Shown piece after piece: positions 1-44,056 of a DNA stretch of 44,056 nt. The stretch's first letter is position 1, and each line of letters begins with the position of its first letter. The notes below the pieces were generated by a model, which worked only from the letters and a program-made list of their open reading frames with translations, did no database searches and was not told where the DNA came from. The position numbers were made by a program, and so were the translations under genes. This stretch comes from an uncultured Candidatus Saccharibacteria bacterium (GTDB taxonomy: Bacteria > Patescibacteriota > Minisyncoccia > Phycocordibacterales > GWA1-40-21), in NCBI GenBank assembly GCA_964363425.1, contig CAYIIG010000001.1, positions 1-44,056 on the forward strand, in the 5' to 3' direction.

Positions 1-300
1 CATGTTTGCGTTAAATGCCAAAAGTGAAGTTGGGGCATTTCGTAATTCAAAGAATATCAAAGCAACTTCTTTTGAAGCGATAATAAATCTTTGTAAAACA
101 TCATCTGGCAATTTCAAAACATCACTTCCATAATGTTCCTTTGGTATGACACAAGTAAAACCTTCCGTGTTTGGATCAATCGAAAGAAAAGCCATAAATT
201 CATCGCTTTCCCAAAATTTCCCCGCCACAAGAATATTACCAGAAACTATCTCGCAGAAAATACATTTGTTGTCTTTAGTTGTTGCACCGTAAATTGCCAT
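1..300 (-). CDS. HIT-family (histidine triad) protein, N-terminal 100 codons; gene runs off the left edge
   Basis: Reverse-strand ATG at 298-300 opens a stop-free frame to position 1: MAIYGATTKDNKCIFCEIVSGNILV...AFLSIDPNTEGFTCVIPKEH. This matches the N-terminal CxFC and LVIPK-type signature of HIT hydrolases. The HxHxH motif would lie outside the window. It is absent from the ORF track because it is truncated. Confidence 0.7.
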   Translation of the reverse strand, partial: MAIYGATTKDNKCIFCEIVSGNILVAGKFWESDEFMAFLSIDPNTEGFTCVIPKEHYGSDVLKLPDDVLQRFIIASKEVALIFFELRNAPTSLLAFNANM

Positions 301-302
301 AA

Positions 303-1115
303 TTATGAAAAAGTAATTGTGTTTTTAAAATGGTCGATATAATAAATTGGTAGATTATATTTCGATAACTTTTCAACAGAGTATTTATTGATTTCATCAA
401 TCGGTATCTGAGAATCATTAAAATTTTTCATTTCGGTTCTACCGAAAATAAATCCCTTTGGCATATTGTCTTTTACAACATAAAGAAGTTGGTCGAGGTA
501 ATATCCAAAATCATCTAAATCTTCACCAATCGCTCCAGTATGGTATTCAATAAACAAATAGCGATTTTTTAAATCTATGTTCAGCAGACTTTGCATAAGT
601 GTAAAAATCAATAGGTGTCCGCCGATTATTTTTTCCTTGGAAATATCTAAATCACTATTTGCAACAGCGAGAGCTTTTGCATTTTCTGAAACAGGAATTC
701 CTGTTTTTAAAAAATCAGCAATGAATTTCCTATCATTTTCGGCTGGAAAAAATTGTTTAATACGAGTAAGTCCTTGTCCATAAAAACAGGTAATTCCTTT
801 TGAAACTGCCATGGTTGAAAAATGAGTAAAGTCACTTAATCCATAAAATCGTTTACCCGATTTTACAATATTGCCCCAGTCAAGTTTATCAAGTGTTTGA
901 ATACATTTATTTCCTCCACGAATTATCCAAACAATTTCAGCATCAGAGATAATTGATTGATTAAATTTTTCAATCATTCCGTCAATTTTTTCTTCACCAG
1001 AGGCAAAATCAAGATACTCGATTTTGTTCTCATTCAAAAATGAAATTGACCCATCTAACGATGAGAGTTTTGCAAAGTCTTCTGTCTTACATAAGTTTGT
1101 GAGTGCGATTTTCAT
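303..1115 (-). CDS. LD-carboxypeptidase (peptidase S66 / LdcA-MccF family)
   Basis: 270-aa ORF with IIRGGNKC and GLSDFTHF (Gly-x-Ser-Asp nucleophile elbow), typical of S66 muropeptide carboxypeptidases. Confidence 0.7.
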   Translation of the reverse strand: MKIALTNLCKTEDFAKLSSLDGSISFLNENKIEYLDFASGEEKIDGMIEKFNQSIISDAEIVWIIRGGNKCIQTLDKLDWGNIVKSGKRFYGLSDFTHFSTMAVSKGITCFYGQGLTRIKQFFPAENDRKFIADFLKTGIPVSENAKALAVANSDLDISKEKIIGGHLLIFTLMQSLLNIDLKNRYLFIEYHTGAIGEDLDDFGYYLDQLLYVVKDNMPKGFIFGRTEMKNFNDSQIPIDEINKYSVEKLSKYNLPIYYIDHFKNTITFS

Positions 1116-1371
1116 AACAATTTCATTTTATCATTTTTAGAGTATTTTTTCCAGTTAATGAATAACCCCACCCATTTCTGCACCCTACTGGTAATTGATT
1201 CACATAATACTTGGAAGTCGTTAAGACCTCAAGTGGCACTAGTTTGTTCTTGAAGGCGCAGTGAACTCTTTTTAACTTGGGAACGAAACATCCAAGTTCA
1301 AAAAAGGTGGTTGCAAAATCACCCTTTTTCTTTTTGTATCCAAGGGGAGCCCTTGGATTTTTAGATAGATT

Positions 1372-1749
1372 TTAAGCTATAAGGAATGAAATAAGCATCA
1401 AAGATGCTCCGACAAGCGCCATATTTTTTAAAAAATGTGTCATTTCCGTCATTCTCGCCATTGGGTCGGAAATCTTCCAATAAGAATGAATCATAAAGGA
1501 AACGGGCAATAAGAAAGCGATTATCAGCATGAGCGAAATTATTGAATATATATTTAAGATTATTCCCACACCTCCAAGAAGAATCAAAAGTCCCGAAAAA
1601 TAAACGGCTAAGCGTGGCATCGGAACATTTTTTGAAGCGGAATATTTTATGAGCATTTTGCCGTTTTTGAAATGGTTGAATCCGCTCATTGCGAAATATC
1701 CACCGAATATAATGCGTCCTATAAGAAAAGTTATTGTTGCTGTTGTCAT
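1372..1749 (-). CDS. DoxX-family small membrane protein
   Basis: Four hydrophobic helices (FLIGRIIFGGYFAMSGFNHF...). I start it at the internal ATG at 1747-1749 (MTTATITF). The longer track ORF to 1929 runs into repeat-element DNA. Confidence 0.55.
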   Translation of the reverse strand: MTTATITFLIGRIIFGGYFAMSGFNHFKNGKMLIKYSASKNVPMPRLAVYFSGLLILLGGVGIILNIYSIISLMLIIAFLLPVSFMIHSYWKISDPMARMTEMTHFLKNMALVGASLMLISFLIA

Positions 1750-1825
1750 AAAATTTAAAAAATTATTTATTAAAGACTGAATATATTTAACTTCAAATAT
1801 ATTAACATAGAATATATGAAATTTT

Positions 1826-2162
1826 AAAATGACAGAAAAAATTATCTGTATTATACTTTGAATTACGAGATGCATCGGTTTGTCATTCCTGCGAATGCCG
1901 TCCACACCAGAGTAGGTGATTGAGCACAATCATTGAGCACAATCAGGTGTCGCCCCTGCTCTCGGCGACCGGGAATCCAGAATCAGCAAGTAATACTCTG
2001 GATATCCGCCCTAAAGGACCGTCGACAGGTGTCTATCACAAACGATAGACCTGCTGTTTACAAATCAATCGTAAGACTCTTGAGTAAACAGGGAGCCTGC
2101 GCGAAACATGTCCTCGCGCTTGACGCGGGGAATGACAGAAAAGAGCGTTTCGTAATTCAAAG
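1826..2162. repeat. MITE-like composite palindromic repeat, largest copy of the TGTCATTCC/GGAATGACA family
   Basis: Terminal inverted repeats: CTTTGAATTACGAGA...TGTCATTCCTGCGAATG at 1856-1900, and CGCGGGGAATGACAGAAAAGAGCGTTTCGTAATTCAAAG at 2124-2162. Internal GGGAATCCAGAA...TCTGGATATCC palindrome. A 13-nt tandem duplication ATTGAGCACAATC x2 sits at 1919-1944. An extra AATGACAGAAAA fragment sits at 1829-1840. Confidence 0.7.
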
Positions 2163-2182
2163 GTATTATAATAAATTTTAAT

Positions 2183-3235
2183 ATGATAATAAATGTTGTT
2201 AAAGTTCTTTTTCCTTCGGCGCTGGCTTTCTTTATCGGTCTTTTGATAACACCGATTCTCGCGAAATATTTTTATAAATACAAAATGTGGAAGAAGTCGT
2301 CGCGAAGCTTATCCAAAACTTCGACTGATTTCGTTAAAATTCATAATGAAAAAGGAGAGTTGAACACCCCAAGAGTCGGCGGAATTATCATCTGGCTCTC
2401 CGTTTTTCTCACTATTTTCGTTATTTATCTCGTGTCGTTATTTTTCCCTTCGTCGCTTACGGAAAAGATGTCTTTCTTGAGCAGGGGACAGACAATTGTT
2501 CCTTTATTCGCTCTTTTGGCGGCTTCGCTTCTCGGGCTGATTGACGATTCTTTTCAGATTATCGGCAAAGGAAGTTATGCTGGAGACGCTATAATTTACA
2601 GAAAAATAAAAATTGCCTCAATTGTGATTATCGGCGCACTCATAGGGTCGTGGTTTTTTTATAAATTGGGTATTTCTTCCGTAGGTATTCCTTTTTTCGG
2701 CGCAATTGACATCGGATTTTTATTCATACCGTTTTTTATAGTGGTAATGCTTGCTGTTTTCTCGAGTAGTGTGGTTGACGGAATTGACGGACTTGCTGGC
2801 GGACTTATGGCGGAAGTATTTGCCGCTTACGCGACGATAGCTTTTTTTAACAATCAAATAGACTTGGCGGCTTTTTGCACCGTGCTTGCTGGAGGCATAT
2901 TGGCATTTCTCTGGTTCAATATTCCGCCGGCAAGATTTTATATGGGAGAAACCGGCATTCTCGGGCTTACCATCACTCTTTCGGTCGTCGCTTTCCTCAC
3001 TGATTCCGTCGCCGTCTTACCTATCATCGCCTTTCCTCTCGTCGCGACATCAGGTTCGGTCATTATCCAAATGCTTTCCAAAAAATTTCGCAATGGGAAA
3101 AAGGTGTTTATCGTCGCGCCCATTCATCACCACTTTGAAGCGATGGGTTGGCCGTCTTACAAGGTGACGATGAGATTTTGGGTAATCGGGGTCGTGTTCG
3201 CGATACTTGGGGTAATTTTGGCGCTTGTCGGTTGA
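2183..3235 (+). CDS. mraY: Phospho-N-acetylmuramoyl-pentapeptide transferase
   Basis: 350-aa polytopic membrane protein with VVDGIDGLAGG and APIHHHFE motifs; sits next to ftsW and murG. Confidence 0.95.
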   Translation: MIINVVKVLFPSALAFFIGLLITPILAKYFYKYKMWKKSSRSLSKTSTDFVKIHNEKGELNTPRVGGIIIWLSVFLTIFVIYLVSLFFPSSLTEKMSFLSRGQTIVPLFALLAASLLGLIDDSFQIIGKGSYAGDAIIYRKIKIASIVIIGALIGSWFFYKLGISSVGIPFFGAIDIGFLFIPFFIVVMLAVFSSSVVDGIDGLAGGLMAEVFAAYATIAFFNNQIDLAAFCTVLAGGILAFLWFNIPPARFYMGETGILGLTITLSVVAFLTDSVAVLPIIAFPLVATSGSVIIQMLSKKFRNGKKVFIVAPIHHHFEAMGWPSYKVTMRFWVIGVVFAILGVILALVG

Positions 3236-3245
3236 AAATTTTTAA

Positions 3246-4346
3246 ATGAAAAATAAAAAAGTCGATAAAATGTTTTTGGTCGTTGTGATTTTTCTTGTCA
3301 TCGTCGGCTTTTCCATTTTCGCTTCGGCGTCAATCAGTCTTTTGGCGAAAGACGGGGCGAAGTTTTCAAGTGTCGCTTTCAAACAGTCCTTTTTCGGTCT
3401 GTTTTTAGGGTCTATCGCGTGTTTTACGCTGTCAAAAATTCATTATCGAATTTGGAGAAAATACGCCCTCTATATATTTATAGCAAGTATAGCTCTTGCT
3501 CTTCTGGTGTTTGTTCCAAAGTTTAGCTTTGCTCACGGCGGAGCGCGAAGATGGTTGTCCATAGGGGGAATATCTTTTCAACCGGCTGAATTTTTGAAAC
3601 TGGCTTTTATAATTTATTTTTCAGCATGGCTGTCGGGCGTGAAAGAAAAAACGGCAACATTCAAATACGGCCTTTTTCCGTTTCTTGTTCTTTTGTCAAT
3701 TATTGGCGGAATATTCTTGACGCAACGAGATACAGATGGTCTTGTGGTCGCGGTTCTTGCCGGTTTGGGGATCTTCATTGCGGCGGGTGGAAAATGGAGG
3801 CATTCGCTTATATTGATTTTGATATTATTTTCTGCCGTAGCGGTAACAGCATATTCAAAACCTTATGTGATGAAAAGATTCACTACTTTTTTCAATCCGT
3901 CATTGGATTCGCAAGGCACAGGGTGGCAAATTCAACAGTCTTTGAATGCCATCGGCTCGGGTCAAATGTTCGGCAGAGGCTTTGGGCAAAGCATACAGAA
4001 ATTTAAGTTTTTGCCGGAATCAATCGGTGACTCTATATTTGCCGTGGCGGCGGAAGAATTCGGCTTTGTCGGAAGTGTCGTCATAATTTTTGCTTTTGTA
4101 TTTTTCGCCTATAGAGGTTTGAAAATATCCGCAAAATCCCCGGACGCGTTCGGTGGACTTTTAGTCGCCGGAATTGTTATACTTGTCGTGTCGCAGTCAT
4201 TTATAAATATAGCTTCAATGCTCGGAACGATACCGCTATCCGGCTTGCCTCTTATATTTTTCAGTCAAGGTGGAACTTCTATGTTTTTGACGATGGCGGA
4301 GATGGGGATAATTTTGAATGTATCCAGGTATCGCAAGTTGGCTTAA
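3246..4346 (+). CDS. ftsW: SEDS-family peptidoglycan glycosyltransferase (FtsW/RodA), FtsW by context
   Basis: 366 aa with FQPAEFLKL, PESIGDSIFAVAAEEFGF and LPLIFFSQGGTS motifs; lies between mraY and murG. Confidence 0.85.
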   Translation: MKNKKVDKMFLVVVIFLVIVGFSIFASASISLLAKDGAKFSSVAFKQSFFGLFLGSIACFTLSKIHYRIWRKYALYIFIASIALALLVFVPKFSFAHGGARRWLSIGGISFQPAEFLKLAFIIYFSAWLSGVKEKTATFKYGLFPFLVLLSIIGGIFLTQRDTDGLVVAVLAGLGIFIAAGGKWRHSLILILILFSAVAVTAYSKPYVMKRFTTFFNPSLDSQGTGWQIQQSLNAIGSGQMFGRGFGQSIQKFKFLPESIGDSIFAVAAEEFGFVGSVVIIFAFVFFAYRGLKISAKSPDAFGGLLVAGIVILVVSQSFINIASMLGTIPLSGLPLIFFSQGGTSMFLTMAEMGIILNVSRYRKLA

Positions 4347-4400
4347 AATACATTAAACTAATTTAAAAATAACAAAAAATTCCGCATTTAATTAGGGTGA

Positions 4401-4435
4401 GATTGGTCCAAGCGAACGCGAGGAATGACAGAAAG
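4401..4435. repeat. Solo half-copy of the palindromic repeat family
   Basis: GCGAACGCGAGGAATGACAGAAAG matches the right arms of the copies at 2124-2143 and 17296-17320. No left arm is present. Confidence 0.5.
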
Positions 4436-4468
4436 ATTGTTAATCTAAATTTAATCTTCTTATAAAAT

Positions 4469-5596
4469 ATGAAAATATTATTCACAGGAGGGGGTTCGGG
4501 CGGACATTTTTATCCGATAATCGCGGTAGCGGAAGAGGTTAATCGTATTATAAAAGAAGAGAAGCTCATAGCGCCTCAGCTTTTTTTCATTTCCGATTCG
4601 CCTTACGATGGGAGAGCTCTCGCCGAAAACAATATCGAATTTGTCAAAAATAGCGCCGGCAAGATGAGGAAATATTTTTCTGTTTTAAATCTTGTTGACC
4701 TGTTTAAAACTCTAGTCGGAATTATTTCCGCTATTTTGAAAATTTATCAAATATATCCCGATGTCATTTTCAGCAAAGGAGCATACGCAAGTTTTCCTGC
4801 GCTTGTCGCGGGAAGACTTTTGCGAATTCCCATCGTCATTCACGAATCTGATAGCGCCCCAGGCAGAGTCAACAAATGGTCGGGTAAATTCGCTGAAAAA
4901 ATCGCATTGTCGTACCCGGATGCCGGCGGTTTTTTTGATCCAAAAAAGACGGCTTTCGTCGGAAATCCGGTAAGAAAAGAAATTATGATTCCCATTACTA
5001 CAGGAGCGCGGGAATTTTTGAAACTTGAACCCGACCTGCCCGTCATTCTTATAATGGGAGGTTCTCTCGGCGCCAAAACAATAAACGATGTCGTGTATGA
5101 CGCTTTGCCCGCTTTGGTTGAAAATTATCAAATAATCCACCAGACGGGAAAAAATAATATCAAGGAAGCGACGCAAATGGCGGAGATTGTCCTTGCGGGC
5201 AATCCGAAGAAAAGCAGGTATAAACCATTTGATTATCTGAATAATTTGGCAATAGGTATGTCTGCCGGGGTGGCGGAAATTGTCGTATCAAGGGCGGGGT
5301 CGGCGATTTTTGAAATTGCGATATGGGGAATTCCTTCAATAATTATTCCCATCACGAATTCGATATCTGATCACCAAAGAAAGAACGCTTACAGCTACGC
5401 GAGAAGCGGGGCGGCGATTGTTATCGAAGAATCCAATCTCAATTCTCACATTTTGGTTTCTGAAATCAACAGAATCACCAGCAACAAAAACGAAATGGAC
5501 AGAATGCGAAAAAGCGCCAAAGGATTTTCCAAAGCCGACGCGGCGGAAAAGATAGCTCGAGAAATAATTCACATAGCGATGAAACACGAAAAATAA
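4469..5596 (+). CDS. murG: UDP-N-acetylglucosamine--N-acetylmuramyl-(pentapeptide) pyrophosphoryl-undecaprenol GlcNAc transferase
   Basis: 375 aa; N-terminal GGGSGGHFYP glycine loop, GT28 architecture, dcw-cluster context. Confidence 0.95.
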   Translation: MKILFTGGGSGGHFYPIIAVAEEVNRIIKEEKLIAPQLFFISDSPYDGRALAENNIEFVKNSAGKMRKYFSVLNLVDLFKTLVGIISAILKIYQIYPDVIFSKGAYASFPALVAGRLLRIPIVIHESDSAPGRVNKWSGKFAEKIALSYPDAGGFFDPKKTAFVGNPVRKEIMIPITTGAREFLKLEPDLPVILIMGGSLGAKTINDVVYDALPALVENYQIIHQTGKNNIKEATQMAEIVLAGNPKKSRYKPFDYLNNLAIGMSAGVAEIVVSRAGSAIFEIAIWGIPSIIIPITNSISDHQRKNAYSYARSGAAIVIEESNLNSHILVSEINRITSNKNEMDRMRKSAKGFSKADAAEKIAREIIHIAMKHEK

Positions 5597-5597
5597 A

Positions 5598-6947
5598 ATG
5601 AATAATAATGTAAACAAAACCGTCGTTCGTTTTGCGCCAAGCCCGACAGGGTTTCTCCACTTGGGTAGCGCTCGAACTGCCATTTTCAATTACCTTTTTG
5701 TGAAGCAAAACAAAGGCAAATTCATCCTGAGGATTGAAGACACCGACAAGGAGCGGTCTAAAAAAGAATACGAAGATGACATCGTGAATAGTCTGAATTG
5801 GCTGGGAATAAAATTCGATGAATCGTTCAAGCAATCTGAAAGGGGAGCTATCTACAAAAAATATCTCAATAAATTGATAGACGAAGGCAAAGCGTATGTT
5901 TCCAAAGAATCAGGCGTTCTCGAAGCCGGAGCGCGAAATGAAGTCATAAGATTCAAGAATCCTAACAAGAAAGTCATATTTAACGATATGATAAGAGGAG
6001 AGATAGAATTCGACACGACCGAACTTAAAGATTTTGTCATCGCTAAAAGTCTTGAAGAACCTTTGTTCCATCTCGCCGTCGTTGTCGATGACTTTGAAAT
6101 GGGAGTCACTCACATCATAAGAGGCGAAGACCATATTTCCAACACTCCGCGACAGATCTTAATTCAAGAAGCGATCGGGGCGCCTAAGCCGAATTACGCT
6201 CACATACCTTTGATTCTCGACAAAGATCGTTCCAAACTTTCAAAAAGAAAACATGGAGAAAGAGTTTCCCTTTCTCATTATGAAAAAAAAGGTTATTTAC
6301 CTATTGCAATGGTGAATTACCTCTCACTTCTTGGATGGAATCCGGGAACTCCGCAGGAAATTTTTACGATGGAAGAATTGATTGGACAGTTTGACATCGG
6401 CAAAATTCAAAAAGGAGGCGCGATTTTCAACGAAGACAAGCTAAAGTGGGTGAACAAAGAGCATATGAAAATGTTGCCTGCGGATAAAATAGCGGATGAA
6501 TTTCAGAAAATAATCAGTCGTCATTATTCGGCGGAAATATCATTTGTTAAAAAGCTTTTGCCGGCAATCCAAGACAGGATAAGCTCGTTTGGAGATGTTG
6601 AGGATATGATCAAGGCGGAAGAATTGGGCTATTTTTTCAATAAACCGGATTATGAATCCGTCTCTCTTAAATGGAAAGGGGATACTGACATTGAAGTCTC
6701 GAGAACGCATTTGAATTATATTTTGTCCGCGCTGGAATCTATTCCCGAAGATTTATTCACTATTGACAATCTCAGGAGCGTATTATTTGGTTATGCCGAA
6801 GAAAAAGGGAAGGGAAGCGTCCTTTGGCCACTCCGATTCGCTCTTTCCGGAAAAGACAGATCACCTAACCCCTTTGCTCTTATGAGCATATTGGGTAAAA
6901 AAGAAACTATGGATAGGGTAAAAATCGCTTTGCAAAAAATGCAATGA
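5598..6947 (+). CDS. gltX: Glutamyl-tRNA synthetase
   Basis: 449 aa; class I motifs PSPTGFLHLGSARTA (HIGH-like) and KLSKRK (KMSKS). Confidence 0.95.
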   Translation: MNNNVNKTVVRFAPSPTGFLHLGSARTAIFNYLFVKQNKGKFILRIEDTDKERSKKEYEDDIVNSLNWLGIKFDESFKQSERGAIYKKYLNKLIDEGKAYVSKESGVLEAGARNEVIRFKNPNKKVIFNDMIRGEIEFDTTELKDFVIAKSLEEPLFHLAVVVDDFEMGVTHIIRGEDHISNTPRQILIQEAIGAPKPNYAHIPLILDKDRSKLSKRKHGERVSLSHYEKKGYLPIAMVNYLSLLGWNPGTPQEIFTMEELIGQFDIGKIQKGGAIFNEDKLKWVNKEHMKMLPADKIADEFQKIISRHYSAEISFVKKLLPAIQDRISSFGDVEDMIKAEELGYFFNKPDYESVSLKWKGDTDIEVSRTHLNYILSALESIPEDLFTIDNLRSVLFGYAEEKGKGSVLWPLRFALSGKDRSPNPFALMSILGKKETMDRVKIALQKMQ

Positions 6948-8236
6948 AAGTAAAACAGGCATTATCTTTAAAAACTATTTTATCGGTTGCTGTGTTATTT
7001 GTTATGCTTTTTGTCTTCATGATAAAATCGTCAGAAGCCTCGACTGTTAATGAATTAAAAACGAAGATAGAGGATGGGAAAAGCAAATTAAGAGAGATTG
7101 ATAAGGAAATTGCCGAATTGGAACAAAAATCAATTGAAGTTGGGAAAAATACGCAAAGTTTAAAAAACGCCCTAAGCAAGCTGGATGTAGATAAAAATAA
7201 AATTGAAGCTGACATAAAAGCCACTGAAAACAGAATAAATATAACCAGTTTGAGCATAGAAAAGCTCGGAATGGAAATAATCGATGCGCAGAGGAGAATA
7301 CAAACAAACACCGACGCCATATCGTCGGCTTTCAGAAAAATAGATGCGGCGGAAGGAACGACTTTCATTGAAACAATTCTCACTTATAATAATGTTTCCG
7401 CCCTTTGGGACGAAGTGGAAACCATGCTCAGATTTCAAATCGGTGTCAAAAAGAATACGGGCGAATTGAAAATTCTCAGAAATGATCTTCAAAACAAAAA
7501 GACCGAAAAAGAGAAAAACAAAAAAGAGTTGCTAAATATCAAATCCGAGCTTAATGATCAAAATGAGCTTATCGAATTCAATAAAGAAGAAAAATCTCAG
7601 CTTTTATCAGTGACAAAAAGCAAGGAATCCAATTACAAAAAAATCTTAGCTGAAAAAAAGTCGCTAAGTGACGCTTTCGAAAAGGAGTTACTTGATTTTG
7701 AATCGCAACTTAAAATCGCGATTGATCCGAAAAGCATTCCGTCCGTGGGCGCCGGCATTTTATTTTGGCCTCTTGATAAAATTTTTATTACTCAAGAATT
7801 TGGCAATACGGAATTTGCGATGAGAACGAATGCGTATAAAGGCAAGGGGCACAACGGAGTTGATTTTCAAGCGGCGCCGGGAACTAAAGTCAAGGCGGCG
7901 CTGAATGGGGTGGTTGTCGGCGCAGGCGACACGGATAAAGTTTGCAAGGGAGCATCTTTTGGCAAGTGGGTGCTTTTAAGGCACAACAATGGATTATCCA
8001 CTCTTTATGCTCATCTTTCTCTTATAAAAACTTTTGAAGGCGAGACTGTCAAAACAGGCGATGTTATAGGGTATTCTGGAAACACAGGATATTCCACAGG
8101 ACCGCATCTTCATTTTACGGTATACGCCACCCAAGGTGTCAAAGTAATGGACAAGCAGAGCTCTGTCTGCAAGGGTGTTTATCGCATGCCTTTTGCCGAT
8201 CTTAGAGCTTACCTTAATCCGATGCTGTATCTTTAG
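6944..8236 (+). CDS. M23-family peptidoglycan endopeptidase with N-terminal coiled coil (EnvC-like architecture)
   Basis: 430 aa; signal/TM segment, long Lys/Glu-rich coiled coil, C-terminal HNGVDF and GNTGYSTGPHLHF LytM motifs. Shares a 4-nt ATGA overlap with gltX. Confidence 0.9.
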   Translation: MKVKQALSLKTILSVAVLFVMLFVFMIKSSEASTVNELKTKIEDGKSKLREIDKEIAELEQKSIEVGKNTQSLKNALSKLDVDKNKIEADIKATENRINITSLSIEKLGMEIIDAQRRIQTNTDAISSAFRKIDAAEGTTFIETILTYNNVSALWDEVETMLRFQIGVKKNTGELKILRNDLQNKKTEKEKNKKELLNIKSELNDQNELIEFNKEEKSQLLSVTKSKESNYKKILAEKKSLSDAFEKELLDFESQLKIAIDPKSIPSVGAGILFWPLDKIFITQEFGNTEFAMRTNAYKGKGHNGVDFQAAPGTKVKAALNGVVVGAGDTDKVCKGASFGKWVLLRHNNGLSTLYAHLSLIKTFEGETVKTGDVIGYSGNTGYSTGPHLHFTVYATQGVKVMDKQSSVCKGVYRMPFADLRAYLNPMLYL

Positions 8237-8273
8237 GATTTTTAAAAACGCATTATGATATAATTATTCTCAA

Positions 8274-8552
8274 ATGACTTATTTCAAAAAAAACAAAAGT
8301 GGCGGATTCATCAAGACGATATTTATCGTGATTGTGGCGATAATAATAATCAGCTTTTTCGTCGATCTTAAGTCTTTGTCTACGCCAAAGTATCTGCAAG
8401 ACAATTATCGATACTTAAAAACCCTGCTAGTGTCATTGTGGACAAATTACATCTCAAACGCGGCGTATTATATTTGGAATAAGATATTCGTAGGGTATAT
8501 TTACAAAGACTTGTTTATCAATTTCATCTTACCTAAGATTCACTCAAAGTAA
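8274..8552 (+). CDS. Small hypothetical membrane protein
   Basis: 92-aa ORF with one clear TM helix (IFIVIVAIIIISFF), followed by a hairpin at 8589-8624. Confidence 0.45.
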   Translation: MTYFKKNKSGGFIKTIFIVIVAIIIISFFVDLKSLSTPKYLQDNYRYLKTLLVSLWTNYISNAAYYIWNKIFVGYIYKDLFINFILPKIHSK

Positions 8553-8588
8553 TTTTATTTGCAGTAACAGGGAATATGTTAAAATTAC

Positions 8589-8624
8589 CACAGTGTCGCA
8601 AAAGATATATTGTGCGACACTGTG
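8589..8624 (+). terminator. Stem-loop downstream of the 92-aa ORF
   Basis: CACAGTGTCGCA / TGCGACACTGTG forms a 12-bp perfect stem with a 12-nt loop. Confidence 0.45.
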
Positions 8625-8778
8625 TCGGTAAACAATATAGTGTCTTCAATCGCCTATAAAATCAATTCCCCACTCTCAAATTACCATCTTAATAATTCTT
8701 AATACCAAAAAATCCATTTTTTCAAAAAAAATATGTTATAATGTTTTTAAATATCAATTAAATTTAAATTATAAAAAT

Positions 8779-9498
8779 ATGGAAGAACAAAAAAGAAACA
8801 ATCTTACGATTCCCCTGGCGATAGTTGTCGCTGGAGCTTTGATTGCGGGAGCTTTATTTTTGACAACCAAGAAATCACCAGACGCGGTAAAAACAGCTGA
8901 CACGAAAAGCGATAAAAATGAAATCACAATAGAGCCAGTTAGCGCCGAAGATCATATTCTCGGAAATCCGAAAGCGCCGATAATGATCGTGGAATTTTCC
9001 GACACCGAATGCCCTTTCTGCAAAAATTTTCATCAAACAATGCATAAAGTCATAGATACTTACGGAAAGACTGGGAAAGTGGCTTGGGTTTATAGGCATT
9101 TTCCTATAGACGGACTTCATTCCAAAGCCAGAAAAGAATCTGAAGCGACAGAATGCGCGGCGGAGCTTGGTGGTAATGACGGCTTTTGGAAATATCTTGA
9201 TAGTTTATACAAAAAAACTCCATCAAACAATGACTTGGATATGTCGCTTCTGCCTTTAATCGCGGAAGAGATTGGCTTGAACAAAACAGACTTTGAAAAA
9301 TGCTTGGGTAGCGGAAAATACGCTGACAAAATCGAAAGAAGCGTTCAGGACGCGACAACGGCGGGAGGACAAGGGACGCCTTACACTGTCATCATTACCA
9401 AATACGAAAAAATACCTATCAGCGAAGGCGCGATTCCGTTCAGTGGCGGACCTGTAAATATGAAGATTATAATTGATGATCTTATAAGTAAGAATTAA
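8779..9498 (+). CDS. DsbA-family thiol:disulfide oxidoreductase (thioredoxin fold), membrane-anchored
   Basis: 239 aa; N-terminal TM, CPFC active site in FSDTECPFCKNFH, typical DsbA helical insertion. Confidence 0.8.
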   Translation: MEEQKRNNLTIPLAIVVAGALIAGALFLTTKKSPDAVKTADTKSDKNEITIEPVSAEDHILGNPKAPIMIVEFSDTECPFCKNFHQTMHKVIDTYGKTGKVAWVYRHFPIDGLHSKARKESEATECAAELGGNDGFWKYLDSLYKKTPSNNDLDMSLLPLIAEEIGLNKTDFEKCLGSGKYADKIERSVQDATTAGGQGTPYTVIITKYEKIPISEGAIPFSGGPVNMKIIIDDLISKN

Positions 9499-9522
9499 TT
9501 TTGATCGCAAAACTTTTTTATT

Positions 9523-10032
9523 ATGAAATTAATAATTATAAATGGAAGCTCTTGTTCTGGAAAAAGCACTATTATAAAAAACATAATGAGAGAGAAGAAT
9601 CATTACTTTCACCTATCTTATGATTCTCTTAAGTGGCAATTTTCTCAATATGCCTCTGGTAAATACTATGAGGAGATTCACATGGTTATGGTGTCCATAC
9701 TTGATACTATGTGTAAATTGAAATATAACATAATAAGCGAAGCTCTGAAGAAAGAATCGAGGGAAGAGATTATTGGATTAGCTAAAGAGTATGGATACGA
9801 AGTATTAGAAATTAATCTGGAGGCTGACTGGAAAGTATTATCTGAAAGATTTGACGAGAGGGTAGCAATAGCATTAGCGAATCCAGAAAAAAAAATCGCC
9901 AATCTAAGCAAAGACAGATTCAAAGAACTTTTTGAAAGGTATCAGAATGAAAAAAATCCTTTAGCTCTTACTTTCAGGACAGATACGCAAAGCGTAGAAA
10001 ATGTTTCAAGTGACATAATGAAACTTCTGTAA
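9523..10032 (+). CDS. P-loop NTPase / small-molecule kinase-like protein
   Basis: 169 aa; Walker A INGSSCSGKST at the N-terminus. Size and layout resemble adenylate/shikimate-kinase-like AAA proteins. Specificity unknown. Confidence 0.55.
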   Translation: MKLIIINGSSCSGKSTIIKNIMREKNHYFHLSYDSLKWQFSQYASGKYYEEIHMVMVSILDTMCKLKYNIISEALKKESREEIIGLAKEYGYEVLEINLEADWKVLSERFDERVAIALANPEKKIANLSKDRFKELFERYQNEKNPLALTFRTDTQSVENVSSDIMKLL

Positions 10033-10064
10033 AAATACCCCACCAATAGAGAAGCGACCAACAA

Positions 10065-13000
10065 TCATTTCATCATCCCTCTTAACTCGCAGTATTCGCA
10101 TTTCTTGTCGTCGCATTTTCTATCCCAGAATGAAAACGAGATAATTTCCTTTGTAATTTCTTTTATTTTATTTTGAAGTTCCTCGACATCGTCTTTGGAA
10201 ATGACAAATTTTTCTTTATGATACTTCCCCGCGTCATCAGGTTCGGTAAAATCGATTTCACCGGAAATCATTTCGTATTTTCCTTTTTCGTAATTATCGA
10301 GAAGTAGTTTATAAAACACGAGCTGTCGCATATTGTCGCCTTTTGAATTTTTAGTTTTTCCTTCTATATCATTTCTGCTTTTCGGCTTGGAAGTTTTATA
10401 GTCAACGACATTTACTTTCCCATCTTCATCAATTTCCAATTTATCCAGCTTGCCTTTGAGAAGAATCGCGTCTTCCCCGCTCTCCGTCTTTTCAATAGGC
10501 AGAAAAATTCCGCCGATTTTGAATTCGTTTATGACGGATCTTCTCCATTTTCCTTTATAAAAATCATAATAACCGCCGAGAGATTTCTCGCCTTTCTCCA
10601 GCGACTCTTCAAAATCAACATCGGAAAAAGGCTGTTTCATCAGATAATTCCGGAACAGATCAAGAAATTCTTTCTTGCTCAAATTCTCCTCGTTTTTGTA
10701 TTTGTCGAAAAAATGACTGAGCGTTTCGTGAACCGCCGTGCCGTACATCTGATGCTTGCTTTGCGACTTGGGCAATCGGACCAGATTGTTGAAAAAATAA
10801 TTCCACGGACAGTCAAGATAATTATTTATCGCCGTGACGGAAAGCCCTTGCTCGAAAAAAATCTTTTTGAGGTAATCTTTGTCTTTAATATCCGCGCCAG
10901 CATTCTTTATCTCGGAGAAAGCCGATTCTTTTGTCAATGAAAACTTTTCCTCGTAATCTTTCGTATCAATGATTTCAAGATGTGAGCCGTCAATTTCTCC
11001 GATAAATTGGCAAGGCAAAAGCTGTTCGCCTTTCTCGCCTTGAAGAGAATAAGTAATGGCAACTTCTTTTTTGGCTCGAGTCATCGCCACATAGAAAAGC
11101 CTTCTCTCGTCGTCAATCGACGCGCACTCTCCTGCTAACGCGCTGATAATTGGAATTTTGAAACTTCTCATCTCTCTTTTGTTGCCCCAATGTCCGTCCG
11201 TCGCTCCCGTGATATAGACGAGTTCGTATTCAAGTCCTTTTGATCTATGCGCAGTCATAATTCTTACGCCCTTCGAACTCGACTTTTTAGATTTTGTTTT
11301 TATGGAAATGCGATGATTCGCCAGTATGTCCAGATAATTAACAAAATCATTGAGCCTGTAATCTTTGTGATTCTGAGCGAGTTTTTTTATTTCTTCAAAA
11401 AGAGTATCTAGCTTCCAAAGTTTACCGGCAGAACCATCTGTCGAAATGATGTAATTTAAAAATCCGGAATCCCTGACGACAGTTTCAAAAAAATCAAGAA
11501 TATTTTTATTTTTGGACAAACGGCTCCATTTCAGTAAACTATCGAACAAAGAAACGACTTTCTCAGGACATTCAACCTCCGCTTCTTTGAGTTTGACGGG
11601 ACTTTTTAAAATATCAATTAATCGGCTTTTTTTTGAAGCTCTGTACCGCAGGATTTTCAAAACATCCGAATAATCAAGATTGAGAAAATCAATGCAAATA
11701 ACCCGAGAAAGAAATTCGTCGTTATTCAAATCGTTGAGTGATCGCAAAATCATAACAAGTTTGATTATTTCTTCGTCAGAAAACAAGTCTTCGTCTGATT
11801 CTATTATGTGCGGAATACTTGCCTTGGCAAGCGAGCGAGATATATCAGACGCGTCTTTATTTTCCCGGTGCAAAATCGCGATTTCATTTGGATTTATTCC
11901 TTGCTCTATTTTTTTACCTATATCTTCCGCCAAAAAATCCATTTCGTATCTGAATTTAGTGAAAGGGTAAATGGATATTTTGACATTTTGATGTCCGACA
12001 TTCGCTTTAAGCTTCACTCGCAATGATTCGTCTTTCAAAAAATTTTTACTTATGAGGGTATGCGAAGCGTCGAGAATCGTCTGCGTTGAGCGATAATTAT
12101 CATCAAGCTTTATGATGAGAGCGTTCGAATAAAGATTTTTGAAATAGAAGAAATTATCCAAGGATGCCCCTTGAAAGCGAAAAATGGCCTGCTTCTCATC
12201 GCCGACAACGAACAGATTTGGATTTTCGTGAAAGCCGGAAATCAGTTCGAGCATTTTATTTTGCGAATTGTTGGCATCTTGATGCTCGTCCGCCAAAATA
12301 TACTGATATTTTTCCTGAAGTTCCAACAAAAGACCTTTGTCGCGCGTCATAGACTTTATCGCCTCAAGTATCATATCTTCAAAGTCATATAGTTTTTTAT
12401 CCGTCAAAGATTTTTCGTATTTCTTGTATACAATCAAAAGCTCCTTGTTTTTTTCAATGGATTTTTCAATATCCTTATATTTCCCTTTCATTTCTCCCGC
12501 GTATTTGCCGTTTTTGTGGTATAAATCTTCCGCGCTGAGCAAAGATTTTTCTTGATTTTTGATAATTTCGGAGAGTTTTTCGGGATTCACATTTTCTCTC
12601 TTCAGAGTTTTGATTTCCAAAAGTATCGGGCGAATATAATAAAACGAATCACCGTAAGGTTTGAGCTTTTGGAGTTTTATTGAGTTTATTATTTCTTCCA
12701 GAATTTTTATTTGGTCAATGTCAGTCGCATTATTTGAGCCGATTATCCTCGGAAATTCTTCCGGATAATTTTTTATTATTTCGTTGGCAAAACCGTGGAA
12801 AGTGTTTATATTCACTTTGTAGGCCGCGCTTCCGATGATGTCGGCGAGTTTTGCCCGCATTGAATAAACTCCCGATTCCGTAAACGAGAGCGCAAGAATG
12901 CTGTCAGCCGTCGTATCCGTCCTCGCTAAGATATTGGCGATGCGAAGGGTGAGAATCGAAGTCTTCCCCGTCCCCGGTCCGGCTATCACCATAACAGGAC

Positions 13001-13124
13001 CTTCAATCGCGTCCACCGCCTCTTTCTGCCGAGGATTCAGCCTTTGATATAATTCTTCAAATTTTGAGGTTTTCATCAGGTGAATTATATCACGACTGAA
13101 AAAAGAATAAGGAATCCCCGCCAC
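10065..13124 (-). CDS. UvrD/PcrA-type SF1 helicase fused to a C-terminal PD-(D/E)xK, Cas4/AddB-like nuclease
   Basis: 1019 aa; Walker A AGPGTGKTS, motif II LADEHQDAN, helicase C-terminal TAHRSKGLEYE. C-terminal domain has YLDCPWNYF, VVDYKT and terminal C-x4-C-x2-C (KCDDKKCEYC). The real start may be the ATG at 13076 (MKTSKFEELYQRLNP). Confidence 0.85.
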   Translation of the reverse strand: MAGIPYSFFSRDIIHLMKTSKFEELYQRLNPRQKEAVDAIEGPVMVIAGPGTGKTSILTLRIANILARTDTTADSILALSFTESGVYSMRAKLADIIGSAAYKVNINTFHGFANEIIKNYPEEFPRIIGSNNATDIDQIKILEEIINSIKLQKLKPYGDSFYYIRPILLEIKTLKRENVNPEKLSEIIKNQEKSLLSAEDLYHKNGKYAGEMKGKYKDIEKSIEKNKELLIVYKKYEKSLTDKKLYDFEDMILEAIKSMTRDKGLLLELQEKYQYILADEHQDANNSQNKMLELISGFHENPNLFVVGDEKQAIFRFQGASLDNFFYFKNLYSNALIIKLDDNYRSTQTILDASHTLISKNFLKDESLRVKLKANVGHQNVKISIYPFTKFRYEMDFLAEDIGKKIEQGINPNEIAILHRENKDASDISRSLAKASIPHIIESDEDLFSDEEIIKLVMILRSLNDLNNDEFLSRVICIDFLNLDYSDVLKILRYRASKKSRLIDILKSPVKLKEAEVECPEKVVSLFDSLLKWSRLSKNKNILDFFETVVRDSGFLNYIISTDGSAGKLWKLDTLFEEIKKLAQNHKDYRLNDFVNYLDILANHRISIKTKSKKSSSKGVRIMTAHRSKGLEYELVYITGATDGHWGNKREMRSFKIPIISALAGECASIDDERRLFYVAMTRAKKEVAITYSLQGEKGEQLLPCQFIGEIDGSHLEIIDTKDYEEKFSLTKESAFSEIKNAGADIKDKDYLKKIFFEQGLSVTAINNYLDCPWNYFFNNLVRLPKSQSKHQMYGTAVHETLSHFFDKYKNEENLSKKEFLDLFRNYLMKQPFSDVDFEESLEKGEKSLGGYYDFYKGKWRRSVINEFKIGGIFLPIEKTESGEDAILLKGKLDKLEIDEDGKVNVVDYKTSKPKSRNDIEGKTKNSKGDNMRQLVFYKLLLDNYEKGKYEMISGEIDFTEPDDAGKYHKEKFVISKDDVEELQNKIKEITKEIISFSFWDRKCDDKKCEYCELRGMMK

Positions 13125-13164
13125 GATTTGCTCGTAGCGGGGATAAAATCTTTTGATTTACAGG

Positions 13165-13482
13165 TCATTCTTTTAACCCGTAAACCATCGAACGGGCAGA
13201 AATGCAATTGGCGCAACGGTCGCAAACCTTTACTTTTCCATTCACAACAACGCCTCCCTCCTTTACCGCCTCTCTTAAAATGCGGGGAATTTCTACCCAT
13301 TCATCTTCAACCTCTAAATCCCCGCATTTGACACAGAGATTTACATGGAGGCGGTCATTACGGTTGGTGGCAATCATTGCCTCCCAGATTTTTCCAAATA
13401 GCTCGGAAAAACCAATTTTGGCTTTGCTTCTAGTCAGTCCAACAACACCCGCAGGCGCAACGATTTCTCCTCGGCACTCCAT
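13165..13482 (-). CDS. Hypothetical zinc-ribbon protein (two CxxC pairs), visibly more GC-rich than its neighbours
   Basis: 105 aa with CVKCG and CDRCANC. Strong SD (AAGAGGTGAAAA-ATG) upstream. The opposite-strand ORF 13202..13591 is low-complexity and was rejected. Confidence 0.5.
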   Translation of the reverse strand: MECRGEIVAPAGVVGLTRSKAKIGFSELFGKIWEAMIATNRNDRLHVNLCVKCGDLEVEDEWVEIPRILREAVKEGGVVVNGKVKVCDRCANCISARSMVYGLKE

Positions 13483-13670
13483 TTTTCACCTCTTTCTTCA
13501 AAATAACATAAAAAATAAAGAACAAAATCTCCTCACCTTTAAATACAAATGGCTGGGAGAGGTATTTTCACTTTCGCAATTATCCCTTTAAAACATAAAA
13601 AAATCAAACGCTATTATTCATTCTGCGTTTTTCCCATTTTCGTTTGAGCGAGGATTGTCTTTTGCAAAAC

Positions 13671-13759
13671 TTTGATTTTTAAAAACATTGCGCAAGCGCG
13701 ACGGCGCGAGCATAGCGAATTTTCAGCAGAAAATTACGCGTGTTTTTAAAAATCAAATC
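13671..13759. repeat. Long inverted repeat / compound stem-loop downstream of ndk
   Basis: CTTTGATTTTTAAAAACA at 13671-13688 pairs with TGTTTTTAAAAATCAAAT at 13743-13760. The arms enclose a GC-rich core of about 55 nt that has its own small hairpins. Confidence 0.5.
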
Positions 13760-13770
13760 CGAGCGATTTT

Positions 13771-14376
13771 TTATTCCATAATCCCATCCAAATTGACATC
13801 GTAGAGAATCTGCTCCTGAACAAGCCTGTAATTTATCAATTCTTCATCTCTGAACCAATGCTTGATCTCGTCTTCCGCTTCCTTTACGGAACCAGAAGAA
13901 TGAACGAGGTTTCTGATACATCTTTCATTCACATCGGACATTTCATAGGAATCAAGAACGAAATCTCCGCGAATCGTGCCTACATCTGAAGCGAGAGGTT
14001 CCGTGCCACCGGTGATCTTTCTCACTATCGCGACAGCGTGAGCGCCTTGCCATACCATCGCTATCACAGGTCCACTTGTCATATATTTCTTAAGTCGCTC
14101 AAGAAGAATCGCGGTTATTTTCAAAGGGTCGTCTATAGGCGGTTTCATACCTTTATCTTTATACCCCTTGATGGTTTTCTCCCCCGTTATTTTCATCCAT
14201 TCCGGATCCAAAGTGTAATGTTTTTCAATCATCTCTGCGGTTGGTATCATCATTTTTATTCCAATAAGCTTAAGCCCAATTCTCTCAAATCTTTTTATAA
14301 TCTCGCCAGCAAGAGACCTCTGCACGCCATCAGGCTTCACTATCACCAATGTTCTCTCTTTTTTAAAATTTTTCAT
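13771..14376 (-). CDS. ndk: Nucleoside-diphosphate kinase (long form with insertion)
   Basis: 201 aa; ERTLVIVKPDGVQR, GPVIAMVWQG and NLVHSSGS motifs (catalytic His context). Confidence 0.88.
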   Translation of the reverse strand: MKNFKKERTLVIVKPDGVQRSLAGEIIKRFERIGLKLIGIKMMIPTAEMIEKHYTLDPEWMKITGEKTIKGYKDKGMKPPIDDPLKITAILLERLKKYMTSGPVIAMVWQGAHAVAIVRKITGGTEPLASDVGTIRGDFVLDSYEMSDVNERCIRNLVHSSGSVKEAEDEIKHWFRDEELINYRLVQEQILYDVNLDGIME

Positions 14377-14517
14377 ATAATTAAACTGGCTTTCGAAATT
14401 AAATGCTCTGTTTCAAATGGTTTTTCTGCGATTTTAACTTTATGGACATAATAGACCCTGCGAACTTTCGACTGTTCTCGCCACCTCCTCTCTAATATAA
14501 AGTATTTAAAGACAAAC

Positions 14518-15360
14518 TCAGCTCATTTGATAAAGCTCTTTTATTTCTTGAATCGCAAGATTGATTCTGTCTTCTTTGATGCCATTCTTCTTCAGAATGC
14601 CACCACTGATCAGTTGCTTGCAAAGAACTATGCCGTTTGAAATAAATTCTTTTTTTTCATAATCTGTAAGAGTGGTGAGCGCGGTGATCGGGTGAAGATT
14701 GAAGTCTTCAATCATATTGTGAAGGTTGCCTGTGATGGGATAATTCCAACCGACAAGAGCAAGTCCGCTACACTCGGCATATTCAATCGCCGATGATGTG
14801 AATTTGGTGTTGGTGATCAGATGAGCTTCGTTGTGTTTTCTCTTCTTGCCTTCCACTGTAAAAAGCGTTTCTTTCAGATCGTCAAATCGCGCTTTGACAT
14901 AAAGCGCCACTTTGAGATCGGACTTGAGTCCTATGTCGTTGTGAAATTTGGCCTCAGCGATAATTAGCTTGACATCGTTCCACGCAATAACATCGATTTC
15001 ATGTTCGACACATCGCCCTCTCGCCATAAGATTGGTTTCCGATTTAAACCCTCTCGCTTTAAAAAGCTCTGAGATGAATTTTTCAAACGGGAAGCCCGAC
15101 GGACCCAATTCCATCACCGCCTTTCTCAGAGAATACTTGAGAGAAACCGGTTTTTCATATCTCCGTAAAAGAGAAAAGGCATGAGTGTAGATTTCTCCCG
15201 TGCTCATGCCGTCCCTCACCTCTTTAAGTATGTGATCCGCTATCAAACTGACATTTTTTTCAGATGCTCCGGCTCTTACAAGCGATGTTTCCAATTTTTT
15301 GATATCAAACGGCTCTTTTACTCCGGTTGATTTAACAATTAGAATATCTTTGCTGAGCAT
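14518..15360 (-). CDS. ATP-cone domain fused to an Mrr-like PD-(D/E)xK restriction-endonuclease domain
   Basis: 280 aa; N-terminal ATP-cone-like segment (IVKSTGVKEPFDIKKLETSLVRAG...). It is followed by FEKFISELFKARGF...HEIDVIAW...IAEAKF (D...E-x-K). Confidence 0.7.
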   Translation of the reverse strand: MLSKDILIVKSTGVKEPFDIKKLETSLVRAGASEKNVSLIADHILKEVRDGMSTGEIYTHAFSLLRRYEKPVSLKYSLRKAVMELGPSGFPFEKFISELFKARGFKSETNLMARGRCVEHEIDVIAWNDVKLIIAEAKFHNDIGLKSDLKVALYVKARFDDLKETLFTVEGKKRKHNEAHLITNTKFTSSAIEYAECSGLALVGWNYPITGNLHNMIEDFNLHPITALTTLTDYEKKEFISNGIVLCKQLISGGILKKNGIKEDRINLAIQEIKELYQMS

Positions 15361-15385
15361 AGAAAATAACTGAAAAAAATAATCT

Positions 15386-15874
15386 TTATTTGTCGCCGAA
15401 ATTAGAATTTACTTTATCGATGTCTTCACCTTCTTTTACTTCCAAAACATTTAATGTGATCGCTTTACCGTTCAGTGTCGCGTCCACTTTGATATTTTTC
15501 GGCGCTGTGAATTCAATTCTAAACGGACGAGGGGTGATTACCTGAGCACAGATCTCGTCAGTAGTTTTGGTAGTGAAATCAAGCGTGTATTTGCCAGTCT
15601 CGGCCGGTACGGCTTTAACCTCTACACTGTGACAAGGTGTTGGAAGATTGATTATTCCCGCGTAAATATGCTTGCCATTCTTATACTGATGCTTTGCATT
15701 GATAAATGTCACTTCGTAATCTGCGCCAGAACCATCTTTCAAAGGAATTTTTTCCTCTGTTTTTGAAGTATTAACTTTTCCTTTTTTGTATGAAAGATAA
15801 AATCCTCCTCCGATAAGGACGATGATGATTATCGCAATCACTATCGCTGTTGTTTTTTTACTGTTGTTTTCCAT
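15386..15874 (-). CDS. Hypothetical membrane-anchored exported protein
   Basis: 162 aa; single N-terminal TM (TTAIVIAIIIIVLIGGGFYL), then a beta-rich soluble domain with two Cys. Confidence 0.55.
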   Translation of the reverse strand: MENNSKKTTAIVIAIIIIVLIGGGFYLSYKKGKVNTSKTEEKIPLKDGSGADYEVTFINAKHQYKNGKHIYAGIINLPTPCHSVEVKAVPAETGKYTLDFTTKTTDEICAQVITPRPFRIEFTAPKNIKVDATLNGKAITLNVLEVKEGEDIDKVNSNFGDK

Positions 15875-15952
15875 ATAATTTAAATTATTTTAATAAATTT
15901 ACAAGTAAACCGAAAACTTCTCAACTTATAATAACTACAATATACACCTTTG

Positions 15953-17374
15953 CTAAAAATTGTCTACAACCCCTCCGCCGATACAGGTGTCTTTATTGTA
16001 TATCACAATAGATTGACCTCTCGAAACAGCGACTTGGGGCAAGTCAAAAATAACCGCAAATTTCAAAGCAACCTTTGCTTTATTCGTATTTTCGACATTA
16101 GAACCGTCAGTCGTTTCGGACATAATCGCCTGAATACGGCAAGTTTGAAGCAATTGTCGATATCGAATCCTTGCTTTATATTCTCTGCTGAAATCAGGAA
16201 GTCTGCCGTGTATCCAATTCACTCCGCTTATGATGATTTTCTTTGACGACGAAACATCCTCGACAATTGGACTGTCTGAAACCGTAATTTCGTTCGACAA
16301 TATACTTTTTGAAATCACATAATGAGGTTTTTCTTCCGCCGTTTTTTTTGTAATTGTAAATCCGCGCCTCTGTCCCACGGTGTAATAATACGCTCCCTCG
16401 TGCCATCCGATAATTTCGCCTTTTTCATTCAAAACATTTCCTTTCTTTGGCGGAATATAATGCTTCAAGAAATCTTTCATATCGACTTTACCAATGAAGC
16501 AAAGTCCTTGGCTGTCTTTTTTTTCCGCAACAGATAGACCAAATTTCCGCGCCATTTTTCTGACCTCGGTTTTTTGCAGATCGCCAACAGGAAATAAAGT
16601 TTTCTTCAAATGTTCCTGTGTCAAATTCCACAGAAAATACGACTGGTCTTTATTTAAATCTTTAGCTTGTAATAAATTATAGACATATTCTTGTTTTCTC
16701 TCTCTATCGGGGGAATTAGATTTGAGATTTGCCACGCCCGCCATCGTTGCGCTCAGGCGTTGCGGGCGGGAGATTTTATTTTTTAGATTTCGCTCCAAGC
16801 GAACATAATGACCTGTGGCGACATAATCCGCCCCGCTCTTCATCGCGAAAACAAAGAAAGCTCCGAACTTTACATATTTGTTGCAGTTTACATCGGGATT
16901 CGGAGTCATTCCCGCTTTGTATTCACGAATCATATAATCCACCACTTCCTTTTTATATTCATCCTCCAAGTCTAGGGTCAGAAATTTAATTCCAAGCCTC
17001 GCGCACACCCTCATCGCGTCCAGCCTGTCTTCTTTCCAAACGCACTCCACGAAATCAGGTTGCCAAACCTTGATGAATACGCCCGTCACATCATAGCCCT
17101 GCTCCTTAAGCAAAGCCGCTGAAAGCGAGCTGTCCACTCCGCCCGACATCGCCACGAAAACTTTTTTAGATTTAATGACGGGCTTATTTTTCGACTTTCT
17201 GTATTTTCCTTTATTTTCGTACTTACTCACACCTCCCTCTGTCATTCCCTTGAAAAGGGGAATCCAGACCCGCATTGATTTAAATCTGGATCCCCGCGTT
17301 CGCGAGGACGACAGAGAAAATACTAATGATTCATAGGGTGTGAACAGATACTTATTTTCTTCTTGACTTTTCAT
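15953..17374 (-). CDS. mnmA: tRNA 2-thiouridine(34) synthase MnmA; 5' end is repeat-derived, so the true start is uncertain
   Basis: PP-loop VAMSGGVDSS, NPDVNCN, ATGHY, DLNKDQSYFLW, CFIG. Residues about 20-48 (SSSRTRGSRFKSMRVWIPLFKGMTEGG) are a translation of the repeat at 17228-17351. In-frame alternative starts: ATG at 17245 and GTG at 17230. Confidence 0.88.
   Translation of the reverse strand: MKSQEENKYLFTPYESLVFSLSSSRTRGSRFKSMRVWIPLFKGMTEGGVSKYENKGKYRKSKNKPVIKSKKVFVAMSGGVDSSLSAALLKEQGYDVTGVFIKVWQPDFVECVWKEDRLDAMRVCARLGIKFLTLDLEDEYKKEVVDYMIREYKAGMTPNPDVNCNKYVKFGAFFVFAMKSGADYVATGHYVRLERNLKNKISRPQRLSATMAGVANLKSNSPDRERKQEYVYNLLQAKDLNKDQSYFLWNLTQEHLKKTLFPVGDLQKTEVRKMARKFGLSVAEKKDSQGLCFIGKVDMKDFLKHYIPPKKGNVLNEKGEIIGWHEGAYYYTVGQRRGFTITKKTAEEKPHYVISKSILSNEITVSDSPIVEDVSSSKKIIISGVNWIHGRLPDFSREYKARIRYRQLLQTCRIQAIMSETTDGSNVENTNKAKVALKFAVIFDLPQVAVSRGQSIVIYNKDTCIGGGVVDNF
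17228..17351. repeat. Palindromic repeat family copy embedded in the mnmA 5' region
   Basis: CACACCTCCCTCTGTCATTCCCTTGAAAAGGGGAATCCAGACC...ATCTGGATCCCCGCGTTCGCGAGGACGACAGAG...GGTGTGAACAGATAC. The last 15-mer recurs at 37724-37738. Confidence 0.7.
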
Positions 17375-17438
17375 AGAGGATATGCTACCATACTTTTAGA
17401 TTTAAACAAACAAAAAAACCATTAACGGAGGATAAAGA

Positions 17439-17648
17439 ATGGATCTTATTCTGACTATTTGGGTCGTTATTTCTGTATTTTTTTCCATCTTTTTTTTGGC
17501 AGTATTATATGGCCTGATGATGCGTTTGGAAAAGGTGCGTGGCTTCGAGGCTGTAAGAACGAGTTCAGCAGGAATATCAGTAATTATTTTCATCCTGATT
17601 TCTGTGCTTTCCCTAATACTATCAGTTGGAATAAAATGGGGGCGGTAA
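17439..17648 (+). CDS. Small two-TM membrane protein
   Basis: 69 aa; strong SD (ACGGAGGATAAAGA-ATG); followed by an intrinsic terminator. Confidence 0.55.
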   Translation: MDLILTIWVVISVFFSIFFLAVLYGLMMRLEKVRGFEAVRTSSAGISVIIFILISVLSLILSVGIKWGR

Positions 17649-17660
17649 TAACAAATAGAG

Positions 17661-17691
17661 CCGGACTTTCTTGCGAAAGCCCGGTTTTTTT
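17661..17691. terminator. Rho-independent terminator between convergent genes
   Basis: CCGGACTTTC-TTGC-GAAAGCCCGG (one mismatch) followed by TTTTTTT. Confidence 0.7.
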
Positions 17692-17714
17692 ATTTGCTGT
17701 AATCGGTTGAAATT

Positions 17715-18713
17715 TCATCTCAAATACCTATCCACATTATTATTATGCTCCTCCAAAGTTTTGGCAAAATGAGTGATACCATTTTTGTCGGAAATATAGA
17801 AAAAGTATTTGGTATCTTTGGGATTTATCGACGCAATGATAGCATCCAAACTAGGATTGGCGATCGGACCGGGTGGCAAACCCTTATTCAAGTAGGTGTT
17901 GTAAGGAGAATCAATTTTCAAATCGTCGCGGGTTGTCGTCTTGTTTTTTCTTTGCGTTATGTACGGGAAAACAGCGTCAACCTGGAGGGGCATCCCGATA
18001 CTTATTCTCTTCCAAAGAATTCCGGCGACAATTTTCCTGTCTTCCGCAGTCCTTACTTCTTCTTCAAGAATAGACGCCATTGTCAGAATTTCTTTGAATG
18101 TCTTCCCGAAATTTTTTATATCTTTCTGAATCGGATTGACTTTTTTCGTAAAATTTTCTTCCATCGTTTCTATTATTTGCTTAGCTTTTACATTGGGCAG
18201 GAAAAAATATGTGTCAGGATACAAATACCCTTCCTTGCTTTTCGCGAGACTGACAAAATCTTGCCGATTAAAATTCCACAAATCATCTTTTTTGGATAAT
18301 AATTCAGCAATCTCGTAGATATTTAAGCCTTCCGGTAAGGTGATTCTGACGGCTGACAATCTGTAATCACCACCTGTGAATCTTTTAACAATCTCAAACA
18401 AATTCTCCTTTCTATTCAAAACATAATCTCCGGAAATCACGCCTTTGTTTCCTGGAAAAAGCGTTGCTAGAATTTTAAAAAATAAAGGCGACTTGATGAC
18501 ATTCTCCTTCTTCGCCTTAACAGCAATCTCAGAAAGAGAGCTGTTTTCCTCAATCGAATATACTGAATTGGAAGGAAAATCAGCTGGGGGTGTCACAAAA
18601 AAATAATAAAAAAGTCCCGATACTGAAAAAATCACTGCTACGATTATCGCGGAATTTTTTTTATTCGGTTTGAATGCCAATTTTTGAGAAATTTTATGCA
18701 GTATATGAAGCAT
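17715..18713 (-). CDS. mltG: Endolytic murein transglycosylase MltG (YceG-like)
   Basis: 332 aa; N-terminal TM, then LPEG, EGYLYPDTYF, ASILEEE, SPYNTY, GLPPGPI and NP motifs of the YceG family. Confidence 0.9.
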   Translation of the reverse strand: MLHILHKISQKLAFKPNKKNSAIIVAVIFSVSGLFYYFFVTPPADFPSNSVYSIEENSSLSEIAVKAKKENVIKSPLFFKILATLFPGNKGVISGDYVLNRKENLFEIVKRFTGGDYRLSAVRITLPEGLNIYEIAELLSKKDDLWNFNRQDFVSLAKSKEGYLYPDTYFFLPNVKAKQIIETMEENFTKKVNPIQKDIKNFGKTFKEILTMASILEEEVRTAEDRKIVAGILWKRISIGMPLQVDAVFPYITQRKNKTTTRDDLKIDSPYNTYLNKGLPPGPIANPSLDAIIASINPKDTKYFFYISDKNGITHFAKTLEEHNNNVDRYLR

Positions 18714-18732
18714 TGTTCCTTTAATAAAATAA

Positions 18733-18783
18733 ACTTGGATGTTTCGTTTCCATGCTGTAAACTTGGAAACGAAACATCCAAGT
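18733..18783 (-). terminator. Long perfect hairpin downstream of the 414-aa gene
   Basis: ACTTGGATGTTTCGTTTCC / GGAAACGAAACATCCAAGT forms a 19-bp stem with a 13-nt loop. The right arm is a near copy of 1275-1297. Confidence 0.55.
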
Positions 18784-18791
18784 CGTATAGA

Positions 18792-20036
18792 TTAAATTGG
18801 CAAGTTTGAAGGTGGCTCAGCCTTCTTGGAAGTGATTCTGGCGAATGTCGGCGTCTGAGAAACACTTCCAGGTAAGTGAAAAATAGTCGCCAAACCTTCG
18901 GTGTTTATCACAAACCATTTTTTCTGATACGGCGGATGAAAATAGGATCTCAATTTGTAAGCTTTGAGCATTCTTCTTTTTAATTTATTGACGCGAATGT
19001 CTTTGTAATCCTGCCACGGCAGAGAATAATCAGTCATGCTATACGCCTTAAAACCATTTAGGTTGTTAGAATGAAATTGCCTGGTTATGCCGGTCATAGC
19101 TGTGATATTGGCTGGTCTAAATTTATCTTTTTCGGCAAGATAAATTATTCTCATCCCGCAATCAAACCCGAGCTTAGAAACATTCCTCTCGATTGCGGCG
19201 ATTTTCTCTATCTGCCCCTTGGTCGGATTGGGAAAAGCTATAGCCTTAGGGTCGTCCTGTTTTGGTGTCGCTTCTTTCCTGATTTTTTCAATTTCTTCTT
19301 TAGCTTCATCCTGCCATGCGTCCGTCTTTTCAAACCAAGTTCCTTTTTTAATCTGCTCTTTCTTGTGCGCTCGTATTATTATCTGGAACCACACCTGCTC
19401 ACCCTTCCCCATTGATCCGAGAAATTCTATTATCGGCGTAATCGGGTCAGTCTTGTATTCTTCTTTCGTATCCGCCTTATCCAAACCGAAGTCAACATAG
19501 GTTTTTATCGGATACACGCTCGATTTGGCAAATTCGAAATTGGTGCCGATGAGCGATATTTTATCTTTGTCAAAAAGCACACCTTCCGTATAATCGGAAA
19601 CCTCATAAATCTCAACTGTGGGATATTGCGCGTATAACTGAGCCTCGATTATATTTCTGAAATCCGTTTCAGTCCAAATAAAAAATCGGACAACCCCCTC
19701 TATGGAAACCATTTCCAAGGAAAACCACGGTCTTGCTTTGCCTTCCCAATATTTGGCATACAATGTTCCTTCGCGACCGGTCTGGTGCAACGCCGTAAGA
19801 AAAGTTTCCATCGCAATAGGTGATTTTGTTATCTCTTTCGGAAGTTTTATTTCCAAAAGAATTCGTTTCTTTTTGCTCCAAAAAAGAGCCCTGATGTACC
19901 TAACCCACAATTTCCAGCCGATGATTATAAGCAATATCGGAAGCCAAATCGGCAAATAGTCAAGCAATACCTTCAACACCGTTTTTTCCAAATACGGCAG
20001 ATTACTTGATATGGATGACAAAAATTTTGTTAGCAT
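18792..20036 (-). CDS. Hypothetical protein with an N-terminal membrane anchor (function unknown)
   Basis: 414-aa uninterrupted ORF; TM LPIWLPILLIIIGWKLW, then a soluble domain (KSPIAMETFLTALHQ...). I recognise no catalytic motif. Confidence 0.65.
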   Translation of the reverse strand: MLTKFLSSISSNLPYLEKTVLKVLLDYLPIWLPILLIIIGWKLWVRYIRALFWSKKKRILLEIKLPKEITKSPIAMETFLTALHQTGREGTLYAKYWEGKARPWFSLEMVSIEGVVRFFIWTETDFRNIIEAQLYAQYPTVEIYEVSDYTEGVLFDKDKISLIGTNFEFAKSSVYPIKTYVDFGLDKADTKEEYKTDPITPIIEFLGSMGKGEQVWFQIIIRAHKKEQIKKGTWFEKTDAWQDEAKEEIEKIRKEATPKQDDPKAIAFPNPTKGQIEKIAAIERNVSKLGFDCGMRIIYLAEKDKFRPANITAMTGITRQFHSNNLNGFKAYSMTDYSLPWQDYKDIRVNKLKRRMLKAYKLRSYFHPPYQKKWFVINTEGLATIFHLPGSVSQTPTFARITSKKAEPPSNLPI

Positions 20037-20151
20037 AGAAAATTATTTTTTTGTTTACTTAAATAATACTACGAAACCGCAAATTATGAAAACTCCGCCC
20101 AAAAGCTACATCCGATGTAGCTTTTGGGCGGAGAATGATAGGCGTTATGCT

Positions 20152-21027
20152 ATGATAAAATTCACTATGAAGAAAAAAGTTTCTAAAAATACGGACACTT
20201 CTTGGGGTAATGTCGCCCTTTGGTATGACGAAATGCTGGAAGAAAAAGAAAACACCTACCAGAAAAATGTAATTTTGCCGAATGTATTAAGGTTGGCGGA
20301 TATTAAAAAAGGCGAAACTGTTTTGGATTTGGCGTGCGGGACAGGTTTTTTCGCAAGAGAATTTTTCAAAAAAGGAGCGAGAGTAATCGGTGTGGACATA
20401 TCGCCGGAGCTTATAGAGATAGCCCGGAAAAATTCACCGAAAGAAATTTCATATTTCGTATCGCCCGCGGACAGCCTCGGACAAGTCAAAGATGGCTCCA
20501 TCGACAAAGTAGTGATAATTTTGGCAATACAAAACATTGAAAACATTTCCGGGGTTTTTGGCGAATGTAAACGCGTTTTGAAGACTGGCGGAAAAATTTT
20601 CTTGATTATGAATCATCCCGCTTTCAGAATTCCGAAAAAAAGTGATTGGGAATTTGACGAGAAAAGCAAAATACAATACAGAAGAATCACCGAATATATG
20701 TCCGAATCGAAAATAAAAATAGAGATGCGTCCGAGCGAAAACGACAGCGAACAGACAATTTCGTTTCATCGTCCACTCCAAGTCTATTTCAAAACGCTGA
20801 AGAAAAACGGTTTTTGCGTAACAGGTTTGGAAGAATGGATATCGGACAAAAAGAGTCAGTCCGGTCCGCGAGCCACGGCGGAAGACAAAGCGCGGAAAGA
20901 ATTCCCTCTCTTTTTGTTTATGGAAGCCAAAAAACTTCTCACTTGGGAGTTCAACTCCCAAGTGAGAAGTTTGCATAAAAAATCGCCAGAATTAAACCAT
21001 TTTTGGTTTAATTCTGGCGATCAATAA
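20152..21027 (+). CDS. Class I SAM-dependent methyltransferase
   Basis: Motif I VLDLACGTGFF, then VIGVDIS and GGKIFLIMNHP. I start it at ATG 20152 because the track ORF from 20011 crosses a palindrome and overlaps the divergent gene. The last roughly 30 codons translate two palindromes. Confidence 0.8.
   Translation: MIKFTMKKKVSKNTDTSWGNVALWYDEMLEEKENTYQKNVILPNVLRLADIKKGETVLDLACGTGFFAREFFKKGARVIGVDISPELIEIARKNSPKEISYFVSPADSLGQVKDGSIDKVVIILAIQNIENISGVFGECKRVLKTGGKIFLIMNHPAFRIPKKSDWEFDEKSKIQYRRITEYMSESKIKIEMRPSENDSEQTISFHRPLQVYFKTLKKNGFCVTGLEEWISDKKSQSGPRATAEDKARKEFPLFLFMEAKKLLTWEFNSQVRSLHKKSPELNHFWFNSGDQ
20933..21020. terminator. Two consecutive perfect palindromes (candidate bidirectional terminators)
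   Basis: AACTTCTCACTTGGGAGTT-c-AACTCCCAAGTGAGAAGTT at 20933-20971. TCGCCAGAATTAAACCA-tttt-TGGTTTAATTCTGGCGA at 20983-21020. Confidence 0.5.
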
Positions 21028-21039
21028 ATCTTACTTTCT

Positions 21040-21168
21040 TTACACTGCCCTCCTTTCTATTTTTTCAATTAAAAGTTCGTCCCTTAATCTTAATGCCGAG
21101 AAAATCTGCCTCGCGCATTTTCCTTCCTTCTTTGTCCATTTCTTAGCCCTCTTCCTTTTTTCCGCCAT
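21040..21168 (-). CDS. Small basic hypothetical protein (42 aa)
   Basis: Hand-translated (below the track cutoff): MAEKRKRAKKWTKKEGKCARQIFSALRLRDELLIEKIERRAV. Preceded by GGAGAGAAAA-ATG. Confidence 0.35.
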   Translation of the reverse strand: MAEKRKRAKKWTKKEGKCARQIFSALRLRDELLIEKIERRAV

Positions 21169-21197
21169 TTTTCTCTCCAAGAAAAGATTCTACGATT

Positions 21198-21359
21198 CTA
21201 CGAAAAACACTCATCCAACTCTTTCACCAAAATAAAGAGTTCTTTCCCTGTCCAACGATTCCACCCGACGACAGGCGGCGAGACTTCCTCCCGTTTTGGC
21301 TCCACCTTTTCAACGGTGATTTTTACAACAATCGCTCCTTTCTCCATCAGTGCATTCAT
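21198..21359 (-). CDS. Small hypothetical protein (53 aa)
   Basis: Hand-translated: MNALMEKGAIVVKITVEKVEPKREEVSPPVVGWNRWTGKELFILVKELDECFS. Preceded by GGAGACTCTTAAG-ATG and a TTGCAA...TATTAT promoter-like pair. Confidence 0.35.
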   Translation of the reverse strand: MNALMEKGAIVVKITVEKVEPKREEVSPPVVGWNRWTGKELFILVKELDECFS

Positions 21360-21506
21360 CTTAAGAGTCTCCTAAAAAAATAATACATTAAGTGTCTCTG
21401 GACAATCCAGTTAATTTTCATTGATGACAAACAACTATTCTAAACCAATATAATACTGCCTTATAATAATATTGCAAACTAATACCATTTTCTGAAAGTC
21501 AGATTT

Positions 21507-21581
21507 TGGTGCCACTGGCAGGAATCGAACCTGCAACTATTCCTTAGGACGGAACTGTTATATCCATTTAACTACAGCGGC
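21507..21581 (-). tRNA. tRNA-Arg (anticodon CCU), CCA encoded
   Basis: The reverse complement folds as a cloverleaf. Acceptor GCCGCTG/CAGTGGC, D arm GTTA-AATGGATA-TAAC, anticodon arm GTTCC-GTCCTAA-GGAAT, T arm GCAGG-TTCGATT-CCTGC, then ACCA. Confidence 0.9.
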
Positions 21582-21749
21582 TCACTCTAAAGAAGACTAT
21601 AACATATTGGTCAAATTGAAACAAAAAAACGGCGCCTAAGTTCAAGAAATAATTGCAACACCTTAATTAAAAATTAAGTAAAATAAGGTGTATGAAAAAA
21701 ATTGCCCGAAATGAGCAATATTTTTAGTTAGTAACCGCGAAAACTAAAA

Positions 21750-21986
21750 CTATTTAATTCCCAGTAATCCTGAAATTTTCGCTTTGTCAAAGCCGACTAC
21801 CAGCTCATCGCCTATTAAAATAACAGGTACGCCCATCTGTCCGCTTTTCTCCACCATTTCTTTTCTTTTTTCCATATCAGTCGCGACATTAAAATCCTCG
21901 TAGGCTACTTTTTTTTCTGCAAAGAAATCCTTTGCCATATGGCAATAATGACAGGTCGGCGTGCTGTAAATTTGAACTTTTTTCAT
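21750..21986 (-). CDS. Glutaredoxin-family small redox protein
   Basis: 78 aa; CHYC active site in YSTPTCHYCHMAK and a GVPVILIGDELVVGFD motif. Confidence 0.85.
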   Translation of the reverse strand: MKKVQIYSTPTCHYCHMAKDFFAEKKVAYEDFNVATDMEKRKEMVEKSGQMGVPVILIGDELVVGFDKAKISGLLGIK

Positions 21987-22099
21987 ATTATTTTAAAATA
22001 AAAAACATTAATTATTAATAGGAAAATTGTAACACGATAAAAAAAATAAAAAAGGCGTATAGTTACGATTTTATGAACGAGTTAAAAGACTTCTCCTTG

Positions 22100-22138
22100 C
22101 CAAGCCTTTACCGACATGCGATGTCGGTAAAGGCTTGG
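22100..22138 (-). terminator. Perfect 18-bp palindrome downstream of lysS
   Basis: CCAAGCCTTTACCGACAT-gcg-ATGTCGGTAAAGGCTTGG. Confidence 0.5.
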
Positions 22139-22197
22139 CTTATGCTTGTGAATTGAAGATTGATGGGTTGAAAGTTGTTTTTCATTACGAGAAATGT
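22138..22197 (+). pseudogene. ligA: Relic of an NAD-dependent DNA ligase gene (adenylation KxDG motif only)
   Basis: The plus-strand frame reads AYACELKIDGLKVVFHYEK, which matches the LigA active-site block (C-E-L-K-I-D-G-L-A...Y-E-x-G). No ligA-like sequence surrounds it. It abuts the palindrome and the lysS stop codon. Confidence 0.4.
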
Positions 22198-22198
22198 T

Positions 22199-23689
22199 TT
22201 ATTTGTCAAAATCGCCATCCTTCCCTCCCCTCGGACGCATCGCGGGAAAAAGTATGACTTCTTTTATGTTTCTAGTGTCGCTAAGGAGCATTGTTAATCG
22301 GTCGATACTCAAGCCTAACCCGCCCGCTGGGGGCATTCCGTATTCCATCGCTTCGATGAAGTCTTCATCAGCAGGCTGGGCTTCTTTATCCCCTTCTTTT
22401 CTGTATTTTTCTTGAATGGTGAATCTCTCCCTCTGGTCAATCGGATCATTAAGCTCGGAAAACGCTTTGACTATTTCCATTCCCCCGACTACGACTTGAA
22501 AAGCGTCAACAGTCTTTCCGCCACCCGCCGTTTTTTTCGCCAAAGGAAGATAATTGACCGGGTAATTATTTATGAATGTCGGCTGAATGAGTTTCGGACG
22601 ACACATTTTTTTGTATATACTGTCCATCACTTTTTCCAAACTGTCGCCTTTGTCGATTTTGACTCCAAGATTTTTCGCGACAGAAATAATTTCCTCTTTG
22701 GTGATAGTTTCAATCGATTCTATTCCGGCGTATTTTTTCAAAAGATCCGAATAAGAAAACACTTCAAACTTTTTCGAAAAGTCTATTTCATTGTCTTGAA
22801 ATAGGACTGTTTCCTTGCCTGTCGTTTCTTTGGTTATTTTCCTAAGAACAAACTCAACAAAAATCATCTGCTTTTCAGCATCACTATAACTTTCATACCA
22901 CTCAACCGTCGTAAATTCGGGATTATGAGTCATATCGATGCCTTCGTTTCTGAACAATCTTCCTATTTCGTAGACCTTGGAAAATCCGCCGATTAGAAGT
23001 TTTTTTAAATAAATTTCAGGAGCGATGCGCAAAAACAAGTCAATGTCGAGCGCGTTGTGATGAGTTTTAAAAGGCTCGGCGCTCGCGCCTCCCGCCAAAG
23101 ACTGAAGTATGGGCGTTTCGACTTCCAGAAAACCTGAGTTGTCAAGAATTTTCCTAAGCTCGGTAATAATTCGCGAACGGAGAATGAAGCGGGACTTGAC
23201 CTCGGAAGACATCAAGATATCCAGATACCTTCTTCTGTATCTCTCATCGGCATCGGAAAGTCCGTGCCACTTTTCCGGCAATGGCCGCAGACTTTTCGAA
23301 AGCATTTTCCACGAATCGACTTTGAGAGTTTTCTCTCCCCTTTTTGTTATAAAAAGCAAACCCTTGACTTCCACGAAATCGCCGATGTCGACATTGGCAG
23401 AAAACAAGTCAAAATCGGATTCTTTCATTTCATCCTTTTTCAAAAGACCTTGAAATCTTGCCGTGCCATCGTCAAAATGAAAAAATACAAGCGATCCTTG
23501 TGGACGCAAAGACATAACCCTGCCAACAAGTGACAAAGATTTATCGCCTGATATTTTGTCAAAATCATCGATGACTTTTATTAAATCGTAATCTTTATTT
23601 GAAGTTATCGGGTATGAATCAACGCCGTTTTCAGCCAAATTTTTCAGCTTTTCCAAACGATTATTTCTAATTTCTTCGAGTGATGCCAT
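22199..23689 (-). CDS. lysS: Lysyl-tRNA synthetase, class II
   Basis: 496 aa; OB-fold N-domain, then class II motifs (FLEVETPILQ, YEIGRLFRNEG, GMPPAGGLGLSIDRL). Confidence 0.95.
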   Translation of the reverse strand: MASLEEIRNNRLEKLKNLAENGVDSYPITSNKDYDLIKVIDDFDKISGDKSLSLVGRVMSLRPQGSLVFFHFDDGTARFQGLLKKDEMKESDFDLFSANVDIGDFVEVKGLLFITKRGEKTLKVDSWKMLSKSLRPLPEKWHGLSDADERYRRRYLDILMSSEVKSRFILRSRIITELRKILDNSGFLEVETPILQSLAGGASAEPFKTHHNALDIDLFLRIAPEIYLKKLLIGGFSKVYEIGRLFRNEGIDMTHNPEFTTVEWYESYSDAEKQMIFVEFVLRKITKETTGKETVLFQDNEIDFSKKFEVFSYSDLLKKYAGIESIETITKEEIISVAKNLGVKIDKGDSLEKVMDSIYKKMCRPKLIQPTFINNYPVNYLPLAKKTAGGGKTVDAFQVVVGGMEIVKAFSELNDPIDQRERFTIQEKYRKEGDKEAQPADEDFIEAMEYGMPPAGGLGLSIDRLTMLLSDTRNIKEVILFPAMRPRGGKDGDFDK

Positions 23690-23809
23690 AAGAATGTTTT
23701 AGATTATAGGTTTTAAAGCGTCTGCTTTCTGACACAAAGAAATGTGCCGAATGCGCTGACGAGCGAAGGCGAGGATAGTACTGAGGTCAGCAGACCGAAT
23801 GTACAAGTC

Positions 23810-24280
23810 CTATTTGACATCGATAATTTTACAAACCACCTTCCCGCTCGGAGCGCTGTAAGAAAACACATCGCCTTTCACTTTGCCCATCATAGCGACG
23901 CCGATCGGCGATTTGTTCGACAATTTTCCGGCACTCATATCAGCTTCCTCCGAACCGACAATTTTATAAACCTTATGCGCGGTTTCGCCTTTTTTTTGAA
24001 TCGTAACCGTGGAACCGATACCCACCGTTTCTCCGTGATAAGAAGAAACTATTTTCGCCGATTTGAGAATGATTTCCAGTTTGGAAATCCTGTCTTCGGT
24101 GTTCGCCTGCAACTCTCTGGCGTCTTGATATTCGGCATTCTCAGACAAGTCGCCGAGTGACTTGGCGTATTCAAGACTTTCGGCGACCTCTTTTCGTTTG
24201 ACTTTTTTCAAGACATCAAGCTCTTTCACCAGTTCTTCATATTTTCCTTTCGTCAAGTATTCTTGTTCTTTATTTTCCAT
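23810..24280 (-). CDS. greA: Transcription elongation factor GreA
   Basis: 156 aa; coiled-coil N-domain with DLSENAEY and a C-terminal FKBP-like domain (SPIGVAMMGK). Confidence 0.95.
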   Translation of the reverse strand: MENKEQEYLTKGKYEELVKELDVLKKVKRKEVAESLEYAKSLGDLSENAEYQDARELQANTEDRISKLEIILKSAKIVSSYHGETVGIGSTVTIQKKGETAHKVYKIVGSEEADMSAGKLSNKSPIGVAMMGKVKGDVFSYSAPSGKVVCKIIDVK

Positions 24281-24420
24281 AATTTTAATCGTAATATTGC
24301 CCTATATTATATGATTTTTGACCAAAGTCAAATCCTTGACTTTTAGTGAAAAAGGTGTATTCTCTTAAAAGATATTTTTTAATTCGTGTTCTTTTTATTA
24401 GACTGGAAAGGAGGTGTCAA

Positions 24421-24957
24421 ATGAGTGTTTTCATCATTTTTGATTTTGACGGAACGATAATCCCGTCAAGCAAGATGGAGAAATTTTGCCGGATAATTTT
24501 TGAAAAAATCGGTTTGTCTCGCCCGCCAAGAATATGTTTGGCAATAAGTGAGATAATTGATTTTTTTCGCTTTTTTTTAAAAATAAAAAAAGTCGTCGCG
24601 AATAATCACCTGATTGAGATTATACGCGAAAAAAATTTACCTGTCGGAATATTGACCGATAGGAGTTTGTTTTCTTTGAATCAACACCTCCGAGTTCTCG
24701 GCGTAGATGCGGAAAACTTGGATTTTGTTCAAACAAGAGGGAGTTTTTTTGACCGCTTTTCCCGTGGCAAAAAAGGCTTTATTTCGAAAGAAATAAAACC
24801 ACATAAAAGAGTTTTTCTTGATAACTTGATCCCCTTTATTGAGGAGTTTGGTTTAGTCAAGGCAAACATTTTGATTATTGACGACCAGCCGTCAATAAGA
24901 AAAGTGGCAAAAAAGATGGGTCTGCAGGCGATGGACCCAGTCAACATAAAGAAATAA
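24421..24957 (+). CDS. HAD-superfamily hydrolase-like protein
   Basis: Begins MSVFIIFDFDGTII (HAD motif I DxDG-T). GILTDRS matches motif II and IIDDQPS matches motif IV. Strong SD GGAAAGGAGGTGTCAA-ATG supports the 24421 start over the GTG at 24346. Confidence 0.65.
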   Translation: MSVFIIFDFDGTIIPSSKMEKFCRIIFEKIGLSRPPRICLAISEIIDFFRFFLKIKKVVANNHLIEIIREKNLPVGILTDRSLFSLNQHLRVLGVDAENLDFVQTRGSFFDRFSRGKKGFISKEIKPHKRVFLDNLIPFIEEFGLVKANILIIDDQPSIRKVAKKMGLQAMDPVNIKK

Positions 24958-24971
24958 AATCGCTAAAAAAT

Positions 24972-25012
24972 CCCGAATCAAACTTAGCTTAACCGCCAAG
25001 ATTTGATTCGGG
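24972..25012. terminator. Bidirectional terminator between the HAD gene and dgkA
   Basis: CCCGAATCAAA / TTTGATTCGGG forms an 11-bp stem followed by TTTT. Confidence 0.6.
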
Positions 25013-25015
25013 TTT

Positions 25016-25372
25016 TCATTTTACCCCCGTCAGATAAGGCCAGAAAACAATAAGTCCGATTATCGCCGAGCCAAAACTAGCAATTAAGACAATCGCCGCT
25101 ATTAAGTCTTTTATGATTCTCACTTCTTCGTGATGTCCAGGATGGACGAAATCAAGAAGTCTTTCAATGACAATGTTCACCATCTCAAGCGTCAGCACCG
25201 CGAAAATCGCTGTTGAAAGAATGGCTTTTTCTGCTCGAGAAGTGGGAAAATAAAACATCAATCCGACGATTATTAAAGCCATCGCCAGCATTATTTTAAA
25301 ATTCCTTTCAAAAATCAGAGTTTCTTTTATGCCGTTAGTCGCCGCTTTCAAACTTTTGCGAAATTTTTTCAT
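25016..25372 (-). CDS. dgkA: Diacylglycerol/undecaprenol kinase (DgkA family)
   Basis: 118 aa; three TM helices; ERNFKI, LEMVNIVIE and IIKDLIAAIVL motifs typical of the prokaryotic DAGK family. Confidence 0.8.
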   Translation of the reverse strand: MKKFRKSLKAATNGIKETLIFERNFKIMLAMALIIVGLMFYFPTSRAEKAILSTAIFAVLTLEMVNIVIERLLDFVHPGHHEEVRIIKDLIAAIVLIASFGSAIIGLIVFWPYLTGVK

Positions 25373-25425
25373 CTTTTTAGGATAATAGTTTTAAAAGGAT
25401 AAGTCAAAAAAACCAACGAGAATTT

Positions 25426-27165
25426 CTATTTCACTAATTTCCCGATATCATCAACTTCTTTCTTAATAAATTTCTCGGCATCTTCCACATCTCGTTTAAA
25501 TTGCTTAAGAATCTTATCTTCTTCTTTTGTAAGCTCTCTCTTAGTGTGAGTTTTTTCAAGAATTTTTATGGTTTCTTGCACATTCTCCTTCAATAAATTA
25601 AATGAGTCGCTCACAGCCGATGAGGCTTCTCGCGTTTCTTTTCGAATTCGCTTTTTCAAAAATAGGAATTTATGCCAACTGTACCAAACAAGTACAATAA
25701 TGAGAACTATCAAGGCTATAAGCGGAATAAGGACAGCAAAGAAACTAACAGCCCAAGAACCAATCCGCAAAAACGCTGACTGGATAACCTTGATTGTAAT
25801 TTTCTCACCAGGCAAACTTTTTGCGCCTCTATCACCCTCAACTTCCGCCCAAAATTTGTAGACACCATCTTGCATTTTTTCCTCAGAAACGAAAGTAAAT
25901 TTCCCGTCTTGACCGCTTTTAATAATAAAGCTTCTTTCATTTTCTTTATCCATTTTGAGCCAAACTGTCACTTTGCTATTAGGGTAAGTAGAGCCTTTGG
26001 CAATGAGAGTCTCACCGCTCGTCAATTCTTTTGAATACTCTGTAAAAATCGGCGCCTCTAAAGGCTTAATAATAAATTCCTCGGTGTTGACGGAATAATT
26101 TTCCGCCTTATCAAACGCCTGAACTAAAATATTTCGTTTGCCGGGATTTTGCGGAAGTAATGTATATGGATTAGTTTTCACAATTTCCGGCGCCACATTG
26201 AAAAAATCGCCCTCGCCGATTTTTATTTTGTAATAATTAACGCCGGACAGAGAATCCGTGGTGTCAAAAACCACTGTCGGTCTTGGATTTTCCGTTTCGT
26301 TGCCATCAATGAATTTTATCTTAAATGGCTTTGGCGGTTCCGTGTCAATTTGGAATCGGAAATGGGATATTTCTCCCCAACCTTTAGAGTTACGAAATTG
26401 GGCGTGAAAATAATGGATACCGTCAGTTAAATCAGGTATCTCTTTCTTACTGATGGCTGGCGAATAAACCACAGTTGGTGTGGAGCGAGGAAGATCGCCA
26501 ACCGACAGTCTTACCGCTGTCACATCGTCCGGGACTTTCCATTCAAATGACGAGTCTTTTTTAGAATACCAGCTATTTGGGTCAGAATGAGTTGGTGAGG
26601 ATATTTCCGGAGCGGATGGTGTGCCGTAAACTATAGTGGGAGTGGTTGATTCTGTAATTGTTGAACCTTTACTATCCAGACTAAACCGAGCACTTCCAAG
26701 ACTTTTTAAAATATTAGTACCTTGGCCATCATTGGCAAGCACGGAACCCGATGGGAAATTAAGATCGACGACACCTAATGCTTTTACCTTAAAACTAACC
26801 GTGATAATTTTACCGGAAGAACCCATAAAGCCCGGATTAAGGACTATTCCTTCAAAATTCACAGTGCCTTCCTTATTTGAAAACGACGGCTCCTGAACCC
26901 ATAGAGAAAAGATGGACCCGGATTTGGAAACCGATACAACTTCCAGCTTATCTTGCGGAAATGAAATCACTCCGGACGCGGCATTCAAAGCTTGGTCGGC
27001 GCTTGAAACATACACAGTTGTCGACAACAGGCTTCCGATAGCGTTGGAACCGGAAGAAGGGGAAAAATACAAATTCGCCGCATTAACGACATTTCCAACA
27101 CTGAAAAATGCCAGCAGTAAAATAAAAAATAGTAAAATATATTTTATTTTTTGAATTTTTTCCAT
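25426..27165 (-). CDS. Cohesin-like domain surface protein with a C-terminal TM anchor and cytoplasmic coiled-coil tail
   Basis: Starts at ATG 27165 (MEKIQKIKYILLFFILLLAFFSVGNVVNA signal peptide). N-terminal module: LYFSPSSG...VYVSS...LNAASGVISFPQDKLEVVSVSK...FEGIVLNPGF...GKIITVSFKVKALG...LANDGQGTNIL. Ig-like middle region, TM WAVSFFAVLIPLIALIVLIIVLVW, then a Lys/Glu-rich tail. Confidence 0.65.
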   Translation of the reverse strand: MEKIQKIKYILLFFILLLAFFSVGNVVNAANLYFSPSSGSNAIGSLLSTTVYVSSADQALNAASGVISFPQDKLEVVSVSKSGSIFSLWVQEPSFSNKEGTVNFEGIVLNPGFMGSSGKIITVSFKVKALGVVDLNFPSGSVLANDGQGTNILKSLGSARFSLDSKGSTITESTTPTIVYGTPSAPEISSPTHSDPNSWYSKKDSSFEWKVPDDVTAVRLSVGDLPRSTPTVVYSPAISKKEIPDLTDGIHYFHAQFRNSKGWGEISHFRFQIDTEPPKPFKIKFIDGNETENPRPTVVFDTTDSLSGVNYYKIKIGEGDFFNVAPEIVKTNPYTLLPQNPGKRNILVQAFDKAENYSVNTEEFIIKPLEAPIFTEYSKELTSGETLIAKGSTYPNSKVTVWLKMDKENERSFIIKSGQDGKFTFVSEEKMQDGVYKFWAEVEGDRGAKSLPGEKITIKVIQSAFLRIGSWAVSFFAVLIPLIALIVLIIVLVWYSWHKFLFLKKRIRKETREASSAVSDSFNLLKENVQETIKILEKTHTKRELTKEEDKILKQFKRDVEDAEKFIKKEVDDIGKLVK

Positions 27166-28031
27166 AAAATTTTCCAGACAAGATACACTATAATTAGTAG
27201 CGTTATTATAACAAAGATTGTGTAATCGCCATACCATGCGCTCGCCTTTTGCGCCGAAATCACGACGACTCTTTTATTGCCTGACTTATCAACTGCTTTA
27301 ATAAATATTTTCCTGTCAAGCGGTTGATGTTTTAAAAGATACGGGCTCTCCGAAACACCAAACCAACCCCATTGTCCCTCACGCACTTCATAATGATCAA
27401 TCCCCGATGCTTTATCTTGCGTCGCAAAAACGAGAAAATATTTTCCGGCAAATATGTTTTGGTCGCTCGCAATGGTCGGCTTGAAATCCTCCGGTGGCTC
27501 CGTGTCTGGAGGAATTTGTAATTTGTAACTTGTAACTTGGCTTTCTGATTTTAAAATTCTAAATTCAAAATTCAAAATTTTCGTTTCTGCTTCTGTTCCT
27601 TTTCCATCGTTCCTCAATGCCTTTATATCGCGAATTTCGATTGCGCCACCACCTTCTTTCTTGGCGCGAAAAATGACTGAAAATAAAAGCTCCTTTGTGT
27701 CCGAAAGTCCTCCCGGAGTAATACCTGAAAAAGCAATGACACCTAATTGAAAAGTGTGCGGTTTTTCAATCCAAAAATTGATAGCGGAATTACCATCTAA
27801 GACTTCTTTTATCTCCAGCAAATCGGCAGGAAAAACAATTTTACCCTCAATAGCGTTAATTGATTCTTCTTCCGTATTTAAAAACACCTGCGCCAAAAAT
27901 TCTTCATTCGGCGCGAAAGATTGATTTTTCGCGTCAAAAAATACCTCTACTGCGAAAGCTGGGGTAAACGCAAAAAACAATATGATGCCTAATGATGCGA
28001 TTGTTGTCTTGATTTGTGATATGTGTCTCAT
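27144..28031 (-). CDS. Cohesin-like domain surface protein with a C-terminal TM anchor
   Basis: Starts at ATG 28031 (MRHISQIKTTIASLGIILFFAFTPAFA). Module: VFLNTEEESINAIEGKIVFPADLLEIKEV...IAFSGITPGG...LLFSVIFRAKKEGGGAIEI...LRNDGKGTE. C-terminal TM TIFVIITLLIIVYLVW. Overlaps the next gene by 22 nt. Confidence 0.62.
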   Translation of the reverse strand: MRHISQIKTTIASLGIILFFAFTPAFAVEVFFDAKNQSFAPNEEFLAQVFLNTEEESINAIEGKIVFPADLLEIKEVLDGNSAINFWIEKPHTFQLGVIAFSGITPGGLSDTKELLFSVIFRAKKEGGGAIEIRDIKALRNDGKGTEAETKILNFEFRILKSESQVTSYKLQIPPDTEPPEDFKPTIASDQNIFAGKYFLVFATQDKASGIDHYEVREGQWGWFGVSESPYLLKHQPLDRKIFIKAVDKSGNKRVVVISAQKASAWYGDYTIFVIITLLIIVYLVWKILWKKFKK

Positions 28032-28041
28032 AATATGTGAT

Positions 28042-29100
28042 TTACCCCGTCCAATAAAACGCCAAGATTGAAAAATCAACCAAATTAACCTTGCCGTCTT
28101 TGTTTAAGTCAACGGAAGGTGGCGGAGACGGTCTGTTATGCCAATACGCGGCAATGGAAAAATCAACAATACCAACTTTTTTATCATTGTTTAAATCGCC
28201 TTTTTCCGGCGCTCTTTTAAAATCTTCTGCCAAAATTGTTTTTGTGCCGACAATAAAACTAACAACCTTACTGAAGGAGCTTATCTCTCCATTGAGCGCA
28301 ACTTTAGATTTCGCGGTGTGTTGTCCGATTTCAAGAATAGATGTGTCAAAATTAAACAAATACGCTCCACTTGCGTCAGATATTTTTTTCACAAAAAATT
28401 CTTCTTCCGAATTAACGCTGATAGTAATTTCCGATGCAGGCGTACTTTGTCCAAAAATTACGATGTTTTCGCCTCGTTTTACCTCGCTTTTGTCTACCAC
28501 GATGGTCGGGGCGATAAAAATACCGCTTACTCTGGTGGTCGCGCCGAAAGTGACGCCTACTGGAAAAGTCAAAAGAGAGGAACGGATGCCTTTGTTATCT
28601 TCTGAATAAACCGAGAAAATATAATTTCCGCCGGAAAGATTAGATAGCGTTATTTGAAAATTGGCATCCGCCCCCGCAACTGTAGTGGCGGCAATTTGCG
28701 CGTCTTTGAGAAGGGTTACTACGCTTTTGGGATACGCGCGACCGGAAAAAATGGCTTGTGGCGACTGGCGCGGAAATTCCCCTCCTCCCCCACCACCTCC
28801 TCCGCTGACCGCGGAAGAAGCGCTGGAAGCGCTACTGGAATAACAAGCTACAGTGTTAAATTCGCAAGAAAGTCCGCAAGTCAATGTTCCACTTGAAAAT
28901 CCGCGATTAATGCAAGTCGCTCCTCCTAAAGCAGAACCATCGCATTGTTCCCCGACACCGATTACACCATCTCCGCAAAGGCTTATTTTTATCGTTGCGG
29001 TGATTTCAGCCGCGAAAATTTCCGACCTAAAAAGCGTGGTGAAAATAATTATAAGAATAGATACGAATGTTAAAACGGCATATAAATTTTTGCTGGACAT
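28042..29100 (-). CDS. Secreted dockerin-domain protein with an N-terminal Cys-rich repeat and Gly/Ser linker
   Basis: 352 aa; signal peptide. CGDGVIGVGEQCDG...C...C...C resembles the Myxococcus-type Cys-rich repeat. SSSASSASSAVSGGGGGGGG linker, two Ig-like segments, and a C-terminal duplicated Ca-binding dockerin repeat (GDLNNDKKVGIVDFSIAAYW / VDLNKDGKVNLVDFSILAFYW). Confidence 0.8.
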   Translation of the reverse strand: MSSKNLYAVLTFVSILIIIFTTLFRSEIFAAEITATIKISLCGDGVIGVGEQCDGSALGGATCINRGFSSGTLTCGLSCEFNTVACYSSSASSASSAVSGGGGGGGGEFPRQSPQAIFSGRAYPKSVVTLLKDAQIAATTVAGADANFQITLSNLSGGNYIFSVYSEDNKGIRSSLLTFPVGVTFGATTRVSGIFIAPTIVVDKSEVKRGENIVIFGQSTPASEITISVNSEEEFFVKKISDASGAYLFNFDTSILEIGQHTAKSKVALNGEISSFSKVVSFIVGTKTILAEDFKRAPEKGDLNNDKKVGIVDFSIAAYWHNRPSPPPSVDLNKDGKVNLVDFSILAFYWTG

Positions 29101-29109
29101 TGAACATTA

Positions 29110-29730
29110 TTATTTTCTTACGCCTATGTTGAATGAAAAGAATTTTCTAAAAAGAAAGATGAGAACGGCAAACAAAACAACACCAAGTCCCACCCATGAC
29201 CATGGTGAGTTAATTCTAAAAAACGCCTCGGTTCTATGTAAAACAGCTTGCCAGATGTTCGCGGGCGCCACCGTAAAAAACAATTTTGTAGCGACCGCTA
29301 TGCCGACAGTGGTGCCGGGCTTATCAAGCACCCCCACAGGACCGCTTTCAATAAATGCGAAATAATCACCTTGCTCCGCTTTCACTGGAACAATCATAGT
29401 GACCAAAACTTCTTGGCTTTCTGTGGGCAAAATCGTAAAAGTGGAGGGACTGAAGACAAACCAATCTTTGCGTGGCCGCATCTGGGGATTTTCCTGATGA
29501 TACGCAACCCCCATTCCGTAAGTGGTCGTTTCGTCACCTGTATTGAAAATCCGCAGACTTGGAAGAGTATAGATTTCTCCAGGCTTCACTAATTCCGTCA
29601 ATCGTATTTCTCCCGCTCCTATGCCTACACCGACTTTCGCGGAAACTACAGAGAAATACAGAGAAAATAATGCTGTGAATAGCATGATGGTCGCCAAAAC
29701 GCCTAATGTTATATGTCTAAATAATTTCAT
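29110..29730 (-). CDS. Signal-peptide plus C-terminal-TM beta-sandwich protein (architecture resembles DUF916/DUF3324 anchors of Gram-positive WxL loci)
   Basis: 206 aa; signal peptide ending VVSAKVG. Beta-rich core (IRLTELVKPGEIYTLPSLRIFNTGDETTTY...FTILPTESQEVLVTMIVPVKAEQGDYFAFI). C-terminal TM WVGLGVVLFAVLIFLF followed by RK. Confidence 0.6.
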   Translation of the reverse strand: MKLFRHITLGVLATIMLFTALFSLYFSVVSAKVGVGIGAGEIRLTELVKPGEIYTLPSLRIFNTGDETTTYGMGVAYHQENPQMRPRKDWFVFSPSTFTILPTESQEVLVTMIVPVKAEQGDYFAFIESGPVGVLDKPGTTVGIAVATKLFFTVAPANIWQAVLHRTEAFFRINSPWSWVGLGVVLFAVLIFLFRKFFSFNIGVRK

Positions 29731-29762
29731 TTTTGTATCGTTACGAATAAATATTGTCAGTC

Positions 29763-31673
29763 CTATTCGCTCAAAACATTAATTAATGCATTTGCAGAAT
29801 TAATCAACACATCTGCGGTTATCTGATCAATAATGCCATTCGCAAGATCGTTCTCAGCCTTATTTATAAAAGCATAAAGTTGATTTAAGGCTGGTGTAAT
29901 CTTGCCATCTTCAATAAACTTCTCAACCTTTTTCAGGTTGGAAAGATATGAATTTTCAATATTTGTCGCAAAATCAGCAAGAACTACACTATCAACAATA
30001 TCTACCGCTTGCTCTACCGGTGTTGGATTGTCTCCCACAGTAATAACTACATCAAGTTGAGCTGTCTCTGATGGGGTGCCATTATCAGTTGCAAAAAAAG
30101 AAACGACATATACGCCTCCTTGAGTTAAATCTGGCGTCCAGACAAATACTCCTGTTTCGGCATTAAATATCGCGCCCACAGGCAGAACGCTTGTCGAAAG
30201 AGTTACTATGTCGGTGTCAAGATCAGTAGCCACAACCACAAATTCAAGAAGAGTTTCTTCTTGAATTTCCTGCGGTCCAACAAAATCGAAAATCGGTGCC
30301 CGATTAACATTCCCCACTGTGATAGTAACGAGTTCAACATCAAGCTCCATTGGTGTCCCGTCGTCGGTAACTGTAAATTCAACATCCGTATAATTGCCTG
30401 CGTCTTCAAAGCTCGGTACCCAACTAAATGTTGCTGTATTGGTATCAAATGTTGCTCCTGCCGGTAGGTTGGAGGCACTAAAAGTTAAATTATCGTTGTC
30501 TGAATCAGATGCTGTAATTGTAAACTCAAGAAGTTGTCCCTCTGTCACAATTTTGTTTCCGATTAGGTCAAGAGTAGGTGGAGTATTGATTGGTTGAGAA
30601 TGGATGCCTCCAAATAAGTACACGGAACCCACAAGCTCGGGACTGATACCATCTCTAGGTGCTCCTATGAGTAGATCTCCGTTGAGCGTCGCCACAACAG
30701 AGAAACCAAAGAAGTTATTGTACTCTATGGCTGGGCTATCCATAGTTATAAGCAATTCCCCTGTAATACCATCAAATAGATACGCTGAACCTCCTAGTGT
30801 AGCAAGTGTATAATTATTATATGCCCCAACAAGTAAGTCACCATTTGGTGTTATAGCGACAGAGAAACCAAAGAAATAAGCCTTCTCTGGATATGGATTG
30901 CTTATCGTCAATTTCAGTGCACCTGTAGTACCATCAAACAGATACACTGAACCAGTATCTGTAGCAATAGTATCGTCTAAGCGTGCTGAAATAAGAATGT
31001 CCCCATTTGGCGTTGTGGCAACATGCTCGCCAAACAAATCACCTAACTGTGGAGTTGGGTTATTTACAGTCAGAAGCAATGCACCTGTAGTATTATCAAA
31101 TAGATATGCTGAACCAGCATTACTGGCACCAGTATCATCCGCAGGTGCTCCAACGAGCAGATTTCCATTTGGTGTTACTGCAACAGATGCGCCGAAGCTA
31201 TCCATTTGTTTTGGAGTCGGGTTATTTATAGTTAACTTTAAAGCCCCTGTAGTACCATCAAACAGGTACACTGAGCCAGAGCCGACTTCGCTAGAATTAT
31301 CATATATCGCACCAATCAATAAATCTCCATTTGGTGTCGTGGCAACAGATGCGCCAAAGCGTTCACCGCCTGGCTCCGGTGTTGGATTATTAATAGTCAA
31401 CTTTAACTCACCTGTAATGCCATTAAATAAATATACTGAACCCGTATCCGTAAAGATAGCATCATCAAAAGGTGCTCCAACAAGTAAATCACCATTTGGT
31501 GTTACGGCAATGGCACTACCGAATTTTTCATTGTACAGGGAGGTAGGATTATCAATAGTTAAAAGCAAACCTCCTATTGCCGCTTTCACATAGTATGTAG
31601 TTATCAATAGAGACAATAAGACCATTAACAACATTGTAGACTTAGTAAGGATTTTGAATGACGGTGTTCGCAT
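29763..31673 (-). CDS. FG-GAP repeat beta-propeller protein with two cadherin-like/putative-Ig domains and a C-terminal helical domain
   Basis: Starts at ATG 31673 (MRTPSFKILTKSTMLLMVLLSLL). About six to seven repeats of FG.SVA.TPNGDLL.GA......GSVYLFDG.TG.L.LT..NP. Then two LTFSASNLPAGATFD...FSWVP...AGNY...TDDG modules and a helical tail. Confidence 0.85.
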   Translation of the reverse strand: MRTPSFKILTKSTMLLMVLLSLLITTYYVKAAIGGLLLTIDNPTSLYNEKFGSAIAVTPNGDLLVGAPFDDAIFTDTGSVYLFNGITGELKLTINNPTPEPGGERFGASVATTPNGDLLIGAIYDNSSEVGSGSVYLFDGTTGALKLTINNPTPKQMDSFGASVAVTPNGNLLVGAPADDTGASNAGSAYLFDNTTGALLLTVNNPTPQLGDLFGEHVATTPNGDILISARLDDTIATDTGSVYLFDGTTGALKLTISNPYPEKAYFFGFSVAITPNGDLLVGAYNNYTLATLGGSAYLFDGITGELLITMDSPAIEYNNFFGFSVVATLNGDLLIGAPRDGISPELVGSVYLFGGIHSQPINTPPTLDLIGNKIVTEGQLLEFTITASDSDNDNLTFSASNLPAGATFDTNTATFSWVPSFEDAGNYTDVEFTVTDDGTPMELDVELVTITVGNVNRAPIFDFVGPQEIQEETLLEFVVVATDLDTDIVTLSTSVLPVGAIFNAETGVFVWTPDLTQGGVYVVSFFATDNGTPSETAQLDVVITVGDNPTPVEQAVDIVDSVVLADFATNIENSYLSNLKKVEKFIEDGKITPALNQLYAFINKAENDLANGIIDQITADVLINSANALINVLSE

Positions 31674-31763
31674 ATTTATATTTTTATTGATTAAAGATAC
31701 CATCAAAATAGTACTAAAAAATACTATTGCTTTGCTATTTGCGTATGTCAAACAAACAACTTT

Positions 31764-32219
31764 TTATTGTGATACGACTTGAACGGTGACAGTAATTGAT
31801 TTTTGGGCGAAGTCAGTCGAAACGGTTGGTGTAGTTAACCGAAAATCAAGGTTTTGTGTTACAGCACCGCTAGGGAATGTCGACGAGGCGGTAATGTATG
31901 TAGTATCGTCCGAGAATTTCATATAAGTCGAACCTGTTGTTGTTGAGACTTCGTGGATAAAAAGATTTGATCCAGTAGTTGGGTTAAGTGTCCACTGCGT
32001 TCCGCCTGTGGCATGAGTTGATTTTACATTCAATTTTGCGGCAGAGCCGTCGTTAGTTACTACCTGTGTCTCGCCATTGCCTACGGTAGTAGTTGCGGTA
32101 TTAAGAGCAACCGAACCATAAGCAATATTACCATCAGCAACAGAAACGGCAAGACTAACGGCTGACACTGTCGCAGTAACATTGGCGGTGGTGGCCGCTC
32201 TGGTCATCTGCCACAACAA
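31764..32219 (-). CDS. Small secreted subunit, paralog of the C-terminal domain of the 941-aa protein; 5' end is out of frame with its likely start (ATG 32313) because of a G9 tract
   Basis: The track ORF starts at TTG 32219. Removing one G from 32289-32297 joins it to ATG 32313, adding MKQDFTPPIAFNDFRAYIKIWALVVIIAGGLLLWQ (n-region plus hydrophobic helix). Confidence 0.7.
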   Translation of the reverse strand: MLWQMTRAATTANVTATVSAVSLAVSVADGNIAYGSVALNTATTTVGNGETQVVTNDGSAAKLNVKSTHATGGTQWTLNPTTGSNLFIHEVSTTTGSTYMKFSDDTTYITASSTFPSGAVTQNLDFRLTTPTVSTDFAQKSITVTVQVVSQ

Positions 32220-32415
32220 AAGACCGCCGGCAATAATAACGACAAGTGCCCATATTTTAATATAAGCGCGAAAATCATTGAAAGCGATGGGGGGGGGTAA
32301 AATCTTGTTTCATTTTGTTTTTAAAAAATTTAATTAATAATTATTAAAAAACCGAATTTAATATCAACATTATATCTCGCCAATTATATCAAGCAAGCCC
32401 GAGTTATCCACACCT

Positions 32416-35241
32416 TTATGGCGCCACCGCTTGCACGGTGATAGTGATTGATTTTTGATTATAATCCGTTGACAAACTGGGTGCAGTCAGTCGGAAATCA
32501 AAACTAACCGTTCCGCTTACCGCCACAGACGGCTTAGCGGTAACATAAGTCGCGCTGTCTGGCATTACTGTCCATGTCGAGCCCGTCGTCGTAGAAAATT
32601 CGTGTTTAAATTGATTTGTCCCTATCGTGGAAGCGAGTGTCCAGCCTGTCCCGCCTGTAGCATCACTTGATTTTACATTTAATTTTTCCGCGACATTGCC
32701 GTCGTTGGTCGCAGTCTTGGTATAAGTGGAGCCAATCGTCGTCGTTGAATTGCTTAGACTTACGAAGCCGTAAGTAACATCTCCAGCCGGCGTGACAGAA
32801 ACTGAATAAACCGCAACCGACCTATAACCCCTGTCAGAGGTGGAAATTTGCTGGGTGGCACCCGTGGCATTCTCAACAACTTTAAAATATCTCCCGCTTC
32901 CATCGGATGGCGCGCCTGTATCATCGTAAGTGGAAGCAGTCGCTCCGTCTATGTTTGAATAACTCGCGTCGCTGTCGGCTACCGACCTTTGCCATTGATA
33001 AGTTAGAGAGCCGACTCCGATATACCCGCGGTCATGACTTGTATCAGCCGATGAGGCGCCGGTGGCACTCACTGTGGCATAAAAATATCTTCCGGCTCCG
33101 ATATTGGCGCTTTGCCCGCTTACGCTTAAAGAAACATGGTCTGCGGATGTCCCATCGCTCCCTGTGGCCACACCTGCGGTTATCGTCGGCGACGGCGCAG
33201 TGGCGTCGTCGTAAGGCGCGGTTGTGGCACCGGACAAAATAGAGTGCCCAGAATCCGCGTCCCCCGAGCTTCTGTACCACTGATATGTTAATGAACCTAC
33301 ACCCCGATATCCACGATCCGAAGCTGATATTTGTTGAGTAGCGCCAGTAGCATTAAGAACTGCTTTATAATACCTGCCCGCTCCAACATTAGCCGAAGCG
33401 CCACTAATACTTAGGGTTACTTTATCGGTGGCTGAGCCATCCGTGGCGCTCGCCGTTCCAGATGTGACAGTCGGCGCCGGCGCGGCAGTGTCGGCGTAGG
33501 TAGAGGCAGTCGCCCCTCCAATATCCGAATAGCTCGCGTCACTATCGGCGGCCGATTTTTGCCACTGGTAAGTGAGAGCGCCGACTCCTCGGTACCCGGT
33601 ATTGGTGGCGCTGTCCACGCTACTGCCGGCAGTATTAGAAGCCACCACTTTATATGTATGGGTGGTGCCATTATTGGCTGAGGCGCCGGACAAACTTAAA
33701 TCTACTTGCGCGGTACTCGCGCCATCACCGGCTACCGCCGACCCAGCCGTGATGGTAGGCGCGGCTGCCCCTGTGTCGTTAAATGTCGCCACATCGCCCG
33801 CCGCGCCCAAGTCCACTGCGTCTCGCCAAACATGATAATCAGTTGCTCCGCTAGATTTTGTCCAAGTAATTGTAACCTTGTCTGTATAGGTACCGTCGGT
33901 GGCCACCACATTGGTCGGCGCGTCAGGAACAGGAGTATAAGTCGCGTAAATGGAATACTTGTTGGTGGTGCCAGTAGGTACTAATGGATTTGGCCAAATA
34001 AATGGTCCCGTATTGGCATCCGTCTGCCCTTGACCGGCTGTCCCTACATCATAATAAATAACATGAGTTCCCGAACCGCTACTGCCCCATTCGGCTAATA
34101 TATAATTGGTTCCGCCGGTCAGACTTGGTTTTGTCGCATAAGTAACCGTTCTCCACGCGACGCCTGTTGCCGCTGGTGTTTGCGCGGTACTGCCGCTATT
34201 AGCTATCAAAGCATTGGAAGAGCTCAAATAAATAGCTGTGCCAAAAGTTTTTGCCGTACCCGAAGGATTGCTATAAACAGTTATTGAATCTACCGCCCCA
34301 GCGTTGGTCCCCATAGCAAACACTGAACCTTTTATACTAGCTTCTATTGTTATATTACCAGCCGTGCCTATGGTTTGGTATCCGAAAACCAACCCCGAAG
34401 CGTGATATATCGGATAGACCGCATTATCCAAAAATGTTTGCGGAATAGTAACCGTAAGTTTTTTGGTGGCGACATCTATGTTCAAATCTCCGTAAGTAAA
34501 GTTTCCGGCCGAATCGTCTATTTTCGGTCTGTAAATCTGCCCTACTTTTCCCGTTCCATAATTTTTTCCGCCAACATAGTTTAGAGGAACATTTTTGTAA
34601 TATATGACATACGAGCCCATTGAGTCTTTATTAACAAAGTATTCTTCAATTGCTTTTGCTTCTATCTCCGCGTCGGTATAAATCGGCTGATAGAAAAATT
34701 CCAAATTTTCCATTTCTATGTCAAAACTTAAAACATTCGTTGTCGGTTTTTCATTTAAAATCCGCTCAATCTCATATCCTCCGCCCGGGAGCGTTGAGGA
34801 ATCCGCCAGTTCATAAAAATGGACTTCTTCTTTCGGGGTCTTGTATTTTATTTTATCACCCGCCACATCAAAATCTTTGTCTGCTTCGGTCACTGTTTCC
34901 ATATTCGGAGTTAGCTTAAACCTAACCTCGTCCCATTTTTTAAATTCAAAAGACGGTTCAAAAGAAGATGCGGTTTCGTTGCCGATTCTTACCTCGGTCT
35001 TTTCCTCTTTATCTGCTTTTATGGTTTTATGCAAAGAAGCGCCTCTCATTTCGTACTTACCAGACATCTGGGAAGCGTTAAATTTATTTTTAACCGCCTC
35101 TTTGGAAATTTTATTTGTATCGCCTGTTCCCGTGGCATAAGTCATCGTCTGAGGCCAGCCGGAAAAAGTCCAACTAAAAATTAGAAGGAATATCAACAGA
35201 AATTTTGAAATTTTACTTTTCCACATTTTTGCTATTGACAT
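32416..35241 (-). CDS. Large secreted repeat protein (putative adhesin): N-terminal beta-rich region, tandem repeats of about 96 aa, C-terminal subunit-like domain
   Basis: 941 aa; signal peptide KFLLIFLLIFSWTFSGW. Residues about 441-807 carry repeats with GYRGVG.LTYQW..S..D..Y..I.GAT...Y.D..AP.PT...G.A...DG.S...V.LS.SG.SAN.G. Residues about 808-941 align with the 151-aa protein. Confidence 0.85.
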   Translation of the reverse strand: MSIAKMWKSKISKFLLIFLLIFSWTFSGWPQTMTYATGTGDTNKISKEAVKNKFNASQMSGKYEMRGASLHKTIKADKEEKTEVRIGNETASSFEPSFEFKKWDEVRFKLTPNMETVTEADKDFDVAGDKIKYKTPKEEVHFYELADSSTLPGGGYEIERILNEKPTTNVLSFDIEMENLEFFYQPIYTDAEIEAKAIEEYFVNKDSMGSYVIYYKNVPLNYVGGKNYGTGKVGQIYRPKIDDSAGNFTYGDLNIDVATKKLTVTIPQTFLDNAVYPIYHASGLVFGYQTIGTAGNITIEASIKGSVFAMGTNAGAVDSITVYSNPSGTAKTFGTAIYLSSSNALIANSGSTAQTPAATGVAWRTVTYATKPSLTGGTNYILAEWGSSGSGTHVIYYDVGTAGQGQTDANTGPFIWPNPLVPTGTTNKYSIYATYTPVPDAPTNVVATDGTYTDKVTITWTKSSGATDYHVWRDAVDLGAAGDVATFNDTGAAAPTITAGSAVAGDGASTAQVDLSLSGASANNGTTHTYKVVASNTAGSSVDSATNTGYRGVGALTYQWQKSAADSDASYSDIGGATASTYADTAAPAPTVTSGTASATDGSATDKVTLSISGASANVGAGRYYKAVLNATGATQQISASDRGYRGVGSLTYQWYRSSGDADSGHSILSGATTAPYDDATAPSPTITAGVATGSDGTSADHVSLSVSGQSANIGAGRYFYATVSATGASSADTSHDRGYIGVGSLTYQWQRSVADSDASYSNIDGATASTYDDTGAPSDGSGRYFKVVENATGATQQISTSDRGYRSVAVYSVSVTPAGDVTYGFVSLSNSTTTIGSTYTKTATNDGNVAEKLNVKSSDATGGTGWTLASTIGTNQFKHEFSTTTGSTWTVMPDSATYVTAKPSVAVSGTVSFDFRLTAPSLSTDYNQKSITITVQAVAP
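32821..33921 (-). repeat. Tandem coding repeats (about 290-nt units, three to four units) inside the 941-aa gene
   Basis: Protein-level repeats at residues about 441-551, 552-646, 647-741 and 742-807. The last unit is shorter. The region is Ala/Gly/Thr/Ser-rich and GC-rich. Confidence 0.75.
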
Positions 35242-35311
35242 AGATTGTAGGTTTGCTAGTATAGCTATACATTCGGCATTCGCCGCGGCCCCGCCTAAAA
35301 AGCGGGGAATA

Positions 35312-35716
35312 TCATTTATATAGCTTCAAGAATCCTTCTTTTATTTTGTTAAAATCATCACTATCCACCTGACCGAGACGGCTGGAAAGCCTCCTATGGT
35401 CAATGGCACGAATCTGATGAAGGCAAATAAACATATCTTTCCCCGTATGTTTTATGTGAACATACCAGCTCCCTTTGCGTTGTTGTGTTGTCGTCGGAGC
35501 TACAAGAAAAAATGTATGGGATAACTTTTTTAATATCAAGGCGGGACGAGAAAACAATTTGCTTTTTCCGTTCATTTCCGATCCCACATTCTCTCCAAAA
35601 CTAACCCACCACAAATCGCGCTCTTTTACGAGTGGAGGCTCTGCCTCAGTATTATGCAATTTCTCTTTAACTGTCACCCATTCTAAAAATCGTTTAATTA
35701 TATTACTCATAATCAA
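35312..35716 (-). CDS. PemK/MazF-family toxin-like protein (no cognate antitoxin gene seen)
   Basis: 134 aa; RDLWWVSFGENVGSEMNGKSKLFSRPALIL, VAPTTT and HQIRAIDHRRL match MazF/PemK fold signatures. It has an N-terminal extension of about 30 aa. Confidence 0.8.
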   Translation of the reverse strand: MIMSNIIKRFLEWVTVKEKLHNTEAEPPLVKERDLWWVSFGENVGSEMNGKSKLFSRPALILKKLSHTFFLVAPTTTQQRKGSWYVHIKHTGKDMFICLHQIRAIDHRRLSSRLGQVDSDDFNKIKEGFLKLYK

Positions 35717-35855
35717 ATTTTTGAAAATCTTTTTTCACTTTTATATTTTGAAAAAATAACTGTGATTAATTATAGCAGATTTAAATTTACAATGAAAAAG
35801 ACGGATTGTATAAATATCCGACCAATAAAAAATCAGGATATTTCACATTATAAAT

Positions 35856-37562
35856 TTACTCTAAATACTGGGGAGTGTTTAAGCTCATCCAATCAAGAAG
35901 TTCTCTCATCACAAAAAGACCGCCGATAAGATTCGCGCTTGGACCGCGTTCCATAAGCACAGCGAAAGCGTATTTCGGGTTCTTATAAGGGAAAAAGCCT
36001 ATCGCCCACGAATTGACAAATTTCTTCGCCGTTCCGAGCTCCGCCGTCCCGGTTTTAGCGGCGACTTCCACCTGTGGGATATTCAGTCCGACCGCAGTGC
36101 CGTATTGCACCGCTCCTCTCATACCTTCCCGCACCACTTGAAAATCTTCGGTTTTAATATTAATTGGTTTCACTTCGGTATTCGGATAATTTAAAATTAT
36201 CGATGGATTGACGAGCGTTCCTCCGTTTGCAATAGCCGAGACCGCGCGGACGACTTGAATCGGAGTTGCTTGGAATCCGTATTGCCCTATCGCAGTGTTG
36301 TAAGTGTCGCCTAATCTCCATATGGAATCATTTTTGAAAGTTTCTTTTTTCCATTCCGGACTTGGAACAACCCCTGATTTGCCCGAGAAAAATCCTTCCG
36401 GAAAATCACTTCCGAAACCAAACATCCTGACATATTTTTCTATATTGGCAATTCCGAGACCTTTCTGGTTTTCGAAACCGCCTCCGACTTCATAAAAATA
36501 AACATTGGAAGATTCGGCAATGGCTTTTCTCATATCGACGAAGCCGTGCGCCCTGATCTCCGTGAAAACCGACGGCTTGCTCGGGTCATAAATATTCGGG
36601 ATTATTATTTTACCCCCGCTGAATATGGTGTCATAAGGCGAGATGATTTTTTCAGTTAGAGCGCCGAGCGCGACAAAAGGCTTCACGATGGAGCCCGGAG
36701 TATAAAGTCCATCGATAACCCTGTTCAAAAAAGGTCTATTTTTGTCTTCCAGATATGCTTTTATCGCAGAGCCATCCGCTCCGTCCGACATTATCTGCGA
36801 GCTGTATTCGGGATAGCTCGACAAGGCCAATATTTCTCCGTTATGAACATCCATAATCACCCCCGCCCCTCCGGAAAATCCCGCCCTCTGCACCAATCCT
36901 GAAATTGATTCAAATAATTTATTTTGCACTTGTTCATCGACGGTCAAGAGGATATTGTCTCCATTTTTCGGAGGGCGAATTACATTTTCAGATTGAATTT
37001 TACCCAAAGCATTCGTCTCTATTATTTTCTGTCCGTTTTCTCCAGACAAATCAGAATTAAAAAAATTTTCTATTCCTGTTTTGCCGACATAATTTTCATT
37101 GTAATAAAATCCGGAGGAATCTTTCGCCGGATATTTGACATATCCCAATATGTGAGAAAACCCGGGAAGTTCTGTATATTTTCTCAAAGCAAATTCTTTA
37201 TCCTCGCCGTAAATATTCCACGCGAGCTCTTTCTTGTTTCTGTCAAAAATGACACCGCGAGGAGAAAACAAAGTCGTGTGTCGCAGTCGATTATTTTCAC
37301 TTCTGGAGGCGTATACGGAACCGTTGACCACTTGAAGATTCCAAGTTTTATAGACAAGTGTGATGAGCGTGATGACAAAAAATACGGACAACAAAGCGAT
37401 GACTCTTCCGGAAATGGGGCTTACAAGCCTTCCCTCAAACTGATGAGTGTCAAAGTTCGGTAAATTGCTTGAGTCAAGAAAAATTTCATCAGGCTCAATG
37501 TTGTTCCTTGAGTTTTTCAAACGTGCGCCCCTGTTCCAAAATTTTTTGTTTTTGTTCAACAT
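35856..37562 (-). CDS. mrdA: Penicillin-binding protein 2 (elongasome transpeptidase)
   Basis: 568 aa; N-terminal TM, dimerisation domain, SxxK (GSIVKP), SxN (ESSNVY) and KTG (AKTGTAE). Lies downstream of mreBCD. Confidence 0.9.
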   Translation of the reverse strand: MLNKNKKFWNRGARLKNSRNNIEPDEIFLDSSNLPNFDTHQFEGRLVSPISGRVIALLSVFFVITLITLVYKTWNLQVVNGSVYASRSENNRLRHTTLFSPRGVIFDRNKKELAWNIYGEDKEFALRKYTELPGFSHILGYVKYPAKDSSGFYYNENYVGKTGIENFFNSDLSGENGQKIIETNALGKIQSENVIRPPKNGDNILLTVDEQVQNKLFESISGLVQRAGFSGGAGVIMDVHNGEILALSSYPEYSSQIMSDGADGSAIKAYLEDKNRPFLNRVIDGLYTPGSIVKPFVALGALTEKIISPYDTIFSGGKIIIPNIYDPSKPSVFTEIRAHGFVDMRKAIAESSNVYFYEVGGGFENQKGLGIANIEKYVRMFGFGSDFPEGFFSGKSGVVPSPEWKKETFKNDSIWRLGDTYNTAIGQYGFQATPIQVVRAVSAIANGGTLVNPSIILNYPNTEVKPINIKTEDFQVVREGMRGAVQYGTAVGLNIPQVEVAAKTGTAELGTAKKFVNSWAIGFFPYKNPKYAFAVLMERGPSANLIGGLFVMRELLDWMSLNTPQYLE

Positions 37563-37601
37563 GGTTTATTTTAAATTACAACACGCTTCATTATGACATT
37601 T

Positions 37602-37767
37602 CTTTGAATTACGAAACTCTTGCAAATCGTCATTTTCGCATCTTTCTGTCATCCTCGCGAATGCGGGGATCCAGTTTCAATCACCGATGGTCTGGATTCC
37701 CGTTTTCACTGGAATGACAGAGAGGTGTGAACAGATACATTTTATTCTGTCATTTTGTAATTCAAAA
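37602..37767. repeat. MITE-like palindromic repeat copy between mreD and mrdA
   Basis: CTTTGAATTACGAAA...TCTGTCATCCTCGCGAATGCGGGGATCCAG...TCTGGATTCCCGTTTTCACTGGAATGACAGAGAGGTGTGAACAGATAC...TTTTGTAATTCAAAA. Confidence 0.75.
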
Positions 37768-37785
37768 TTAATAATATCAAAACAT

Positions 37786-38055
37786 TCACCTGTTGGAATA
37801 AAACTTGAGTCGTTTTTTTATAAAAATTGACGAGATAAACAATATGACGGCAATAAACATCATTATACTAGAAAAACCACCCAAATGCATAAGAGGCGAA
37901 CCGTATAAAATATCGATAATCAATCCGACAAACATAATCTCATAAAAAGATTCAAAATAATAGACAAAAAATAATGCCCCGATCATAGGCAAAACCGGTC
38001 CCCAAAAAAATACAGATAAAAACAATAATATGTCGATGATAATTCTTTTTGTCAT
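37786..38055 (-). CDS. mreD: Small polytopic membrane protein, MreD by position
   Basis: 89 aa, three hydrophobic helices. Shares a 4-nt overlap with the mreC stop. Assignment rests on synteny only. Confidence 0.5.
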   Translation of the reverse strand: MTKRIIIDILLFLSVFFWGPVLPMIGALFFVYYFESFYEIMFVGLIIDILYGSPLMHLGGFSSIMMFIAVILFISSIFIKKRLKFYSNR

Positions 38056-38849
38056 TTTGCCTCGACCTCAACCCATTTAAGCTCGGTCAGGTTCAGAGGA
38101 ATTTTAAAAATAATCTTCTGGAAAGAATCTGTCGGTTCGATTTCTATTTTTTCAACAAAGCCGAATACCGCCGTTGATATCCCAGGAACGACAGCTGAGT
38201 CCCCTTCGCTGATTTCTATGCCTCTCGGCAGTTTTACCATAAAGTTTCCCCCGCCAAGACCTTCCGCTTCGGCTTGAATTGATTTTGAACCGACAAAAAT
38301 CGTAAATTTTTGTCCCGGACTTGAATAAAGCTTTACTTTAGAAGACTGATCGAACACTTCTTCAATTTGACCGATTGCAATCGATGCCTCATACAAAACT
38401 TTATCCCCTTTTTGAACGCCTTTATTCTTGCCAATATCGATAATCACAACATCAAAAGGAGAGATGCTCGGCTTTTCCAAAACAGCTCCCAAAACAAGAC
38501 TTTTTTTTGCGTCATTTCTTCCAAGTAAAGATTTTAAATCGTCATTTTCTTTTTCAACAACCTTTTGGATTGATAGTTCCGCATTGGCTTTGGTTAATTC
38601 TTCTTGCAGTCTTTGATTTTCGGCGATAAGCGAATTTTTTGAGCCGATTATGGAAAAAATTCCCGAAAATTTAACAGCCGCGTAATTATCAGTTTTCCAA
38701 AAAGATAAAGCAATTTTATTGAAAAAACCTCTGATCGCGTCGGATCGGGAAAATAAAAAAATAACAACGAACAACAAAACCGCCACGATCGCTTTCGCGC
38801 GCCATTTTCCATTTCGAGGTTTGGTGCTATTTCTTAGGGGGTAATTCAT
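38052..38849 (-). CDS. mreC: Rod shape-determining protein MreC
   Basis: 265 aa; TM, coiled coil (LIAENQRLQEELTKANAEL...ENDDLKSLL), two beta-barrel segments; lies between mreB and mreD. Confidence 0.85.
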   Translation of the reverse strand: MNYPLRNSTKPRNGKWRAKAIVAVLLFVVIFLFSRSDAIRGFFNKIALSFWKTDNYAAVKFSGIFSIIGSKNSLIAENQRLQEELTKANAELSIQKVVEKENDDLKSLLGRNDAKKSLVLGAVLEKPSISPFDVVIIDIGKNKGVQKGDKVLYEASIAIGQIEEVFDQSSKVKLYSSPGQKFTIFVGSKSIQAEAEGLGGGNFMVKLPRGIEISEGDSAVVPGISTAVFGFVEKIEIEPTDSFQKIIFKIPLNLTELKWVEVEAK

Positions 38850-39888
38850 CCGCGTTTTGTATTAACACTTCTTCAAAATTTTCCAAGTTCTCCAAAATTA
38901 TCCCGGTGCCTCTAGCAATCGCTGTAAGAGGGTCATCGGCTATGAATACCGGAATTTTGAACCATTTTTTGATAAGCTCGTCCAACCCTCTGATCATCGC
39001 CCCTCCTCCGACCAGATGAATTCCTCTCTGCATCACATCGGCTATCACCTCGGGAGGAGTCGTTTCCAGAACCTCCTTCACTGACTCTATAAGGACATCA
39101 ATCGATTGCGCCATCGCTTCCCTGACATCCGAATCGGTGATGATGACTTCGCGAGGCAAACCTGTTATCAAATCCCTTCCTTTTATTGAAATTTCCGACG
39201 GTTCCATCGGACTGACGGAACCCAGAGTTATTTTCAAAGTCTCGGCTGTTTTTTCGCCGATTAAAATTTTAAATTCATTTCTTATGTAGGAAATAATGTC
39301 GGTGTTAAATCTGTCTCCCGCAATTTTCAAATTCTTGGAACGGACGATTCCCCCGAGCGATATCACGGCGATATCCGTCGTTCCTCCGCCGATGTCGATA
39401 ATCATATTTCCGATAGGCTCCAAGACGGGCAATCTTATCCCGATAGCCCCCGCCATCGGCTCTTCCACAATGAATACTTCTCTGGCTCCGGCGTTTCTCA
39501 CAGCGTCGCGAACCGCTCTTATCTCGACATTGGTGACACCTGACGGCACGCCGACCACCACTCTCGGTCCGAGCATTTTTTTTGAATTTTCCTCAGCTTT
39601 TTTTATGAGATAAGAAATCATCTCCTCAGTCACTTCGAAATCCGAAATTACTCCGTCCACAAGAGGACGAATGGCGACGATATGCGGAGGCGTCCTGCCG
39701 AGCATTTCTTTAGCGTGAGCTCCGACAGCGACCACTCTGCCTGTCTTTTGATTGACAGCGACCACCGACGGCTCATTGACCACGATTCCTTTTCCTCCCA
39801 AATAGACGAGGGTGTTCGCCGTTCCTAAATCAATGCCTATTTCATTAGACATCATCTTATATATTTTATTGAAAAACTTTTTCTTCAT
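38827..39888 (-). CDS. mreB: Rod shape-determining actin homolog MreB
   Basis: 353 aa; IGIDLGTANTLVY, VVGVPSG, IIDIGGGTTDIAV and IHLVGGGA motifs. Confidence 0.95.
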   Translation of the reverse strand: MKKKFFNKIYKMMSNEIGIDLGTANTLVYLGGKGIVVNEPSVVAVNQKTGRVVAVGAHAKEMLGRTPPHIVAIRPLVDGVISDFEVTEEMISYLIKKAEENSKKMLGPRVVVGVPSGVTNVEIRAVRDAVRNAGAREVFIVEEPMAGAIGIRLPVLEPIGNMIIDIGGGTTDIAVISLGGIVRSKNLKIAGDRFNTDIISYIRNEFKILIGEKTAETLKITLGSVSPMEPSEISIKGRDLITGLPREVIITDSDVREAMAQSIDVLIESVKEVLETTPPEVIADVMQRGIHLVGGGAMIRGLDELIKKWFKIPVFIADDPLTAIARGTGIILENLENFEEVLIQNADELPPKK

Positions 39889-39931
39889 TTTTTTAAATTG
39901 ATTCTAAAAACTAAAAACATATGGCTCCATC

Positions 39932-40005
39932 TGTCATTCCTGCGCAGGCGGGAATCCAGAATTTCGGTAATAGCTACCTAGATTCCCGCCTGCGCGGGAA
40001 TGACA
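39932..40005. repeat. Minimal palindromic repeat copy between proS and mreB
   Basis: TGTCATTCCTGCGCAGGCGGGAATCCAGAA...CTAGATTCCCGCCTGCGCGGGAATGACA is a near-perfect palindrome. Confidence 0.8.
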
Positions 40006-40029
40006 ATGCGGTAACAGTTTGAATTTTCT

Positions 40030-41289
40030 TTATTTCAAATAATTCTCCACGAAACCCGCTAGCTGATTTTCTTCTATTTTTGAAATCTTGCCGGTCGCCC
40101 TTTCTTTTATTTCACAAACACCATCATCCAAATTCTTCTTGCTCACTATAAGTCGAAGCGGTATTCCAATCAAGTCGGAATCTTTGAATTTTTCTCCCGC
40201 TCTCAATTCCCTGTCGTCAAAAAGGACTTCTATCCCGCGATTCGCAAGAATTGAATACACTCGCTCGGATGCTTTTCTCACCTCGGTATTTTCATCGACT
40301 ATTTCCACCAGATGAACGGCAAACGGCGCGACTTTTTTCGGCCAGACTAAGCCATCTTTGTCTGATAAAACTTCCGCAATGGTTCCGACAAGTCGGGTCG
40401 GACCCAGTCCGTAACTTCCCATAACGACAAATTTCTCCTTTCCTTCTTCGTCCAAATACGCCAAGTTTAACGCCTCCGAAAATCTCGTTCCCAAATTAAA
40501 AATATTACCAACCTCTACGGATTTTTTTTCTTTCAAATCGGAAGACTTGCATTTCAGGCACTCTTTTGTGCTTTCAACAACTTCATTATTTATCGCAATC
40601 TTGCATCCATCACAGATGAATATGGTATCCTCCCCAGCTTCTGTAATAGTCTGAAATTCGTCCGAAAACTTACTAAAAGTTCCGCCCGAAGCTGAGGTGA
40701 TATAAGTCATCTCGCCGATACCCACCTTATCGAATATATTCATATAAGCAATCTTGGCTTTTTCGTAAAAAAGGCTGTGTTCTTTTTCATTTCTCGAAAA
40801 TGAATAAAGGTCTTTCATAAGAAATTCCCGTCCTCTCATAATCCCGCTTTTCGCCCTTGTTTCGTTTCGAAATTTTGTCTGTATTTGATAAGGATAAAGA
40901 GGCAAATCGCGAAACGACCTGATGTGGTTTTTCATAAGCGCGGTAAGCGGTTCTTCGTGCGTAAATCCAAGCCCGAGCTCAGTCCCGCTTTTTAACTTGG
41001 TCTTAAACCAATTATCGACGACGGCATCATCCCATCTTCCTGTCTTTTCCCAAAGCTCTTTATCCTGAAGTGTTGTCAAAAGCATTTCCTGCCCGCCGAT
41101 CGCGTTCATCTCTTCGCGAATTATATTATTCACTTTATTGAGAACGCGGAGACCGAGAGGCAAGAAAGAATAAACTCCCGCCATTTCTTTGTGGATAAAA
41201 CCGGCGCGAATCAGCAACTCGGCATTTTTCGACACCTCATCCTTCGGCGCTTCTTTTCTGGTTTTCGACAATAATTGAGATTGCTTCAT
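40030..41289 (-). CDS. proS: Prolyl-tRNA synthetase, short bacterial-type form lacking the INS editing domain
   Basis: 419 aa; class II motifs (LRVLNKV...EMLLTTLQ, FRNETRAKSGIMRGREFLMKD, GSYGLG) and a C-terminal anticodon-binding domain. A CxxC...CxxC segment sits where INS normally lies. Confidence 0.9.
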   Translation of the reverse strand: MKQSQLLSKTRKEAPKDEVSKNAELLIRAGFIHKEMAGVYSFLPLGLRVLNKVNNIIREEMNAIGGQEMLLTTLQDKELWEKTGRWDDAVVDNWFKTKLKSGTELGLGFTHEEPLTALMKNHIRSFRDLPLYPYQIQTKFRNETRAKSGIMRGREFLMKDLYSFSRNEKEHSLFYEKAKIAYMNIFDKVGIGEMTYITSASGGTFSKFSDEFQTITEAGEDTIFICDGCKIAINNEVVESTKECLKCKSSDLKEKKSVEVGNIFNLGTRFSEALNLAYLDEEGKEKFVVMGSYGLGPTRLVGTIAEVLSDKDGLVWPKKVAPFAVHLVEIVDENTEVRKASERVYSILANRGIEVLFDDRELRAGEKFKDSDLIGIPLRLIVSKKNLDDGVCEIKERATGKISKIEENQLAGFVENYLK

Positions 41290-41297
41290 AAATATAA

Positions 41298-42794
41298 TTA
41301 TTTAGTGAAATTAAATAATTCCAAAAATTTTCTAAAGTAAGTTTTCCAATCATTCGTGACCGCGGAAGATGTGGAGTATGATAATCTTGGTGAAGATGAA
41401 CTTGCAACCTCCAGTGAAAAACTGTTACTCAAAGGAATATTAGTGTCTGTTTGTTTAACACTGACAGTATGGGAACCTAAACTCACACCAAGCGGAATAA
41501 CAAAACTAATTGTATTTGGTGTTAAAGAAAAAGGCTTGATATTTACCCAATTACCGCTTTCCGCGTCAAGAACAACGAAAGAGTCTTTTTCAAAATGAAA
41601 GCCTTGAATATACACAGGATTACCATAGGTGATTTCTCCTGGAACAAGGCTGTAAATAAACGGCTGATGCTGCGCAGAAATAGTAAATGGGGCATCAGAT
41701 TCATCCACAACGCCATCTCCAAAAATTTCTATTTTAAAATTAGAATTTCCCAAAAAATCGGGTGGAATAGTCCACTCATAAGAGCCTGTGTTAGGCACAT
41801 TCCCAATACCCAATACGCTGTTATTCTCTCGTAAAAGATTCAGTCCAACATAAGTGGGCTTATCACCATAAGGTGTCCATTTTATCCAATAACTCTCGCC
41901 CGCCTCAAACATCTCGCCACCATTCGGCGAAAGAATCGTAATTGACGTGGTTATTGGAACAAACCTGCCAGCTTCGCAAATATATCCCTCTGGCGCAAAA
42001 ACACCATTTGCGCCCAGTCTCCCATCTGACTCAATATAGGCCTCATTAAGAGATTTTTCACTAGAACAATGGTCGTAAAAAATTGTGAAATTATCGGATG
42101 TCGATTTGCATGAAGTTGGATCAGGCTCTACTCCATACAGACACGAAACACTTCCTCCCGCATATGTACCCTTGCCTACACCTGTAATAAATAAGTCAGG
42201 ATTTTTTTCCGGCGTAATTGGAAGGGGATCATTAATGTGAGTGTAATCAGGACTATTATCAGAATCAGTTGCGGTTATGTCAGTCTCTTTGCATCCATAC
42301 AAGTAATTTAATTTATCCCTTGTGGATTGACCGACGAAGCCGTTGCCATATTGAAGATTATTTGGAATTAAAATCTCGTATTTGTATTTCATTTGAAAAC
42401 CTGAAACCAAAGAAGCGAGTTTTTCGTCAAAATAAGCCGTCGGTTCTTGTTCATTTGTTTCAATTATTCCAGTGTCAAAGCCATCTTTCTGCAAAGCGAT
42501 TTGAAGATTGTAGACATCGTTGTTTTCATCTCCTGTGTTTAAATTATTATCGAAATTGTAACACCATCGAGATGAATCATTCTGCAAATTGGCAAGGTGT
42601 TTTTGAAAAAAATCAATTAGAGCTTGAGTCTTTTCTGCTTCGCTCGGGGAAGGTAGGTCTGAAATATCAGCAAAAGAAAAATTTGGAATAACAGAAAATC
42701 CTGCCATCACCATAACCATCATCAAGAAAAAAAACTTGACGCAATTTAATTTTATAAAATAATTTATTTTCGTCGACAATCGAGATTGCTTCAT
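41298..42794 (-). CDS. Secreted multi-domain protein (PG-binding-like, Kre9/KNH-like and IPT/TIG-like segments)
   Basis: 498 aa; hydrophobic signal FFFLMMVMVMAGFSVIPNFSFA. VYNLQIALQKDGFDTG is PG_binding_1-like. ITILSPNGGEMFEAGESYWIKW...GSYEWTIP is Kre9/KNH-like. IYSLVPGEITYGNPVYIQGFHF is IPT-like. The first 9 codons copy the proS start. Confidence 0.7.
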   Translation of the reverse strand: MKQSRLSTKINYFIKLNCVKFFFLMMVMVMAGFSVIPNFSFADISDLPSPSEAEKTQALIDFFQKHLANLQNDSSRWCYNFDNNLNTGDENNDVYNLQIALQKDGFDTGIIETNEQEPTAYFDEKLASLVSGFQMKYKYEILIPNNLQYGNGFVGQSTRDKLNYLYGCKETDITATDSDNSPDYTHINDPLPITPEKNPDLFITGVGKGTYAGGSVSCLYGVEPDPTSCKSTSDNFTIFYDHCSSEKSLNEAYIESDGRLGANGVFAPEGYICEAGRFVPITTSITILSPNGGEMFEAGESYWIKWTPYGDKPTYVGLNLLRENNSVLGIGNVPNTGSYEWTIPPDFLGNSNFKIEIFGDGVVDESDAPFTISAQHQPFIYSLVPGEITYGNPVYIQGFHFEKDSFVVLDAESGNWVNIKPFSLTPNTISFVIPLGVSLGSHTVSVKQTDTNIPLSNSFSLEVASSSSPRLSYSTSSAVTNDWKTYFRKFLELFNFTK

Positions 42795-42851
42795 ATTTAA
42801 AATTATACAGGAAAAAACAATCCGGTCAAAAAATCTTGAGGAAATTCCATA

Positions 42852-42993
42852 TTGTGACCCTACAGAGAATTTCGGTTCTTACAGAACCAGTACCCGCGTT
42901 TGGATACTTTCACCGCTCAAGAGAGCTCGAAAGTATGCTCAAACAGGCTTCGATTCTCTGGCGCCCCGATGTCCATCGGGACTTAGGATCACA
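42852..42993 (-). ncRNA. Highly structured tRNA-Glu-derived element (candidate ncRNA, tRNA pseudogene or insertion scar)
   Basis: Begins with a 19-nt copy of the tRNA-Glu 3' end. The ends pair (42853-62 with 42984-93; the single non-Watson-Crick pair is G-U only on the minus-strand RNA). 42863-70 pairs with 42953-60. Three internal hairpins: 42874-88, 42904-36 and 42965-80. Confidence 0.4.
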
Positions 42994-43026
42994 AAACAAC
43001 TTCGTCTGATGACGAGATTTATTTTG

Positions 43027-43098
43027 TGACCCTACAGAGAATCGAACTCTGATTTAAGCCTTGAGAAGGCTTCGTCCTAGCCGTTAGACGATAGGGCC
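43027..43098 (-). tRNA. tRNA-Glu (anticodon CUC), CCA not encoded
   Basis: The reverse complement is GGCCCTA-TC-GTCT-AACGGCTA-GGAC-G-AAGCC-TTCTCAA-GGCTT-AAAT-CAGAG-TTCGATT-CTCTG-TAGGGTC-A, a canonical cloverleaf. Confidence 0.9.
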
Positions 43099-43219
43099 GT
43101 TTTATAAAAGCTGTTAGCTAATAGCTTTCAGATGAGAGAATATCATTTTTTATAGAAAAGTAAAAAAACTTTTCTGTTTTCCTCTACAAGCTAACAGCTA
43201 TCAGCCAAAAGCTATCTCC

Positions 43220-44056
43220 CTACCTCTCCTCCCACTCTTTTTCCTGCCGAACTAAGAGATGTTCTTTCTCTTCCGGATTAGCCATAATTTCTTCAACTAC
43301 TTTTTCCATTCTTACTGATTGGGAACCTTTCACGAGAATTACATCTCTTTCAGAAATCAAATTTTGCAGATAAGATCCCGCTTCTTCCGAAGAATCAAAT
43401 TGAAGAACATCCTTCTCTCTCATCCCGTTCTGAAGAGCGCCTTCAGCAATTCCGCGAGCTCTGGTTCCGACAGCGACAAGGAGATGGCACGATCGTGAGA
43501 CGATAGCGCCCGCTTCTTTGTGTGATGATACGGAATAACTCCCGAGCTCGAGCATATCTCCAAGAACCGCAATCTTCCTTCTTGCCCCTTCTATCGTCTG
43601 TAAAGTCCTCAAAGCCTCTTCAAGAGCCACAGGCGACGAATTATAAGTATCATCGATAATAATCGAATTTTTTATTCCTTTTATAAGCTTCATTCTACCT
43701 AGAGGAGTATCATGATTTCGTAAAGTTTTCGCCATCTTATCAACGTTCAATCCTTGCGACAAACCGACTGCGATTGCTGATAGCGCCGGATATATATGAT
43801 GATTTCCTATGATACCCATAATGACAACTTGAGCGCTTTTTCCATCAGATTCGACTTTAAATTGAATTCCCGTTGGAAACTTGCCATTCTTATCTATTCC
43901 ATAAAGAATGCGATAATTCGTTCCGAAAATATCCGCTCCTCCGTTTGTTCCATAAGTGATGACTTTGTTTTCAGTTTTGTTTATAAATGAACGCACATCT
44001 TCATCATCATTATTTAAAACAAGAATGCCATCTGCTTTTAGCGATTTAATCAGAGA
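43220..44056 (-). CDS. murF: UDP-N-acetylmuramoyl-tripeptide--D-alanyl-D-alanine ligase, C-terminal part; gene continues past the right edge
   Basis: The frame stays open to 44056 (SLIKSLKADGILVLNNDDEDVRSFINK...). Mur-ligase central and C-terminal motifs are present (IIDDTYNSSP, AVLGDMLELG, LVKGSQSVRME). Confidence 0.88.
   Translation of the reverse strand, partial: SLIKSLKADGILVLNNDDEDVRSFINKTENKVITYGTNGGADIFGTNYRILYGIDKNGKFPTGIQFKVESDGKSAQVVIMGIIGNHHIYPALSAIAVGLSQGLNVDKMAKTLRNHDTPLGRMKLIKGIKNSIIIDDTYNSSPVALEEALRTLQTIEGARRKIAVLGDMLELGSYSVSSHKEAGAIVSRSCHLLVAVGTRARGIAEGALQNGMREKDVLQFDSSEEAGSYLQNLISERDVILVKGSQSVRMEKVVEEIMANPEEKEHLLVRQEKEWEER

Follow-up and report, generated by a model that had tools for sequence, protein, structure and literature searches.

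WxL/Csc clusters occur in Lactobacillales and Bacillales (PMC10599100, PMC9772566, PMC1534035). Their WxL proteins, both the small and the large, have been described as forming a trio with WxLIP, and insertion of a WxLIP strand into WxL has been predicted (PMC10599100, PMC9772566). In this study, we analyzed a seven-gene locus within a 44-kb stretch of DNA (44,056 nt, hereafter the window) and compared it with these clusters, as well as with chaperone-usher pili, cellulosomes, and homopolymer contingency genes. The locus resembles a remote relative of the WxL adhesion clusters of Gram-positive bacteria that is joined to a membrane anchor of the dockerin/cohesin type. We favor the reading, with a probability of roughly 0.55, that it encodes a membrane-anchored Patescibacterial surface adhesion (adhesin-display) complex made of two always-adjacent modules. 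No description of this system emerged from literature searches that combined CPR with cohesin/dockerin, WxL, or phase variation; the only related item was a mention of the essential dockerin protein SEML1_0315 in Southlakia (PMC10633639).

All seven genes proposed in the initial annotation were found, co-directional on the minus strand: G1 (32416-35241, 941 aa), G2 (ORF 31764-32219; gene 31764..32313 from ATG 32313), G3 (29763-31673/31751), G4 (29110-29730), G5 (28042-29100), G6 (27144-28031/28079), and G7 (25426-27165/27237). When the ATG starts were used, the spacers were exactly 102, 90, 32, 9, and 10 nt, with one 22-nt overlap. A hydrophobic signal-like N-terminal segment was present in 7/7 proteins, and G4, G6, and G7 have a C-terminal membrane helix besides; as sequenced, G2 is frameshifted and is not an intact exported protein. 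As initially annotated, no enzyme, transporter, or regulator family of Pfam or NCBIfam scored in any of the seven. The flanking genes dgkA, mazF, and mrdA (PBP2) were confirmed, as were mreC and mreB. We rejected the position of the locus in the usual rodA slot as evidence; the flanks differ even in the closest relative, L004. The idea that a GC-rich upstream half marks an accessory island also failed, because the raised GC is confined to the repeat region of G1 (aa 441-805, 32827..33921, minus strand), the sole GC-rich stretch of the locus, and the other six genes match the window average. This region has 55.6% GC, with 58% at codon positions 1+2 and 50% at position 3, and is composed of 17% Ala, 14% Ser, 13% Thr, and 12% Gly. 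Since the enrichment is limited to this segment and falls mainly on codon positions 1+2, there is no compositional island signal. Tandem Repeats Finder detected no DNA tandem repeats in the locus, Rfam reported only two tRNAs, both in the window but outside the locus, and promoter and terminator scans were overall not above shuffled expectation.

The results of the neighborhood comparison showed that six of the seven genes, all but G3, make up a conserved cluster that more than 100 Patescibacteria loci share. The conserved order starts with a large polymorphic protein and a small protein paralogous to its C-terminal domain; then come an Ig-membrane protein of ~206 aa, a dockerin protein, and either one or two membrane proteins with a cohesin. 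This order, with the second cohesin optional, was found in 20/20 genome loci (17 distinct loci from GTDB species genomes and 3 further loci that were fetched) wherever the flanks reach far enough. Among metagenome loci with room, G5 lay directly upstream of G6 in 43/44, and G6 directly upstream of G7 in 61/63. The recurrent gene order is not a chance arrangement. Together with the predicted topology, it supports the earlier proposal of a co-conserved, exported, membrane-anchored multi-protein surface system of CPR/Patescibacteria; of the seven families expected to co-occur, six do so, and the FG-GAP gene is absent elsewhere. In alternative loci, other matched large/small pairs and an Ig-membrane protein of 290-335 aa precede the same G5-G6-G7 genes, indicating that module A (G1, G2, G4) is exchangeable and module B (G5, G6, G7) is constant. 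Searches found 893 cluster representatives with a G2-type domain and, for the cohesin protein, more than 1600 relatives.

In G1, a long signal peptide bearing a W-x-F-S-G-W-P motif is followed by a head that varies at the N-terminus, ~3.7 Ig-like 95-aa repeats, and a C-terminal 'subunit' domain (aa 811-941, 32419..32811, minus strand). A SCAB-Ig match in Pfam scored 29 bits. Three copies of the motif GYRGVGxLTYQW are spaced 95 aa apart, and 66 aa beyond them stands a truncated fourth one (GYRSVA, aa 805). The C-terminal domain is paralogous to G2, with 56% identity over 124 aa (E 6e-36), which bears out the subunit/adhesin pair of the initial annotation. Among the 150 listed of 893 profile matches (E<=0.001), all large proteins carry the G2-type domain at their extreme C-terminus, and their N-terminal heads differ, including Gly_rich_2, DUF7483, DUF2341, MAM, Laminin_G_3, FG-GAP_2, and BNR. 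Some large proteins elsewhere bear the carbohydrate-related domains BNR, CHB_HEX_C, and GH114_assoc.

Mature G2 after signal cleavage has ~140 aa, is Thr/Ser-rich, and contains an invariant W-T-L. We found 225 homologues; those listed are 54-88% identical, the window's own 147-aa product aside, every source name that bears a taxon is a Patescibacteria lineage, and none has a Pfam family. Against Pfam, G2 gave only weak Fn3-like matches, and neither Pfam nor NCBIfam supported TasA/camelysin or pilin families in it. The AF2 model of G2 is a beta-sandwich with a mean pLDDT of 66, in which the 42 conserved N-terminal residues are unplaced, and Foldseek of this weak model returned no significant structural match. 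Single-sequence searches of the PDB with G2, G4, and G7 gave nothing useful, and the G2 profile had zero matches there. A DnaA-box-like 9-mer, TTATCCACA (32404..32412, given without a strand), lies 4 nt past the stop codon of G1, with the G2 ATG 91 nt downstream of it, and overlaps a promoter-like site, TGGATA-16-TATAAT. At least 12 other loci, some of them with other subunit types, have the same 9-mer between the large gene and the small one, in either orientation.

G4 (~206 aa) combines a signal peptide with one PapD-like/WxLIP-like Ig domain, and it also has an amphipathic helix and, at the C-terminus, a membrane helix. No other protein of the cluster is as well conserved, and G4 orthologues are 54-84% identical. 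Its AF2 model (mean pLDDT 82) was compared with the PDB using Foldseek, and the matches, with E-values of 3e-6 to 2e-4, were ASH/PapD-like domains, the chaperones DraB, FaeE, SfaE, FimC, Caf1M, and SafB, and E. faecium WxLIP. The matches to WxLIP 9i1y and 9i25 (E ~5e-5 to 1e-4) include, with a probability of 1.0, the structure of WxLIP in complex with a long WxL protein. The PapD-like fold is widespread and the TM-scores are modest (0.3-0.6), so this similarity is no proof of function. Among G4 orthologues, sub-threshold Pfam matches were to fn3_5 (19/19), ASH (11/19), and PapD_N (8/19), and one orthologue is annotated by JGI as a PapD chaperone. Hhalign matched G4 to the N-terminal domain of two-domain CPR relatives with 97.5% probability (E 5e-12). 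In 4/5 of these relatives, PF06030 (WxLIP_PGBD) was found below threshold (E 2.7e-5 to 0.054), and G4 itself had no PF06030 match. A profile of the two-domain Ig-membrane proteins gave only repeat-protein ("Pizza") matches in the PDB, which we dismissed as spurious. One alternative-type Ig protein has LysM where the membrane helix otherwise stands.

These features allow a direct comparison of module A with WxL/Csc clusters. Both have a large and a small protein that share an always C-terminal beta-sandwich with a conserved W-x-L triplet, large proteins with variable, host-binding heads, and, next to these, an Ig-fold protein that has a membrane helix at its C-terminus; the G4 model matches WxLIP structures. 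In both, all components are exported. The differences are that G2 has one invariant WxL triplet, whereas the WxL domain has two (the large proteins here add a second Trp ~22 residues on, as W-T-V/x-F), that the common domain has ~125-140 aa here compared with 160-190 aa, and that G4 has one Ig domain, whereas WxLIP has two (DUF916 and DUF3324, with a membrane helix). The seven proteins contain no LPxTG motif and there is no sortase, whereas an LPxTG companion is frequent, though not obligatory, in WxL clusters. Here the set is always joined to genes for a dockerin protein and for either one or two membrane proteins with a cohesin; WxL clusters have no such partners. The host phylum is Patescibacteria. 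The WxL and DUF916/DUF3324 profile searches suggested in the initial annotation were a productive lead; they found no WxL (PF13731) or DUF3324 in the seven proteins, and DUF916 appeared only below threshold in the two-domain relatives of G4. WxL had no match in 44 G2 homologues at E<=10, nor in G1 or G2 at E<=0.1. The remark that no described system has this composition thus needs qualification: the large/small/Ig-membrane trio parallels WxL/Csc clusters, but its fusion with a dockerin/cohesin trio was found nowhere in the literature searched.

Module B carries the dockerin and the putative cohesin domains. G5 is secreted; a Cys-rich N-terminus and Ig (Big_6-like) domains precede its C-terminal type I dockerin (nt 28060-28203, minus strand; Dockerin_1, PF00404), which scored 27.7 bits against a Pfam cut-off of 22.9. 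Its two DxNxDxxV...D repeats are the sole ones in the window, making this the single dockerin in 44 kb, and G5 orthologues have precomputed PF00404. G6 has a signal peptide, a cohesin-like domain, a DUF7743/Fn3-like domain, and a C-terminal membrane helix. G7 has a signal peptide, a putative cohesin (nt 26764-27048), a DUF7743-like domain, a Big_13 Ig domain (29.8 bits), a membrane helix (nt 25654-25776), and a charged cytoplasmic tail of ~75 aa (nt 25429-25653), all on the minus strand; the tail is conserved, K/E-rich, and, judging by its sequence, probably a coiled coil. G6 and G7 are paralogous in two domains. The cohesin assignment stood at the family level, but the window's own proteins scored below the Pfam cut-off of 24.1 bits (G7, 17.5 bits; G6, 13.3 bits). 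PF00963 is precomputed in ~25 of 120 listed G7 orthologues (54-88% identical), and one G7 orthologue is named a cohesin domain-containing protein by NCBI. The G6 family profile weakly matched three Ruminococcus scaffoldin cohesins in the PDB (E 0.07-0.45).

G3, initially annotated as an FG-GAP propeller with cadherin-like domains, is an FG-GAP beta-propeller (FG-GAP_2, 6e-39) with two He_PIG Ig domains (5e-19) and a helical C-terminus; the cadherin-like part was weak (Cadherin_5, 0.0014, below threshold). It does not belong to the conserved system. None of the 20 genome loci and none of the 80 metagenome loci has the gene, which was found beside G2 only in contigs of the same population, indicating that G3 is a lineage-specific insertion rather than a member of the conserved cluster. 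It may be an extra adhesin gained only in this lineage. In one unrelated large protein, an FG-GAP head is fused to a G2-type domain.

A homopolymer of nine C (C9; 32289..32297, minus strand) occupies codons 6-8 of G2 and is the sole G/C run of at least seven in the whole 44-kb window. The 102-nt spacer depends on ATG 32313, a start that does not share the reading frame of the G2 ORF, which the initial annotation missed. The C9 run thus separates the signal-peptide codons from the mature frame, so that G2 as sequenced is not intact. A tract of C8 or C11 would restore MKQDFTPPIAF... and the signal peptide, and the G2 homologue P0018 starts with MKQNFTPPIA. A homopolymer assembly artefact, possible in principle, is argued against by the recurrence of the same C9 in five further contigs from other samples. 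Related populations have tracts of G6-G10 at the 5' end of the small gene, some in frame and some out of frame. In P0017, a tract of seven G was out of frame in the 7 contigs that were read among 24 similar Rifle contigs, and the closely related L004 has a nine-G tract in frame; their mature regions are ~90% identical by eye. Further OFF cases are L005 and, in a different subunit type, L027. The tract codons differ by lineage: Thr-Pro-Pro codons hold the C9 tract here, and Gly codons hold the G6-G10 tracts elsewhere.

These findings suggest that the small-subunit gene is phase-variable through homopolymer tract length. Slipped-strand changes in a homopolymer within the signal-peptide codons would switch expression of the small subunit, and this population (C9) would be OFF. 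The Neisseria pilC gene has a poly-G tract in its signal-peptide region, and phase-variable pilin or pilus genes are a classic pattern. The locus resembles such homopolymer contingency genes in that a gene for a surface structure has a G/C tract within its signal-peptide codons, and that both in-frame and out-of-frame tract lengths occur among related populations; here, the candidate switch is found in an uncultured CPR lineage. A literature search on phase variation in CPR found no report, and this would be the first indication we found of homopolymer-based phase variation in CPR genomes.

In the adhesin-display reading, module A would work by the logic of Gram-positive WxL/Csc clusters. The variable N-terminal head of G1 would be the ligand-binding part, and G2 would be solely the domain that also ends G1. 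G4, which crosses the membrane once and has a PapD-like/WxLIP-like Ig domain, would use beta-strand complementation to capture and stabilize the C-terminal beta-sandwich common to G1 and G2, and would hold both proteins at the outer face of the membrane. The strand filling the partner's sheet may be a conserved G4 loop (~132-145, of lower model confidence) or the conserved alternating N-terminal strand of G2. Module B would be the constant base, in which the dockerin of secreted G5 docks onto the cohesins of membrane-anchored G6 and G7. The data show the gene content, paralogy, folds and domains, synteny, and the frameshift with its tract-length polymorphism; from these we infer partner binding, the connection between the modules, and the adhesive function. 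The two modules are tied by adjacency alone, and the presence of one dockerin and two cohesins counts against this explanation.

The initial annotation described a self-assembling attachment or fibre apparatus, of which the membrane-anchored surface system stands and the fibre is only possible. In the fibre version, which we regard as doubtful but worth serious attention, the locus would build an usher-free, chaperone-assisted donor-strand pilus, a true polymeric fibre, in a single-membrane cell. G2 would be the major subunit, polymerizing through its conserved alternating N-terminal strand, G1 a FimH-like two-domain tip adhesin with a variable head and a C-terminal pilin-like domain, G4 a membrane-tethered PapD-like chaperone, and the cohesin-dockerin module the basal anchor. 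As in chaperone-usher pili, there is a PapD-like Ig fold in G4 that matches the chaperone N-terminal domain, an adhesin with a variable head and a C-terminal subunit-like domain, and a candidate for the major subunit that is small and conserved and has an alternating strand at its N-terminus. The structural matches of G4 to named chaperones and the JGI annotation fit this picture, and the classic phase variation of pilus genes does too. The top Foldseek matches of the G2 model, although non-significant, include the pilins CS20, FimA, PapE, Csu, and FimG, and an identity of 54-88% across candidate phyla is unusually high for a surface protein. In a manual alignment, the first ~10 mature residues of G2 (ATTANVTATV) correspond to linker sequence in G1, and the unplaced N-terminal residues of the G2 monomer include a highly conserved stretch after ATTANVTATV, as expected of an exchanged strand; G2 also has a promoter-like site and a conserved upstream region of its own. 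However, the G2 fold is not significantly matched to pilins, and the profile match reaches the supposed donor-strand positions in many large proteins, so that it is ambiguous whether the N-terminal extension is limited to the small subunit. Chaperones have two Ig domains, whereas G4 is single-domain and membrane-tethered, and there is no outer membrane, no usher, and no other polymerization catalyst; usher families scored in none of the ORFs scanned in the window. Nor did the seven proteins show signs of sortase pili, type IV pili, or TasA-camelysin fibres, with no LPxTG, no prepilin G-F-T-L-I-E leader, and no corresponding Pfam family, Peptidase_M73 included. Related WxL proteins have been described as a peptidoglycan-bound platform, not a polymer (PMC9772566). 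The fully specified form, a new kind of fibre assembled by G4 from G2 as an usher-independent donor-strand pilus, with exchangeable G1-type tips, a cohesin-dockerin root, and a homopolymer switch, is more tentative still; if true, it would make a candidate organelle by which episymbiotic CPR cells attach to their hosts, and in evolution it would bridge chaperone-usher pili and Gram-positive WxL complexes.

A structural envelope or cell-wall layer, in which G2 and G1 coat or bind peptidoglycan and the cohesin/dockerin proteins organize the envelope with no specific host-attachment role, appears unlikely. WxL domains are reported as peptidoglycan-binding (PMC9772566), G2 is highly conserved, and LysM replaces the membrane helix in the alternative-type Ig protein noted above. 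The hypervariable heads of the large proteins (lectin-, propeller-, MAM-, and LamG-like) are nevertheless typical of ligand binding and not of a constant layer, and a small subunit that is OFF in whole populations is dispensable. The window locus adjoins mreBCD-PBP2, and mreB lies ~4 kb from the locus in L015, but this neighborhood is probably coincidental, because the flanking genes are not conserved between genomes. Least credible, and in our judgment very improbable, is a cellulosome-like polysaccharide-degrading complex built by cohesin-dockerin pairs. Such a complex is suggested by the dockerin and cohesin domains and by BNR, CHB_HEX_C, and GH114_assoc in large proteins elsewhere, and the locus shares with cellulosomal and non-cellulosomal pairs the type I dockerin of G5, which has two repeats of the Ca-binding type, and putative cohesins in membrane-anchored partners encoded immediately downstream. 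The seven proteins contain no glycoside hydrolase or other catalytic family, however, and the 44-kb window has one dockerin only. Each anchoring protein has a single cohesin and a C-terminal membrane helix, in contrast to multi-cohesin scaffoldins with SLH or sortase anchoring, and the charged, probably coiled-coil cytoplasmic tail of G7 is a further difference from cellulosomes.

Patescibacteria are tiny, uncultured groundwater bacteria, and most are thought to live attached to other cells. To our knowledge, hardly any of their attachment molecules have been described, type IV pili in Saccharibacteria aside. The cluster is a strong candidate for an attachment or recognition system that is widespread, modular, and apparently phase-variable; its adhesin heads and subunit types can be exchanged, and its cohesin-dockerin base is constant. 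Its small proteins, rich in soluble domains, make the proposed interactions open to direct in vitro tests without cultivation. The cluster would carry the poorly understood WxL/WxLIP principle far beyond Firmicutes and provide a structural link to PapD-type chaperones.

The window is a complete metagenome contig of 44,056 bp, and Hainich groundwater well H43 has yielded contigs that encode the same protein sequences. The window carries housekeeping genes (mraY, an ftsW/rodA-family gene, murG, mreBCD, PBP2, several tRNA synthetases and dgkA). The seven minus-strand ORFs at 25426-35241 were numbered in the direction of transcription as G1 (large protein), G2 (small subunit), G3 (FG-GAP/He_PIG protein), G4 (Ig-membrane protein), G5 (dockerin protein), and G6 and G7 (cohesin-like proteins), and the best-supported reading of this locus is a membrane-anchored adhesin-display complex. 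The spacer lengths listed in the initial annotation were reproduced exactly when ATG starts were taken. Its statement that all seven products are exported agreed with a hydrophobic, signal-like N-terminal segment in 7/7, and, as it had also stated, no enzyme, transporter or regulator family scored in any of them. G4, G6 and G7 additionally carry a C-terminal membrane helix, and neither an LPxTG motif nor a prepilin leader was found in G1-G7. Raised GC and genomic position had been taken as signs of an accessory island, and both arguments fell: only the repeat region of G1, rich in Ala, Ser, Thr and Gly, had high GC, with the other genes at the window average, and the position differed between genomes, no flanking genes being in common even with the closest relative. 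Of the other window genes, one immediately upstream of the cluster (35312-35716) encodes a solitary MazF/PemK-like toxin, for which no antitoxin ORF was evident; a zeta-toxin/AAA_33-like gene lies at 9523-10032, and 41298-42794 encodes another exported protein (498 aa), with Kre9/KNH-like Ig and PG_binding_1 domains.

G1 contains about 3.7 copies of a 95-aa Ig-like repeat, and its C-terminal 130 residues shared 56% identity with G2. None of 225 G2 homologues had a Pfam family; those listed were 54-88% identical, the window's own 147-aa product aside, and wherever a taxon was named it was a Patescibacteria lineage (Kaiser-, Vogel-, Zambryski-, Campbellbacteria, Minisyncoccia). A profile search with the G2-type domain returned 893 cluster representatives, and in all large proteins among the 150 listed matches the domain stood at the extreme C-terminus, preceded by variable heads (Gly_rich_2, DUF7483, DUF2341, MAM, Laminin_G_3, BNR and, once, FG-GAP_2). 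At the opposite end, residues 1-31 of G1 (35149-35241) are a long signal peptide, conserved in the large proteins of six other loci (L027, L034, L045, L055, L057 and L101), whose motif is W-x-F-S-G-W-P-Q-I-W-x-F-P-P...A-x-A; a strict form of it occurred in 17 of the 64 diverse large proteins considered. The retention of this signal peptide in large proteins otherwise unrelated in sequence points to a role dedicated to sorting or processing.

To G4, the most conserved of the cluster's proteins (orthologue identity 54-84%), we could assign a fold. Its AlphaFold model (mean pLDDT 82) combined a sandwich of seven to eight strands with two helices, one amphipathic and one membrane-spanning, and Foldseek gave 104 PDB matches at E<=1e-3. 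The leading matches were PapD-like/ASH domains and the chaperone-usher chaperones DraB, FaeE, SfaE, FimC, Caf1M and SafB, together with the Enterococcus faecium WxLIP entries 9i1y and 9i25, the latter in complex with a long WxL protein. Sub-threshold and thus only suggestive Pfam matches in 19 orthologues (fn3_5 in 19, OCRL ASH in 11, HYDIN/VesB Ig in 9, PapD_N in 8) agreed with this result. By hhalign, G4 corresponded to the N-terminal domain of two-domain CPR Ig-membrane proteins (97.5% probability, E 5e-12), and four of five such proteins matched PF06030 WxLIP_PGBD (formerly DUF916), again below threshold and only suggestively, the best at E 2.7e-5 with 24.6 bits against a cut-off of 27.3. 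This best match came from another module type lying upstream of the same dockerin/cohesin trio (L031:1764-8880, L073:2991-7427), in whose Ig protein a LysM domain replaces the membrane helix and in which both the small and the large proteins have the C-terminal sequence ...GDWTLQGVSISQKIPAEQPAASDY.I.MVLT...

In Lactobacillales and Bacillales, WxL clusters have three defining components, one of them WxLIP, in which a pair of Ig domains is combined with a membrane helix; AlphaFold prediction has the WxL sandwich completed by a WxLIP hairpin (PMC9772566, PMC10599100). Module A of our locus (G1, G2 and G4) follows the same logic, and the G4 fold is related. However, none of the seven proteins matched PF13731, G2 has one invariant W-x-L instead of two, G4 has a single Ig domain, the LPxTG partner is missing at this locus, and the dockerin/cohesin trio is without counterpart in WxL clusters. 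As PF13731, the second WxL motif, the second Ig domain and LPxTG are among the defining sequence features, we treat the locus as working like a WxL cluster, to which it is probably remotely related, and do not class it as a member. No published description of a WxL-like trio combined with dockerin and cohesin was found in the literature.

The dockerin assignment of G5, at residues 295-352, was confirmed, with a type I dockerin score of 27.7 bits against a cut-off of 22.9 and two Ca-loop-type repeats that are unique within the window. The cohesins were borne out at the level of the family, whereas the window's own proteins scored below the 24.1-bit cut-off (G7 17.5 bits, G6 13.3 bits). Family support for this predicted assignment comes from the paralogy of G6 and G7 over both extracellular domains, from precomputed PF00963 matches in about 25 of 120 listed G7 orthologues (54-88% identity), and from weak matches of the G6 family profile to three Ruminococcus scaffoldin cohesins in the PDB (E-values 0.07-0.45); one G7 orthologue bears the NCBI name "cohesin domain-containing protein". 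Two metagenome loci (L093:2995-5616, L101:5483-8092) encode a G6-G7 fusion of about 870 aa that carries two cohesins, supporting the view that G6 and G7 act together. The membrane helix of G7 is followed by about 75 aa of conserved, charged cytoplasmic tail (25429-25653), probably a coiled-coil, through which the surface complex may be coupled to an intracellular component. In Southlakia epibionticum, a cultivable Saccharibacterium, the envelope protein SEML1_0315, which has a dockerin domain, proved essential by Tn-seq (PMC10633639) and is a possible counterpart of G5.

In the adhesin-display complex, G4 would grip, via strand complementation, the C-terminal domain that G1 and G2 have in common, the variable G1 head would bind the ligand, and the G5 dockerin docked on the G6 and G7 cohesins would form a constant base. 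The conserved G4 loop at residues 132-145 (ESGPV...PGTTVGIAV; block mean pLDDT 63-73) and the conserved alternating N-terminal stretch of G2, left unplaced in its structure model, would fit binding-induced strand exchange. Alternatively, the products might build a true donor-strand fibre, with G2 as major subunit, G1 as tip and G4 as tethered chaperone. It would be consistent with such a fibre that G2 is highly conserved and has a promoter-like region to itself, and that its model gave weak Foldseek matches to pilins.

Expression of G2 may be switched. A C9 run (32289-32297) after the ATG at 32313 puts this ATG in a different frame from that of the mature G2 ORF, whereas C8 in its place would give MKQDFTPPIAF... 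and a signal peptide, in agreement with the N-terminus of the homologue P0018. This run is the sole G/C homopolymer of at least 7 in the window, and the same C9 was found in five further contigs from other samples. Related G2-type genes carry runs of six to ten G within Gly codons of the signal peptide, in frame with nine G in L004 (5969-5977), ten in L011 (1049-1058), eight in L015 (3756-3763) and seven in L016 (2186-2192), and out of frame with seven in L005 (1905-1911). Seven G were also out of frame in Rifle aquifer contigs encoding the homologue P0017 (L108:~560; L108-L114, seven fetched of 24 read, with 17 further similar places beyond these), close kin of the in-frame L004 (about 90% identity of the mature regions, as judged by eye). 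A run of nine G at L027:4883-4891 frameshifts a gene for another type of small subunit. Because of such frameshifts, several database gene calls for G2-type genes start in another frame or are N-terminally truncated. Only 25 G/C runs of at least 7 occurred in 1.03 Mb of loci, 5 of them in the 5' ends of 24 G2-type genes (binomial probability about 3e-8, for genes that are not phylogenetically independent). Since signal-peptide tracts occur in both in-frame and out-of-frame lengths, G2 is a candidate slipped-strand phase switch, OFF in the window.

Between the large-protein and small-subunit genes lies a perfect DnaA-box-like 9-mer, TTATCCACA (32404-32412), also found at L004:5816, L005:1753, L013:1637, L015:3677, L016:2051, L019:9915, L024:1060, L027:4720, L033:461, L045:4074 and L055:5964. 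It occurs in either orientation and in loci with other subunit types. About 8 matches would be expected in 1.1 Mb of loci, and 44 were counted. The 9-mer may be a regulator binding site or, in one orientation, a -35 element. A second window copy (41190-41198) lies about 100 nt past the stop codon of the 498-aa exported protein.

In all 20 genome loci, flanks permitting, the gene order was large protein, small subunit, G4 homologue, dockerin protein and cohesin-like protein of about 290 aa, optionally followed by a second of about 580 aa. The initial annotation had proposed that seven families belong together; this order upheld the proposal for all but G3, which was absent from every one of these loci. 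G3 itself matched FG-GAP_2 (6e-39) and He_PIG (5e-19), while its supposed cadherin-like domains were only sub-threshold, and it is best read as an extra adhesin specific to this lineage. In a G7-seeded metagenome search, G6 lay immediately upstream of G7 in 61 of 63 loci with room and G5 immediately upstream of G6 in 43 of 44, with G2/G4-type genes further upstream in only 10 of 28, in a locus sample biased by its gathering through peptide patterns. The remaining loci that were inspected had analogous trios of other sequence types, in which a large and a small protein with a common, different C-terminal domain are followed by a 290-335-aa protein with Ig domain and membrane helix. Because other trio types thus stand upstream of the same G5-G6-G7 (module B), the system pairs a constant module B with a module A that can be exchanged.

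Follow-up and report, generated by a model that had tools for sequence, protein, structure and literature searches.

Why should a small open reading frame (ORF) repeat the C-terminal domain of a large surface protein encoded right next to it? The question is raised by two neighbouring genes in the window, i.e. the whole 44,056-nt stretch of DNA analysed here. For this pair, the original prediction envisaged a polymerising small secreted protein as the major subunit, joined by a 941-aa protein through its homologous C-terminal domain. The following features are concerned:

31764..32219, minus strand: 151-aa small subunit ORF with a TTG start, candidate major pilin (based on BLASTP, the domain family, AF2 and Foldseek)
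32416..35241, minus strand: 941-aa large surface protein, candidate tip adhesin (based on the ORF and synteny)
32419..32820, minus strand: C-terminal pilin-like domain of the 941-aa protein, residues 808-941 (based on BLASTP and the family HMM)

A BLASTP comparison of the two ORFs returned one strong alignment, with 54% identity and 72% positives over 137 columns (E=2e-36), in which residues 17-150 of the small protein are matched with residues 808-940 of the large one. The predicted paralogy between the 151-aa ORF and residues 808-941 is thus real and was correctly placed, and the estimate by eye that roughly half of the positions are identical agrees with the measured value. Across the 44-kb window, the family profile detects exactly two copies of the domain, namely the 151-aa ORF and the C-terminus of the 941-aa protein, the latter aligned over HMM positions 41-172 (E=6e-53). 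Neither protein carries an LPXTG motif or a transmembrane (TM) tail, and both end right after the last β-strand of the domain, which contains no Trp (...TVQVVSQ* and ...TVQAVAP*).

The small gene departs from expectation at its 5′ end, as seen in the sequence and in the match of the family profile to the frame 31767..32309:

32220..32313, minus strand: disrupted 5′ end of the small gene

The ancestral ATG (32311-32313, MKQDFTPP) is shifted by one base relative to the ORF owing to nine consecutive C at 32289-32297 (G on the plus strand), situated between this ATG and the h-region of the signal peptide. This run is the only G/C homopolymer of at least 7 nt within the window, and the identical nine C are seen in five other assemblies. 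The h-region itself (IKIWALVVIIAGGLLLW) is in the same frame as the pilin ORF, upstream of the TTG start, and the alignment of the family profile to the stop-to-stop frame 31767..32309 starts at HMM position 7. Hence, the 'small secreted protein' stands as a paralogue but not as a complete secreted protein, since translation from the TTG start would leave out its signal-peptide region; the mature protein is predicted to begin at about T10, after ...MTRAA. Because the signal peptide of the pilin gene is frameshifted, the cell from which this window derives may not produce the fibre proposed below.

The shared domain has zero matches in Pfam and NCBIfam, and its family profile has none among PDB sequences. 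It defines a family of ~980 clusters at 50% identity, all named members of which are Patescibacteria, and it comes in two forms. In small members (~165-183 aa), the signal peptide is followed by an N-terminal extension of 12 conserved residues (TVxATVTA) and then by the domain, whereas large members (289-2117 aa) carry unrelated N-terminal modules and have the domain, without the extension, at their extreme C-terminus, where it ends at most 3 aa from the last residue in 104 of 109 proteins. The extension motif is found in 112 of 127 small proteins versus 4 of 99 large ones, and its columns rank with the best conserved across 65 non-redundant small subunits (consensus xTxTVxATVTA, with T-V at 0.8-0.9). 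It is unstructured in the AF2 monomer model (pLDDT 60-65). Together, these features mark it as a candidate donor strand:

32157..32192, minus strand: N-terminal extension of the mature small subunit (TTANVTATVSAV), candidate donor strand

In the 941-aa protein, the C-terminal domain begins at strand A (VYSVSVTPAGDVTYG) and lacks any such extension. Upstream of it, the protein comprises a signal peptide, an N-terminal region of no known fold (~37-436), and three to four Ala/Gly/Thr-rich Ig-like repeats of ~95 aa each (~437-807), marked by the motif YQW[QY][KR]S at residues 558, 653 and 748. Its sole Pfam match is SCAB-Ig (residues 631-677), and a PDB sequence search returned zero relatives.

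The AF2 model of the small protein is all-β with a mean pLDDT of 85.8, the other four of the five AF2 models reaching only 64-72. When it was searched against the PDB with Foldseek, ~34 of the best 50 matches were donor-strand pilins (probability 0.8-1.0), among them FimG/FimF/FimA, PapE/PapA, CsuA/B, CS20, Caf1, the Sulfolobus 0406 thread, the Pyrobaculum bundling pilus and cannulae. These matches are weak (best E=2.8e-3, none at 1e-3, TM-scores of 0.3-0.5), and the modelled fold can be said to resemble donor-strand pilins weakly.

The genes downstream of the pair, all on the same strand, provide the context for this resemblance:

29763..31751, minus strand: 662-aa secreted FG-GAP β-propeller/He_PIG Ig/FIMAH protein, between the pilin and chaperone genes (based on Pfam)
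29110..29730, minus strand: 206-aa membrane-anchored PapD-like protein, candidate chaperone or assembly platform (based on AF2, Foldseek and synteny)
28042..29100, minus strand: 352-aa secreted dockerin protein, candidate terminator or adaptor (based on Pfam and synteny)
28978..29007, minus strand: N-terminal strand motif of the mature dockerin protein (EITATIKISL), resembling the pilin extension (based on a motif count)
27144..28079, minus strand: 311-aa cohesin-like protein with a signal peptide and a C-terminal TM helix, candidate membrane receptor for the dockerin protein (based on synteny)
25426..27237, minus strand: 603-aa second cohesin-like protein with a Big_13 domain and a C-terminal TM helix (based on Pfam and synteny)

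Each of the 19 other loci for which sufficient sequence exists keeps the order large–small–PapD-like–dockerin–cohesin-like/TM; these loci span Campbellbacteria, Zambryskibacteria, Paceibacterota and Minisyncoccia and include the divergent locus L035. An orthologue of the 941-aa protein occupies the same position in 16 of the 16 loci having upstream sequence, the 206-aa-type gene lies directly downstream of the small gene in 19 of 19, and, wherever downstream sequence is available, the next gene after the PapD-like one encodes the dockerin protein. The 662-aa protein (FG-GAP_2, 6e-39; He_PIG, 5.5e-19) has no pilin domain according to the family profile, and a gene of its type is absent at the matching position in L017 and all the other loci; judging from the sequences, it is lineage-specific cargo outside the conserved core.

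The 206-aa protein comprises a signal peptide (1-31), a single β-sandwich (32-154), an amphipathic helix (159-174), a TM helix (178-197) and a short basic tail. Its AF2 model (pLDDT 82.7) has 105 Foldseek matches in the PDB at E<=1e-3, led by the chaperones of chaperone-usher systems DraB (7.6e-7), FaeE, SfaE, Caf1M and FimC, along with PapD-like/MSP domains. The protein has no match to Pfam PapD_N, PapD_C, DUF916 or DUF3324, its family is highly conserved (mean column identity of 59%), and one homolog has been annotated by JGI as 'P pilus assembly chaperone PapD'. The original prediction viewed this protein as a possible membrane anchor; given its PapD-like fold and C-terminal TM helix, a chaperone tethered to the membrane appears a closer description than a passive anchor.

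As a candidate anchor, the dockerin protein combined with the cohesin-like TM proteins is preferable. The former consists of a signal peptide, the strand EITATIKISL, a Cys-rich CGDG module, a Gly run, Ig-like domains and a C-terminal dockerin (Dockerin_1, E=3.2e-6, passing the Pfam cut-off), and has no pilin domain. The motif [VI]xAT[VI] follows its AxA site in 16 of 17 loci and is also found in the divergent loci L034 and L035. Of 43 occurrences of this motif in the 173,869 residues of all ORFs of the loci, 31 are at the N-termini of the pilin and the dockerin protein, although a motif common to both and placed just past the signal-peptide cleavage site could alternatively be a processing or sorting signal. 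Pfam Cohesin matches to the 311-aa and 603-aa proteins are below the cut-off (E=0.11, weak, and E=0.0048, respectively), with the latter also matching Big_13 (E=8.7e-7). The position and the C-terminal TM helix of the 311-aa type are kept in all loci, and the 603-aa type is encoded in about half of them (L004, L017, L023, L024, L027, L028, L032 and L033).

We consider it probable that these genes specify the central part of a donor-strand pilus or surface fibre that a monoderm Parcubacteria (CPR) cell assembles with the help of a chaperone but without an usher. The host presumably belongs to a monoderm CPR lineage without an outer membrane. The central idea of the original prediction, i.e. a major subunit that is joined by the large protein via a homologous C-terminal domain, is supported by the pilin-like AF2 fold, the extension confined to the small form, the PapD-like neighbour and the conserved gene order. 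The strand exchange, polymerisation, assembly order and anchoring that we infer from these features would run as follows. All components would be exported by Sec, and the ~14-kDa small protein would act as the major pilin, its Ig-like groove filled by the N-terminal extension (xTxTVxATVTA) of the next subunit. The 941-aa protein would be the tip subunit, with its variable N-terminal modules serving as the adhesin; as its C-terminal domain would accept a strand but donate none, the distal end would be its only possible position. The membrane-tethered PapD-like protein would cap newly exported subunits by strand complementation and pass them to the fibre. More speculatively, the [VI]xAT[VI] strand of the dockerin protein might plug the last pilin and so tie the fibre to the cohesin-like membrane proteins.

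The same genes could also encode a non-polymerising, WxL-like surface complex. In this scheme, the Ig-like protein in the membrane would complete the C-terminal domains of the small and the large protein alike by supplying a strand, and would retain both of them at the cell surface or wall; rather than building a fibre, the small protein would be a stand-alone partner or competitor. We judge this unlikely, even though the gene logic fits it equally well: the WxL/Csc clusters of Firmicutes, described as non-polymerising (PMC10599100), likewise encode a domain-only small WxL protein, a large one that ends with the domain, and a structurally similar partner, WxLIP (DUF916+DUF3324+TM), with a signal peptide, an Ig-like part and a C-terminal TM helix (PMC10599100, PMC9772566). 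For WxLIP, AF2 predicts insertion of a strand into the WxL domain (PMC10599100). Moreover, the 206-aa model matches E. faecium WxLIP in Foldseek (9i1y and 9i25, the latter a PDB entry titled WxLIP bound to long WxL; E=9e-5, 20% identity), the 206-aa family aligns with DUF916 in hhalign (E=2.8e-4, probability 41%), and the conserved turn ATGGTxWTL is similar to DxRGTxAGWxL, the first of the WxL motifs. It is the domain itself that argues otherwise. None of the 71 family members matches Pfam WxL (PF13731, at E<=10), DUF916 or DUF3324; in hhalign, the family reaches a probability of 0.6% (E=0.088) with an alignment of 16 genuine WxL domains taken from six plasmid loci; and the domain, at 135 aa, has one invariant W-x-L motif (W76-T-L), as opposed to WxL domains (160-190 aa) with two, located in neighbouring strands, of which the second is close to the C-terminus (PMC9772566). 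WxL homology of the domain was thus not detected, which leaves the gene logic as the part of the predicted WxL resemblance that survives. In addition, pilins dominate the best 50 structural matches of the small protein, where the only chain from 9i25 is that of WxLIP; the partner has one domain instead of DUF916 plus DUF3324; and the cassette contains a cohesin/dockerin module in place of an LPXTG protein and sortase. The hosts differ too, with CPR bacteria here and Bacilli for WxL clusters. Such a complex would also leave unexplained the small-only extension and its echo at the N-terminus of the dockerin protein.

This extension bears equally on the idea, which we find improbable, that the shared domain serves as a C-terminal module for sorting or for attachment to the cell envelope (e.g. 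to peptidoglycan or the S-layer), recognised by the neighbouring machinery, with the small protein acting as a decoy or regulator and no strand exchange taking place. The domain indeed always forms the very end of highly diverse cargo proteins, as do other C-terminal sorting domains, WxL domains have been reported to bind peptidoglycan, and the match to the pilin fold is only moderate; however, a PapD-like partner and a conserved unstructured extension on the stand-alone form are hallmarks of strand-complementation systems, and zero matches to known carbohydrate- or peptidoglycan-binding families were obtained. A plain recent tandem or partial duplication without functional coupling, which would turn the small ORF of the window into a decaying pseudogene, would account for the loss of the in-frame start and signal peptide through the nine-C run, but is very improbable, being contradicted at the level of the family: the pair is ancient and conserved, its ~980 clusters falling into distinct small and large sub-families, and the other small genes examined are all intact (15 of 15, with MKQ... 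starts in the closest homologs). Even the window copy has no further lesion, aligns with the family profile from end to end (E=5e-79), and would regain its frame by a single-base change in the C-run.

Returning to the donor-strand fibre as the preferred reading, its place among known systems can be narrowed. A sortase-assembled Gram-positive pilus was rejected, as the subunits lack LPXTG and a Pfam scan revealed no sortase among the cassette genes. With TasA fibres, archaeal bundling pili and Sulfolobus threads, the proposed fibre would share β-rich donor-strand subunits, Sec export and a cell without an outer membrane, and the small-protein model weakly matches 7ueg (rank 20, E=0.046) and 7pnb. 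However, those systems have no PapD-like chaperone, the cassette contains no signal peptidase, SipW- or TapA-like gene, and homology to TasA is not borne out, given that PF12389 (TasA/camelysin) matches neither the window proteins nor the family members.

Chaperone-usher pili (Fim, Pap, Csu and Caf1) provide the best PDB matches of both the pilin-like fold and its PapD-like partner, and show the same pairing of a pilin bearing an N-terminal extension with a two-part adhesin whose extension-less pilin domain is at the extreme C-terminus. They differ in having an outer membrane and an usher, no gene for which was found in the window cassette or the 19 related loci, and in using a periplasmic two-domain chaperone in place of the single-domain, membrane-anchored protein seen here. 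Pfam Fimbrial, PapD_N and Usher gave no matches, and sequence similarity to any PDB chain is lacking. If our reading is right, an ultra-small bacterium lacking an outer membrane would carry a surface fibre akin to the chaperone-usher pili of Gram-negative bacteria.

The closest parallel is offered by the Pam pili of Saccharimonadia, described for Ca. Mycosynbacter amalyticus in 2026 (sequences including WP_260763287.1; PDB 25PZ/25QA), for which assembly by donor-strand exchange was shown by cryo-EM; the pilin genes are accompanied by those for PapD-like chaperones anchored in the membrane, a tip subunit lacking a strand and an anchor that supplies an N-terminal strand, and Pam was reported mainly in Saccharimonadia and Microgenomatia (bioRxiv 10.64898/2026.03.03.709456). 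In both cases, a PapD/FimC-like chaperone with a C-terminal TM helix is encoded beside Ig-like pilins, with no usher. The system proposed here would further share with Pam a monoderm CPR host, Ig-like pilins joined by donor-strand exchange, Sec signal peptides throughout, a single operon, a tip with an acceptor domain but no donor strand, and a terminator or anchor giving only an N-terminal strand. Pam pilins, however, are two-domain proteins of 39-55 kDa, with a nine-strand NTD, a linker donor strand and a truncated Ig CTD (bioRxiv 10.64898/2026.03.03.709456), whereas the candidate pilin described here resembles classical chaperone-usher pilins in having a single domain (~14 kDa, ~143 mature residues) and an N-terminal extension; only a few rare family members (P0347, P0350 and P0388), with an N-domain, an internal strand and a pilin domain, are reminiscent of the Pam layout. 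The proposed tip is a large multi-domain protein instead of the bare domain of PamT, the chaperone-like protein has one β-sandwich where PamC/D have two, anchoring may rely on a dockerin adaptor and cohesin-like TM proteins in place of the TM-bearing PamR, and the family occurs in Parcubacteria/Paceibacteria. Compared with the published description of Pam, the proposed fibre would parallel the pili of other CPR classes, with a different architecture and probably different protein families.

The 941-aa ORF (32416-35241, minus strand) precedes the 151-aa ORF (31764-32219, minus strand) in the window, and the original prediction that the end of the large protein is a copy of the small one proved right in both alignment and coordinates. 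Residues 17-150 of the small protein match residues 808-940 of the large protein with 54% identity and 72% positives over 137 columns (BLASTP, E=2e-36), which lies far past chance, and a profile of the family retrieves only these two copies from the window. The description of the small protein as a secreted paralog was partly sound: its homology to the C-terminus of the large protein stands, but the 151-aa ORF itself starts partway through a signal peptide. The large protein also carries Ala/Gly/Thr-rich Ig-like repeats of ~95 aa, which are visible at the protein level only, no tandem repeats having been found in the DNA of its gene; the stretch 32000-34000, where G+C is 0.505 compared with ~0.40 elsewhere, coincides with these repeats.

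The shared domain, referred to here as the pilin domain, is matched by no Pfam or NCBIfam model in scans of the small and large proteins; likewise, scans of 71 aligned homologs at E<=10 returned no relevant family, and a sequence search of the PDB with the family profile gave no meaningful match. The family is nevertheless large. A word-indexed search yielded 329 matches, and an exhaustive one 981 clusters at 50% identity with E<=1e-3, 523 of them with E<=1e-10; all names given by the sources belong to Patescibacteria (Parcubacteria, Vogel-, Kaiser-, Campbell- and Zambryskibacteria, Paceibacterota, Minisyncoccia). Its members take two forms. Small proteins of 163-183 aa consist of a signal peptide with a terminal AxA site, a conserved xTxTVxATVTA extension and the domain, while large proteins of 289-2117 aa carry the domain at their very end (within 3 residues of the C-terminus in 104 of the 109 large proteins), where it begins directly at strand A (…VYSVSIT.. 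G.I.YG). What precedes the domain in the large proteins is mutually unrelated and includes DUF2341/LamG-like, fn3 and Cys-rich modules, FG-GAP propellers and unknown folds. In 65 non-redundant small proteins, the extension counts among the best-conserved columns, with T-V at 0.8-0.9, and the two forms differ sharply in its presence: ahead of strand A, [VI]x[ACS]T[VIL] is found in 112 of 127 small proteins, against only 4 of 99 large ones. A few large members (P0347, P0350 and P0388) have a TVT(C/G)TV strand between the N-terminal and pilin domains, and in P0347 an FG-GAP propeller related to the 662-aa protein of the window is fused straight to the pilin domain.

From an alignment of 71 sequences, AF2 modelled the small protein as all-β with a mean pLDDT of 85.8 (64-72 in the other four models); the first 24 residues, the conserved extension included, are unstructured (pLDDT 60-65). 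In a Foldseek comparison with the PDB, the best match reached E=2.8e-3, with TM-scores of 0.3-0.5, yet by our own count ~34 of the 50 best matches are donor-strand pilins from independent systems, among them FimG, FimF, FimA, PapE, PapA, the pilin domains of PapG and FimH, CsuA/B, CsuE, CS20, CfaB, Caf1 and CupB6, along with the Sulfolobus 0406 thread, the bundling pilus of Pyrobaculum and Pyrodictium cannulae. We regard this as moderate evidence, at the level of fold and short of proof, that the small protein has a donor-strand-pilin-like fold. The suggested remote kinship with TasA or archaeal bundling pilins was not recovered: PF12389 gave no match, and the corresponding fold match was weak and ranked 20th, so that identity with these fibres was rejected. 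A sortase-assembled pilus was likewise dismissed, both an LPXTG motif and a sortase being absent.

The two genes belong to a conserved cassette, the relevant features of which in the window are:

25426-29100, minus strand, genes for a dockerin protein and for one or two cohesin-like proteins, the latter with C-terminal TM helices; conserved together with the pilus genes across Parcubacteria
28978-29007, minus strand, [VI]xAT[VI] motif (EITATIKISL) of the dockerin protein, directly after the signal-peptide cleavage site
29763-31751, minus strand, secreted FG-GAP β-propeller/He_PIG/FIMAH protein of 662 aa, in this lineage only
32289-32297, minus strand, run of nine C at codons 6-9 of the pilin gene, separating the MKQ start from the pilin frame
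35312-35716, minus strand, PemK/MazF-family toxin gene (Pfam E=5e-14), the immediate upstream neighbour of the adhesin gene

In 16 of the 16 loci having upstream sequence, the gene of the large protein comes first, then that of the small protein, then that of the PapD-like TM protein. In every locus having downstream sequence, the next gene encodes a secreted dockerin protein of ~290-370 aa, followed by a cohesin-like protein of ~260-310 aa with a C-terminal TM helix and often by a second cohesin-like TM protein of ~570-615 aa. The same order persists in a far more divergent locus (L035), and in another divergent locus (L034) pilin and chaperone are retained along with a protein whose N-terminus is of the CGN type. 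The sole departure of the window is the 662-aa FG-GAP/He_PIG gene between the pilin and chaperone genes, which is missing from its closest relative, L017. The segment 25426-29100 thus represents a cohesin-dockerin pair within a CPR cell-surface operon, the cohesin matches lying below Pfam thresholds. Around the cassette are housekeeping genes (MreB, MreC, PBP2, aminoacyl-tRNA synthetases, a UvrD/PD-(D/E)XK helicase-nuclease and YceG); two tRNA genes are present as well. A promoter scan placed sites upstream of the small gene, but because the regional count did not exceed the shuffled expectation, they were not used as evidence.

The 206-aa protein encoded at 29110-29730 was predicted (AF2, pLDDT 82.7) to comprise a signal peptide, a β-sandwich (residues 32-154), an amphipathic helix and a C-terminal TM helix. 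Its Foldseek comparison with the PDB returned 105 matches at E<=1e-3, headed by chaperones of the chaperone-usher pathway (DraB at 7.6e-7, then FaeE, SfaE, Caf1M, FimC and CupB2), with eukaryotic PapD-like/ASH/MSP domains as a second group and the E. faecium WxL-interacting protein at 9e-5 (9i1y; 9i25, 'bound to long WxL'). JGI calls one homolog 'P pilus assembly chaperone PapD'. At the sequence level, Pfam and NCBIfam scans found no relevant family, and a PDB profile search gave no meaningful match. In alignment A3, the family has a mean column identity of 59% and ~35 invariant positions, unusually high conservation for a surface protein, with GVG, FNTGDE, RP..WF and ESGP among the invariant motifs. 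Model confidence is low at two highly conserved segments, KVGVGMGAGEIR directly after the signal peptide and a loop ahead of the last strand (...PGTSVGVAVATKLFFTV); both may become ordered only upon binding of a partner. The family might also have an enzymatic role.

In the window, the mature dockerin protein begins with EITATIKISLCGDG... (motif EITATIKISL), and proteins at the same position in other loci start similarly (TITATVKITV, DINATITTGL, SVGATVKISI); the underlying [VI]xAT[VI] motif, present in 16 of 17 distinct loci as well as in the divergent L034 and L035, is also the core of the pilin extension TVxATVTA. Among 173,869 residues in all ORFs of these loci, the motif occurs 43 times, 31 of them at the N-terminal positions of pilins and dockerin proteins. 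The dockerin protein contains no pilin domain. A common N-terminal core together with the lack of a pilin domain suggests that the dockerin protein may donate a strand, acting as a terminator or adaptor bound to the cohesin-like membrane proteins, in which case it would compete for the pilin groove and end the fibre. The motif common to both proteins could equally be a processing signal.

In the pilin gene, the ATG at 32311-32313 (MKQDFTPP...) is the counterpart of the MKQ... with which the closest homologs begin, and because of the nine-C run it lies one base off the frame of the signal peptide and pilin. That frame is open back to 32309, encoding ...FRAYIKIWALVVIIAGGLLLWQMTRAA, and the family profile matches it from HMM position 7. 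The run is the only G/C homopolymer of at least 7 nt in the 44-kb window, and 15 of 15 other small genes examined are intact. Sequencing error is not supported as its origin, given that the identical nine C recur in five further assemblies that derive from the window's own groundwater site (Hainich); as it was the truncated product that led to those contigs, the sample is biased. The run may reflect phase variation, programmed +1 frameshifting, or recent inactivation yielding a fresh pseudogene. With eight or eleven C, the gene would again encode a 182-aa precursor; the protein collection contained no in-frame 182-aa version of this pilin. From the nucleotide sequence, the signal peptide might also be obtained by a +1 ribosomal slip on CCC-C or from an ATT start at ...ATT AAA ATA TGG....

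Building on the paralogy, the domain architecture, the distribution of the extension, the fold similarities and the conserved gene order shown above, we infer strand exchange, polymerisation, an order of assembly and a mode of anchoring. The small protein, with both donor strand and groove, would be the major pilin, and the large protein, having an acceptor groove and no strand to donate, the tip adhesin; the 206-aa protein, as a chaperone tethered to the membrane, would cap grooves following Sec export and prime strand exchange. The dockerin protein, contributing a strand only, would serve as terminator or adaptor, with the cohesin-like TM proteins as its membrane receptors. Read jointly, and as a tentative proposal that we consider doubtful as a whole, the cassette would specify a donor-strand-exchange fibre of Parcubacteria made with a minimal kit (a PapD-like chaperone that has one domain and is tethered to the membrane, a single pilin, and tip adhesins that can be swapped), with a new form of anchoring, and with a pilin that, in the window, would be switched by phase variation or +1 frameshifting at the poly-C tract. 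Growth would end when the secreted adaptor gives its pilin-like N-terminal strand to the last subunit, after which a cohesin-dockerin bond would fasten the fibre to the membrane proteins; as a proposal, such anchoring would be a previously unseen principle.

CPR bacteria (Patescibacteria) are mostly obligate epibionts, for which attachment to host cells is central, and to our knowledge the only fibres so far linked to it are type IV pili and Pam pili, the latter described only recently. Pfam and NCBIfam leave two families of the cassette unannotated, the pilin domain (~980 clusters at 50% identity) and the PapD-like membrane protein, both of which occur across Parcubacteria, the largest CPR group. 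If the proposal is true, chaperone-assisted donor-strand assembly would be widespread among monoderm ultra-small bacteria, the usher would be dispensable and a one-domain chaperone may even suffice, while the hypervariable N-terminal modules on a constant pilin domain would amount to a catalogue of candidate host-recognition adhesins.

Among the closest known systems are the Pam pili of a Saccharimonadia bacterium, for which cryo-EM structures were solved and donor-strand exchange was proposed with membrane-anchored PapD-like chaperones, no usher, a tip subunit lacking a strand and an anchor that brings an N-terminal one (2026 preprint, bioRxiv 10.64898/2026.03.03.709456). Compared by description, the window system would work alike. 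Here, however, the pilin is single-domain with an N-terminal extension, the tip is a large two-part adhesin, the chaperone has one domain, a cohesin/dockerin module is present, and the hosts are Parcubacteria, which the Pam preprint does not mention. The two-domain layout of Pam pilins ('NTD, linker strand, CTD') recurs in P0347, P0350 and P0388, which may be evolutionary intermediates. With the WxL/Csc clusters of Firmicutes, the window system has its gene logic in common, and their partner protein is structurally similar to the 206-aa protein. The pilin domain, by contrast, has only one W-x-L motif, and the likeness to WxL proteins that had been noted did not amount to detectable homology: against 16 real WxL domains, hhalign probability was <1% in local, relaxed and global modes; the 206-aa family gave an ambiguous 41% against six DUF916 proteins. 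Both sets were taken from plasmid loci, a consensus-like WxL query having served only to fish out real WxL loci. Classical chaperone-usher pili share their folds with the window system, which differs from them in lacking an usher, a two-domain periplasmic chaperone and any sequence signal. In structural terms, the cassette also connects the poorly understood Firmicutes WxL clusters with both Pam pili and chaperone-usher pili.

Follow-up and report, generated by a model that had tools for sequence, protein, structure and literature searches.

A probable contingency tract in the signal-peptide-coding end of a small secreted-protein gene from a groundwater Patescibacterium

The run of nine C at positions 32289-32297 (minus strand; G9, GGGGGGGGG, on the plus strand) of the 44,056-bp stretch of DNA analyzed here, referred to throughout as the window, is, with a probability that we place at about 0.72, a hypermutable contingency tract, found here in its OFF phase, at the 5' end of a gene for a small secreted surface protein, in the part that encodes the signal peptide; the host is a groundwater Parcubacteria-type bacterium (Patescibacteria/CPR). 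Slipped-strand mispairing at replication would lead to the gain or loss of one C. With 8 or 11 C, translation from the ATG at 32313 would read through to produce a 182/183-aa precursor equipped with an export signal, and with 9 C it would stop after 12 codons, the mature domain being made only without its signal peptide, if it is made at all. ON/OFF control would be exerted at the level of translation, by inclusion or exclusion of the signal peptide, and the sampled population would be in the OFF phase. We infer that switching in the window strain is reversible and occurs at high frequency, and that the switch is selected by fluctuating pressure on the surface structure, for example from host attachment or phage adsorption. 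At the level of the gene family, repeated evolution of a position-specific switch is better supported than is switching in the window strain itself.

The reading frames around the tract, which with its 5' flank is written ATGAAACAAGATTTTA-Cn on the coding strand, are consistent with this arrangement. From the ATG at 32311-32313 (minus strand), which is the start of the full-length frame, the sequence reads ATG AAA CAA GAT TTT ACC CCC CCC CAT CGC TTT CAA TGA, and the TGA at 32275-32277 (minus strand) closes a 12-codon peptide, MKQDFTPPHRFQ, in the C9 state. With eight C, the translation is instead MKQDFTPPIAFNDFRAYIKIWALVVIIAGGLLLWQMTRAATT..., which joins the ATG in frame to the ORF at 31764-32219 and adds an n-region and a hydrophobic helix. 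The first-pass annotation had described both the nine-C and the eight-C frames in these terms, and our minus-strand translations agree with it. C11 restores the frame as well, with one more Pro than C8, and C7, C9, and C10 are out of frame, so a change of a single base in this homopolymer inside the ORF shifts the frame, as in phase-variable genes. The predicted precursor, MKQDFTPP(P)IAFNDFRAYIKIWALVVIIAGGLLLWQMTRAATT... (182/183 aa for C8/C11), consists of a charged n-region, a hydrophobic core (IKIWALVVIIAGGLLLW), and a T-R-A cleavage-type motif, followed by the mature domain. The signal-peptide-coding region, as delimited by translation and by alignment with full-length homologues, spans 32196-32313 (minus strand) with the tract inside it, and the cleavage site presumably falls at the conserved (T/A)RA-A(T/S)T motif. 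The remaining part of the gene, 31764-32195 (minus strand; 143 aa and the stop), encodes an intact beta-sandwich domain that is under purifying selection and carries an invariant W-x-L. Because two homologues that share the MKQ[DN]FTPP start (P0018 and P0281) begin with MKQNFTPPIA... and encode it with C8, the N-terminus restored by C8 is, as judged from these sequences, genuine.

It is clear from our results that neither base composition nor codon usage accounts for the tract, and it is in this sense over-represented, as a contingency locus would be. It is the only run of six or more G or C in the window, and base composition predicts only ~0.04 G/C runs of nine or more over this length. Among the Pro codons of the window's genes, CCC is used least (12.7%), and ACC makes up 19.7% of Thr codons, giving p ~0.003 for the encoding of Thr-Pro-Pro as ACC-CCC-CCC, and CCCCCC is used for none of the 21 other Pro-Pro dipeptides. 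Likewise, a stretch of eight Gly in the gene at 28042-29100 is encoded by GGA GGA GGT GGT GGG GGA GGA GGG, with no run longer than five. The window also contains one A9, five A8, and twelve T8 runs, as expected at 40% G+C; the initial impression that the tract was the only long homopolymer in the window consequently stands for G/C runs and fails for homopolymers overall.

The protein encoded by this gene belongs to a family of ~170-183 aa with at least 225 members at E values up to 1e-3, and the named matches are all from Patescibacteria, including Parcubacteria, Kaiserbacteria, Vogelbacteria, Minisyncoccia, and others. Full-length members carry an N-terminal signal peptide, and their mature part has 36 positions that are invariant in the alignment, among them those of the W-x-L motif. 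The repaired small protein matched no family in Pfam or NCBIfam, and a sequence search of the PDB with the family profile returned no match. Its AlphaFold model is an all-beta sandwich with a mean pLDDT of 71, the first 40 residues being poorly modeled, and in a Foldseek search of the PDB with this model nothing was significant (best E 0.86); the pilin matches, to FimG, Csu, and PapE, had E > 1. The protein is presumably surface-exposed. Gene callers render OFF alleles of the family as N-terminally truncated or wrong-frame proteins of 147-165 aa, such as those beginning MRGGLLLGH..., MCYRRSAYCGGG..., and MFILLLWHLSWGGG..., with the result that public annotation of the family is misleading with respect to export and that the full-length exported form is systematically missed.

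Positive support for a selected switch comes from comparison with related loci, 74 of which were gathered from genome and metagenome collections, with further contigs added by exact protein look-up. When the 72 loci with the 5' end of the small gene present were grouped at ≥97% nucleotide identity, 53 lineages resulted, and in 23 of these the ~200-nt signal-peptide-coding region contains a G/C run of at least seven. In total, the 5' regions (10.8 kb) hold 22 such runs and the rest of these loci (226 kb) holds 3 (Poisson P ~2e-40), an enrichment of ~150-fold at this end of the gene. The tracts occupy three or more different positions in the signal-peptide region, in the form of poly-C encoding Thr-Pro-Pro at codons 6-8 (the type found in the window), poly-G as GGG ~10 residues ahead of the cleavage motif (MKQNLRV...VVGGGFLLGH), or poly-G as GG(G) where the hydrophobic core begins (FRFxILVGGV...). 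Poly-C at the same codons is present in five lineages, comprising the window (C9, OFF, in frame at 8 or 11) and four others, of which two are ON with C8 (L006, and L023/L092/L093) and two are OFF with C10 (L090, in frame at 8 or 11, and L091, in frame at 9 or 12). Synonymous divergence among these lineages is high, with a dS of 0.94 between the window and L006 and saturation between the window and L023. The comparison of orthologous loci for the presence and length of the tract, which the first-pass annotation had proposed as a check, thereby yielded poly-C in four further lineages (C8, C8, C10, and C10) and poly-G tracts that vary between otherwise identical alleles.

Among the poly-G lineages, that of GW2011_GWA1_40_21 from the Rifle aquifer is represented by G8 (L026, L094), in-frame G9 (L007/L096, L097), and G10 (L039, L095) alleles that are identical over the 75 nt upstream and 60 nt downstream of the tract, and in one Hainich lineage an in-frame G10 allele (L014) and a G9 allele (L054) are otherwise identical, although tract-length differences of this kind between low-coverage short-read assemblies could in part be homopolymer miscalls. 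At the protein level, clusters at 90% identity mix 170/171-aa ON forms with shifted forms of 163-165, 155-157, and 149/150 aa, whose N-termini are alternative-frame translations of the same DNA. For the lineage closest to the window in the mature domain (P0002), the ON form was found on five contigs and shifted forms on three and one. The frame is broken at the tract in eight of the nine broken tract-bearing lineages, L073 being the exception; one of these alleles, L071, is OFF at G7. Another, L025, has G9 like its ON sister L024 and yet is out of frame, as the T run that follows its tract is one base shorter, and this one-base loss at the junction of the G run and the T run was counted as an indel at the tract boundary. 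Lineages that lack a tract are intact in 28 of 30 cases, the exceptions being L051 and L070. The 5' end also appears to be mobile as a unit. In a blastn comparison of the window with its nearest relative, L088, the alignment breaks over the tract and signal peptide (32298-32226) and resumes in the mature domain, and the window uses GGC GGT for the Gly-Gly in which L088 has its poly-G tract, so a 5' module with its own type of tract appears to be exchangeable between lineages and to have been swapped here, with the poly-C type in the window and the poly-G type in L088. The enrichment of tracts, the alleles that differ only in tract length, and the purifying selection described below all support, at the level of the family, the original proposal of an ON/OFF surface subunit caught in the OFF state.

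Homopolymers are classical sites of indel error, and the same annotation had allowed that the length of the tract might instead be an assembly error, in which case the true length would be eight and a miscall would have added one base. The 147-aa gene call that represents the window allele (P0001) is present on five more contigs (L001-L005), four from ENA per-sample assemblies and one from Logan (run ERR3858135), with the ENA contigs derived from 0.1 and 0.2 µm filters of Hainich well H43 in different replicates. Over 1.1-4.0 kb, these contigs match the window at 99.9-100% identity, with one SNP, and C9 is found in five of five, so that together with the window the strain has C9 in six of six assemblies and no tract-length variation among them. 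The Hainich data were generated on an Illumina NextSeq (2x150), and metaSPAdes was run separately for each filter replicate (PMC8672522). A sequencing or assembly artefact is very unlikely given that separately built assemblies agree, that Illumina short reads are not homopolymer-error-prone, and that no other gene in the window is truncated, even where it contains an A8, T8, or A9 run; among the intact genes are mreBCD, the genes for PBP2 and an AddA-like helicase, ftsW, murG, and four aminoacyl-tRNA synthetase genes. The poly-G artefact that NextSeq can introduce at read ends was rejected on the grounds that the tract lies internally between unique flanks and is the same in five assemblies. 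The point that would favor a miscall, apart from the susceptibility of homopolymers, is that contig coverage for L001-L005 is low (~1-4x), so these are majority calls from few reads at which minority tract lengths would be invisible. Neither the C8 product nor the C11 product was found when a collection of 15 billion proteins was queried for exact matches.

The absence of the ON allele from that collection, together with the presence of C9 in all six assemblies, is what might be expected if the window allele were simply a fixed loss of function, that is, an ordinary frameshift in a young pseudogene in which the tract is a mere mutational hotspot rather than a selected switch. A sister lineage offers a parallel, as its G7 OFF allele (P0017) is unchanged in at least 24 contigs, which indicates that an OFF state can persist and that switching may be slow. 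The gene has also been broken in other ways, by a TGG to TGA nonsense change in the signal peptide at ~2995 of L051, by an extra A just after the cleavage motif at ~3165 of L073, and by a frameshift farther downstream in L070, in which the 5' end is intact. Such lesions suggest that in some populations expression has repeatedly been selected against or constraint has been relaxed. However, the mature domain continues to evolve under constraint, with a pairwise dN/dS of 0.14 between the window and L088, 0.08-0.12 between other OFF alleles and their ON relatives, and 0.08-0.25 over the pairs compared, those with OFF alleles included. In the window gene, the ORF is uninterrupted on either side of the tract, and every residue that is invariant in the family is retained. 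Given this dN/dS and the intact ORF on either side, the small gene of the window is, on present sequence evidence, not a decayed pseudogene. A uniform nine-base tract in a decayed gene had been named in advance as an outcome that would count against a switch, and of its two elements uniformity was found, at the level of the consensus, and decay was not. Moreover, the tracts are ~150-fold enriched and are conserved across lineages with saturated synonymous sites, and a mere hotspot in a gene under purifying selection would be expected to be purged, as it has been elsewhere in these genomes. Taken together, these considerations make a fixed loss unlikely.

It is also conceivable that the C9 allele is expressed anyway, so that the state described here as off is in fact low. 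tRNA-Pro is known to be prone to +1 slippage at CCC-C, and it is also established that transcription can slip on long homopolymers. A +1 slip of tRNA-Pro on CCC-C would yield exactly the ON protein, RNA polymerase might slip on the C run, or translation might begin weakly at the ATT at 32301-32303 (minus strand), which lies upstream of the tract in the frame of the mature domain (*NKILPPPIAF...) and might act as a non-canonical initiation codon when nine C are present. The sequence accommodates such recoding to the extent that a +1 shift inside the C run yields MKQDFTPPIAF... and that the frame of the mature domain is open from just past the ATG. Sister alleles, however, are off-frame in both directions, with G7 requiring a shift of -1 or +2, G8 of +1, G10 of -1, and C10 of +1 or -2, and no one programmed shift can account for the whole family. 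Most alleles in the family, moreover, are ON and have in-frame tracts. We therefore consider recoding quite unlikely and retain, as the preferred reading, a contingency tract that controls the gene by translational ON/OFF switching.

The genes that surround the tract indicate what kind of structure such a switch might affect. Immediately upstream, the gene at 32416-35241 (minus strand) encodes a 941-aa secreted protein whose last ~133 residues (window ~32419-32820) resemble the mature domain of the small protein, with 54% identity between the small protein and residues 808-940 (BLASTP, E 1e-36). Related loci repeat this order of a large gene followed by a small gene, and the N-terminal modules of the large proteins are very different. 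The 102-nt gap upstream of the small gene contains two promoter-like sites on the minus strand, each recognized as a consensus match, namely TGGATA-16-TATAAT with a TG extension at 32383-32410 and TTGATA-16-AATAAT at 32340-32367; as the small gene would have its own promoter, the switch would act on the small gene alone. Downstream lie a gene for a 662-aa FG-GAP/He_PIG repeat protein (29763-31751, minus strand), a gene for a 206-aa protein in which one PapD-like Ig domain is preceded by a signal/TM helix and followed by a C-terminal TM helix (29110-29730, minus strand), and a gene for a 352-aa secreted protein with a dockerin-like C-terminus that is a conserved member of the cluster (28042-29100, minus strand). 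In the window, the FG-GAP/He_PIG gene separates the small gene from the PapD-like gene, which is its conserved partner; in most related loci (L081, L090-L092) the two adjoin with no FG-GAP/He_PIG gene between them. A Foldseek search with the model of the 206-aa protein retrieved PapD-type fimbrial chaperones (FaeE, DraB, Caf1M, and FimC) at E 1e-6 to 1e-5 and also the Enterococcus faecium WxLIP structures 9i1y/9i25 at E ~1.5e-5, the PapD-type chaperones scoring better. PapD_N gave weak matches in 21 of 36 members of the 206-aa family, and Pfam DUF916 and DUF3324 gave none. A chaperone-usher pilus was considered and rejected, since the cluster contains no usher-like Pfam match, the chaperone-like protein is single-domain and membrane-anchored, and the pilin fold of the small protein is not significant.

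The organization of this cluster (28042-35241, minus strand) recalls that of the WxL clusters of Firmicutes, which encode a small WxL protein, a large WxL protein, and a WxLIP composed of DUF916, DUF3324, and a TM helix (PMC10599100). As in those clusters, the mature part of the small protein consists of the shared domain alone, the large protein ends in the same domain, a partner with an Ig fold and a C-terminal TM helix is conserved, and a W-x-L motif is invariant. The arrangement of a small and a large protein with a shared domain is thus found here, and the WxL domain itself, defined by its Pfam profile and dual Trp-x-Leu motifs, is not. There is one W-x-L motif instead of two, the partner has one Ig domain instead of two, matches to Pfam DUF916 and DUF3324 are absent from the cluster, and, with E values as high as 10 allowed, Pfam WxL still matched neither the window protein nor a single one of 34 family members. 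In the absence of these profile matches, we do not accept membership in the WxL clusters, and the resemblance is best regarded as one of analogy. The cluster may nevertheless be a previously undescribed CPR counterpart of the WxL clusters. To our knowledge, no SSR switching of WxL genes has been described.

Phase variation by SSR is a textbook property of host-adapted pathogens such as Neisseria, Haemophilus, Campylobacter, and Mycoplasma, and a search of the full-text literature found no report of it in Patescibacteria/CPR or in this gene family; the nearest items dealt with a repeat gene of a Gracilibacterium that is hypervariable and with the effects of TM7x on the host side. The mechanism proposed here is a classical one, for which pilC is the closest precedent, and it is the host group and the gene family that are new for such a switch. 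In Neisseria gonorrhoeae and N. meningitidis, pilC contains a poly-G tract of G9-20 within its reading frame (Jonsson et al. 1991, as summarized in a passage of PMC5953494), and in the account given in that passage it shares with the gene described here a homopolymer in the ORF near the 5' end, a secreted product associated with a surface structure, a frame that is set ON or OFF for translation by changes in tract length, and the coexistence of tract-bearing and tract-less alleles among related taxa. Unlike pilC, the gene reported here, whose switching is predicted from sequence comparison, belongs to a different protein family and to a free-living or episymbiotic groundwater CPR bacterium rather than to a mucosal pathogen, and its tracts occur at three or more positions of the signal-peptide region, as poly-C or poly-G depending on the lineage. 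The pilC tract is likewise reportedly situated in the signal-peptide-coding part of the gene. Campylobacter jejuni provides a second point of comparison, as it harbors dozens of poly-G/C contingency loci and is known to lack mismatch repair; its G/C homopolymers of ~8-11 nt in surface-structure genes, otherwise rare in a small AT-rich genome, resemble the situation in the window, and mixtures of tract lengths at the population level are a feature of that organism (PMC8355987, PMC3025981). Where C. jejuni has dozens of loci, one tract locus was found in the 44-kb window.

A broader interpretation, to which we would give even odds, is that groundwater Parcubacteria (CPR) run true contingency loci in which the small subunit of an undescribed WxL-like surface complex, with a PapD-like membrane-anchored partner, is toggled by slippage in the signal-peptide region, the switch having been invented repeatedly (as poly-C at codons 6-8 and, at two further sites, as poly-G) and exchanged as a 5' module. 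If this is correct, the Candidate Phyla Radiation would gain its first described case of SSR phase variation, and uncultivated, ultra-small groundwater bacteria would exert stochastic ON/OFF control over a component of their surface. Such switching would also imply strong fluctuating selection, by host-cell attachment or phage adsorption, on the surfaces of episymbionts in an oligotrophic aquifer, and would mark the switched component as ecologically critical and as a candidate host-attachment factor or phage receptor. In addition, tract length would be a countable marker that could be tracked in the existing time-series metagenomes from Rifle and Hainich.

Several further features of these loci are worth recording. 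In the GW2011_GWA1_40_21 lineage, a gene for a protein of 107-117 aa is located between the large and small genes (L007 2450-2803 and L094-L097), for which the precomputed Pfam assignments are bAvd (PF22296) and 23S_rRNA_IVP, a type of DGR accessory protein; no reverse transcriptase was found within 6.4 kb of the locus, and the window does not contain a bAvd-like gene of this type. The longest coding A/T run in the window, A9 at 9887-9895, is situated inside an intact AAA_33/zeta-toxin-like kinase ORF (9523-10032). A MazF/PemK-like toxin gene (35312-35716, minus strand; Pfam E 5e-14) lies between the PBP2 gene and the surface cluster, with no obvious antitoxin ORF beside it. Finally, the ORFs at 25426-27237 and 27144-28079 (both minus strand), which encode cohesin-like or Ig-like surface proteins, overlap by 94 nt (27144-27237), and the real start of the downstream gene is probably an internal ATG (MEKIQKIKYILLFF...).
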